From the NCBI RefSeq assembly GCF_037042905.1, contig NC_087251.1:24368001-24432000 (forward strand): a stretch of DNA of 64,000 nt, given 5' to 3'. Shown piece after piece: positions 1-64,000 of the stretch (positions within the stretch are counted from its first letter, which is position 1; every line of letters starts with the position of its first letter). Both the position numbers and the translations under genes were made by a program. The notes beneath the pieces are model-generated. The model made no database searches, was not told where the DNA came from, and saw only the letters and a list, made by a program, of their open reading frames with translations. The DNA is from Lytechinus pictus (taxonomy: Eukaryota).

Positions 1-735
1 ACACAGCGAAGCGACCAAGCTTGTCATTTGGGCACTTTTTGGAGTTTTAAAAGTGAAATACGAAGGCTTTCGTGCACACTTTTGGTGAATTTTGTGATAA
101 TTTTCAATAGAAAAATAAGTTTTTTAAAATTTAGGGGTCATCATGCCCCCGTATTGTCGTTGCGAGCATTTTGGGGCCAGGGTGAAATCGCCCCAAACGC
201 CTCAAACAGACACTCCAAAATGTATTTGAAGTGCATTATTAGAACTGAAACTTATCTCTACACCAGGAAAAATTAACTTAAAAAAAAGCAACAAGAAATA
301 TTTATAAAAAGTAGAAGGGCCTGTACAAGTACACTGATATTTCACTCTCTCAGCTCATATGCACTTGATCGACTTCCATCGAGGATTCGGGCTAAATTCC
401 GCCCGCCACTTCCGGGGACCAACCAACGTAGTATTTCGATGAAGAGCACTCCGTCGATTCACCGGTTGTCCCTACAGTACACGCGCGCCTATGGGGGTTG
501 TGAACTGTAGGAAAAATCGTATAAAATTACACTTTTTGATATTTCTACGAAGACGAAGTTATATAGAAAATGAAGAATATTACAATCAGACCATATCCCT
601 AGAAAATTGCCTCAAGAAATGTCATTATGAAGAGGAAATGGACAAAAATTTGTGAAGAAAAATCACGAAAAAGGAAATCGCATCATGAATATTCATATCA
701 TGGGCGGTCCCACATTTGCATGTTATAGCGAGTTT

Positions 736-1500
736 TCCATTATTTAATAAATAATGGCATTATTTAATAAATAATGGCATTATTTAATAAATAATGGCAT
801 TATTTAATAAATAATGGCAAACTGTAAAAATTGTTTATAAATAATGATTATTTATAAATAATGGGATATTGAAACAAAATTATTATTTATAAATAATGAA
901 GTAGATATTTCATTATTTAACAAATAATCTTTATTTATAAATAATGGAAAACTCGAACATTAAATAATGATTATTTATAAATAATGAAGTAGACGTTTTC
1001 ATTATTTAACAAATAATCATTATTTATAAATAATGGAAAACTCAACAAATTATTTATAAATAATGAAAAACAAATAATCATTATTTATAAATAATGAAAA
1101 ACAAATAATCATTATTTGTAAATAATGAAAAACAAATAATCATTATTTATAAATAATGAAAAACAAATAATCATTATTTATAAATAATGAAAAACAAATA
1201 ATCATTATTTATAAATAATGAAAAACAAATAATCATTATTTGTAAATAATGAAAAACAAGTAATCATTATTTATAAATAATGAAAAACAAATAATCATTA
1301 TTTATAAATAATGAAAAACAAATAATCATTATTTATAAATAATGGAATGTCGAACTATTATTATTTACAAATAATGAAGTATTACTTGGAATTATATATA
1401 AATAATTAGAAATGATATTTTATATAATAGTAGTTATTTACAAATAAAATGTAAATTATATATAAATAATAGTTATTATTTAATAAATAATGATTATATA
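736..1500. repeat. AT-rich minisatellite of palindromic units (20-bp units ~740-820; 31-bp units ~1050-1345)
   Basis: 4 x ttatttaataaataatggca; ~9 x ttatttataaataatgaaaaacaaataatca; degenerate copies on both flanks. Confidence 0.92.
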
Positions 1501-2329
1501 ACAAATAATTGTTCTATATAATATTGGTACATTCGGCGCCTCATAGAGAAGTGAATGTCTATATCTGTTTGTGCTAATGATGAAAAACTCCACATGAAAT
1601 AGATTTTACATACTTTGGACAATTTATATCTTATGATTTGATAGAGATTATATCAACTTACCAAATGCAGATATGCCACGTATGATCGATAAAAAATCCT
1701 CTAGAATTTGTCCTCTTGAAACAAAAAGGGTGGCTATATTGGCCAAAATATTATGTAAGGATTTTTTAAAATCATTAACCGGAAAGTGTCGTTCCGGTAA
1801 AATAAAAATGACCATCTAAAGACACACCCAATGTTGTCTGTTATTTTCATCACAGGCTTCATAGGTACATGAATACCGGTAGTGTAACAAAACAAAACTA
1901 ATTAACTTTGACGAGTGACAGGAGGAGATGTTACAGATCTTCAATGTGAATACCATTTCTTGGATTGTAACCGACCCCTCCCTCTTCATCACAGTTGGCT
2001 AAACCAAATGGATGCAATAACTGACAAGGTTAAAGAAAGAGACTTCACTGATTTTTCCGCATCACAAAATGTTTGACGGCGCGTGATGGAGTTGGACAAG
2101 GCCTAGGTGACTGTACTCTGTTCAGTTGGATACTGTCTCTGATGCAGAAAGATGATCTGGACTATGTAACAGTGATGACCAATGCAACAGAAGGTAGAGC
2201 TAGGGTGGTTCTTTTATACCTACCCCCAAATCACTGATCAGGAATTATACATATCAATAATAAGTTTATTCAGGTGTTGTATACACCACATCACTTAATC
2301 ATTTAATATCTCTATGTTGTTCCAAATTA

Positions 2330-2520
2330 CTCTGGCTTTAGCTCAGCAAGTCCCTTTACAGCACACAAGCATTAGAAAAATCCTGTCAAGTTCCCATTTA
2401 CCTCACCTAGGTCAACAAATGTAGGTTAATGTCTTGCTAAAGGATATCAGTGCCAAGGCGCGAATTTGAACCTGGTACCTTGTAGTTCAAAGACTTATCT
2501 GCTAGAGCACAGCACCTCGG
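2330..2520 (-). mobile_element. tRNA-derived SINE fragment
   Basis: Minus strand shows B-box-like ggttcaaattc followed by tcctttagcaagacatt...gacctaggtgaggtaaatgggaac, a SINE body also seen at 19881-19960. Confidence 0.6.
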
Positions 2521-3032
2521 AACTAGATTGGAAATTGACAGATATATTGCAAGTGTGAAAGTGAAGTCGTTGAACTAAAAAGGCTGCAATAAGAAAATGT
2601 CTGTAACAAAGTTGGACTAGGCACTTATAAAATTAAAGAAATTTGCAAGGATGTCTACATGGTTGTTGGGAATATGTAATGTGAAAGCAACTTACAAGCA
2701 ACTTTGATATTAAGAAAGGAAAATGTATACGGCCTAAACAGAACAGTTGTTACGGGCTATATAGCATAATCACCAAGAACTTTGTCTGGATCAAGTATGC
2801 TATATGCACCATTATCAGGTATTTCTTATTCCAGAACACGTTCTCGCAACAGGTATTTTTGTAATCATCAGGTATGATAATCTCTTACGAAACTTGAAGT
2901 AGATACAGTCCATGACTTGCTCACTGCTATGCCGGTCAAGGATTCTGAAGTGAGGGAAAGAAGGCAAGAAAGTTTGTGACCTATCTTCAAATTCTGTGAT
3001 ATATTATCCTGGAGATTAAACTTGGTCTCAAT

Positions 3033-3511
3033 AGGTGGTTTCAAACCGCCTCGATCACAAGAATCCCCGTTAAATTACGAGAACATTTTTAGGCTAAAAA
3101 ATACCCATTTATTATTCCTGCATTCAGACCGCCCCGAAACATGCACTTCGGGATAAATTCCTGAAGTTAGGAGCATGCGCAGTATGGTCTAATAAGCAGG
3201 CAAGGCGCGAGATTCAAAATCACTAGCCCAGCAGCAACCCATGCACGGCGCCGCACCCAACGACACGCTGGGCTAAAAGTTCCCGTAATTTGCTTTCAGA
3301 CCGCCAAAATACCTGCGACCTTGGAAAAATCCCCGCGAAAGTTCTCGTAATTTCGCCAAGTACCTACTATTTATCGGGTATTTTCTTTTGGGGATATTAC
3401 GCGTAGTTTGCTTTCAGACCGCCAAAATACCTGGTATTTTCTGATCGGGGTAAATTTCCCGATCAGAGAATACCTGGAACTGGCGAGCTTCGAGGCGGTC
3501 TGAAACCACCT
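3033..3511. mobile_element. MITE with 22-bp TIRs (PIF/Harbinger-like)
   Basis: aggtggtttcaaaccgcctcga ... tcgaggcggtctgaaaccacct (1 mismatch), flanked by AAT/AAT (alternatively TA). Internal repeats of ttcagaccgcc; CpG-rich relative to flanks. Confidence 0.9.
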
Positions 3512-4445
3512 AATTATTCAAGTTTGGACTCTAGTGGGAGGGAAGTTACTTTCCTCATAAAATCACATAATCCTCCTCTCCAGTCTACTACTAGGGATCA
3601 TTTCTCCATTCAAAGAAATTGAATTTGCTCTTGTCAAATTCATACTTCATATTTATACCAGGGGTGGATCTAGGTTTTTTTCATGAAGGGGCAGTGGCTC
3701 CTATGAGAGTGGTATACAAAACACGATTAGTGGTCTTGGTATATCATATACAGCCTCTTAGAAGTCAAAGTGTGAGTAGATGTCAATCATAAAAAGGTGA
3801 TTGTACTCTATGTCACTAATTACGGCCAGGATGCAGGGTAGAGAGTAGACCACAGACAGGGTTGCCATTTCAGGTCTGACCCAATGAAATAAAATGTTTA
3901 CCTATACCAATTACATGTGCAGTTCAATTCCATTATCCCTTCCATTATGAATTTAGTCAATGGGGTTATGATGAAACTAGCAAGTAAAGAGGGAAAAAAT
4001 ATGAAAAGTATACAGCAGGCAAAGGCCACACATACACCCCCACAACATGCTGATATGAATTAATAGACAAAAATCAACAACACTTTAAAATGAAATTTCA
4101 TCCAAACTGGATGTAAAATAAGAAAGTTATAGCATTAAATATCTCTTATTTTCATGGTATTTTCTACACAGCACTGCTGAAATGCAAAAGAGAAAGTGGA
4201 GGACGTCACAAACTCAAAATATTTTCCCTAGATAAGTCTAGACATTGTATCATTTGTTTGTTGGGGTATAAAGTACACAGGTTGCAAGTAGAAATATGTG
4301 AGTGAATTATGATTTTGATCAATGCAAATTAAGATTTTTAAAGAGAAGTAGTTGCACATGTGGATAGCTAGTCAAGAGACCATCCCCTGGGGCTTTAAAC
4401 TACAACCAAGGGGGGGGGGGTGCCAAGAAAACTCATTATAATGAC

Positions 4446-4927
4446 TTAAGGGGCAGTTCACCATGATGATAAGTTGGTTTATGAAAGCAGAAAAAAATAA
4501 CGGAAAATATTGGAGAAGGTTTGATGAAAATTTATCAAAGAATAAGAGTGTTATAAATGTCAGAAATCATTAATTAGTTTGTGACATGATATGCAAGCAA
4601 CTTCCCCATATATCATGTGATATTAATTCCATAGATTTTAATTTTTAAATGGAACATGATATTATAGTGGGGGGTATTAAATGATGTGTCTTATGATATA
4701 CCAACCCTAAAAACAAAATCAATTTCAATATTTTTTAGAAAATTAAATTTTGGGGGGATACAGTCAACAACTTATGGAGCGGTTGCTCACCTGTGACATC
4801 ATAAAATCAAACTTTAAAGATCCATAACTCCATTATTTTATGATTTTTTTCTCAACAAACCTGACACCAATGTTTTTCTCTGATTTTCCTTTTAATTTTG
4901 AATAAGCAGAGTGAAATTCTCCTTTAA
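4446..4927. mobile_element. TTAA-flanked MITE (Kolobok-like termini)
   Basis: ttaaggggcagttcac ... gtgaaattctcctttaa; imperfect TIRs with TTAA at both ends. Confidence 0.65.
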
Positions 4928-6560
4928 GTCAATGGTATGCAAAGATTTAATTAAATAGACCTGTATATCAAGAGACGGGGCTATCAGGTACCAGCCAGTT
5001 AAAATTGATATCTGCTCACTCAATCCCCAAAGAATGTATCTATATTTGGATTTGATTAAAACAGGTTTCACTTTCGATTATGTACATCCATAAAATATAT
5101 TATGGATAGAGAGAATATAATCATCAATCAACTTTTTGCTGATTTCTCAATACACACCCAAAGGTCAAAGTTTAAATCTACCCTGCCCAAAAGTCAATGA
5201 ACCTTAGCTTAGCGCAGGTTTTCATTTCAGAACTGATATAGTAAAATCGAACTAAAATGATCAAATAACAATTGGGTGACTTGTCTTCACAAATCTTGAA
5301 TAAACAACATATGGGTTTCTTTATAACAGCATGCACTTGTTTTTTCACATTTAGCAGATTATACTGATAATGCAAGAAAGGACAAAGTAAAAAAAGTCTG
5401 GACTATGTTGAAACCTATCAGTGATGAATTATCAACTATAAAATTCTGTCAAACTGAATATATGTGAAACAATTTATTTATAAACATATGGATATACACA
5501 CACACCCCTTTCACATCTCATTCTCAATGATGAAATTGTGTCCATGACTTTGGGATTTAGATTGGAAATATTTTTTGTACTCTTTTAGACCTGAATCATC
5601 TCTTTGCCTGGCCAAAATGCAATTCCACATATAAATTTTGGTTGCCAAAATCTAGCTTTGGCTGGCTAAAAGCTAGAAGTACAAAAATGGGATGAGGTAG
5701 ATTTCAAAGTCATGAGATTATTCATCTATTCTGATCTTGAGTTTGAATTGTGTAGAATCATAAACAAATAAATCTGAATTTGAGAAGAGAAATTCTGAAA
5801 AGTTTTGACAGGATTCACACACCGTATTCAGATGGCTCATGTAGAATGTATCTTCTCAGTGAGTTTGGATTCTTTATTTATAATTCTACACAACCTGTAA
5901 ATGTAATAAAGGTTGCATGTTAACACACTTTGACTCTGATCAAACCATGTTGTAGCTCCATGGTCAAACCTATGTTAGGATGCTTTGTATCAGTCTTTAA
6001 GAAAACAGAATTTAGTTTTCAGATCGTGTTTGGACTTGACTGAGGAGTTTCAACGTTAAACCATCTATAGAGGTTAAATGTCAATGAAGGCAAAACACAT
6101 TAGCTTTCATATCTTCAATCATAATGTCATTTCCATATTACAATTATCTGTATTCCCTCATTTCACTCTCTTGTCCCAAGCCATATCCTCCTTTCAAAAC
6201 TATCCTCTCTGCAAAATGCCTACTTGAAGACTGGGATTAGGAAAGTCCTCTGAAATATGACAAAATATGTGGAGATAAAGCTGTCTATTTTTATTGCCCC
6301 AACGTGGAGGAACATCAAAATTTCAAAATATAATTGCAACTGAGATTGTACTTTCACCTTCACCTAAGTAGTTATTGTTTATTTCATAGTACAAGTGTAC
6401 TTCTATGGAATTCTTGGCAACATTTCTCTGGTACCCCACGCACAGTCCATGATGACACAGAAGCATCTCAATGATGGGGAAAAGAAATTCTGCAAGGGAG
6501 CTTTTGGCAAATAACATACTGGATTCACATTGGGCCCCTACGAATTTTATAATATTTTAA

Positions 6561-6947
6561 GGGCCATCTGCACCAGCCCGAGTTTTCAAATTCGCGCTAT
6601 TTCTGATCCGGCAAATTAAGCGGATCTGAACAATCTCGAGATTATTTGTAATGGAGACGCAATTATCGCGCTAGTTCGTAGGATTAATCTCGAGATTGCA
6701 ATTCCAAGTCAACTTGGGATTATTTGCAAAATAGGGTGCTATTTTATGAATTATCCTGCTAATTCGCAGGTGCAGACGCACTCAGGATTATTTATTCACG
6801 GCGTCAGACCATAATGCATTCGAGCTGGAATCACTCTTCTTGTGATGGTGGAGACAGGGTTTCTTGAATCTCGAGATTAATCGCGAAGAGGGCCGATCGG
6901 GCTAAAATCTCGAGATTCAGCAAACTTGAGCTGGTGCAGCACCGCCT
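6561..6947. mobile_element. MITE with imperfect TIRs
   Basis: gggccatctgcaccagcccgagttt ... aaacttgagctggtgcagcaccgcc, flanked by TAA/TTA-like trinucleotides. Internal aatctcgagatt palindromes. Confidence 0.7.
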
Positions 6948-9900
6948 TTAGACTTGAACCGAATCATCCGTTGACTGATCTCAAACTACTGATCAGTCCA
7001 GCTCACATCTTGTTAAACCCTATCAGATTATCTCTAAGACAAGAAAAACTTCCTGCCAGACATGAGCGAATTACGGGACCATTACCAACACCACTTGGCC
7101 CTAATTGTTTTCACTGTGGTCTTATCTAAGGAAGCTAATTGAACTCTCTCTTGTAGAGTGCTATACAACTGTGTATAGATTCATACTTATCAGAGAGATT
7201 AAACCTCTTTAAGCCCTCTATCTCTATATCTTGATTTCAACAAACAAGAATGTGATTCCAACATTACATGCTGACTTAAATCACATCTGTCAGAGGATAA
7301 GAAGCAATGAGCACATTATGGGAGTAGAACTACAGAGGTATTGAATTTTGAAAATTGTCATCATGTTTTGGTGTTCAACAACCCTTATGAAATTTGGTTA
7401 CCTCTGTCAACATACATTTTATATCATCTGGTCAGAACGCTATTCATGAAATCAAGTGTTGTTATTTGCTAACCATACATTTGGGGGTTATTATAATCAT
7501 AAGGTCATTCGTAATACAGAATGAGAGATGCTAAAGTCATAATGGGAGAAGAGGGCCACTATTCATAATGGATGAAGAGAGTCGTCTGTTACGAATTGAG
7601 AAGAGGGTTGCTAGTCAAAAGTCATAATTGCAGAACCTCTTTGAGACCCATATTATCACAAATAGAAACCTGTCTCGTAGAACCATCTCTCTTTTTTAAA
7701 ATATGAATAGAAATTCTTATTAATGACCCTAATTAATGGAGGGTTTTTCCCCATTGCAAATAGTGGTCCTTATGAATAGCGGTCCCTATAATAAGTAAGT
7801 GAACCCAAGGCACTATAATAATGATTCTTTTCTAGATTCTCAAGTTCTTGGAGCGAAATTTTGGAAGTTCCTCCAGAGACGAGAAATGCTGGATGTTGAA
7901 AGAGTCTTGTTTTTGCCTAACTTTAACTTTATCTAACATTCAACAAACAGTGGGTTGATACCAGGTTGGAGGATGTTTGGTATATGTCTGCCTGGGTCTT
8001 ATCTTGGTAAGATAGGGATAATCCATTACTTCCCCCTGATCCAGCCTCACTGGTCTGGTCTGGGAGGATTATGACCTCTGCCTAACTCTATCGATGTTTC
8101 AAGGGCAAGATCAGACTTGTTTCTAATTCTTAACCAGACTGGATAAAATGTGAGTATACCGTGGGAAAATTGAGAAAAACAGACACTTTGATAGTCTTTG
8201 CAAGTTCAGTACAATGGTAATGACTGTTAAAAATATTTAGTCTCTGGAGAAAAATCAATAAAAATGATGGCTGATGAGTGATGGCCCAGAAAAATAAAAA
8301 CAACCAACTACAAAAAGAAATACTTATGTCTAATGCCAAATCAATAAGTTGCTTCACAATATACTTTGTTGATAACATTCACAAATTGTCAAAAAAGGTT
8401 CAGAAATTGAGTTTGCGCAATACTCCGAAGTATGCAGGCTTCAGAAGACTAGAATGGATTAGAAATCAAAATAAAAGAAATTCTCATGGAAATAAAGACA
8501 CAAATATTTGCACATAACCAATGGGTCACGTCACAGCTTTACCATAGCACAAGGGGAATCACCCATTCACATGGTTATTTATAACTGCTGAACAATTGAA
8601 TTGGAATTGACCCAAGGCTAAAGTTTGTTTGCAGACTTGATGCATGAAACAACCTCCAAGATTGCAACATGATTCTCCAACCAAATCATATTATCAAACC
8701 TCATTTCTTCTGGAATTTGTCAGTTTTATATATTTTATTTTTACTCAACAGCCAGCCATGCAGCTATCGTGGGAAAGTCCACTTTGAAAACTCCAATGAC
8801 TCAGGAGAGGCAGGATAGAACATGATTTGGCCTTGCTTGTGGTGTAAGCTTTATGAGATTCTGACCAGATAAACGTGTGGGAAAGTTGAGATATTTATTG
8901 GTCCTTGTGAGATAAAAGAGGCAAAAATAAGGCAATTTCGCCAATAAAATCTCAGAATGTATATGGACATTATTGAGCAATTTGATAAGGGTGAAATTAG
9001 TGGATAATGATGGAAATTACCCCATTGAGAAAGTGTGGGAACATCAGTGTAGAACATTGCCATTCTTCAAGACTTCTGGGAATAGCAGTTTGAATACAAT
9101 CATGGACCTATTACATGCCCATATTATGTATGTAGGTCTTCACCCTTCTACGCATCTATTCAACAAACAGCATGTGAAATGATAGGCCCTACATCTTAGT
9201 TTACAGTTTCTCAAATCCAAGTTACTCAATTCTCAATTTCTGAAGCACATTAATAGGCAAGGTGGATGGGGGGGGGGGGGGGGGGGTAAAGGATTCTAAA
9301 ATTTTGTACTTTACTTTCTTTACAGATGATATTTTCTCTAATTAATGTTCCAAATTGGGCAATAGTTTGCTTAAAATAATGACAAAAAAAAGGAGAGTGC
9401 TATCTATGACAAAAAAAAACAGAAGAGCACTGTCTATGTTAATAAAGAGAATAGTACTCTCTATGATAAGTACAATAATTTTCTCATAACTTCTTGGCTG
9501 TACCAGTGGAAATCTTGCAGATAATTAGGAACGGTAGCAAATCCAAAGAAAAAAAGGGTACCTTCTTGCTTTTTAGTGGATCAGGCTTGGAAAATGATTG
9601 TGATTGGTGTAAGGCTGATATAGAGATAGACCAAAAGCTTTGGTCTCTGTTATGTTGGTTGGTTCCGCTGAACTCTGTTGGCTCCACTCACCAAATACAG
9701 AGACCAAAGTTCTAGCTCGATCTGTACAGGGACTCAATGGCCATATGTTTATGTACTTAGTTCAAATAAAACGGGGAAGTGAAGTTGCGAGACAGCCGAA
9801 GTAAGTCACTGTTTTTCCCCCTTTTAAGTTTATTTTTCCCCGTTTTGGTGCATTTCAGGCCAAAACGGAATAATAATCTTTATTTTGGTAGTTCTTTTTA

Positions 9901-11719
9901 TATATTTTTATGAAATAAAGACAAAAATCGATGAGCCCCGTCGGGGGGATTTTGCATTGTTAACCCCCTAATGGTGGCTGCACGATAGCGAGCCGTCTGT
10001 GTACGAGGAAAAATTTAAAAAAAATAAAAATGTTAAAAAACTCCTCGAAACAGACGGCAGCCAGCTGTCTAATATAGAGAGTGAATTTGCTACACAATGA
10101 GCAGTGTGTAAATTTCAGACCCTTTACCATTGCAAATACTTAAAATTGTTAGAAAAATGAAAATGATATCGGTTCCACATATCCCTGAAACAATTTAGAT
10201 CTATTTGCTAGCATTATGTTAGACCTTTACTATTAGGCCAATGTCCAATCAGGTTGTAGTCTAATTCCTAACATTAATCACAATATCACAAAGCAGATAT
10301 TTTTAATTACTAGTGTTTAATGATGCATAGGCCTGTATTTCTTAATGCATTGGCCTATATCTTCTGAAGTTAAGAAGTGGAAGTGGAACAGTGAGTTCTA
10401 ATTTGTGCCAAGTGTCCTAACATCCAATCCACATCCTATAAGAATAACTGAGGTCTGGTGTGAGATCATGAAAATTGTAAAAGGTTCATGAAAAGACCCG
10501 ATGTCAAGCAACATCAATATAAAAGCAGAAAGCATCTTACCATTGTATATATGTAATAAATCTTCATCCCATCTCTAATACTTTTTTTTACCAAAGCAAG
10601 GTCGGAGGATGCACACAGACTGTAGTGATGTCAGATTGATACCAGTTGAACATATTCCACCACAAGAGGGAGGCATTGCATAGAGATAACTGATCATGAA
10701 GGGGTCAGGGTATGTGCCATAAAAATATCATTATTGATTTGATTGGCAAAGATGCTGTAATAGTGTCCTCATATTGCTAGTATTTGATTTCATAATATAA
10801 ATATTCAACATTGTACACAGATTTATTTCAGACATTACAAATTTTGGAAACTCATTTCAAAGACAAAAGATTTACCTCCATTAACTATGAAGGGGCAATT
10901 TTCCCCCACTAATTATGTGCATTCAGGCAAGAAAATCTTCAGTTATTGCAGATTTTAAATAGGATGAAATAAATGAGATCTTTAGGAGGCAGGAGTTAAC
11001 CATATTCTTTGATATTAACTTCTTACAAAGTGTCTACAGTGCTTTAGTAATATATTTAATTCTGAAAGGCAAAGTAACAGCAGGACTTATGAACTGTGCA
11101 GAAGTTTTTTTCTTCTTCTTCTGAGGAACAGGTTTAGCAAAATCTAAAGGTGTACCAGCTTTGACAGGTTTATTCATCAAAGACAAGCATAGAAATAAGT
11201 TGACGAAGCTCAAAACGAAACACTGTGTAGATTAACAGTACTATTAGATAGGAATAGGAGATTTGATGATAGAATGATGATTATATTTATCTATCAACAT
11301 GTGTCATTTTTAAAATATCTAATTGAGATGAATTTAAGGTGGCAAAGTCACAATTCAAAGAAAATCTGGTGCACAAGGCATTAAAAAAGGTAAGATAATG
11401 CTTGCATCATTGCATCATTTCTTTGAAATGTAATTACATATTATTTCAATGTTATATGAAAGAATTGTAGTTCTTTCCGTACAGCTAATATATCTATTCA
11501 TGGATAAATCCTATTTCTTTAAATCGTTCTTTCTTATTTGTAAGCAAAATGTCAATATTCAGCTGTCCGAATAAGTGCACAGGTACTTTTCTCAATCTAG
11601 ACCTCTTGCAGGTGTTTTATATAGATTATATGCTTGATTCAAGTTCACATGGCCAATTGGCTGAAACACCGTGATGACCATTCAGCTCATACACCTCAAT
11701 TCAAACCCTCTTCAAGCTT

Positions 11720-12200
11720 ACAGAGGGGTGAGGAGGGGGAGACCAAGAGCATTGGGATTCTAGGAGGGAACTTAGGGTAAGTACCTGGTAAGATGGTGGG
11801 GGGGGGGGTATGGGTTGACAAGTAGGGTGAAAGGGAAGGGGGTGATATTGAGGAATGAATGGTGGTAGGGCAAGAGAAATAGGGGGAGGGACAGGGAAAA
11901 AAGTACATGGCATGGGCATGTGTGAGAAAGAGAAAGAGAGAGAGAGAGAAGAAAGAGAATATGAGAGTGGTGGAAAAAGATGATAGAGAGAGCGATAGAG
12001 AGGAAAGAGAGTGTGGTAGAGAGGATAAGGCAGAGAAGACAGTAATACAGAGAACATGTAAGAGAGAGAGGGAGAGATAAGAGGGCAAAAGAGAGATAGA
12101 GACACATGGCCACATGGAGAGAAATAGAAACAGAGAAACACAGGTGAGCAAAGGGCAAAAATAAGGAAGACAGAACAATGTAACAGATGCAATTTGGTGC
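11720..12200. repeat. Purine-rich (GA) low-complexity tract
   Basis: Runs of gagaga/gaaaga; explains three overlapping Leu/Ser/Phe-rich minus-strand ORFs. Confidence 0.85.
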
Positions 12201-15200
12201 ATTAAAAACACATCTCAATGAGGAAATGCCAGAAACCAGATGATCTCCTGGGGAGACGCTGGAAGAAAATGAGATACTCTGAGATAAATAGAAGATGGAG
12301 ATTGGAGCAAAAAGAGAAGCCGAGGAGAAGAGGAAGCATAAGTGTGATCCCTCTTTCCGTTACGCTTCCTCCACCATTTCTGAGGATGAATGGCGCTGGA
12401 AAGCTTTAGAGAGTGTAGCCATCGATTATTGCAGCTAACAGGTGCATAAGAGTCTATTGGCGGATGCTTGAGTCTCTGGGTTTAGCACTGTGGAGAGACC
12501 CCCACTCGTCAACGTGCTTGCCATTTTACACTCCCGATCATGGGCAAATTTATATGAATGTGTATCACTGTAGCACATTATATTGTAAAATATTTTCTTC
12601 ATCACTTGATCAATAACATCATAATGATTAAAATTCTATTCTCTAAATCTGCATTGGAGGCTTTGGAGCTTCATTTTTTTTGCATATATAATAAAACACT
12701 TTAAAAAGAAATAAATTGCCTTCACACACATATTCCTACACTTTACACATGAAAAATTCCACAAGAAACATTTTATTCATGTATTTTTCATCATCAGGCA
12801 ATTGCAGGATATATTCTAGAGATAGAAATAATAGAATAGAATAGAACCACACAATTAAACACTTCAAAAAATGCAAATGTAAAAGACAAATAGACCACTT
12901 CCTAATAAATTGACGAGATCTACTCAATGAATTTTCATTTAAAACAAAATTAAGGAAAGATTCTAAATAAGAAAAAGAAGAATGATCTGCAAAAACAAAT
13001 TTTCCCAGTATGTTTTTATTTTCAGAATGACATGCAAAGTTACAGAAACTAAATGTTTAAAAAACAACCCTGATAAATATCATATTATCACATGAACAGT
13101 ATAACAAGCACTTACATGTATAACACTACTTTCTATCTTTGGATTTTATAGAATAAGCTGGTCGCTTGATTTTACTGAAATACTCAAAGTTTGAGTGATC
13201 ATGTATGTGCAAATGATTCCATTTATTCTGTTTAGTATCTTTACTTGCATCTCTATCTCAATTTGTTTCAGATACATTAATACTCTTACTAGTTCTCACC
13301 CACAAAATAAAAGTGCAGATCTTTATATATCAGAAAGAACAGGTGCAAAGATGGACTCAATAAAAGAGGATCCGAAAAACAGAGTTATTGGATTGTGTCA
13401 TTTCATTGACGTATGTTCTCTATTGTCCCATATTTCATTAATCCTTTATGAATGTGGGCGTGTACTATGTTTAACATTTACCAACACCGCTAGGTCATGG
13501 TAAGTGAGGTTCTCAAAATGTCATTGAGAGTTCTAAAGGTCATTTATGAGTATTACCTAACCGCAGTTACAATCCGAATCCAATGCTTTCTAAGCGTTCA
13601 ACCCTCAGCGTTAATTAAATCTAACCTTTCATGATAAACAATTCATTTTCCCCTGAATTCATATCTGTAAGGCATTCGGTATGAAATCCTCCGTAATTGG
13701 GAGATAAATTCATTTTCAGCTGGCAGTGACTGGATGAATGAAACATTTACAGCGCGGAGCAAAATAGTGAATGCGGAAAAGGTCAGAGTTCATTTTAATG
13801 ATGATGTGAATGGAGAGTTTTAGCATCAATTCTTCAAAGGGCAAATGAGATTGAAGACAGAGATAAACCAAACACTAGAGGATAAGAGCACACTAAAAAT
13901 AAGTCAAGGTTATATAATAAATAAGGCAATATATAAAGGGATGATGGGAAGGGTGTGAGGATGAAGCACTCAGTAAATGTGTTTCTTTTTATCCTTTTTT
14001 GAGGTTTTTAGTAAAACAGGACACAGGGCCATTAATATTATCCCAATGTAAATTTCACATTCATACATTAAAAAATCACAATAAGAACACAAATTCTTAA
14101 ATATTTGATTCTCAAAACATATTACCGTCCTCCAAATGACAAAACATCAAATAGTTCATACTTGCATTTTCCATCAACTTGACATTGTTTACATTCAATT
14201 TCATCCATTTTGAACAGAATGACCTTTATAAACAGATCATATTATGCTTGTTAGCTGCATGTTAAATGACATTCAAAGATATTCCTCTCCCTCGGTCACT
14301 ATTTGTCCAGCAAACAGATGGTCAGATAAGGAATGCATAGTTTGAATGGTAAGCTGGTGGTCAGAGAGTAGTTTAACATCTGCATTAGATATGTAAATGA
14401 CAGTGTGATATAATCAAACTATGCCCCTGGGACAGTGGTCAATAAGTGTCATACCATTATGGCATAGTATGGCATATGCTAAAAGGGAAGTAAATAAATT
14501 GAATTTTCCTAACCCATCTGACCTCTCTTATGCTTAAACATACATTACAGATGTAATAATTGTTTAGAAATAACATTTTTTTTTTAAGACTACCCTTTTC
14601 AGTTTTAGTTTAATGAATTTTCCATGATTATATTTTTTACCTTATTTTCACTCAGAATAGAGAATAAAGAAACTGCATGTTTGTACATGCATGGCTGCCA
14701 AATGTACACATTTCCATGAGGTGTGCTTTGTGTACATCTTCATCCGTCAAATCAAATATATACCATTTCATCACTCAATTTAGGCCATTTAGAAATGTGG
14801 GTCAGAGGAGACATAACCCAATAGCCAAAAGTCAAGTCGATATTACGTCCAAAGCAGCAAAGTCAATTTAAGTATGTGCCGTTGCCATGTGCAGCGTTTG
14901 CTTGACATAAAAACCCATATAATGGTAATCTCTGACCCAGTGATACCTATCTACACTCTCTTGTTGTAACTGGGCTAATGTAGCATCGCTTCAAAAGCTC
15001 AAACTCCGCCTTCTCGTTCTGCTCTTCTTCATAAAGGACTGTCTTGTTTTATCTCCATGTAGGTCCTCGTTAAATCAATTGGGCTGAAAATAAATAAAGG
15101 CTTGTCAATGTCTAGCGGTCAGTAGCCTTTCTGATAAACAATAACTGCAAGGGCAAAGGGTTCCTGGAAAGGTGCGGCTTAAGTGAGAGGAAGAAATAAA

Positions 15201-16214
15201 GCGGAGGACAGGAGAGAAAGAGAGAGACAGGGAGAAAGAAAGAAAGGAAAAAACAAATGCACAGAAGACAGAAAGCAAGGGAGGATCAGATATATATATA
15301 TATATATAGAGAGAGAGAGGCTTTTTAGGTAGTCAGATACAGATGAGTTTAGTAACTTTATACACCAACATCACTGGCGGATCCATGGGGGAGGGGGCAA
15401 AGCCAGCCCATGCCCCCCCCCCCCTTGTGAGGTACAATTAACATTTATAATGTAAAGTGGTTAAAACCCTTTTTTTGTTTTGTTTTTTGTTTGTCAAATT
15501 TTTCCTCAGGAAGCAACTATCATCATGTTGGTCCGAGGGAAGGGTGGGGGGGGGGGGGGTTAAATATGAATTATACAAAATGAATATAATATGTCAAAAT
15601 TGAGCTGACTCCTGAAATTAAAACGTATGGGTGAAATGGTGTTACAGCATGAAAGTGTGTGAGATAAAACTGTCAAAAACGAGTAAAACAAAAACAGGTG
15701 AGGAAATTTTGGAAACCAAGAGATAAATAGATAGGGAAAGAGAAAGAGAAAATAAAAAAGAGCTAGAGAAAGAGATGGAGGAACAGAGATTAGTAGAAAG
15801 AGTATGAATGAGAGAAAATGAAGGAGAGAGATGACGGCAGGTTATGAGAAGATGAATGAGACAAAATTAGAGGGGAGGGAACGAATATCAACTCACTGTA
15901 CAGAATAAAGAATACATCAATAATCATCATGAGGGAAGACTTATTGTCTTAGGAAAGGCTTGACCTGAATAAAAATAAATTGGAAGTCATTTCTACATCT
16001 GTCTCAATCAACCCATTCTTATTTCCATCCTATAATTTTTGGGTGCCATTTATCCCGAGGGGTTGTATTGTCACTGGAAAATTGATTGGTTGAGATGGGC
16101 CAACAGAGAAATGACCAGAATGAATGAATATATGCAGGGGGGGGGGTTAAGAAAAATGCAAATGCTCATTAAGTCAATGAGCTGCAACATGTAATTCTAC
16201 ATGTATATACATAT

Positions 16215-16246
<32 letters not shown>

Positions 16247-16249
16247 TAG

Positions 16250-16790
16250 TAAAAAGTGTTAATAAAATTCGAGCTGTGATTGGCTAGATTGGTACCACGT
16301 GACCTCCCTTCAAAAAGTTATACTGTACATATGTATAATATAACTTTCAATTTTTGGAGGGTAAAACCTGTGTCAAATTAATGGGGAGAATATCAATTGA
16401 TGACAATGCGCATTTAGCCAGTCAGTCCTATGCGTCTGCATTTACTAAGCGTATGCAATGCGTTGAATCTTGATTTTTATGGTGACGTCATCTTTTACTA
16501 ACTTGTGCAACTTTACATGACGGTACATTTTGGATGAGTACGTGTGCAACGGTACAAATGTTTGACATTCAGCCTCCCATTGCTCGCGTACAACAAGCTA
16601 AGTAGGCGTTGTACAATTTACAATAATGAATAGTAGACGGTCTATCATACAATATTACTGGACTATATGAACTCCAAATATAAAATTATCTCTTCTGCAG
16701 GTCTATTTTACCTCAGCCTTCGGTGAAATAAACCGGCATTCGGGATAATTTTATATTTGTCGTACATATAATCCAGTATACTGTACATTC
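16250..16790. mobile_element. Probable interspersed repeat ending in a long imperfect hairpin
   Basis: CpG-enriched block starting near gctgtgattggct and ending with a ~135-nt inverted repeat (16648-16785). Family not identified. Confidence 0.45.
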
Positions 16791-17248
16791 TTTTGTAAAG
16801 GCCTATTGTTCAATTTTACTTTTTTGTAGGCTCTATTTGGCCTTTTCAAAGAATTAATTTTGTTGACAGAATAGACCAAATTTTTATATGATTCACTATT
16901 TTAGGACTTTTAGGGATATATAAGATATATTTCTTTATAATTTTGTCTAAATGAAAGTATATATTATTTTGAATGAAGAATTTTTCTTTTCTTGTTTCCA
17001 TTGAATTTGATTTCAACTTCTCTAATTTAGTATCATCCAGTTCTCGATATCGCCAATATGCAAAAAGAACCCAAATATCGCTATCAGGCCATAGTTACAG
17101 TGCATTATGGAATAGTTCGGGAGCCAGGTTACTTCCGGTCTCCATAGGCCACTTGGCCTTGTAGTTATTTCTTTCTCGGCTTGATTTTAGCATCAATATC
17201 GTTTTGAGTTTTCTTTGTTTTTAACTAACCGTTACAGCATAAACAACT

Positions 17249-18437
17249 ATGGGTTGTTACTGCGAAGCTGCCACATAAACAAAAAACCCTTCAGAAATAC
17301 CCCTGGATGAGAGACGTGACGTGGGTAAAGTTTCCTAGAAAATCCACAGTGCGTGCGACTTGGAAGAGATTGCTACGGAGACAAGATAAATTTCAGTTTG
17401 TTTGTTTTCATGATGAAAATTCATAGGTTAGGATGTTAGTTTTTACTCAAATTTGAAAAGTATGGAAACCCAGATGGCTTAATAAGTGAAATTAACGGCA
17501 ATTAAAAGACTGCATACAATCATCTTATTATCTGAAAAGTCAATAACATGGTTTCAGGCCAATATGAAAGTAGATTCTTACACAAAAGACTCTTTCTGTT
17601 GACATTGCCTAACAGTCATTGGGCCCATACCAGAAATGATGCCTTACCAGTCATTTTAAGCAAATTATATTGATCACCAAAAATCTATATGGGGACGCCA
17701 AATTACTTGAGGGCAATTAAAGCGAGTTAATCGGTTGACTGTTAGAGACAATATGATTTCATGTGCTCTATTCTCGTATTGTGCCTCAGTCATAATCACT
17801 TAAGGCATTATTGATTGTAAATAAAAAATATAGCAAATGAAAATAATGTTGATAGGTAATCATGTAACACAGGTAACAATGCCAAAAGCAAATATCTCAG
17901 ACAGATAGGAATATATTTGACCTCAGAGAAATTGACATTTTAAAAATTATTCAGTTTAAATAAAATTCAACTAAAGCTATTTTTTGACTAATGGAAAATC
18001 AACTTATACTAGTTTGATTGTAATTATTTAAGATAGAAGCACATTTCTACTTAGAAATTGCATACTTGCTTATATTGTCATATTCAAGTAAAAAAGACCA
18101 CTTCTGATTATGAATTTTTAACTGGAAAACATGAAAAGCAGACTTTACTCGATGCTCTCCCTAGAAGAGAAACCTAATTATCAACACAGAGTCAATACCA
18201 TCATTAACTGACTGTGCTACATCAATCAGGTATCCATTCACTACCCATCTAGAATACAAGCCACTCTCAAGACACTGGAAGGAACCAAACACTGCTAGTA
18301 CGCCATGTTTTAAATTACAAACTGACGAGGAATGCAACTCATCATCGCGCCTTAAGAGAAACATCCTGCAAATTCCAAGCGGTCGTGCTGCTGCTGTAGC
18401 CGCGCGTCGGGCGGAACGAGAAATGGATGGCCGATGA
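17249..18437 (+). pseudogene. Decayed THAP-domain gene fragment (probably transposon-derived), two putative exons 17249-~17426 and 18165-18437
   Basis: MGCYCEAA.. then, after a frameshift, KYPWMRDVTWVKFPRKSTVRATWKRLLRRQDKFQFVCFH, fitting THAP C..C, FP, W and C..H spacing. A downstream acceptor ctccctag opens 90 codons beginning KRNLIINTESIPSL (AVPTIF-box-like). Confidence 0.5.
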
Positions 18438-19880
18438 AGTGATAAAGTGGAAAGAGTTTAAAGATTGGGTAGTAATGAGAGTGGTATTGAGCTCCATACC
18501 AGGTCTGATGACCATGAGGTTGAGATTCAAATGTATTAGCTTGGTCAAGGGAAAAGGTTTTCCAGGCAAGGAAGGTTTATATACATGCAGGAAAAGCAGG
18601 AATAAGATGATACAGATAGCTAGAAAGGGAATGATGAAGTAAGTATCAAAGAAGAAAGAATGGTTTACCAAGTTCTGATTCCAATGAATATGAGGACTTT
18701 TTGCTGTCACACTTGCAGCTTATTTTATCCAAGGAATTATTACCCAGCTTTAAAAACAGCCTTTAAGGCGTACAATTATTTCAAGAAATATGAAAATATC
18801 AAAATTCTTAAAACTTCAAAAATTGTTAACAGAAGATTTTATGGAAACAACCAAATCACTAAACCAGTCAGAAGATGTGCAACAGATGCAACAGAATAAA
18901 CATTATGCACTTTAATTGATATGCATTGTTTTGAATGTAGCCAAAGCATTTCTCTCTTTGAGACAATTTCAAATACCAGGCTAATTCGTGGGGTGACTTG
19001 TACGCCAAACCACATAAAGTCACGTCCCATTTCCAATCAAATACATGTACTCTATAAACTTTGCTAATCTTTTCTATAGGAACATCATAAACGACATACC
19101 AATGATGCAGACTCCCTGCACCGAATGTGAAATCAGTTTTGTCTTTGAATAAAGTTGAAAATCCCAAGGACAGCTATTTGTCATTCTTGTCGGTTCAACA
19201 TGTAAAATCTAATTCTCGAATGCTAGTTCTACCAATCATCGTCAGCCTTGGCTCCGTTTTAAATCATGTCTAAGTCTGAGAGGGAAAAGTGATGTTCTCA
19301 ATCAGCAATAACTTTATGAAATTGTGTCTGTTGCGCCGTGCTGCCCCTGTGGAGGCAAGGACTACGTGATGGTATACCTATTGACGTCAGCTGGGCAGAG
19401 TACTATGGTGTAACTTGCAGCCGGCTCCCCCATGCGGAAGGCAGATATCAACATGGGGTAGCTAGCTATCAATTTTCATAATAATCATATAATATGAAAC
19501 AACAAGGATGATCTACAAACTCTACAGTATCTTTCATATTTGCAATTAACTTTTTATTATACATCAAACCACAACAAGGGATGATTAAATCTACATCTGA
19601 AAAATTAATTTACAATAAATCTTGAATATGAATGCCAAGATCATCACTCGATTGATCTATTATAAATAATGTTCAGTTCACTCACCAATTTGTCTCGTGT
19701 AATGGTAATGAAGTTTCAATGGTCTTGCTTCTTGCATACAATGGGATGAAACTACATGTAATCTGAGAGAAGGAAAGAGGAGATATATCAAATTACTGAG
19801 AATAAAATTTGGAAAATTGATTCTTATACCTGATTGCGAGAGAGGTATATATGAATAATGGTCTATTACTTCTGACATTA

Positions 19881-19960
19881 ATTCCTTTCAGCAAGAAATT
19901 AATTCATTTTCCACTGCACTCGACCCAGATCTAGTAAATGGGTACTCAGCAGGAATATTG
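19881..19960 (+). mobile_element. SINE body fragment (same family as 2330-2520)
   Basis: ttcctttcagcaagaaatt...gcactcgacccagatctagtaaatgggtact matches the SINE body at 2330-2520. Confidence 0.55.
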
Positions 19961-20289
19961 TGATAACAGCAAGGCTAAAGTCATGGTTATAATGTCAACC
20001 AAAAGTGCTTGATATAACATTACTAATATAATGGATAAAATCCAATTAATGACAATTTTCATAACAAGTGAATTAATAGCCTGAAAACAAATTAGGAATA
20101 TAAAAAAAAGGAATCTCCTCCCCAAAGACCAACACTTTGCATGTCATTTGGCTTCATATGAATAAAGAATCTACTCAGATGGTTCACATTAAAACTGACA
20201 AATTTTTCTTGATACTCAGTAAAATCTCACCTTCAATCTCTCATAGGGATATGTTTCATGTTCCATTGGTACCACTGGAACCTGTAAAT

Positions 20290-20324
<35 letters not shown>

Positions 20325-21502
20325 GTGCTTTGCCTTCATGCAACTCCTGGAGGTAAGTCACAGTTTATGACCATTCAGGAATAAATAACAAGAATTCCTT
20401 CCATCTATTTCAAATGTATGTATATTACAAGAACCATTGATGATATCAACTATTACATGACATGTAATCATTGCTTTATCTATTAAATGAGGATTAAGAG
20501 ACAGAGATTGACAGAAACAGTCAAGTATGATGTGAAAGATACAAAAAGCGCAGACAAGGGGAGGAAGAAAGAAGTATAAGGTTTATATAATTCTTGAGAC
20601 ATAAATGATCATTCATCACTCAGAAATATGATGTTTCCTGTGACACTCACCTGACATGGTCCTAATGAGGAACATAAAAACTCCCTGCATCTGAGTCTGA
20701 CTTGGGAATGCACTTGCTACACATTTGCTGTTTTGCCTAGAAACGTTGAATCAGCGAGGTCATCTATCAAAACGATGTTAATCTCTAATCTGAACTCACC
20801 GGGGACCAAGATGTCTCTTTACTGAATGCCAGCAGGAAGACACAAGTCCACATTTTTCAGATGCTGTCAAGGCAGGCAGCTTAAGAACATCTCTTCTAAT
20901 ACAGTTCAAACATACTTGAATCTAGATGAGTTAATATACAACCAATAAACAGCAAAATCTATCAATTAAAAAGTTGAAATAAAAATGTATCATTCAAGTA
21001 ATTATATTTTTTTAATCAACAGATTTTTCCATCATCTTTCCCTATCCCAAATCAAATATACCAACAATATCTATTATTAAAAGAATATTGAAATTAAATT
21101 GTTCCATTTCAGAAAGAATATTATCATTAATTAACCCACTAGTATTCTCTAAATATCCCAACATACATTCAACCAAATATCACCATACATGCACATCTAA
21201 TGCAGATATGAATACCCCTTTTTCTTTCCAACTAAAAATCAAGATTTTTTTGTTCAAGCAGAATTAAAACTTTGAGAGTTCATTTAAGGTTTCAGTGCAC
21301 ATACCACAACAGCTACGGTCATTTTACAACAAAAAAGAGATAAATATGTTGATGTAAATAAGTTTAGTATTGTGATGTTTGCATCAATTGTCCAGATGAT
21401 AGTGATATAATTGACATGATATAACATGTTGAGAAGATAGGTAAAGGCTGCTTTTTGGTTTTATTTTTAGTAATTGAACAGCATCAGTTATAGGTAACTC
21501 TA

Positions 21503-21673
21503 CAGGTAACTCTACCTAAGTCGACCTTCCATAAGTCAAATAATCGCCCAAGTCAAAGCAATTTTTTTAGACCAGATTATTCAAAACACGTTATAGACCT
21601 CTTCTAAGTCAAATTTTGCCTAAGACGAACAGATTTTTCTGGTCTCAAGAGATTCGACTTTGGCAGTTATCTG
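21503..21673. mobile_element. Short TA-flanked MITE (Tc1/mariner-pogo-like)
   Basis: ta|caggtaactct...aagtcga ... tcgactt..gcagttatctg|ta; repeated aagtc(g/a)a motifs. Confidence 0.6.
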
Positions 21674-23169
21674 TATGATATAATGAATTTTATTAAAACC
21701 TACATTAGGTGCAAACTATCTACTTTGCGATCAACTTATGTTAAACAGGGAATTAGTCAGGATGATATGGTAGCTGAGAGGGAAGGTGAAGGCTACTTAC
21801 CATTCCACAGCATGGTATCAAATACGAGGACATGATTGCCAGTTAGGTGAGCTGCATCTCTCACGTGCCATAATTTATTCTTTACTTCCCATCCATGGGA
21901 CTGCTTGTCAGCTTAAATTAGGGTGAACAGAGAATCATGTCCAATTTCTATGTCCGGACAATATCTAATTTGTTTACAAGAAATTAATAACAGTAACAAG
22001 GAATTCACTTCTTGAACAATGATAGAGATTCAAGAATGCAAACATAACTGCATTTTCCAGAGCAAGTTTTTTTTTATACTAAAAACATACTTAATGAAGT
22101 TGGTTAAATGCAAATAAACAGACAGGTGCCCTCCTAAAGCAGCAGTACAATAGAAACAATTTACAGTATTACAAAACATAGTTTTGCTGTTATAAGAATT
22201 TCAATATCACTGCCTCACAGATTTTACATTATATCTTCATTTCAATCCTGACTGCATTAGACAAACATTATCAATCATGGATAATTATATCAGATAATTA
22301 AGCATTCATATGACTAAACATTCCCACCTAACCTTATTCCCATGATCAGAAAATCCCTTCGGCTACGTGAACGCCTCAGCGAACAAATCATAACTCTCAA
22401 CGCATCATCCTTGAATTGGCAATGTCAAACTCAAGGCCAATATTTAAACACCATTAGTTTTAAATCAGTAAGATAAATATCTGCTTAATGACTGAGAAAA
22501 TGCACATAACCAAAGCTAATTTCATTTTCTTTTCATCTTATTATCTATTCCAATCAAATACATCACTAGAGAGCCATTTTAAAAGACTCAATATGTACAA
22601 ATTCACACTGCTCCTTCTTTAAAATGAAAAATTACACAACAAATGTAACGTAAATTACATAAGTACAAATTTCCAAGTCCAGCCATTAGCAGAATGCTCT
22701 ATGAGAATATATTTTGAGGACATCAAATGTTTTTTCTTCAAATTATAATACTATAAGTAGTCTAACCATTTTGAAAAAAAAATTCAGATAGAATGTTTCC
22801 CAAATTACTAAATTATGAAAATAATAGTATTCAAAACAAAAACTGCTTTCAAGGCAATTAAGCAATAATGCTCTGTACAGTATTGCCAACACTATCAATC
22901 CTACAGTTAGTAGTAGTAGTAGTTACACTCGTGATAGCGACTGCCTTTGGTAAGAGAGACCAACTCTAGAGCATGAATATGTTCACAGTATTTCTATTTT
23001 GAAGAGAAAGTTAAAAAACACCTGATAAATGCCAGATTTTAGATGTAAAATGTGTCAAGAAGTTAAGCATTGCCACTTGTATGGGATTTATGTATTACCA
23101 TGTTTTGAATCTAGGATACGAGGGGAGGGGTGAACCAAATCATTGATATGATTTTTAAACCACAAATGC

Positions 23170-23405
23170 TAGACTACTATTACTAGACTAATTTTGCTGC
23201 TGCTACTAATTCTACCGCAGCTGCTGCTACTACTACTACTTCTGCAGCAACCTCTACTATGATACTACTTGTACGACTATTACTACTGCAATGGCTACTA
23301 TTACTACCACTTTCACTACTACTACTACTACTACTACTGCTACTACAATAACAACTACTAAAACTACTACCGCCACCACCATCACCACACTACAGCATTA
23401 CTACT
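23170..23405. repeat. Degenerate (ACT)n/(GCT)n trinucleotide microsatellite
   Basis: Runs of actactact, gctgctact and accaccacc. Confidence 0.9.
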
Positions 23406-26400
23406 TGAAATTGGGGAATTTTTCAAAGCAAATTCTTCATACCAACCCCCATACACACATAATAAATCAGAAGAAGTAAAAAAATATATATCTCAGTATT
23501 AACTCTTCTCTGGCCTTACCTGTGATAAGTTGCATTTGAAAGTAGATATAGAGCATTTGCTCACCCCCCCCCCCACCTCAATCGATCATCAAATATCCAA
23601 AGGGAATTTTCACCCTCCCATACATAGGCATGATTTATTCAGCTTTCTAAAATTCCCCCATTTCTCACTGAGTAACTCTGAAAACAGTGAGAGAAGAATG
23701 ATGATCGCCCCAGCCCGCCCATCATTTATCTTGTCTCGTTATCCCGTATTACGCATCTCCCTCAAATTTGCTAATGTCTAAGGTGCTCTATCACATTATT
23801 TTATTTTAAAAAAAGGCACAGGACACTTGCCTGTAGCGTACTGTCTAAAAGTGAAGAGCATTTAAATGGAATCAGCTTATATACAAGTGAATTGGGAGTT
23901 TGTTTGAAGAATTGGTTAATTCACTATTTTATCCGCCATCTGTGCATGACTGAAGCCTAAGGGAACGTGGCTGCAAACTGGATCATTAGTTCCATTCATA
24001 AGACAACCATTTAAAGGGACAGTTAACATGTGTTCCAACAAAATTTGCTTCCTACATGGTTTTAAATTTCTAAACACCTGAAGGAAATTTGCTGGATAAA
24101 ATAATTCTTTTTTTTTTAAGTAATTGTATTTGATCCCTGATAAATTAGAGGAGAACATTGGGTGTAAAATTCATGTTACAAATCAAGGATCCATTAATTT
24201 ACCATGAAGTGATGTTTTAGTTCTTATTCTATTCTCCAGTTATTGATATGTAAAGTAATCCCATACATATATCCATTTTCTCTAATCCCTTCAACATACA
24301 GACACATATGACTACACACCATAACAGAATGGCATTATACATTGTTAGAATACATTAATCATTTATTCTTAATCAAAATTCTGGTTGCAGTACATCTCAT
24401 AAATTTTGAGTCATACACAAATGAAGAGTCATTATTCATATATACAATACCCCAAAATCATATCAAATTCAACTTTGTAGTACAAAAGAAAAAGAAATAA
24501 AAACAAAATTCTACCCAGGTGAACTATTATATTCAACATGAGTGCATTGTAAAAAATACATTGCAAGAGTAGAAATGCTTCATAAGGAGAAACATGTATT
24601 TTTTTCTATATATCTTTAAATATATATAGAACTTGGACAAATATATGTGCAATGAAATAAATGTATCAGTATTTCTCATCATAGCTATGACACTCATGAC
24701 AGTATGAAAAGAAATATAACAATGTGTCTTGATTTTCTTTAACAATACTAAAATTATTATACACAACAAATGATTCAGAAAATAAGATTCCATTCAAATT
24801 AATAATCATTAATCAACACAAACACAAAAAACAACAATGATGTAAGAATTCAAGAATTTTGACCAGGGCAATGGCCCAATCAAAATCTAATAAAATGATA
24901 ATGACTTCATGAACAAATTTTTCTCAAGTACAGAGTGATAAGTGCATAAATGGGGAAATGGTCATATTAAACTAAGGTAAGAAGTGTCTTCCAGAAATCC
25001 ATTGATGCTAAAAAGAAATCATCATCTCCTTTTCAAGTATTTATGTATATAAAATTCTTCTTACATTAGAAGAACAAAAATTTCCACTTACCTTTAAATT
25101 TTTAATTGCTTTCACAAGATATTTTCTTATCTGGGTGCATGTGTATGTTCATAATCCTGCCTGAACAATACAGCATAAAAATAAATTGATATCTATTTTT
25201 TTTTATTAAATGGTCATTTACAGCATGGAATCCTTAACCAATCCATAACAGACTACAAGACTTTGAATCATTACATACATTTGAGTTGGATTTAATTAAA
25301 AGGTAGTCCAAACTCCCTAAAAATCATCATGTTGTAGAATGAAATATTCATCTTTTGCTATTGTTACTTTGTATTAATGTAAATGAGCATTCATGACAGA
25401 AAAAAACAAACAAATACAATTTTCTCATTATATTAGTTTCTCAGCCGAAACCAGACCCTGTACGATACTTGCAAACCTATTCAATTTGAGATTTGATAAA
25501 CGTTGTGATATAAATACAGAACGACAGCGAGTGAATGAGTTCATGTTACCAATCAATCGAAAGCTTCATCTTCCTTAAATATTGAGGGCAGCAAACCTAT
25601 TGGATCAAATGAGCCTTTCCTGATTCAACATAATGCTCATTTCTCAATAAAGTAAATTGCACAATATCAAAGGAGAAGTCACTGACAATACACATTAATC
25701 AGAAATGTCTAGGGCACTAGAGATTTGTTTTGTATCATTTAAGCGTTTTTCAAGTTTACATAAAGAGAAAAGCAAGAGGTTGCATGCTTCCAATTAAGTA
25801 AATAATTTGATTTTGTTACTCAATTCTTGCATTAATCCTAAATGTAATTACAAAGAGAAAAAAGAACGAACAAACAATTCTCTGAAAAGCGGGTATTCTC
25901 GTATAGTAAATTCATGTGGCTAATTGTCAATACAGTGTAAAAAAAATGGCTTAATGTAAACCCAGCATCATTCTTTCTCATCAAACATTTGAACATTACT
26001 TTTAGCACCAATATCACAAGCAAATAGGAATGGGGCATTACTGTTTATAAAGAATGCATAAAAAATGAGTTTCAACCATTCCAGTTTAACTAGATTCTTC
26101 TGTACATACTGATACTTTTAACTGCACAGATGCATTTACTAGTATCTAAAGGGGAATCTAGACATGGTAATAAAATGATTTATGTGAATTAAAACGGAAA
26201 ATAAGACAAACGAAATTGTAAGAGTTTGAAAGAAATCAGACAAGGATTAAGATATCTATGGCCATTTGAAAAAGTGAATTGCTATAAATTTCGACAAGTG
26301 GAATAGGGAAAACCCCAGTCGGCATGTCGATATAAATTTCCCTTTTTTCCGAAGCAGCATGTCCATATGGGGAGTAATAAAAATATATCATAGACAGCGG

Positions 26401-26428
26401 GTCTCTGAAGATTTGCATGGTGGTACAG

Positions 26429-28048
26429 ATAATGAAGAGGCTTTACGGTTCATCACGTGGTTAATCCTAAACAGGATGGTGGAGAGATGAAAAAAGATAA
26501 AAATTGAAGCCAAGATAGAGAAAGACGAAAGCGAGAATTAATAACGTAGAGTAGATGAGGAAGTTCTGGCAGCGATGAATAGGTGAGCAGTTGAAAAGAG
26601 TTAGATGGGTTGAGATGAGTTGTCCTGGCTGCAGCGAGTAGATGAGTGGCAACGAGTAGATGCAATGACGAGTCTGAAAAATCTGGGCAGCTTGACTCTC
26701 CATCCTCAGGAGTAGGTGAGTGCGGACGGCAGGGGTATTAGTGGCTGTTATACAGGCTTGGATGTAATCCGGTGACGTCTGAGCTGGTGGTGTGGCAGGT
26801 CTTTGGTAGTGGTGTTATTTAGCAGGAAATTCTTGGCACGAAAGTAGACTGGTGGCCATTGTGTGGGTGAAGGTTATAGCGTGGAGTTTGCATCAGCAGA
26901 GGGCATGGTAATCTTTGTGCTGAGTCCTTAGTGCTGCATTGTATGGGTGGACTGCCAGGGTGGTGCTTGGGTGGGCGAGTGTTGGTAGGATTGGTGAAGG
27001 TGCTGGCATGAGTGGAAGAATTGGCCAAAGTTTGTGATGAAAAGGCTATTGTCCCAGCTTGACAATGGCTGATTTGTCCCAGTCCTCGAGTCACTGGTAG
27101 CTTATGTATTCCTTGAGTTTAGTGTCATATTTTCCAATTTTATTGATGTAAACTTTGCCAGAGTCTTATGGATCTTGTAAATGCCAGCTTGTTTGTGGAT
27201 GGATGTACATGTATGTCCTTGTGCTAGTAAGAGTATCGAGGGACTCTTAGATGAGGATCGGTGTCTAATGAGAAATTTGCCTGAACAAGGATACGCTGTA
27301 GATGATGTGAAGTCTTGCAGAGGTAAAGATAAACTATGGTGACGGAGGGATGGTGGAGGCTTGATAGGACTATTAGGTCTGGTGATGATCTTCTTCCCTG
27401 GGTATTGGTTGATGGAGTTGAGAGTGTTGGTTACATGGTTTAGTTCCTGATGGAGATGATCCTGGTCATTTAGTTGATAGGGTCATCTAAAGAGGGTGTT
27501 CGGGATTCATTGAAAATGGAGGTATGATGATGCGAGTGGAAGTTGAGGTAGTCGTCAGTGTGAGTGGGTTTCTGGTAGACGAGATAGGGAACATGGTGTC
27601 TTCTTGATGAGAACATCTAGGAAGGGAATACATGTAGCATCGTCTTGTTCTGTTTCTCTGGTAAATTAACATGAAGGTGGTGGTCAATGATGTGATCTAG
27701 GAAGTGGTGGTGTGAGACCAGATGACAAATGTGTTGTTGCCATATTCTAGCGAGAGAGTAGCGGTCTTAAGGACTTGGTGTTTGTAGTGGCGGTAGAAGT
27801 TAGATCGCCATTGGAAAATGTTGAAGCATGCTAGAAGATTGTAGATATGGTCTTGAGTGGGATAAATTCTGGTGCTGAGGTCTGGGCTGGAGATGAGCCA
27901 TTGCTTGTAAATGCTGCAAGTTTCATTGATGAGGATGCTGGTGAAGAGCAACACATCAAACTAACTAGTGTTGGTGGGGCAATTGTGGTCTTAAAGATGG
28001 AGTTAACAAAGTGCTGTGTTAATGATTTGGTGCTTGGAAAGGGTGCAT
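26429..28048 (-). mobile_element. Second decayed Penelope-like copy, inverted relative to 28049-29820
   Basis: Its reverse complement aligns by eye along the + copy (e.g. LMQTPRYNL.P.NGHQS.FVPR in both ORF tracks; shared 3' end gaaccgtaa.(g)cct...catta). It carries internal deletions. Confidence 0.88.
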
Positions 28049-29820
28049 AATTGCAGCCACCGACACTCTAGTTAGCTTTGATGTTTGCTCACTCTACATC
28101 AATGTACCAATCAATGATGCTTGCAACATTATAGAGCAATAACTGAGCTCCGATCCAGAATTCAAAGCACCGGAACTATTCTCAGTCAAGACCAAATCTA
28201 CTATCTTCTCATCACATGCTTAAATACAAATATATTCAGATGGTGCTCTGACTTCTACAGCCACCTGAAAGGTACAGCCATGGGTTCTCCACCGTCCCCC
28301 GTAGCCAATATCTTTATGAACCACTTCAAACACCAAGTCGTTAACAGCACTGACAAATGTCCTTCTGTCTTGCTAGAATATGTTAACACATTTGTCATCT
28401 GGCCTAACCAACGCTTTCGAGATCACATCAACGACCACCAAATTGACATTAATTCCCATGAAGACCAATCTTGATGATGCTATGCACTTCCTAGATGTTC
28501 TCATCATGAAGACACTATGCTACCCATCTCATCAAGTCTACCAGAAACCCTCTCACACTGACTGCTACATCAACTTCCACTCTCATCATCATACCTCCAT
28601 TTTTCAGTCAATCCCAAACACCCTCATCAGATCCCCTTATCAACTAAATGACCAGGGTCATCTCCATCAGGAACTCAACTTTGTGACCAACACTGTCACT
28701 ACCATCAACCAATACCCAGGGAGGAAGATCATCACCAGACCTAATAGTGTCATCAACAACCATCCAGTGACTCTAATATCCCTACCAACCATCAAGCCTC
28801 TACCATCCCTCCTGTTACCATAGTTTTCCTTACCTCTGCAAGACTTCACATCAACAACAGCACATGCTCTGTTCAGCCAAAATTCTCATTAGGAACAGAT
28901 CCTCGTCCAAGATTCACTGAATCCTCTTATTCACACAAGGACAAACACCCATCCAACAAACAGCCAGGCTTTTACAAGATCCATGCAAGTGACTGCTACA
29001 AAATTTACATCGGGAGACAGGAATAGACTGACACCAGACGAAAGGAACACAGAACCTACCAATAACTCGGCGAATGGATCAAATCAACCGCCATCAAGCA
29101 CACACAGCACAACCCCAACATCAACTGGGACAACAGCCATCTCATCACCAGCATACCTTACTGGCACTTAAGAAGGATCTCAGAAGCAAATGAGATTCAC
29201 CAACATGACTCCACAACACAGGCCTCCACATCAACATTTGGCACCCAATCCTACACCAAGACACAAACCCATCTAATACTAACACTCCAACTATGGCCAC
29301 TCCTTCCACTCAAACCAGCACCTGCACCAATCCTATCAATGATTATTCACCCATCCAAGGACCACCCCGCTAACCCTCTCACACAATCCAGCACCACAAA
29401 CCCAGCACTAAGATTACCAATTCCACCGCTGATGCAAACCCCACGCTATAACCTACTCCCACCCAATGGCCACCAGTCTGCTTTCGTGCCAAGAAGTTCC
29501 CACCAAATAGTGCCACTACCGACGATCTGCCACACCAGCGGCTTAGAAGGCATCGGATTACACCCAAGTCTGTTTAACGGCCACTGATACCCCTGCCATC
29601 CAAACTCACTTAAATCCTGAGGATGGAGAGTCGAGCTGGCTGGATGACCGAGACTCCTCAATACATCTCCTCTCCACTGCTCATCTACTCACTGCAGCTA
29701 GGACTTCTCAATTCATCTCAACCCATCTTATTTTCTCAACTGGTCATCTACTCATCGCTGCTAGGACTTCTCTAATTTTCTCAACTACCCACACAGTGAA
29801 CCGTAATCCTTCCCATTAAC
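28049..29820 (+). mobile_element. Decayed, 5'-truncated Penelope-like retroelement (RT + GIY-YIG endonuclease)
   Basis: Frameshifted translation gives LVSFDVCSLYINVP, KGTAMGSPPSPVANIFM, YVNTFVIW (YVDD motif decayed), FLDVLI, VYQKPSHTDCYINFHSHH, then PGFYKI(P)C..C..IYIGETG, in the order typical of Penelope/Poseidon ORFs. Confidence 0.9.
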
Positions 29821-32800
29821 ATACATGGCATAATTCCATATCTGTATGTCACCAGAAGCGAGACCTTTGAAAAAGATTCATTTGAGTCACTTTGTGAATT
29901 GGAGGAATGGAGGAATTGTCCTTACCTAACATGAAAATGATTTCATCTACGGATGAATGGACCAAATGGAAATCTCCATAGATATAGTGACTGAAAGCTT
30001 TTATCACTTGAATATTCATAACATACTTATTCATTACTTATCTTTACATTTCTTATTAATTCCCCCCCCCCCCCCACTTCTTAAGTCTTGTCATTCTAAT
30101 CAGCTAAATGTATATTAATTTTCATGAACAATGAAACTGTATTCTGGTTTTGCCTTGAGAGATTTAATTTCAATAAATTTATAATTTATTTGCCTTGTAT
30201 TATTCCGTGGAATTGTTTCAAACTTTCACTCATCTGCTTCGGCTTTTTCCTTGTTTTAAAGCAATTTTCAACTTGGGTTGAATTTCCCTTTAATGTACGA
30301 TAAGTATTGTGAACATAACAATTAACAGTTTATATAGCAATTATCATGGTTTAGAATACCCTCTTTGAAATTTACAAGATGCCCTCTTCTGTGGTTAATT
30401 GTAAAAAGGCCGCTATTTCCTAGGTATAGCTTGATCTTTTTGTGAACCCCACCCCCTCCCTACTGTTTCCATTGCACCCACTTTTCATACCATCCACTGA
30501 TCACTTTAAAGACATAAAAAATTTAAAAGGCTAAATGCAAGATATAATCAACCGGAGTGCATTACCTGACTATGCATGTAAAATTTCAGTAAAGTTATAA
30601 AACTGAGGGAGTTTCCCTACTTGATGGCTTTGCTGAATATAAATGAGATGCAATGCGAGGCTCAAACGATATTAACCTTTCCCATACATTTTAAGGATCT
30701 CATGGAAAGCAATCAGTTTAAAGCTTGTATCAAGTGTTGGTAAATCTACATATAATTCATTTCAATGTGTTAATTCATCACCAATGATGAAAGATTATAT
30801 CATGTGAAAGACACAATCTCCAATTTCATGTATAATGGTATTAAAGTTTATTATTACCCTAAACTATCTTAAGTTTAAAAAAAGAAATTGGTCCCTGATA
30901 ACTTTTTTTCATTTCAGTATCACTTTAAAAAATGGAATGGGAATTTTATGAGACAAGTTATATACTATTAACTGGATCAAGGAGGCCTTTTCAAGTTTTC
31001 CATAATTAATCGGCTAAATTGCCCACTCTTTGAATAATTGACAAGTCAACAAAACTAAGAAGTTTATGAAAAATTCTGAGCTAAGTATGGAATAGATTAA
31101 AATGTAATACATGGGATAGGAATATTGATAGGGATATCAGTATTGTGTACAAATGAATGTACAAGACTGCAAAATATTAATCCCCCCTTTAACAATTCAG
31201 CCTGTTTGTTTTAAATTCTACTTTCAATAAAATATTGATGACCATGGAATTGTCTTATTGATACGTTCTCAAAGACATCAATACATTCTCATTCACAGAC
31301 AATTTCAACTACAATTATACCGACGTTGTAAGCATTAATCAACCAATTTATCAATTAATTCTTGTCACTGAACTGGAGGACATAGATAAAAAGGTAGTTG
31401 AAATGGGTGAAAATTAGAATCATACAGGAAAATTAAACATGAGATTAATTTTGATGAAATGTACCTTGGAAAGTGTGAACAAGTCAATAAAATCCCTAAC
31501 AAAAACTAACCCTGGATTGGATCATGTTTTACCGCTGAGATTTTAATTACATTGTCGCAGTAACATGATGTGGGTCGGGGCACGTATCATGAACACGCAA
31601 GTAACTTGGAGCCGCCATTGTTTGTGTTACATATACTGTTGCCACGGCGACTATAAGATGCCTAGAAACACTATATGATGGCGATCAAACAACGCCTCTC
31701 GTCTGGTGGCATGTTGCTTTGCCCAACCCAATTGCAACACAAATAGAGGATCCTTAGATAGCATAGGGCTGCTGGGATGGAGAGAGGGCAGGAAAAGTGG
31801 ATAGGAAGAAGAGGAAAAGAAACAGGAAGTTTAACAAATTAGAGATAGAAAGGATGGATTTCAGGGAAAGGTAATACATACTCAGAAGAGAAACAGTAAG
31901 ATGTGGTCGGGGGGGGGGGGGGTGGTCAACAGCAGAAATACAAATACGCAAAAGTGACAATATATGACAAATAGGAAGAAAGTCAGAGAGATAGAGACCA
32001 ATCAGTTCATATAAAAGGCTGAAATATAATTGGAAAAAAAGAAAGCTGGATTCAGGGGCATTTACAATACTACATTTACTTTTATGCATGAAGGTCATTA
32101 TTCCACAGGATATTGGACAGAACTCCCTAGAAATATCACTTTATATATATGAATCTTCTAGTTGGTATATTAAACTACACACAAAATATATTAAATATAT
32201 TATCATGATCGGCTATGCCCATAACTACAGTGGACGCTTAGAAATGGACATAAGTAAGATAGCTGGAATACCACATCACTGTCAATGTCAGTAGAATATG
32301 AGCTTGAAGGAGGAGTTGAAAGTGAAATGGGCATGTCATAAGACGTAACATGGATTCTCAGGAAGAGATCAGTGATGGCATCATCCTCTCAATCCTATAT
32401 TGCCTGATCCGCTATTATTAGGGCTTATCAAAACATCTCGGGGATTACGCTCTGGTGTACTCTGCCAACAGTGCAGCTAAACCCAGGCCAATTTAGACCC
32501 GTCAGCTCTCCTAGCCTGCAACATGAATGCTCAAATTTCATATAGGGTCCGACTCTGACGGCTGAAATCACATGACTAGCACTTGCTGGTGTATACTTTG
32601 AGTGAGATATGAATTGTTCTGTGTTTGCAACCTAGTGGGGTATTGCATTGTGATGAAGAATAAGACACACTCACATTAGTACCCAATGTTTTTCATTCAA
32701 GTTATAAACATTAATGATTGCAACATGACAAAACTATAGGTGCAAATAAAGTCTTCTCACCTTCAGGTCATGATATACATCTTTTTTGCAAAGATAGCTT

Positions 32801-33269
32801 CTCAGTGGCTAGCTTTCAATGGCTTTCCACCTCAAAGATTTCATCAACTTAGGACAAAGAAATAATTGGATTTTAAAAATAAAACTTCAGTATTTTTTTC
32901 AATGAACGTGCAACATAGACAAGGTTTAATTCATCTTTAATCAGACCTTGCCCCTGGTCATGACATGATTATGCATCAAAGTCCCTCCACATCAAAAGGA
33001 AATTACTTCAACAACTCTGCCTATACTTTGATGTGGAAATTGAAAGTCCACATATTTCATGGAATACATTCAGGGATGAATTGCATGGAGGCGTAAAGGG
33101 TGAAAGGGTGCTTTCCCTACATTATGAGTATCCAATCTTCTCACTATAATATAAATCTAATGAATCGCATCTCCTACATCACAACTGAATGACAGAGGTA
33201 GATAACACCACATGGTCTGTTGGTTTAGGCACACTGCCCAATATTCCCTAGAGTGTTTGATATATTGGA

Positions 33270-34843
33270 TCAACTACTGTTCTGTACTGTAGTAGGTGGT
33301 CCACTTGACGTAACAGGCTTTGCTCGTAGGTCTAGTGGGGCAACCTGGCCTGGTGACTGCCTACCTGGACTCTTGTGAGAAGGGGATTTAGAGTTGGCAT
33401 TGAGGCCAAGAATGGACCTGCTGCCTTGTGTAGCATTCACAGGAGATTTACTTCCGTGGGCAGAACTTACAGTAGGCTTGCTCTGAGAAACACTTCCAGG
33501 AGATTTGGTGCTCAGTGTAGAGCCAACTGGAGACTTGCTGATTACAGTAACACTTACAGGAGATTTGCTACGATGTGCCGAGCTGACTGGAGATTTGTTA
33601 GTTATAACAACACTTACAGGAGACTTGCTACCATATGCTGCACCAACTGGAGACCTGCAAGCATTGGCAGGAGAGACGGGGGACTTGTTACGATGGACAG
33701 GGCTAATAGGTGAAACGTTGCTCTGAGGAGCAGCAATGGGAGTATCACTACTTTGAGTTTTACTAACAGAGGATTTTCCAGGATTGGGAGAAGTAACTGG
33801 GGACTTGCTGGTTTGGGTGGCACTTACAGGAGACTTGCTGCCATGGACAGACATAACAGAAGATTTGCTGCTAGATGCAGCACTGACAGGAGATTTGCTA
33901 CGTCGACCAGAGCTAACAGGTGACTCACTACGGTAAAAAGAGCTAATAGGTGACTTGGCACGGCGTGGTGAATATTGAATAGGAGACTTTGGTGGTTCTC
34001 CCGACTGTCCCATAATTTTAAGTTTTGACTGCTGCAGTAGTGCTTGTGTTTCCAATTTCGAAGACTGTGTGTTCAAGGTACAAGGCTGTTTTCCCGATTC
34101 TATTTTCATAGTCACACTGTTATCAGGGTTTTTATGCTGAGCAACATTTCCTTGAATCGCTGTTTTTTCAGGGTTGCTTGTCACCAAGAGTCTTGTGTCT
34201 TTGAGCACGGCAGTAGTAGGTAATTGTCCAGTAGTCTGTTGGACACGCAATGTAGGGTTTGGATGAGATTCTTTGGGAGGACCATGCTTATCAGACTTGG
34301 CTATACTGATATGGTAAGATGTTTTCCCTTGATCTGCAGCTTTCTGGTTACTTACCACTGACAGGATTGATTTGTTAGGCATCTGACCTTTCACCATGGT
34401 CACTTCTTTGCCAGATACAAGTGTCTTCCTGAGAGTAGAATTAACATTGACTTCTCCTTTTATTGGACTAACAAGGGGAGAAGCTTTTCCTGGACTTGAC
34501 ACTTTAGGAGGTGAGTTCTTCACCTGAGTTCCATCTGAGTTTGATTTCAATGAAGTGGACTTTTCTATCCTGGGAGAGATCTTTGTTCCAACTGAACCAT
34601 CGCTTGTGCTAGATTCTCTAGGTGATTTACTTTCTTCTGTCTTTGAACCATCTCTGCTTTGCAATGGCTCAGGTTTTCCGGTTGTCATCTCTTCAGATGC
34701 TGGTTTGTGAGATGTCTGCGGAGCCATCTTTGCAGGAGATACTGAAGACCCAGGTATTGATTCTGTTGATGGAGACTTGAGTCCTTCTGATGTAGCTATG
34801 CTGGAAGGAGTGGCACTTGCTGGACTACTGGATTCTTGTTTAC
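33270..34843 (-). CDS. Large, probably terminal, coding exon of an unidentified gene; S/P/K-rich disordered region with ~20 x 10-aa KSPVS repeats and a C-terminal PLDLR motif
   Basis: The 485-aa ORF stays open upstream of the annotated ATG (KQESSSPASATPSSIATSEGLKSPSTESIPGSSVSPAK-MAPQ...) up to a strong acceptor tctgttttattttccag|GT at 34843 (phase 1). Stop TGA at 33270-33272. By far the longest ORF in the window, with coding-like composition. Confidence 0.85.
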
Positions 34844-37800
34844 CTGGAAAATAAAACAGAACAGTGAATTAAAGAAAAGACCACAATCACAACTGACAAT
34901 ACTTTTTATTATGAACAAGTGCCCAACTATATACTTTTTTCTATAGTAACAGTATAAAAGCAAAAGTTTCTCTCAGAAAGTTTTTATTGCTTTTTAAAAA
35001 AACTTGCTTCGTCCTTTAAATCTCAATCCCTCCACAAAATCTCTTATACTGCTGGTTCTAACATTTGTAGAAAATAAAAATGTCCATATTTCTTCAACAA
35101 AAGCAAATTCAACAAGATAAAAGATAGAGAAGACAATGTCAGTAAGCTTAAATTTAACCAAATTTTTATTATTTATTATCACATTTCTGTAAGTACAGTC
35201 AGAAGGAATAAGATTGTGAACATGGAAGTACATGTTAGCAAGATAAACTTGGTAGGAGAAAAAAAAGAGCAATTCATAAGTTTTTCCCTCAACTCCAAGG
35301 GTGAGCTGAGCCTTTAAAAGCATCCTGCCACCCATCCCATTCATTGTAGCAATGCATCGCGGCTAAGCAGTCACATGGGTATTTTCAGAATAAGCACACG
35401 CAACTGCCATCACATGATCACTTCAATTCCTGACATCATGCATCCCGGGGTCTCTAACCACGCCACCTTCTCTTGTTTTCTCTCTCCATCTCTTCCAGTG
35501 CTCTCTCTTTCTCTTATCCCTGCTCATTGTACCCATCCACCTCTTCTCCTCTCCTTAGCCCTCTTCTTTGACATCCCTCTCTCTCTCCCGCTACTCTCTC
35601 AACGGAATCCAGGGGCCTGCTAGTGCTGCTAGTGAACATTTGTCGTATTTTGGCTCGCAGCCAGACCTTTCATCATCATCATCACTGGCATCATCATCAT
35701 CGTCCTCCTCTTGATCGTGGCGATCCCTCTTGGTTGTCATTATGCATGCATGTGGCGTGCCCCCTGGCCGCGTGTGCTCCTTCCTGCCATGGTGATTTGC
35801 ATGTAGAATCGGATCAAGCTATCATTCAACCGACTGCTTGCATTCAATCAGTCCTCATTACCAATGCACATCAACATCCTTGGCTCTCTATCTATCTATC
35901 TATCTCCTTCTTTCTGCTTACTATGCAGGAAACAATTCCTGTTTTTCTCAGATTTTTTTCTGAGCAAATTCACATTTACAATCCGGAAAGACAATTAGGA
36001 AGGGTGAAAGAAGTGTGTAGCAAGGTCTCTATTTGAACATGCTACATACCCAATTCATACATTTCTTAAACATTTATTTTGGGATAATAAATATTCATAT
36101 AAAATAAGCCTCTAAACATCTTTATAAGAAGTTGTTTTGAGCTTGCAAAGAATAAAACAACTAAATAACCCCCCCCCAAAAAAAAAAAAGATTAGAAGCT
36201 TGAATGTTTCTAAAATTGTTAATATCAGTAATAATAGTAATGATGTTCATGTAGATTTAGCTGCAAATCTTTCAGTTATTAGAAAAGGAAAATTTAATTT
36301 ATCAAGATTAAGAATAATACCTGAGATGTTGATAAATGTCAGGCAAAGCCTCCAGTAGAATCCCCACCCCTAGCAGTCTACCTTTCCCTTATTATACATT
36401 CCTATCAACGTGTGCAACTGTATCCACTCTGCATCTTTCATTCAGAAAATGGATCGTTGCCATCACTTTCATTCTGGTTGCATCTTTCTCAATTGCTCAA
36501 ACCAATTTCCTTGAGAATCAGTACAGGTATCCCTGCAGGCATAAACCACTTGGCTGTTACACAGTATCACCATACCAACTCAAATTCTCCAGGAAAGTGT
36601 TCAAATAGCAAATCAAGCAAACAAGCTAATGATCAAATGGATTCATCCTTAAATGGTATCCTTGCCCTTCTACATTGGGAAAAAATGAGACAAGCTTTCT
36701 GGTTTAATCAAACAGTGGAAGGCTTGTCAGGTAAAAAAGTATAAGCTATTTCTTGGAAGAAGTTTCATGTAGGAAGGAATTTACTGAACCCACAAGACGA
36801 TTGACTGCAAAAACGTCAAAATAACGCCTTTGATATACAAAATATCCCCACGAGATTAATGCAAACTTAATTTGGCATGAACAAAAATAGAAAACATAAA
36901 GCCTGTTGCTTAGAAGTCAAAGTATTAGAGTAAAACAAATGCTGATGAACTCTCAAGCTTGTTAAAATAACAGAAACATTTGAATTACAAATACATTCAT
37001 CCCTTCACACACATCTACAAAAAAAAAAGCATATTGGCTGTGTAAAACATAATTGCAAGAACTTATTCAAGGCTTCATGTATCAATCATTGACTCATGAG
37101 ACAACAAAATAATCCTTTATTTTTGCAAATGGTGTACCAGTAACTTCATGGGGGGCAATGTGGAGATTACAAAGATGCTTTTTATACTAACATTTCTTCA
37201 TGCATTTTATGACAATGATCAGTATAGATCACTGAACTTTTAAAACAAACCGATTTGGGGAAGGGAAAGGGGTTTCCCCCCCCCCAATTTGTTGAAGTTC
37301 AACATCATTCATTGCTAGACAAATATAGGATGCAGGATTACTTATATTGAAAATGGTATCCCGCTTTTAGAGAGAATGAAACCATAAATGAGAGAAAATA
37401 CGACTGGATAAAAAACAAAATAATTAATGAAGACGAACACAACCTATGCAGAAGCAGAATGATACAAAATGCTGAACATAAATCCTTCTTGAGGCGAAAG
37501 CACAAACATACAAGGGAATATAGATAATCACCCTACTTTGGCTCATCTGTTATTTTATCACCCTCTTGCCATTCAAGTAGTTTATGATAGTGTGGGCATA
37601 CAAATACCCTAAATGTGGAGGCTCACTAATGCAGGCATCTTTGCTTCCTCTCCAATAAACCACTGAGAAAAGATTCTCTGGAACAAAAACTTTGGATTTA
37701 GAGCTCACTAGAGCTCACAAAAGACCCATATATTCCACTCATATCTTGTACATAATATACTTTCTCTTCATCCACGATAAAAACAGAACTAGGCCTACAT

Positions 37801-40800
37801 GACATCTTTGACCGAAGGATGTCATGTTGCAAATCCTTAAAATCATTACAAGACCAAGTATATGGGTTTGGGATTGGGTGTGTGATTTAGTGCTGATGCA
37901 TAAAAAAAATTATGAATATGAAATATTGTATTTAATTGTTTTTTAAGATTATAAAATACATTCTTTGTACAGTAGAAATTTGTAATAGATATTTCTACCT
38001 TTTTAAGACAATATTATTCCCATTTCAATGATGAAATACATCATATATATTTTTTTTAAATACAGGGAAGATCCTTGAGTCTGAAATCAAAGCTAGTGAT
38101 ATCGCAGAATCATCGTTGCTATGTATGCAGTTTGGTGTGATGGGTTGGGAGGTGGCGACACCACTGTCAAATTAGCTGCTTAATGGATTGCAGATGCAAC
38201 GATCGGCACGTGCCACTTCATCCAGCCAGTAACCCAACCCCACCATCCAAATTCATATCTCAATCCTACCAAAGGTGATTCATCTAGGTTGTCAAATTAT
38301 ACGGAATTGCTTCTTAGAACATTCTAACGAGTTACATTCATGTAATCAATTGGATCATTTTGAAAGTGGTAATGGTGACCAGACCGGAATCTAGATGTAT
38401 AGATGATTCACCCTTCTCACATTACCATGATCATCTTTATAAAGTGTCTCATCCAAGCTGCACTTCTCTTAATAAATTTGAAGTGTAACAGTAATAGTAA
38501 CTAAGTGGCTTAATCAACTGATTCTTAGTAACAATAACATAAACCACCCTGTAAAGTACCCGTAAAGTGCCTTAAACTTCATTAAATAATACTCTTTCAC
38601 ATCAAAGCGTGATGTTCCAATGATAATGTTACGACTCATCGAGTCCTTTTCAAGGGCATTTGCAGTGTCTGTATCATTATACCAATTATTTACCCTTCAA
38701 ATTCTTAAGATAATACAACCCTGAACTTCACATCATGCATCTCTAATTAAATGCTTAGTAACCCGTCATCTACATACAGTACTTTCATCGCTTCATCTTG
38801 TAACTATGACAACCACCACCCTCTCCCTCCTACATCAATGAAGACACAAATTGGCTTTATACCTTACATTCATACCATTGATGCGTTTATACGTTGTGAA
38901 AAAGTGCAATGACATTTGCAGAGTTCCTCCCAATATTTTCTGCTCAGCTGAGCATTGTGATAGCGAGGATTCGTACCAAACAGAATTAACGCCTAACAAG
39001 ATTATTTCATATAAGTGACTCTGTACGAGCACAGCAAACAAACGGATTACATGGCTGCGCAATGAGAGCCCTACAGATTAGTGGGAATTCAGGGTTCTTG
39101 TAATCATTTTGCAGGGTGACGCACCGTTTAAATAAAATAGGCATTTGAAGACCCCTCAAGAGTGTTGGCCTCTTTTGGGTCATGCATTCAAATATCCTTA
39201 TAACTTGCCCACCGCCCCACCCACCAATTACCCAATCCAACTTGCAACTGCTTTTGTTTCAATACAGATTCGACTTAAGGTGTAGAATGTGGGTTGGGTG
39301 AATGTGTGGCTGCATGGATGGGTGAATAAAAATAATTCCTGTGAATGTACAAATACTATGATCAAATATGAAAAGTTATGAAATTGAGGTTTATGAAATC
39401 AATAAGGGTTTGTGATATCCTTTGAATATTTTCCTCATTTCAATCTATTTACCCACCCACAAAAAGAAAAATTAATTGAATTGAATATACTAATTTTTTA
39501 AGTAGAAAAATTAATAAAATGCAAAATGGTAAGGATACCCTAAAAGACAAGATTTGATATACATTTTAAATTGGTATTTGCAAAAAAAGGGATAAAAAAC
39601 ATGTATAAGCGACTATTTGGGTAACACTATGTTTCCAAAGGTGGAGGGGATTGATGAAAGTACATGTTGCAGGGGAGGGAGATACTTTCTTGTTGCCTTA
39701 CTACAGAAAGCTGAGGATTGATAAAATTATGAATAATTTGTTGCAAAGTATGTTGTAAAAATTTGTTCCACAAAACTTTGGATAGTGAAAATAATTCACA
39801 AATGTGTTCATTACAAAATGGATGGGTGATTAACTATTTCTGAACACTTAAGAAAATAGAACTTTGTCACCCAACGTCTAAACAAGACTAGAGAAATAGA
39901 TGGGAATTTCTCTATTTTGTAGCTATGCTAGGACCTTCAAAATCAATTTATGTGAGTATTGGTTGTCATAAGAAATATTGCATTTATTTAGAAGTTGTAT
40001 ATGTGGTTGTGCAATTCTCATGGCTACAATGTAAACAAAGAATAAACAACTCAAATGGCACCTTCAGTCTCCAAGTTTGGAAATCTCCAAGGAGATTCAA
40101 CGCTTTCAGTAATAAGTAATGGAAATAAAGTTTGGATAGATGGAGACAGGAAATTCTGACGTTAGTGACAAAAAGAGCAACAGAAGCAAGTAATTGATGA
40201 GTTTGTTCAAAGCACTTAAGTTTTTACTTCAATGGATTGGTTTCCTGTTATAAATCCATTCTTCAAAACCTATTGTAGTCTCTGTCTGCTCTAGGTAGAA
40301 GCGCTAAACTTTGTATAGAAATAACTGACGGGAATTCAATTGTTCAATCATTGGTGGAGTGAAAAGAGAATAAGAAGGTGATGCGCTTTTCATGATCAAT
40401 ACATGTTCACCTAATCTGCATCTCGACTTCTGGAGCAATAAGACAGCTTCGGCACCGCACTTGGAGAAACATTAAAAATTCATGTTGTGCCTTATGTAAG
40501 GTGAGAGCGTGAGATCACTCCCCGAGACTGAGTATGGCCTTGCTTGCCTTGCCCGTTCACCCCCCCTCAAAAAAAAAAGTAGAGAAAAAAAAACCCGTTC
40601 CTAATCCACCAATAACAGGGCACCTGGAGGATGTTGCAGCAATCCGATCTCAACGCGCCTCCAATTTCAAACGAACTGCTTTGACCGACTGTAACTCTAC
40701 ACCATACCCTAAGCCATTATGATGCACCTAGCTAGTGTATCAGCTTCTTCCTCTGAGCGGGACACTCTTGTCTTCTTCTGCAACTGCCTAAAATCCCCCG

Positions 40801-42629
40801 TTTAACTAAGTTATGTCCCCAGGAAATCAATGTCTCTTCTTCTTTTTCTCAAATGGCTCCTTTCCCTGTCTTATTTCATTCAGTAAAAGGAACAGATGGA
40901 TGGAGTCCTTCACACAAGATATGTGTTTCATGAGAATCCCTATCTACCAGGAAGGCCTTCTGATATTTGACGACTGCAGGCATTGTGCTAATGATAGATG
41001 AGACATCTTAGAATTGCATTAGAGAGGATACAGCCTTCCTGTTTTGTTTTCCTCAATGAAAAACCTTTCCCCATTTTCTTTTAAAATCATAAATTTGACT
41101 CTGGATAATAAGGTCTAAAATTGCACTTGCATCTTTCAAGAAATCAAATTGCACACCAAGGTTTTATGACATTGAATATTTTTCTTCACTTTATCCTGCT
41201 GTATTTTAAATCCTGAATGATCATTTTCATGACAAAATAAATCTCATAATGGGAAAACAAGAATTTGCACTTTCATAACACTGAGATTTCAATTATAATT
41301 TCCAGATTTTTGTTTGCAATGATCAAGTACAGACAGACACAAATGCAGAGGTAGTTTTTATTGACTTCAAAATCATGCTACGACCCTAGTTTCATTAAAC
41401 AACATGATGTTATACGGTGCATCCTTAGTCAGTGTTCAGACACAGAAAGCCATTGTAGAGCTAGTGGAGCTATCATGTTTTAGTATGAATTATTAGTTTA
41501 ACGGGAGGCAAACTTTAATGTGAACACCAACATTATATCTCATTACAATTAAAAACTTCACCAAACTCTTCCTCCTCTCAAGATAAAATCAACATTAAAA
41601 AGAGGGAACATCTTTTCTGAAATGACCTTTAAGTGCTCCAAAAGATCAATGTGAACGAGTCATTTAAGCACCTATACTGTAACCCTACAAAAGAGAGAGT
41701 CCTTTTCCCACTTACAGAAATAAGACATGAATTTGTATACTGAGTTCACATCTAAGGTAGAAAGCATAGCATGGTATACATGGTTACCTTCACTGTGATC
41801 TGAGTTTGGTGAACTCTGCTAGCCAATCTACTGAACAGAAATTACACAACATTTTAAGAATGAAACAAAAAAAGAGCCCCTGCTGGTTGTCCCCACCCTG
41901 TACAAAAGAGCTATACAGTGTAAAAGGAAACTTCAAAGTTCTTTTAGTAAGAAAGAAGAAGTATGGACAGGAAAATAAGGAGATGATTAAAACATTCATA
42001 AAATGATGGCTAAAACATTTGTTGTGGTATTGGTAAATAGACATTGAAGAAGGGGGTAAAACTTTGATAGGAATGTACAGAGCTTACAAAACAAATTGAC
42101 TACAAAAGAAAAAAGTGCTTGAAATGGATGTTGTTGAAATTTATAAAAAATAAGGAATATGATAAAAATCAAATATAGTATGTCCTAGCCCTGAAACCTG
42201 ACACCGGATAAACCATTCATACAAATACAATAAAAACTAACAGTTAAACAATCAGTATCAATCAGTTGCAAACTGTATCAATCAGTTGCAAACTTTATTG
42301 CTATATATTATAGGGCTGAAGTATGATATTTAAAATCAACAAAAAGTATTGAAATGAACTCATACCAAATAGTTCATGACTCCAGTCAAGGAAATATAGT
42401 ACAAACTGACAGCTTGAATTTCACTGGAAATTGAAATGAATGAATTTTCTTCGAATGAATTTGTGCGGGGAGACGGCGATATGATTTTCAATATGATGAA
42501 CTTGAGACTTATGAAGGTTGACACTGCCCTATGGATGATGATCTTACCAAATGGTTTGAAATGGAATAGATCCGAGTCAGGTCTGGGGCATGAACCTGGT
42601 CTCATGTTATGGTCTAATGACCTACAGAT

Positions 42630-43052
42630 TAGAGGTGATGAGGAAAAGAGAGGGGTCAGTGAGACATGATGGCAAGATAAAGATGCGGAGATGGGGGAGG
42701 GATGGAGGGGTTGCTGGAGGGTAATGGAGGGGGAGGGGAGGATTAGACATGGAAATCAGTGAGACATGTTGGCAAAATGAAGATGTAGATAGGGATGGAG
42801 GGAATGGCAGAGGGTAAGAGAGGGAGAAGGGAGGACTAGAGAGGTGTCGGTGAGATGTGATGTCAAAATAAAGATGCATAGAGGTAGATGATGAGGGTAG
42901 GATGGAATGGTGAGGGGTAAGAGAAGGGAGGGATAGAGGAGGAAGTGGTAGTCTAAGGGGCAGAAGAGGGCGACACAAGAAAGAGAAAAGGGTGAAATAT
43001 GGAATGACAGAACGAAGAAGAGGTGAGGAGAAACACACACACACACACGCAC
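42630..43052. repeat. Purine-rich low-complexity tract ending in (CA)n
   Basis: gga/gag-rich with repeated cagtgagacatg..ggcaa.at.aagatg units. Confidence 0.8.
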
Positions 43053-44402
43053 ATCAACACTGATGATTACAATATAGGGGAGGCACTGGTACTGAAATAT
43101 ATTTTTTAAAATAAGGGCATTGCAGAGAAAATTTAAAAAATCTCCATGAGCAATTAGAAGATCAAATTTTAGTCAAGAAGGGACGGGTACAAAAATATGT
43201 ATGGACAGTGGTTAATCAGTGAGGAGAAAAAACAAACAAATATCATTTTAAAAAATAGGATGAGGAAGAGAGAAATTCCAGAGAGAGAATAAACTTACAA
43301 ATGTGATGCAGGTTAGGGGTGAGGAGTGAGGGATAGAGATGACAAGATGAGGGGGGGGGGGGTATTGGCAGGGCCGGCATCAGAGGTTCAATGACCAGGA
43401 AGTCAAGACATGATGCTGATTAACATTGCATGACATTGAGATGAAATGGATGCAGGAAGGGTGACATGATGAGACCAGACAGACACACTCAATATACAGT
43501 CATAGATATTCTCTCTCACTCTTTCTCTCTCTCTCTCTCTCGCAATGCATTCTATCTGTTTTAATTGTGTGCACCCCCCTCTCTTCCACTCACAAACACA
43601 CACAAGTCCGACTTCTAAAGTAAAAAAAATCATAATCTAATTGTGACTGTCATATATTAATGAACTAATTTTAATTATAATTCATCTTATTGGATATTTG
43701 GCTGCATTTATATTGGTTCTTCCCAGCTTGAAACAGGTTTCAAAACCCACCATCAAAATATACTTTCAAAAGGCCTTTACATGTAAGTCATGTAAATAAG
43801 GCCCATGTTTTTTTTTAAGCTACTGTGGCTGTATACCATGGCCTACACATTTTCTCCAATACTGAAAACACGTGGAAGTGACTCACATTGGTGCTTATTT
43901 GTTATGCAGAATTATGTTTCTGGCGTGAACATGTTTCGGATCAAGTTTTAAAAAAGTACCCTAAATTGTGTTTTGATAAATTAATACCACAGTTCTCATG
44001 TGATTTTCCTTTGGGGTGTTTGAATCACACCTTAAAAATCCCACCACGAATTATTGTTTAATTCACATTACTCAATCCCTTCTGAATGAATTAAATAGAG
44101 CCAAAATGAATAGAAAAATAAAAGTGAACATTACAGAGATTGAAGTAACCTATCTCTTCCTTTTCTGTGCAGACATGCATGTTAAAATGAATAATAAATG
44201 GATTTCTTTCAATGCTGGAGTCCCAGAATCAGGTTTCCATTAATAATTCACCAATATGGAGTTGTTCCCCCCATTGAGAATGAATTATTTAATAAACAAA
44301 ATGAATATTTAAAATGTAATGGCTTCCACTGTGCAATTTCATACTATTAAATTTTAGATTGAGTCTATCTAGTCTATTCAAATAATTACATTGTTGCTCT
44401 TG

Positions 44403-46093
44403 TTAGGTGGTCTGTCAACGACAGATCACCTATTAGTTTTGTCAGAATTTTCTTTCTTCTTTATTATTATTATTATTATTATTTATTTATTTTTATTTAT
44501 TTCCGCCAATTTTTTGTTCCTAGGATAACTCAAGATCGGTTTTGTCAGTTTCTTTCAATTTTGGCACAGTCAAAGGTCATTGTCATAAGACGTGACAATA
44601 ACATTTTTAAGGTCATCTGGTCATCGTGACGTCATCCAGGCGCCATTTTGTGAAATCACATTATCAATCATATCGTCATTATCAATTATCAAAAATTTAT
44701 CATATTTACATCACATTAACTTCAGGTCAAGGGTCAACTGTCCATGTCATCAAAGGTCATGTAAAGGTCACGACGTGCGCGTACGCGCGCGTCAAAATTT
44801 CAAATTGCTCAAAATCACTTTTTGACCGAAGTAGAGTACGAATCAGGTCATTTTAAGCATTTCAAAAATTTGCGCACGCACACGTATGCGCGCGCGTTTC
44901 CGCGCGTAACGCCTTCAACGCAACGCAGAAACGCCGTCTTTTTTATATCATTGCATTGATAATATAATTCTGAGCAATTTGATACCTTCATCACCCTTCT
45001 ACGACCATTAATAACGAAATTAACACCCGTTAAAGTTTGCAGCACGTGTGCGCGCGAGCTCTTACTATAGGCCATATATGGGCAAAAACATGCCTATTAA
45101 AAATTCACTGTAGCTCTTTAAATAGTGCGTTGACCCCCATTTTTTTTTCATATATCGATAGAGTATGAGTTGTAGATCTGATTTCATGTCACCATTGTCC
45201 CTCAATTTGATCATGACGTCATCATAATGGCGTCGGAAGTTAAAATATCAATTTTCCTTGTTATGACGTCATAATAATTATGCAAATTAGGCTTTAAACT
45301 CCGTGAATATTGGTCAATTTTCGCCCAATTTTCGATATGTCGTAGTTTAGAATGTACTCATTCTCCTCAGTTCACATGAATTTTCATTTTGAAAAACGCA
45401 TCATGGCGTAAAATAGCGATCAAAAGAGGCATGTCATTTTTCCTCATTTTGCGTGTAATCTCTATGGGACATGACTTTTTCTCAAAACTAGATTCTACAT
45501 TCCTCTATTTCGTGAGCTATATCTCCACTTTTTCTTGTCAGTTGTCTCTGAGCTTTTAAAATGTTGTAGCTGAGATTCTAAGCTTTCGGAAGTGTGCCCT
45601 ACATTTTTTGATAAGATGCCGGGATCATGCCCGTTTTTCGCTTGCAAAATTGGATTTGCAATTCTCAAATTTGCTTAAGTGTAATCTCTATGGGGAATGT
45701 CGTGGCTCAATGGATAACGCACTTGACTTGCGTTCTCGGGGGCGCAGGTTCGAGTCCTGGGGTAAACAAGATGATTTTTTTTTCTTTTTTTTTCTTTTTT
45801 ACTACCTCGTACATGATCTTTTATGATAATTAAAAGGTATAAAAGTTAAAATTTAGCAAGATAAAACAGATTATAATTACTTTTTTCATATCACATGTAT
45901 TGTCATATATCAAAGAGACCCTTTTCACAGTGCTTTATCATCTCCCATCTTTCACAAGTATTCCATCCATAATGAACATTCCGTTGTCATCATGAAGATC
46001 ATATTGATCTGTTTGAACATGGTAATGTTGATCATGATGGCGAGAATAAGGACAGACCACCTAATTCGTCCGCATGACGAATTAAAATCTAGT
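44403..46093 (+). mobile_element. Helentron/DINE-1-like non-autonomous rolling-circle element (HINE)
   Basis: 5' ttaggtggtctgtc with adjacent inverted copy gacagatcaccta, then a (TTA)n microsatellite. 3' subterminal IR gacagaccacctaa (46051-46064), hairpin aattcgtc-cgcat-gacgaatt, end ...ctagt in T-rich context. Confidence 0.8.
45694..45800 (+). pseudogene. tRNA-like (Arg-type D arm) Pol III cassette inside the Helentron-like element
   Basis: A box tggctcaatgg (45703), ggataacgc D-arm, B box ggttcgagtcc (45747) in a cagg/cctg T-stem, downstream T-run. Acceptor and anticodon stems do not pair, so it is not a functional tRNA. Confidence 0.7.
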
Positions 46094-46975
46094 TTATTTA
46101 TCTTCCCAGGCCAGGGGACATCATGAATAACATATTTTCATTAAAAAATACTTAAATGTGCTAACTATCTCATTTGGACTATGCAAGGGGAGAGGATGGG
46201 GAATGAACAAAAAATCTGATTATGTTATTGCAATGATACAAAACTACTATTTCTAGTATCATGTATTAAATTTTCAAAAGATTTTTATCTGAATATATTT
46301 CAGATTTTTTACTGTATTAAAAAAAATCTTTTTCAGTTTATAATTCAATTTAATAAAAATAGCAGAGAAAATTTCTGCATAACCATACAAACACACTAGT
46401 TACTATCTAGGATAGGAACATGTACCAAGAAATATTAATTGAAATGAATCTATTCAGAGAAAACAAATATCAGCTCAAGACTATGGCCTCTATGTACATG
46501 TAGATTGCCCTTAGCATGCTAATTACAACTACGCAACCAACATCAACATACGCACACACCGGCTCTGAAATAGAAGTTAATACTAGTAAATACAGATTCA
46601 AATATGACAGTTATTCCAGTTTTGTATTTGATATGTACAGGTACCACACAGAGACACGCTCTGTCACACACTAATACGTAGCAGAGTGCACGTGGGAAAG
46701 ACTGTCATGCGTGGTTCCCATATCATGAATCTATAACATCTACAACACACAGGAACCGACACCAGTCCCATTAAACAAGTCACCATCTTTTTTTTCATTA
46801 GAGAAAATGACATCACAAAATAGGAGGCGATTTGCTTTCTTTGAATGGATTCTATTTTTTCCCTTTCTCTCTTATACAATTCCCATTCAGTTCAAGCTGT
46901 ATTTCTTCAGAGGAACATTAGCTGTGCACATGTTTGTAAACATCGGCCCTTTCCTGATTCTCTTTATCTGTATTT

Positions 46976-46989
46976 GTTGTCATGGCAAC
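46976..46989. promoter_or_regulatory. RFX X-box motif (candidate enhancer site)
   Basis: gttgtcatggcaac is one mismatch from the palindromic consensus GTTGCCATGGCAAC and lies in non-repeat DNA. Confidence 0.35.
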
Positions 46990-48813
46990 ATAATTTGATG
47001 GCTCACGAATGATTGATTGACTAATTCAATGCAGCGATACGAGTGTGTATGACAGGACAGCATGCAACCTGCTATGTATAGTAATTCTCTTCTCTTCATG
47101 CATGAAACACACACTGTGGGATATCTCGATACAAAAAAAAAATGAAAGGGCCCTCACCCCTAAATGTCCTCCATGTCTTATTATGATCAAGTATCATTAA
47201 GCAGACACAAAGCAAACATCCAATTTAACCTACCACAATCACATCATGGCCTTCCTGAAGTTCCTTGTCAAAAGATCGCTAACAAGGTGTTTGACATGCT
47301 GACATGAGAAACACAGGAAGCCAGAAGAAAGATGGTATAAAGACATAAAAATTAGGAGGCCCTTTCAAGCCATAGATCATTCTCTAACCATTTGAATAGC
47401 TAGGGTCAAACCATGTCAAACATCAAACAAAACCGGCTACATTCGTTCGTGTTATACACCCAGGAATGAGGAAGAGGAAAAGTGTTGGCAAATTAAATGG
47501 ATTAAAGATTAAAGGAGAGAAAATAGCTTTACATAGTATCGGAATAATTACATATCAAAGGAGTTACTGAGCTAAGAATGAGAACACACATAGAGGTATA
47601 CAGGGAATGAGGAAATGTGAAATGCTACTGGGAATCATGCCATTGATCTTACAGACCTATGGTGAAGCTGTTTCACATGGTCTGAAGAACTGTATTCCAC
47701 ATCATTTACCTCAATTCGGCATGGACGTTCAAATATTGGCCATGGGAAAGGTCCCTTCTACTCTTGACTGATAACAATTAACCGCATCTGTTTGCGATAA
47801 GAGCCATCTTCAGCATAGCCAGGAGCAGCAGTAGTAGCAAAGGCAAACTTTGTCTGACCCCTTCTTCACTTTCTTGTCAACATCGTGGCATTGGCCAAAG
47901 TATGGATCACATGTTATAAATAGCGCATCTCGTTGATTCAGGTCAATACCTGGGCCTTGTGTGGCGGCCATTTTGCCTCCACTTCTAGGACTGTTCCACA
48001 TGTATTTAGACTTGGCAAGATAATTAAGTCAAGCGTAGATAAAGTTCTTTTCCTAGAACCTGGATTTCTCTTTACTGAACAAACAAGCTGATCTGTCTGT
48101 TGGTTATGAAATCAATAGAAATGTATTTCAGATGTGACAGCTTTAAAAAAATCTACTTCTGTTATTTACAGAATACTTCTTATTCACAGTTGCCATACAG
48201 GCAACTCAGTCACTTTGTAAGAGTTAACGCTTTTGCAATATATAAGGTTTTGTAATTTTTGTTCTTAAGATTTTTTTTCCAACTTAGAACAGACTTTACC
48301 CATTCCACATCACATCAAAGACAATACTTTTATATGACAAGGTATAAACTTTGATTCAAGTTCCTGATATTTCTGTGACAATAAGTTTTGAATAATAATG
48401 TACATATAAACTTGTCATATCATTAATTTTATCAAAATAAAATCAAAACAGGAGAGTGAATTAATTTGTGAGGAACTTTAAAAAGTGTAAAAAATTATTA
48501 CTTTTTTTTCTGCTGGCTTCGCTTACCATTGCCTTTTTAACTGAACTCACGTCACGGAAACAGCGCACCAATTATGCATGTAGTTGTATGTACCATATTG
48601 CCTAACTTCATTATCTGTGATTTAAGTACACAAGATGATGTGCACAACATGGTCTCGCCAAGGAAACCATGGTGTACAAATTTCTCAATTTGAAAATAAA
48701 TCTATGAAATTATAGCTGGGGTACAACCCCAAAGTTAAGTTGACAAAAAGCTTAACTTCTAAATCTTTTGATTGAATGGAGATGTTAAATCTAATTGGAA
48801 TTTGTCCCTCAAT

Positions 48814-49265
48814 AGGTGTGTTCAAAGTTGATTTTCAAATTTAAACAGCAACATGAATCATGATTAAAAACTCAAATACAGAACACGAACAGCGGTGCAC
48901 TGTTCAGTGTCGAAAATATTAAGTTGATTTCTGGTTAGCGCAGCTTTAGTGCGCAATTTGACCCAGCAAAAGAAAGGTCAATTCTGGCACCTGCTTGTGT
49001 AGGCTTCACTGCAAGAGCTAATTTAAAGACGTTTTGAAACTCAATCATGTTCATGATCAGCTGAGCTGATCACGTTTACAAAAGCATCTTTTTCGACGTA
49101 TAAATTTTCTCCGAACCATGATTTGAAAGATGTTTACTTTTACAACCGGGAATGGAGGACATTGAATACACCCTTTGTTTCTCATTATATCCGTGTTTTG
49201 TAATCCCGTTTTGAATCATGATTCATGTTGCCATTTAAATTTGGAAACCGACATTAAACAAACCC
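48814..49265. mobile_element. MITE with ~50-bp imperfect TIRs
   Basis: aggtgtgttcaaagttgattttcaaatttaaacagcaacatgaatcatgatt ... aatcatgattcatgttgccatttaaatttggaaaccgacattaaacaaaccc; AAT on both flanks. Confidence 0.8.
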
Positions 49266-50065
49266 AATGCAATCAAAAGAATTCAAGAATGGGTAAACAT
49301 ACATGGTAATATGGGAAACCAAAGACACTGTTATTTCAAGTATCAGTATGACTAACTCTATAGGGTGGTGCAGGTTGGATTTGCCTAACTATGGGACAAT
49401 AAACTCTCACCTGCCTACCTACCTGTACACTCACCAATACAAAATACCATGCACTGTCATCGAAAAGTGAGTGGTAATAATGATGAGGTAAGTAAAATAC
49501 ATGCATAGGCAATTGAAGATGAAGGGATGCAATAAAAATTGACACTGATTCTAAGGTTGTGCACAGTTTGAAGAAGGCATACAATTGCAATCAATTGTAC
49601 ATTTTATATTTTATGTCGCAGGGCCCAGATATCAGTCTGATCTATAGATACAAATTTTCATCACATACACCAAATGTTCAATTACCTTATTTAATAAATG
49701 AGCATCTTTTGATTTTTTCTAATTTATCATAGGCAATTTTATGAGTAGTTTTGAATATTTGTCAATACATTTTGAAATATCAAATCGTTATCATTTGCAA
49801 AGGTGTCTAGCTGTAAGTATTATAAGGTTTATCAAGCCCCTTGCTTCAATAAAAAAAACATTACACTAAATATTAATGAGTACACTTGATCTAGGTTCTT
49901 TAAGAAAGAGAGAGAATATATATACATATTAATGTTCTAATTAATAATACCAGGTAATAGAAATATTTACCATATTCAAGATTTTATCACATCTGACTTG
50001 AGCCAACTGGTATCAACAGGGAACAAAAACACAGCTCCAACTGATAGCTAAATATAAGACCTAAA

Positions 50066-52288
50066 CAACCAAAAAATTACTTTTTTTCTTTCCAGGGCTC
50101 TTTTTGGAGAAACTTAAAAATTTTCCAGGGCTACTTTTTCATTTTCCAGGGCTCTTTTTCCACTTTCCAGGGCTACAATTTCTGGAGCTATTTCGCGGCT
50201 TTTTTGCGTTTGTGTGTGTGTGTATGTGTGTGTGTGTATATATATACACGGTAGCTAGCATATACCGGGGAAGTATAACACTTCCCTGGTTTGACCTTCG
50301 CATTGTTTCTTCGAAGTGATTGTTTATGATTTTAGTGTTGTGATGATAGATTGATTTTGATGCTTGAACGATATCTGAGTTGATTCATGGACCTAATACA
50401 GACCTATTCAGATTAAATCATGGAGGTAGAACCTCCATGAATTAATCCAAGTTTGAATGTTTGATACTTGGTTGACGTGAGCTTTGCGTGTTTACTAGTT
50501 AGTGTTATAGCCCATTTGCCAAATTAATCTAGAAAGATCTGTATTCGTGTCTAAAGACAATGTAAAAGAAAAAGAAAGTTCTGAATTTGTACAATTCTGA
50601 GGTAATTTATTTTATCATACAATATAGGTACCTGCAAATGTTATGAAGTTGAACAAATATCCTTCGTACATATTTGACTGAAAGTTATTTAAATGACACT
50701 TAAAAAAAAAAGACTTACAATTATTCATACAAAATAATGATATAAGTCATAAAGGTCATTGAATTGTTAAGCGTTCGTATCAGTTACACAGATTCATGAC
50801 AAAAAGGCCTACCAGAACCAAAAACTGGCAATTTCCATCATCCATCATGAATCATGAATGCCTAGCCTTGCACGGCCTCTAATTGAAATGAACTTATCCA
50901 CGTCTTTGCAAATTTTACCTGACCTAATTTTTCCACACAGTGAGAGAGGCCATGTGGCAGCCAAACCAAAACAGAATGAAAAGGGCGGCAATCTCGTACC
51001 CCCCCCCCCCACCACCACCACAAGAATATCAGATTTCCAAACATGTGCTTCTCAAGATTGTGCAATACATGACGGAGACAAAGAAAGTTATGTAAACAAA
51101 TTGCCGAGGGTTGATGTCCCTGAATTAAGGGGCTAGTCTACGTTTTCAGTCACTTAAGAAAATGGCGAACTGGCCAAAGGTGAAATACATCATGGAAAAA
51201 AAATGAATGTTTGGATTAAAATAACGAAGATTAAATGAAATATGACTGAAAAATATCCATAGTTGAATCTCTACTTTTATTACTGACAAAACAATAACAT
51301 CATTTTTTTTATTAACTTCTTGCCAATATTCCAATAAGGCAAGACTCCAATTTAAGACTAGCAAGCAAACGTTATCAATGGGATTTTGGAATGAAAGAAA
51401 AAAAAATCAAAGCGTGATTTTTTTTTAAGGGATAGACGAGACTCTTGTTTTGAACAGAGATATAAAAATATTTAAAAACAAACAAGAGGTGATAAACACT
51501 TCATTAAAATTATAATGAAGTTCGTAGTGAATTACAACTTGTAAAAGGAGAAATTAACAAGAATAATAGGGAAATAAAGTTTGGAAGAAAAGAAGGAATG
51601 AGGAGATACAAGCTTTGGGGGGGAAGGATCAAGATGGGTGGCTGCAGCTCGACATGGGGCTAGAGAGTGTACATAAATGGGAGGGGGGAGCAATCATCTA
51701 TCAAGTCGCCCAAAATCTTACACCTTCACCAAACTTCTCACACAATCCACACACAAATCCCAGTTCATGATACAATCACAAGTGTCGCTCAACACATGCG
51801 CACGTGGTCTCTACTGGCATTTTACAGTCACACACACACAGAAATACACACTACACACAATGCACACGATGCATCCCCATACCACATGCAGTCACACTGA
51901 GCCTAAAGCACACAAGCAGAGAAACGTTCTGCTCGAAGTACCGTATATGACTCCTCGGCTCCAAATTCTACATTTATTTTATCTCAGTGCTTGGAGTCGG
52001 CGCTGGCGCCGATTTTCGTCCATGAATGAGAGAGCATGGCAAAGACTCGAGTCTCAGAACCGCCGCCGCTTGGTACTCGAGTCTCCAGAGATCAGGGTCG
52101 ACTCCCCGACTCTGGCATTGAGAATCGGGTAGACTCGATTACCCGGCGCTGGCTCCCAAGCCTAGTTGACGGGGGCGATTATGAGTTTTGCAGTCGCCCT
52201 CGTGTGAATGTTTTTAGCCCTTTTCCGGGGCTCTTTTTGGACTTTCCGGGGCGAATTCGCCCGCCGCCCCCGTGTAATTTTTTGGTTG
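50066..52288. mobile_element. 2.2-kb non-autonomous DNA transposon with 8-bp TSD (hAT- or P-element-like)
   Basis: Perfect 15-bp TIR caaccaaaaaattac / gtaattttttggttg and perfect TSD gacctaaa (50058-50065, 52289-52296). Subterminal ttttcc(a/g)gggct repeats; no transposase ORF. Confidence 0.92.
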
Positions 52289-55200
52289 GACCTAAACCAG
52301 CTTACTGCATACATTCTGAGACCGATTTAATTCATGAGGGAGATATAAAGGGGGGAATACCATTAACTTTGATTTGATCATGTATTGGTATGCAGATAGT
52401 GAGATTAGATCCATTGATACCTTTCAGCTGACCAGCCAGACACACAACAAGCACACACCTTATGTAATCAAAGATTTCCATTCTATTCTTCTGACCCAAA
52501 GGGCAGTGAATCCCTGTTCTTGTTTACTGTCCCCCCAATGAAAGGTGTTGTCTATATTCAGGTAAAATAGGAGCTCAGCTAAGCTTGGTGGGAATCCACC
52601 CTATCCTGGGTTCTCATACTTGAGACAAACAATAGAGCCACGCATCTTGTCATTGTTGGCAGATTTGGTAGGCAGCCATTGTTTGAGATACTCCTGACTG
52701 GCATGGCACAAGAGGCTCTGGCCCCCTTCAAATAACCCCCAAGTATAGTAGCCCCCCTGACTTGGGTCATTAAATAGAAGAGGGGCACTAGACCATGGGG
52801 CCTAACATACCTCTTAAGTCCAAGAAAGTGCCTCTCTTTTTTATGCTCTAAGCGATTAGAATGACTATCTTCCCGACACAAGGATGTACAGGTACTCAAG
52901 TGCTGTCCGTCATGGATAGGTAAAGACAATTCATTGTGCTAAGTGGATGACTGCCTGATGGATGATCTAGCCATCAATTCTGCCTAGCTATATGACTCTT
53001 CTCATGTTTACCTGCTCTGTGGATTTTGCTTCCTGCAGACTGCCAAGACCCTTCTCCTATATTCATGACGGATGCTACCTTTTCTCTTAGATATTATACT
53101 AAATTGTATTCCACAGGAGACGTATGTACGAAATAATGAATAATGCACTCTTATGGTGACCTGGGTGACAAAGAATCTTGATCGAAGATCACTTGGCATC
53201 ACAGTATGCACGATTCTAAACTCTCCAGATATGAATGGGATGGGGGATGAACAAGATGGGTGTCTCATCATCCAGATGTCAGAGAATATTAAAGAAGAGA
53301 ATAAAAAGAGAGAGGAGAGGTTGGTGAATCTTGGTGTGGCTTACAAATCCCCATTGAAACTGTATCCAAGGTGATTTTCTATTACAGTCAAGGCACCCAC
53401 CTAGCGGGATACTGCCTCGAATCATTAGACGTCTTTCAAAATGGAATCTCCATAAAGGAAGCATTATAAGATGGGTCAAAAGACATGAAGACTGGAGATT
53501 TCCATAATGTATAAAATAGATAGAGAATGATTACAGAATAAAAAATTCAATGATAACAATACAAAAATCTGACAAGCTGAGGTGTGTGCATGCTGAGTTG
53601 AGCCCTCATCTGGAGTGCCACCATTTATTGGTGTTGATTTCAAAGCCGCTGCTTATAGACCTCAAGGGAAGAGGGAGTTAATTGTTTCCTCATTCTCTTA
53701 GAGAACCCCTTTGGAATACAGGGACCCAATACCCCCCCCCCCCTCAGCTCATCTGTATCCATTTTAAGTCCAGACCTCTATCTCTCACCATTCATTCCCA
53801 TTCAGCGCTACCCAGTGGCTACTTCTTCAAATCTACACCCTCCAACTCTCATGTGCTCATTCAACCAACCACTTTCCCACGCATCCTCTGATTCAATCCT
53901 CATTTTCACTTCCCTTTTGACTTCTCCTTTTTTTAACATCATATTACTGAAGTCTTGAGAAAATTTGGGGTGCATTACTTCTAAGTTCCTATGATGTAAA
54001 AAAACTTTTGTGTCATGGTTCTTTGATCAATCAAAAGAAGAAAGTAGAAGAGAGTTGTCAAAGACCTTTTAACTTCAGTGAATGTTTAATGTCTGTAATT
54101 ATGAAGCCTGAGAAAGTATCAAGTTAATCATTGGTAACACAGCTTAAGCAGTATTGTATAGTCATACAGAAACACTTAAGCTGATGATGTTGGGGGTATT
54201 AGTATGTTTCATTTACCCGGTAATACAAAATAAGTTGTACTTTGTTTTGCAGACATTGGAGAATGTACAACAAACAGATACGAAAAAAAGAGTTTTGAAA
54301 AGATGGCCAAGGATCAATATATAGGATCATCAATGATAGTTATACATCTACAGGAAAGCTAAATCCAATTAAAACAGGGTGCTAATGTACATATTTATGT
54401 TCGTGAAAATAGAAATGTGACTATTTGTTCATCACGTTTTTTTCATTTTTCTTTATTTTTGAATTCTGTATAATCAAATGCAGAACTTAGCCTTTTGGTC
54501 ATTTGAAATATTAAGCCTAATATGAAAGAGCAATCCTCCATATCACTCATTTCATACATCTTGTTTTACCCATTTCATGCATCTATTGGACAGTGTCACA
54601 TGTAGCACTTTGCTAAAAAAATCTTCAAAGCAGGAAAGTAAAATAAACAGGTGTACAATTGTCATTTAAAAGCTTGTAAGCAACCAAGCACGTTTCAAAA
54701 TGACTTATCTAAATGAATGTAGTTAAACGTATCACTCAATCTCAATCTAGGGAGTATAGAAAAAAAAAGAATGATTTCCTTGTATGATGCATGTAAATTT
54801 TCAATGTAAATATCTGTTTATCAATCAAAGCCAGTGGGAGAGTACATATGCTACGCTAGTACTATACAGGAATCTCAACCAACCCATCATACACCGCCAC
54901 AAGTGCGATTCTGCTGGTGTAAGTAAATCAATACATTCACAGGTATTCAAACTAGACAGATGTTACAGGATTCATTAAAACTGCGTACAATACGAGAAGC
55001 CTACAATGAAGATCTAGGAAGCCTCACGATAGCTATGCTCAACTACCCCACCCTCAACCCAAAATAACTCATAATGGTGTTTCGGTGTACGGGCGGATTA
55101 TTGTCACAAGCATTTTGGAGTTTGTCCAGTTCGATAGCGACTTGGGGGGTTTCAGTTTTTATTTGCGGGCTTCCAGCGCTGAATGAGTCATTGTCAAGAT

Positions 55201-56052
55201 TTTTATAGGGCGAAAAACTGAGGATTATATAGGGGTGGTAGAAAATTGTAAGGGGAACGGCTGATGAGAAAACAATTATGGTTACACATGATGGAACTTT
55301 ATTTGGATTGACTTTAAAGGAGTAATAGGTTTAATATCTATTTCGTAAACGATGGATATGGGTATGTGGATGGATTTATCGCATCTGCATTGATAAAATT
55401 ATAAAGAAGAGGCACAGCGGGGTCTCTTGGCTGGTGGAATTATTATGTAACATTATTATATAAAAGTAAGAACAAGACTAGAACACTAAAGATTTCAAGT
55501 TTTAAAAAATGCAAAGTTGACAATAGACCTAGAAGTAAATATTTGGTGAGCATATGCTATGCTTTTGAGATCATGTACCAGTAATTAATTTGTGGGAACT
55601 CTGATGATTTAGCAAAATCAAGTTAAAACTAATGACAAAACCACTTTATTTGATAAGAAAATAATCTTCTCGTGAATAAAGGGAACCAATTAGTAATATT
55701 TAATGGACCGGGGACGAAAACCCATTTTCAACTTGAATAAAAAGAAGAAGAACTTTGGCCTCAGTCAATGGGGCATGACAGTAGAAGGAGACATGATCAA
55801 CGTTTACCTTGGTTACCAAAAGCTCTTTTGATGAATCAATTAGACCCTGTGGTTCTCAAAGTCAATCGGAATCATGAGAAAATTTTCATGCTCTGAAAGA
55901 AAACCATCAGATTACTCACTCTCTGTGACAATAAAAACTCAGTTTGGGGTAAAATGTGCCTTTTGTATGATTTCAAAGGATGAAACACATGAATATGACA
56001 TGGGGTGCGTTGGTTGAAAGAAGCCTCTTAGATTAGGGTGACTTCCTGTGTC

Positions 56053-56525
56053 ACTAGAACACTGATATAGCATCCACAGGGAAGATGCGGTAAAAGAAGT
56101 GTTATTGTAATGTTATTAGGATTGTAATATCCATCACATTTCTGCTATTAAACCAACCACTAAGCTGGCAAGAGACATCATTCATAATCCCCCTTTCAAC
56201 TAAGCCATCAAAGGAACACGCAAGGAGTTTCAATAGCTTTTGGGAGTACATCCCTTGCAGGAGGCCTAGCTTTGGAAGGTTTTCTTCTATACTTTTGATG
56301 TCATCATGATCATACCCCTCTGAAGTAAATTTGAATCTAGCACCCAAGGATAAAATGTTGACCAAAGTCTCACAAAAATTGAGGATACCGACCTCCAAGA
56401 CTCTACCTGGAAGAAAGATCGCAAGAATGCTACGCAAAGTTCTTAATATTATAATAATAATGAATAATAATATGATGAATTTGTATAGCACAGCCACTAT
56501 ATAGATATACTCTACTGTGCTTTGG
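56053..56525 (-). mobile_element. Second Helentron/DINE-like non-autonomous element (different family)
   Basis: On the minus strand: 5' inverted repeat agcacag...ctgtgct, then a (TAT)n tract; 3' hairpin gcatc-ttccctgtg-gatgc, ending ...ttctagt. Confidence 0.6.
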
Positions 56526-59500
56526 TTACTCCCATTGCTTATACTACTTAATAAAAGTGAAGATCTACTTAAACGCTTCCCTGCATAGATGTGTCTTCAA
56601 TATTTGATAATGTTTTGAAGTGGGGCTAAAAGCGGGGCTCCCGGCAAAAAGCCAGGAAAACATTGCTATGTATAACATTGCTCTGTAACTTCATCAATAT
56701 ACTGCCACTGACTCTGATATTACCAAGGCATCCAGAGCCAACCAAAAAGAGGATTTCTCATAAATTTTTAAACTACTCTGGTTTTTTTCATGAATTACTC
56801 AATCTAGTGTGATAAAGGGCTTGTAATCCTATGTCACACAGAGCCAAAATTATTTTAATTACTACAAATGTGAACTCCATAACTAAAAAAAAAGACCTTG
56901 GCTAAACATAACACAACTAAATCCTAGCACAGAAGCCATACAGTAGAGTTATAAGAACATATTTGGAAGGGAAGAATGAAAAAAAAAGAACAAAATGCCT
57001 GCAGAGAGCAAAACAGAACAGTTTACTATGACAACTCAACAGCTCTCTTTCTTGATCATGTGAAGCTGATTGGGCCCCTGTGCTAATCAAAACACTTACC
57101 ACAACATGCAAATTTCATTATCCAGAACCTGAATATCATCAGGATTTTCTAAATTGAGTCTTTGGCACAAACCACAAAGCAGTTTCTCTCAAATACATAT
57201 TTGCAATGAAAAGCAATGTTTATATAAAATCACAAATATTGAATAAGACTTCGTCACTATCATCCTGCAGTAAGTGTTTCTTCTTGAACAGATTATGATA
57301 ATAAAGGAATACTGATAAATACTGCTTTGCAACTAACTGTTATGAAGATGAGGTATTCGATAATCACGATGACATACAGTGCAAAATGTCATAACACATG
57401 ATTGAGACATAGCTATTTCATTCAAATTGAAATTCTGGACTTCTGAAAATTGAATATTCAAAATTTTCTGTTAGCGATACAAATCTCTACATTTATTTAT
57501 CTTGCATAGATCTTAAACGGCAATTCTGTCATGCATATTGCTCTCAAGGTTAGTTTCTCCTTTGAAATGGTTAAAGGAGCAAAGAACCTGTAGACTAGAT
57601 ACAAACAACGATAGACCATGAACCACAATGGTGTTTTTACCCCTCAATGATCTCCTCAAATACATCAATCTGCAACCCAGGGGAACTTTATTTCTATCCT
57701 CTGTGATACCAAAGCTCTATTAAACTCCAATTACACAACCATTCAACAGTCTCGTTAGTTCACGCACCATGGTTTTTAATTGTGACTTTCATAAAGGGGA
57801 CAATGTAACATGCTTTACTGGGGACCTTCTCAGAGTTCAGGACGTGGGAAAATTAACAAATTCCTTTAGGAAGCCGGCCTATCACAACTGAAACCAGAAA
57901 ACAAATAAAAGAGAAGACCAATCTATCTTACTTAAATTCATTTGCCGAGAATGGAAAGGCAGAAGGCGAATCAATCTCCCTCAAACGCAATGACATCTAT
58001 ATTTAATTACAGATCATTCTCACAAAACAGTTCCTAAAGATATGAACATGCTTTCTTGAGGACGGTATCACCTATAGAGTGCCAATGTGTTAGCACAACG
58101 GTGGGAAAATTCCGAGCTTGAGCCCACTTACTAGTAGACCATATGTTAAGCAATACCTTTGCTTAGAAATAATGACGATTCAACAATAGGATCAACCTTG
58201 TTGATTCCCATGGTAGATTTCCACCACTATTAATAACACTACCTGACTAATCGCTAGCATCACTATCGAAACTCTCTTTCATCCCTTTCAGTTTCTATTT
58301 GAGCAGAAGATAGAAAGGGGAAACAGGTGAATGGAGGGCATACAAACTATTTGGATAAAAAAGTTTGAGAGTGCTTAGAAGATTAGTCAAAGGGGGAAAA
58401 AAGAAGCTGAGAAAACAGATTTTGTGAAGTGTGGCCATGAATGCCCCCTCAATCATGCATACAACTTACTGCTTGTACAGTGAATCAGTGCATGAAAGAT
58501 GCAAGATATTTATGGAAAACATGCAGTGGGTTGATGATGCCTAACTCTATGTCAGATTCATGATTGGAGTAAATGACTAACTGTGAAGCTGTTGAACTGG
58601 ACAGTTATCATTCACTTAACTCTTAACATCCTGCTTTGGTCAACTGGTACCCAAACACACACACACACATACACATAAATCCCATAGAACTGCATAGAGT
58701 ATTATCTTACAAATTTAGTGATTCGATATCAGAAAGCTTTCAACAAACAACATATTTTGACATTTTCAGCCCATCCCATGATTGGGAAGAGGTTTAAAAT
58801 AAAAATGAAAAAGTATGCAGATATTTTATTATGATCATCCAAAGTTCCAAGTCCCAGAATAAATACAAAATATAAATCTCTTGGCTATTCCAAGTGTCTT
58901 TTTATAAGTTAAAGCAAATTTGATATTGAATCCTAGTAATACCACACCATTCTTGCAGGGCCTATGATATGAAACTATTAGTCCTTCACTTGAAACTAAA
59001 GATTTGCATTTCACTCATTGCCTACCAGAACCGGATGATCCCTGTACAAACCCAATTGGAATTGCAGGATGAAGTGGTCATTTATGTTAAACAAACAAAC
59101 AACTTTCCAATTTGAATAAATTACCATTCATTATAAATATGGATGGATTCAGTGTAGTATGCAGTGGGCCCTAACACTAGAGACCCATATTTCAAAGAAT
59201 CCCATAAGACTTTTATGCTGTATGAACATACACAACCAGCTTAGCCAAATAGTAGATGAATGGGATTTTAATGCTTTTTAAGGAAACCAACGCAAGGAGC
59301 TGATCTGTCTCAAATGAATCCCAATAATGTGTTAATCCCTCCAATATTTACTACTTTCACCAGGATCTTATCAAGAGGTAGGCAAATATTCCCACGATCT
59401 TATGAGGAAGTTTTCAATCCCAACTTTAGAGCGAACCAATCACCCAAGAGTTTACTTTATTTCTGTAGAATCATTTTGAATGTAAAAAATTAAGCATCAA

Positions 59501-59597
59501 ATTTATAATTCCATTTAAAACAATTCGAAACTTGCATGCACACTTTCATTTAGTAAAGTCCTATTCAATTGCTTTATAGGGCATACATATGACCATA

Positions 59598-60007
59598 GAC
59601 ACCGTTCTCAATACCTTCCTAAAACTAGTTTAACGTGCAATGAGAATGGTTGAAGCGATCTTCCAAACCGGTTCATAAAACCACCTCACGATGTAGTTTT
59701 CAAGATCGCTTTGCCATGTTAAACTGGTTTCAGCATAAATGAGGACACAACCGCTCTTCGGGAAGTGATCTTCGCACATTTTGAGCACGCTACTCTGCAC
59801 GACAGGTGTAGAATGCCTACGCTGCGGTTTCAAATTTTGTGCGAAACGTGTCACCCCAATGAGAGCTTTTCCAAAGCAACAAGATCGCTTTACATGAAGT
59901 GATTTTGAAAACCACTTTCATGTGATCAAATGGGAACGCTAGCAAAGCGAACTTCCTGCGCCGGTTTCCAGTAAACTAGTTTTAGAAAGCGTAATGAGAA
60001 CGGTGTC
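59598..60007. mobile_element. MITE with ~35-bp TIRs and ATA TSD (Harbinger-like)
   Basis: ata|gacaccgttctcaataccttcctaaaactagttta ... taaactagttttagaaagcgtaatgagaacggtgtc|ata. Confidence 0.88.
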
Positions 60008-60329
60008 ATAGACTACAACCACACTAGAGATTAACTAGGCTTGCTTGTATTGAATGGCATATGCTCCGATCGTTATAATAGGGATCACTGCCATCTATTG
60101 AAAATACGAGAACATGTATCTACTTTTTTTTCATTTTCAATTTTACGTTGTTCTATTGCCAGATCAGTCTTGTTTGCTTCCTCTGATCTGATCTCATTTT
60201 TTATAATAACTGAATGTTCTTTACCATTATTGTCAGCATAAATTAATCCTTAACTACATGTTGGTAAGAACATCTTCAAAGAGTATCACATGGGAGAGAG
60301 ACCTTTGCATTGAAATGTTAAGTCACTAA

Positions 60330-60882
60330 TACCCTTTTTACACAGGATTTTCTTAACCCCGGACTATCGCTAACCCCGTACTATCCTTAACCCCGTACTA
60401 TTTTTTTTCCTTTTCACACATGCCAAATTGTTATCGCTAACCCCGGATAAGGAATGCTTGCTTTTTACACACGAAACTCGCTAACCCCGGACTAGTGGTT
60501 TTTGTCGATCATTCGTAGTACAAGTACTTCACTCGTACCTTTTTACACACGCTAAAATTTCCTTAACCCCGTACTATAGGTGGGGCTAAATTGCCATTTA
60601 GCCCCACCTATAGTACGGGGTTAAGCTTAGCCCACTTTCGTTTTACACTAGCGATCTTAACCCCGTACTATCGCTCTTAGCACCGCAATTGCTGGGATAA
60701 CCCTGCTTTTTTGCAGGGCCAAATAATCCCGTACTAAAGGTGGGGTTAGCCCACTTTGCAAAAATGCTGTGTAAAAAGAAAGTGGGCTAAGCTTAACCCC
60801 GTACTATAGGTGGGGCTAAATGGCAATTTAGCCCCACCTATAGTACGGGGTTAAGGAAATTTTAGCGTGTGTAAAAAGGGTA
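60330..60882. mobile_element. MITE with TAA TSD and nested internal hairpins (Harbinger-like)
   Basis: taa|taccctttttacaca ... tgtgtaaaaagggta|taa; many taaccccg(t/g)acta repeats. Confidence 0.9.
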
Positions 60883-63800
60883 TAACAGGACTACCCCTTT
60901 TACAACATGAGAGGCTGTCCAATGTAGTTTGTTTTAAATCTTGGCAAATTGCTCTTATCTTTGAAATTGAATTTGGGACTTTGACAAATTTGTCTTGGGT
61001 TTAGTATTTGGCACTGAATTCATTTCATTTCAAATGCATTCATACATTTTGTATCACTAAAAAATTTGACATGAACATACAAATAAAATAAAATTAAATA
61101 TCTACCTTAATTTAAAGGAACTGAGCATGAGCATGGGGCACTCAATATTAAGGCATTTTTAAAACCAATTTCAATTATACATATTTTTTTCGTTTTAGGG
61201 TCTAAAGTAGGTAAAATCATAAAGGTAGGCAGATGTTAGAAATGATCAATTTTACTTTTATAAATTTGATGACTTTGACTCATTATATGAAAATATCATA
61301 ACACACACACACAAAAATTATAAGCTTTCCAATAATTCTTACAAATTTACTGAGGAATCCTTTCAGAAATTTGAGTAATGATATATGTGGGAGTCAATAA
61401 CTTTCATAAAAAAAAAAATCTAATTTCCTTATGAAATCACATGAAAGTACTTTAACACTGTGATATCTAATTCTCCATGCTTGAATGATAGATTACAATC
61501 ATGTACAATCATATGGAAAAGTGACCATCTGTTTAAGACATTTCTAGCTCTATTTCAAGGTTGTTATGACGCTGATTGACACATGCATTTCCAATTGATA
61601 GGCAGAACATTAGCTTGTCTTATGACAGAAGTTGAAGTGTCCTACAAATGAAGACACAATGAAGTAAGCTTAATCATGGATTAGTCTGGAAGTGAATGTT
61701 GAATGCTCTACAACTAGAACATCACCAGTGAGCCAATTCCATGTAAATTGGATGGGAGCACATAAAATAGAGATAGCCAGATATCAGATGATGCAAATTT
61801 AGGTTTTCTAAATGTTGACAGATGTAGATATCATTGGCAGGATACCACAAATAACGGAGTGACAGTTTGTTATGAATCTCTGCTCACATTCCATGCCTGC
61901 TAGCAGAGGTCTCAATGTGCCTAGTTATTCCCCTTTCGGCAGGCTCGGAAATGAGATGATTGGCTTTTGATCTATGAAACCTCCTAGGTAATTCATACTG
62001 GTTACATGCTAAAGATTCACAACCTGAAAACATCTCATAGTTTATCATTTGAGTCTCTTACATCAAAACCTTTCCCATTTTTGCTTTGGTCAATTAATAA
62101 TAAATATATCTGAGAGGACAAGGACACTGGAGCGATGCAGGGAAAAAAAAAAAGAAAAATAATACAATGAATGGCGGATCTATGGCCCCAAAACAAACAT
62201 CCCAAACATGAAAACCAGAGTATGAAAACATGAGAGAAAGAATCACTATAAATTTCAGGATAATGTAACATGTATTTAATTTTCATATTTTTGCTCAGTG
62301 AAAACTTTATCTTATTCAAAACCCAATAAAACATGGAATATTTTGACATTTTATGGGCAGATCATCTTGAGCCTCAGAATGTTTTTTTCCTTAATTGATT
62401 ACCCCCCCCAAAAAAAAAACAGTCAATACCTTCACACGAAAGAAAACAAATCTCATATTTTTTCCCTACTGTAGTGCAAAAAATAAAATAAAGGAAATTT
62501 ATTAACATTACAGTATCATACTATAATTCAGATTCTATATAGATCTTTTAAACTTTGCTTGTTTCATCTAACAGTGATGTAGTTATAAAAATCTAAGATT
62601 GTATTATTGTTTTCTGTTGTGTAATTCACATGATGCAGCTTCTTAGAAAGCATATGGATAAGAAAAAAATAAAGGAAAAAAATAAAACAATGAATTTTTA
62701 GGAAAATGGTACAAAAATAATATTTATGATTTTAGTACATCTTGTTATGTTTCTCTAGACTCTTATCTAAAGAAGATAACTATCAGACCCCATTATCATG
62801 GTCACTGGAGATGAATGGAGTAGGCTTGTCATAAAAATTTATAAATGTTCACCTTACCAAAAAAAAAAACAGTCACTGAGAAATAGTAGATTAAACACAA
62901 ATTCATATATTTTACTTGGTGAAAATATTCATAAGAATCCATTTTTGGAACAAGAAACAAGCTGAAAGACTCACAAAAATGAAGAAATTCATGATTTCAA
63001 ATATTTGACATTGGACAATTGATCAAACTAAGTAAAAAAAAAAGGCAAACACAATGATTAAGATCACTATTTCTCCTTCTTTCAAGAACCTGGTATGTTA
63101 CCTCATAATGTATGTTCTGTACTGGTCCATTACCTCACAATACATATTGTAAAGGTATTCATAGGGAAAACAAAGTTTAGTTATAGGGTCGGTCGGTATG
63201 GATTTTTTTTAACCTAAACATACAATAAAAATAAAAAAATTAGAAATTTTCAAAGCTGGCTATATCATAAACATTTTTAAGGCTTCAGCTTTTAAATGCA
63301 ATCTTTTTACATGTTTTAATTGTGGATTAAAGAAAAAGGATGAGTCGGCCCCATTCCATAGCGTCTGTTGGTGGAATACAACCATACAATTTTTTTTTGC
63401 TGGGGGTGGGGAGGGCTAAATCATTGTATCTTCTGAATCTGTCGTAAGCATTCTGACTGTGCAATTTACTAGATTTTTTTTTTTTTTTTTTTTTTTGGGG
63501 GGGGGGGTGAGGGTGAATGGGGAAGACAGACGGACAGACATGGAAAGAAATAGAGAGACATGGAGAGATGGAAAGAGATATGGAGACAGATATAAAGAGC
63601 ACTCCTCTTCCGCACCTAGTCCAACCTGGCACGAGAAGCTTTTTGGTAAATAGCTATTTATCATCTACGATTAGACAGGCTCCACGAATAATGCAATACT
63701 CATTAACATTTCACTTAGACACTATTCATAATTAATGAACATACATCACCAAGTTCTTGAGTTTGCTTGGATAAAACACAGGCACCCCACGCCAGTGGTG

Positions 63801-64000
63801 GAAGGTGCCACAACACAATTTGCACAGTGGTGCCAAATCAAGAAAAACACAACTAGAATTACAAATGTATGTCTTTGTCAAACAAGCTGTAGCTCTACTG
63901 ACATCCATTACTACATAATATTACTACTTTATAATGCTAACTTTGTTTCTTTGTAAAGAAGTTTGCTAAAAATGTTCTGAATATATGTTGTATAATATCT

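What the first reader, a model, noticed from the sequence alone, without database searches (positions are those of the whole stretch)
26429..29820. 3.4-kb foldback made of two Penelope-like copies truncated at almost the same point and joined 5'-to-5'
Seen: both arms end at the same 3' terminus facing outward. Their 5' truncation points, just upstream of the RT SFDV motif, differ by only ~60 nt, and the arms abut with no spacer. Known: Penelope-like elements often produce inverted, partially duplicated insertions. Inference: this is one insertion event (fold-back or template switch). The substantial arm-to-arm divergence could then date the insertion in the way LTR pairs do, and read-through transcription would give long dsRNA (endo-siRNA/ADAR substrate).
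Basis: partly seen in the sequence, partly recalled or inferred. Interest (0 to 1): 0.7.

Follow-up and report, generated by a model that had tools for sequence, protein, structure and literature searches.

The report
Penelope foldback inside Ino80 3' UTR
Two decayed, back-to-back copies of a Penelope jumping gene, likely from one old insertion, lie in the long untranslated tail of a sea-urchin Ino80 gene, where the RNA likely folds into a hairpin and is likely edited by ADAR; this is a clean example of known things rather than a new kind of system.

Summary
Two 5'-truncated Penelope-like (RT + GIY-YIG) copies are joined head-to-head at about 28046, with a 58-nt loop. The arms are 81% identical over 1403 aligned columns.

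Arm differences fall evenly on codon positions (39/46/48), whereas a pair of active PLE lineages at similar identity gives 49/43/178. The arms therefore came from one template family, not two subfamilies. One insertion event is likely but not proven. Head-to-head arms are standard PLE anatomy (7 of 25 related loci), although near-symmetry is unusual.

New context: the foldback lies 3.4-6.8 kb past the stop codon of a minus-strand Ino80 gene. Stranded RNA covers both arms. T>C sites (A>G on the transcript) outnumber A>G sites 93:20 and 78:21 in two RNA runs, against 76:70 in a relative's DNA, which is an A-to-I editing signature. Most sites could not be located. The related species carries both arms.

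LTR-style dating is unsafe: a 300-nt tract is only half as diverged as the rest, possibly through conversion. No sign of selection on pairing was found. Verdict: real, ordinary in kind, modest interest.

The parts
26429..28045 (-). Left arm: 5'-truncated, decayed Penelope-like copy (RT C-terminal half, GIY-YIG, 3' region, pLTR); outer end uncertain, 26400-26429
   Evidence: relative's loose end at 26400
28046..29820 (+). Right arm: 5'-truncated, decayed Penelope-like copy, starting 58 nt further 3' in the element than the left arm; outer end uncertain beyond ~29770
27988..28045 (.). 58-nt single-copy loop between the paired arms; it is left-arm element sequence, with a small TGCA-TAAT-TGCA palindrome at 28043-28054
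   Evidence: junction alignment; DNA fold z -3.7, 0 of 200 shuffles as stable; sequence
27393..28019 (-). RT remnant, left arm (stops, frameshifts, catalytic YVDD motif lost)
28050..28718 (+). RT remnant, right arm (stops, frameshifts, catalytic YVDD motif lost)
27025..27171 (-). GIY-YIG endonuclease remnant, left arm (partly deleted)
28961..29221 (+). GIY-YIG endonuclease remnant, right arm
   Evidence: 48% to P0003 605-692
29617..29660 (+). Decayed hammerhead-like motif in the pLTR (CUGAGGA with an ATG at helix II; GAAA core not intact)
   Evidence: sequence; layout as for PAc in PMC11167929; no Rfam hammerhead hit; fold not significant
26668..26709 (-). Decayed hammerhead-like motif, left arm (9-bp helix II predicted, GAAA core not intact)
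27303..27603 (-). High-identity tract (90% vs 78.5% elsewhere), paired with 28508-28853; candidate arm-to-arm conversion
33270..34842 (-). Terminal coding exon of Ino80 (stop at 33272-33270; SKSPV repeats)
   Evidence: 63% to S. purpuratus INO80 XP_795650.4, E 1e-146; aa 1537-2044 of 2047; RNA contig leaves the genome at 34844
24350..33269 (-). Inferred long 3' UTR of Ino80 (up to ~8.9 kb) containing both arms; AATAAA at 25207 and 24367
   Evidence: stranded RNA depth and contigs; signals; no single molecule spans it
28405..28845 (-). Three candidate A-to-I sites: 28405 (UAG), 28516 (UAG, opposite C), 28845 (AAG)
   Evidence: T>C in RNA runs X21, X22 and X1, absent from the relative's DNA X18; contexts; no same-individual DNA

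Best explanation
This is a head-to-head pair of dead Penelope-like copies, likely from one old insertion, in the inferred long 3' UTR of Ino80, where the mRNA likely folds into a hairpin that ADAR likely edits. Mechanism, step by step. (1) Inferred: the element's GIY-YIG endonuclease nicked the target, and the RT copied the RNA from its 3' (pLTR) end and stopped just upstream of the SFDV motif. (2) Inferred: the cDNA folded back over a ~58-nt loop, primed on itself and was copied back to the 3' end, giving two arms identical at birth. (3) Shown: the arms then diverged without coding constraint (K2P 0.22), about four times the difference between this species and a relative that has both arms. 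(4) Inferred: one 300-nt tract was later re-homogenised. (5) Shown: minus-strand RNA covers both arms, contiguously with the last Ino80 exon. (6) Predicted: about 1200 imperfect inter-arm pairs form. (7) Shown: the RNA has a strand-biased A>G excess; placing it in the arms is only partly shown. No host function is shown, and the default is a tolerated passenger.
For: Codon-position differences are 39/46/48 in 233 codons and 51/60/54 in 284; synonymous single changes are 20 of 72 and 24 of 96, against 0.235-0.238 expected under neutrality. The control pair L036/L045, at 79% identity, gives 49/43/178 and 143 of 184 synonymous (Fisher p 2e-8 and 2e-13). At most 18-32% of arm divergence arose under coding constraint. 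Decay is split evenly: 30 codons where only the left arm matches relatives vs 27 for the right. The offset is 58 nt, against 366-2214 nt in the 7 of 25 non-redundant related loci with an upstream inverted arm. RNA depth on the exon's strand is non-zero in 24 of 25 (X21) and 25 of 25 (X22) bins from 25035 to 35200, and about zero from 23407 to 25034. An X1 contig spans the junction (27877-28565). T>C:A>G is 93:20 (p 2e-12), 78:21 (p 7e-9) and 36:18 (p 0.02) in RNA, and 76:70 in DNA. Of 40 shown rows, 4 are absent from the relative's DNA; 3 of these are T>C in the right arm, in UAG/UAG/AAG context. The cleanest read carries a median of 10 other differences at 25 in-arm rows vs 3 at 15 outside rows (X21; rows share reads). 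The MFE fold has 1230 inter-arm pairs out of 1334.
Against: A flat codon pattern also appears between separate copies of one family, so a single event is not proven. No target-site duplication was found and the outer termini match only marginally. A junction microhomology is possible but not demonstrated. Six of 61 conserved codons depart the same way in both arms, against 14 single-arm departures; about half look like CpG decay by inspection, and the rest could mean later duplication or conversion. Only 40 of 760 difference rows were shown, so most T>C sites are unlocated. About 6% of each raw run was read (depth 0-8). X21 and X22 differ from the window at many sites and have no matched DNA. 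No single read or contig spans exon to arms. PAc extends both target strands in vitro, which supports the two-cDNA rival.
Confidence: 0.68

Rival explanations
1. One insertion event, but two cDNAs: the PLE protein nicked and primed both target strands at the RNA's 3' end, both cDNAs stalled near the same place and were joined at their ends. The present-day consequences are the same.
For: PAc cleaves and extends both strands from the same RT start sites and is predicted to be a dimer (PMC11167929). It explains why both outer ends are 3' termini. The 7 related loci have very unequal arms. A 79-nt GT..AG-like segment occurs only in the left pLTR, which would fit two differently spliced RNAs.
Against: It needs two independent truncations within 58 nt; none of the 7 other loci comes closer than 366 nt. 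The GT..AG fit is imperfect, and large deletions are common in these arms.
Confidence: 0.3
2. A single arm inserted, decayed for a time, and was then duplicated in inverted form by a DNA-level template switch or fold-back repair.
For: Six of 61 conserved codons carry the same departure in both arms, including non-CpG ones such as Ala to Pro at a 91%-conserved column; 4 of the 6 lie outside the high-identity tract.
Against: Head-to-head arms are routine products of PLE insertion. No flanking DNA is significantly mirrored (p 0.42). The shared departures may be CpG decay or family-specific states, since no close consensus is available.
Confidence: 0.13
3. Two independent insertions of the same young family, the second landing at the 5' end of the first.
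For: The codon test cannot exclude it, and no target-site duplication frames the pair.
Against: It requires abutment with at most ~6 nt unassigned, opposite orientation and near-equal truncation by chance. No other copy is found in the 64-kb window.
Confidence: 0.1
4. The T>C excess is not editing of this hairpin but comes from alleles, or from transcripts of other family copies laid on the arms at the 85% threshold.
For: X21 and X22 share many alleles with the relative; 112 of 280 and 100 of 288 laid reads are under 90% alike; high-copy relatives pile on 28698-29511 in the relative's DNA.
Against: Alleles and paralogue differences are strand-symmetric (76:70 in DNA; A>G 20, C>T 16, G>A 19 in X21). 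Reads in the arms lie almost wholly on one strand across both oppositely oriented arms. The three located sites have ADAR-type contexts.
Confidence: 0.12

Closest known systems
Endonuclease-containing Penelope-like elements (Penelope/Poseidon type; D. virilis Penelope, Anolis PAc, Adineta Pen2)
   Same: RT followed by a C-terminal GIY-YIG; a pLTR with a hammerhead-like motif and an ATG at helix II; strong 5' truncation; an inverted 5'-truncated copy adjacent at the 5' end; head-to-head junctions with palindromes (PMC8557442, PMC3846280, PMC11167929).
   Different: The arms are almost equal in length (58-nt offset vs 366-2214 nt in 7 related loci). Both are dead and about 20% apart. The clade was not placed on a tree.
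Inverted-repeat 3' UTRs edited by ADAR (IR-Alu type; hyper-edited repeats across Metazoa)
   Same: Two inverted copies of one repeat in one transcript, with a strand-biased A>G excess. Sea-urchin editing is 86% in repeats (PMC9989829), and Penelope is massively edited in lizard (PMC5625713).
   Different: A single 3.4-kb foldback probably born as a hairpin, rather than two separate SINE insertions; old and imperfect (longest helix 29 bp). Effects on the mRNA are untested.
Penelope inverted-repeat siRNA sources in transformed D. melanogaster
   Same: Rearranged Penelope copies with long inverted repeats yield siRNAs matching the inverted regions (PMC3681739 passages).
   Different: Those arms are new insertions; these are 81% identical, so poorer Dicer substrates (inference). 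No small-RNA data were seen here.
L1 twin priming (recalled, not tested)
   Same: An inversion at the 5' end produced during target-primed reverse transcription.
   Different: L1 twin priming gives mostly non-overlapping pieces (recalled); here the same 3' ~1.6 kb is present twice and both outer ends are 3' ends.

Membership tests
EN+ Penelope-like element | PLE-type RT followed by a C-terminal GIY-YIG endonuclease in one ORF | tested here: met
   Both arms match P0003 and P0011 across the RT and EN in that order; Pfam RVT_1 and GIY-YIG on those relatives. The arms' own fragments gave no Pfam hit.
EN+ Penelope-like element | Cys/His motif around the endonuclease (CxC after YKI; conserved His) | tested here: met
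   Decayed remnants align to the relatives' YKIPCDCGKVYIG; a relative's contig continues with the intact motif at 28982.
EN+ Penelope-like element | Hammerhead ribozyme in the pLTR | tested here: inconclusive
   CUGAGGA plus a helix-II layout in both arms, but the GAAA core is decayed; no Rfam hit among 4227 families; fold z 0.25 and 0.63.
EN+ Penelope-like element | Partial tandem or inverted 5'-truncated arrangement | tested here: met
EN+ Penelope-like element | 30-40-nt tail at one end; optional target-site duplication | tested here: inconclusive
   Outer ends too decayed; no duplication longer than 5 nt.
Penelope/Poseidon clade | Phylogenetic placement of the RT with named reference elements | not tested
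   No named reference sequences were fetched; domain order and hammerhead layout are only consistent with it.
Single-event inverted PLE insertion | Arms derive from one template family | tested here: met
Single-event inverted PLE insertion | Arms are sisters against other genomic copies | not testable with these tools
   No genome held; the 80 loci match the arms only over ~57 nt.
ADAR-edited inverted-repeat 3' UTR | Both arms in one mature transcript | tested here: inconclusive
   Contiguous same-strand coverage and tiled contigs, with one spanning the junction, but no molecule spanning exon to arms.
ADAR-edited inverted-repeat 3' UTR | Strand-specific A>G excess in RNA, absent from DNA | tested here: met
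   93:20, 78:21 and 36:18 in RNA vs 76:70 in the relative's DNA; the DNA is not from the same individuals.
ADAR-edited inverted-repeat 3' UTR | Edited sites cluster in the paired arms | tested here: inconclusive
   Only 40 of 760 rows shown; 3 of the 3 RNA-only T>C rows lie in the right arm.
Endo-siRNA hairpin locus | 21-23-nt small RNAs from the arms | not testable with these tools
   No small-RNA run among the 23 listed.

The most novel reading that the evidence does not exclude
A retrotransposon-born 3.4-kb hairpin has been domesticated as a dsRNA control element of the mRNA of an essential chromatin remodeller: kept across species, refreshed by arm-to-arm conversion, and used through ADAR editing and alternative polyadenylation to set Ino80 mRNA retention or stability.
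Probability: 0.1. Interest if true: 0.65.

Novelty: new member of a known kind. Interest (0 to 1): 0.38.

Why it matters
The structure is ordinary for Penelope-like elements, and editing of inverted repeats in UTRs is ordinary for animals. The locus is still useful in three ways. It gives a defined, probably heavily edited long hairpin in the mRNA of a conserved gene in an echinoderm, where such substrates are little characterised. Near-symmetric arms are an informative extreme for the open question of how PLEs make inverted ends (self-priming vs priming on both strands). It also shows that arm divergence is not a safe clock. If the hairpin regulated Ino80, it would be a case of PLE domestication.

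Tried and rejected
Whole-genome copy survey and tree: no genome held. Rfam at E up to 10: 6 weak hits, none a hammerhead. Pfam on six arm ORF fragments and on the X-read-through: no hit. Word-index protein search with one arm fragment: 0 of 156 candidates. First metagenome scan with P0003: 28 stretches, none confirmed. The 80 loci of the second scan were too distant for a DNA tree.

Different-subfamily origin: rejected. Selection for pairing on the transcribed strand: not seen, G:U 67 vs A:C 73. Target-site duplication and mirrored flanks: not found. Upstream Ino80 exons in the window: none even at E 5. A metabolic-labelling artefact for T>C: rejected by reasoning, as it would read A>G on the + strand for a minus-strand RNA.

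The run search listed no indexed holder on record as RNA; X1 is taken as RNA because its contig leaves the genome at the splice acceptor. Earlier scan findings: nothing returned. Literature: a search for INO80, 3 UTR, inverted repeat, A-to-I editing, sea urchin and Penelope (at least 4 of 6 terms) returned 1 paper, which does not mention INO80.

Full report
1. Observation. Self-comparison of the window finds the inverted pair as its two strongest hits, and GC skew flips from +0.39 to -0.36 across it. The arms are 81% identical over 1403 aligned columns (K2P 0.22), with 32 indels. The right arm begins at 28046, in register with left-arm position 27987, so the left arm is 58 nt longer at its 5' end. 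That stretch is element sequence, not spacer (and inspection). Secure homology extends outward to about 26560/29770. The claimed common terminus is plausible but marginal (p 0.058), and no target-site duplication above 5 nt is seen.

2. Identity. A read-through of the right arm with X at stops finds 429 proteins at E up to 0.001. The best full-length one is a Lytechinus variegatus protein of 793 aa at 54%. Relatives carry RVT_1 and GIY-YIG, and both arms match them across RT and endonuclease. Both arms are broken by stops and frameshifts and have lost the catalytic motif. Each has a decayed hammerhead-like motif with an ATG at helix II, as described for the Anolis element (PMC11167929, parts 1-2 of 4 read). 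Rfam does not detect it, and its fold is not significant. No other copy lies in the window.

3. How usual is the arrangement? An inverted 5'-truncated copy at the 5' end is described as frequent in PLEs (PMC8557442, passages). Head-to-head junctions with palindromes were read as self-priming (PMC3846280, passages). Of 80 related loci, 29 had enough flank, forming 25 non-redundant sets. Seven of the 25 have an upstream inverted arm, with offsets of 366-2214 nt. The architecture is therefore ordinary, and the 58-nt offset is the unusual part.

4. One template or two? Differences between the arms fall evenly on codon positions: 39/46/48 in 233 codons framed in both arms, and 51/60/54 in 284 framed by the right arm. 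Synonymous single changes are 20 of 72 and 24 of 96, against about 0.24 expected under neutrality. Intact PLE lineages at 77-79% identity show about 65% third-position changes and 78% synonymous (L036/L045: 49/43/178; Fisher p 2e-8). At most 18-32% of the divergence arose under coding constraint. Different subfamilies are thus rejected. Separate copies of one family also give flat patterns (17/16/15 and 13/22/15), so one event rests on abutment, orientation and offset, not on this test. Against a simple history, 6 of 61 conserved codons depart identically in both arms, against 14 single-arm departures.

5. The clock. A 300-nt tract (27303-27603 / 28508-28853) is 90% identical against 78.5% elsewhere (K2P 0.11 vs 0.26). 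Permutation p is 0.0002 for the best of three window sizes, and 0.0004-0.02 after removing gap edges. The null assumes a uniform rate, so conversion is likely rather than shown. The relative's DNA (X18) covers both arms at 25-35 depth, similar to most flank bins (7-36, apart from two repeat-rich ones), except for two bins swollen by high-copy relatives. One contig crosses the left outer boundary (25886-26508), and another keeps a 32-39-nt piece that this left arm has lost (joints 27343/28795 and 27422/28731). No shown X18 piece spans the central junction (16 of 464 pieces shown). The relative differs by 254 of 4841 non-coding letters (5.2%), so the insertion is roughly four times older than that split. 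The orthologue test is passed, but at too shallow a depth to decide.

6. A minus-strand exon at 34842-33270 is the last coding exon of Ino80 (63% to S. purpuratus XP_795650.4; residues 1537-2044 of 2047). In two raw stranded RNA runs (about 6% of each read), reads lie in the same orientation as on the exon in 24 of 25 and 25 of 25 bins from 25035 to 35200, and fall to about zero below 25035. X1 contigs tile down to 24383, one crosses the junction, and one leaves the genome at the splice acceptor. AATAAA signals lie at 25207 and 24367. No joint removing an arm was listed, at low depth. Both arms are thus likely within a 3' UTR of 8-9 kb, but no single molecule proves it.

7. Editing. T>C places on the + strand (A>G on the transcript) number 93 vs 20 A>G in X21, 78 vs 21 in X22 and 36 vs 18 in X1, against 76 vs 70 in the relative's DNA (p 2e-12, 7e-9, 0.02 and 0.68). 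Only 40 of 760 rows were shown. Of their 14 T>C rows, 11 are also in the relative's DNA and are genomic. The other 3 (28405, 28516, 28845) are in the right arm, in UAG, UAG and AAG contexts, one opposite a C; that such contexts suit ADAR is recalled knowledge. X21 and X22 differ from the window at many sites, and there is no matched DNA. The folded minus-strand RNA has 1230 inter-arm pairs out of 1334, but only 6 helices of 20 bp or more, the longest 29 bp. G:U pairs (67) do not exceed A:C mismatches (73), so there is no sign of selection for pairing. Editing of inverted repeats is the metazoan rule, including in sea urchin and in lizard Penelope (PMC5625713 and PMC9989829, passages). siRNAs from inverted Penelope copies are known in flies (PMC3681739, passages). 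Minimal PLE hammerheads cleave weakly (PMC4209133, passages). No supplements were read.

8. Mechanism and odds. Shown: PLE identity, one template family, neutral decay, presence in a relative, transcription on the Ino80 strand, and a strand-biased A>G excess. Inferred: one insertion event (about 0.78), by fold-back self-priming over the 58-nt loop (about 0.47) or by two cDNAs primed on opposite strands (about 0.3); later DNA-level duplication (0.13); two insertions (0.1). Editing of this hairpin is about 0.85 likely. A host function is unshown (about 0.1).

9. Verdict. The dating idea is weakened. It is a new member of two known kinds; interest 0.38.

Noticed in passing
window 26467-26545 (minus strand): A 79-nt pyrimidine-rich segment with GT..AG-like ends is present in the left pLTR and missing from the right arm. 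It may be a retained PLE intron in one arm only, or an ordinary deletion; the fit is about 3 nt off.
   Followed up: partly
window 33270-34842: The Ino80 terminal exon encodes a long Ser/Pro-rich tail with repeated SKSPV motifs, also present in S. purpuratus. No other Ino80 exon is found in the window, implying a last intron over 29 kb.
   Followed up: partly
window 33854-33887: 38-46 reads per raw RNA run match only these 34 nt and continue as other sequence on both sides: another, more abundant transcript shares this stretch.
   Followed up: no
window 25419-33777: At many shown sites the raw RNA runs X21 and X22, labelled as the window's species, carry the relative's allele while X1 often matches the window: deep polymorphism or a distinct lineage.
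   Followed up: no
window 28698-29511: High-copy relatives in the related species' DNA match the right arm at 85% or more (summed depth 199-352 vs ~30), so the family is or was abundant there.
   Followed up: no
window 730-1521: AT-rich array that is both tandem and palindromic (67-74% self-matches on both strands).
   Followed up: no
window 60538-60879: 342-nt inverted repeat with two internal 64-nt near-perfect palindromes, MITE-like; a smaller inverted pair lies at 48815-48887 / 49192-49264.
   Followed up: no
protein P0006: A predicted protein joins a PLE RT fragment to MOV-10 helicase domains; probably a gene-model artefact.
   Followed up: no
L079 1997-5090 and L066 1-1978: Another long head-to-head PLE foldback (1.4-kb arms, 86% identical, 366-nt offset), the nearest analogue among the fetched loci.
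   Followed up: partly
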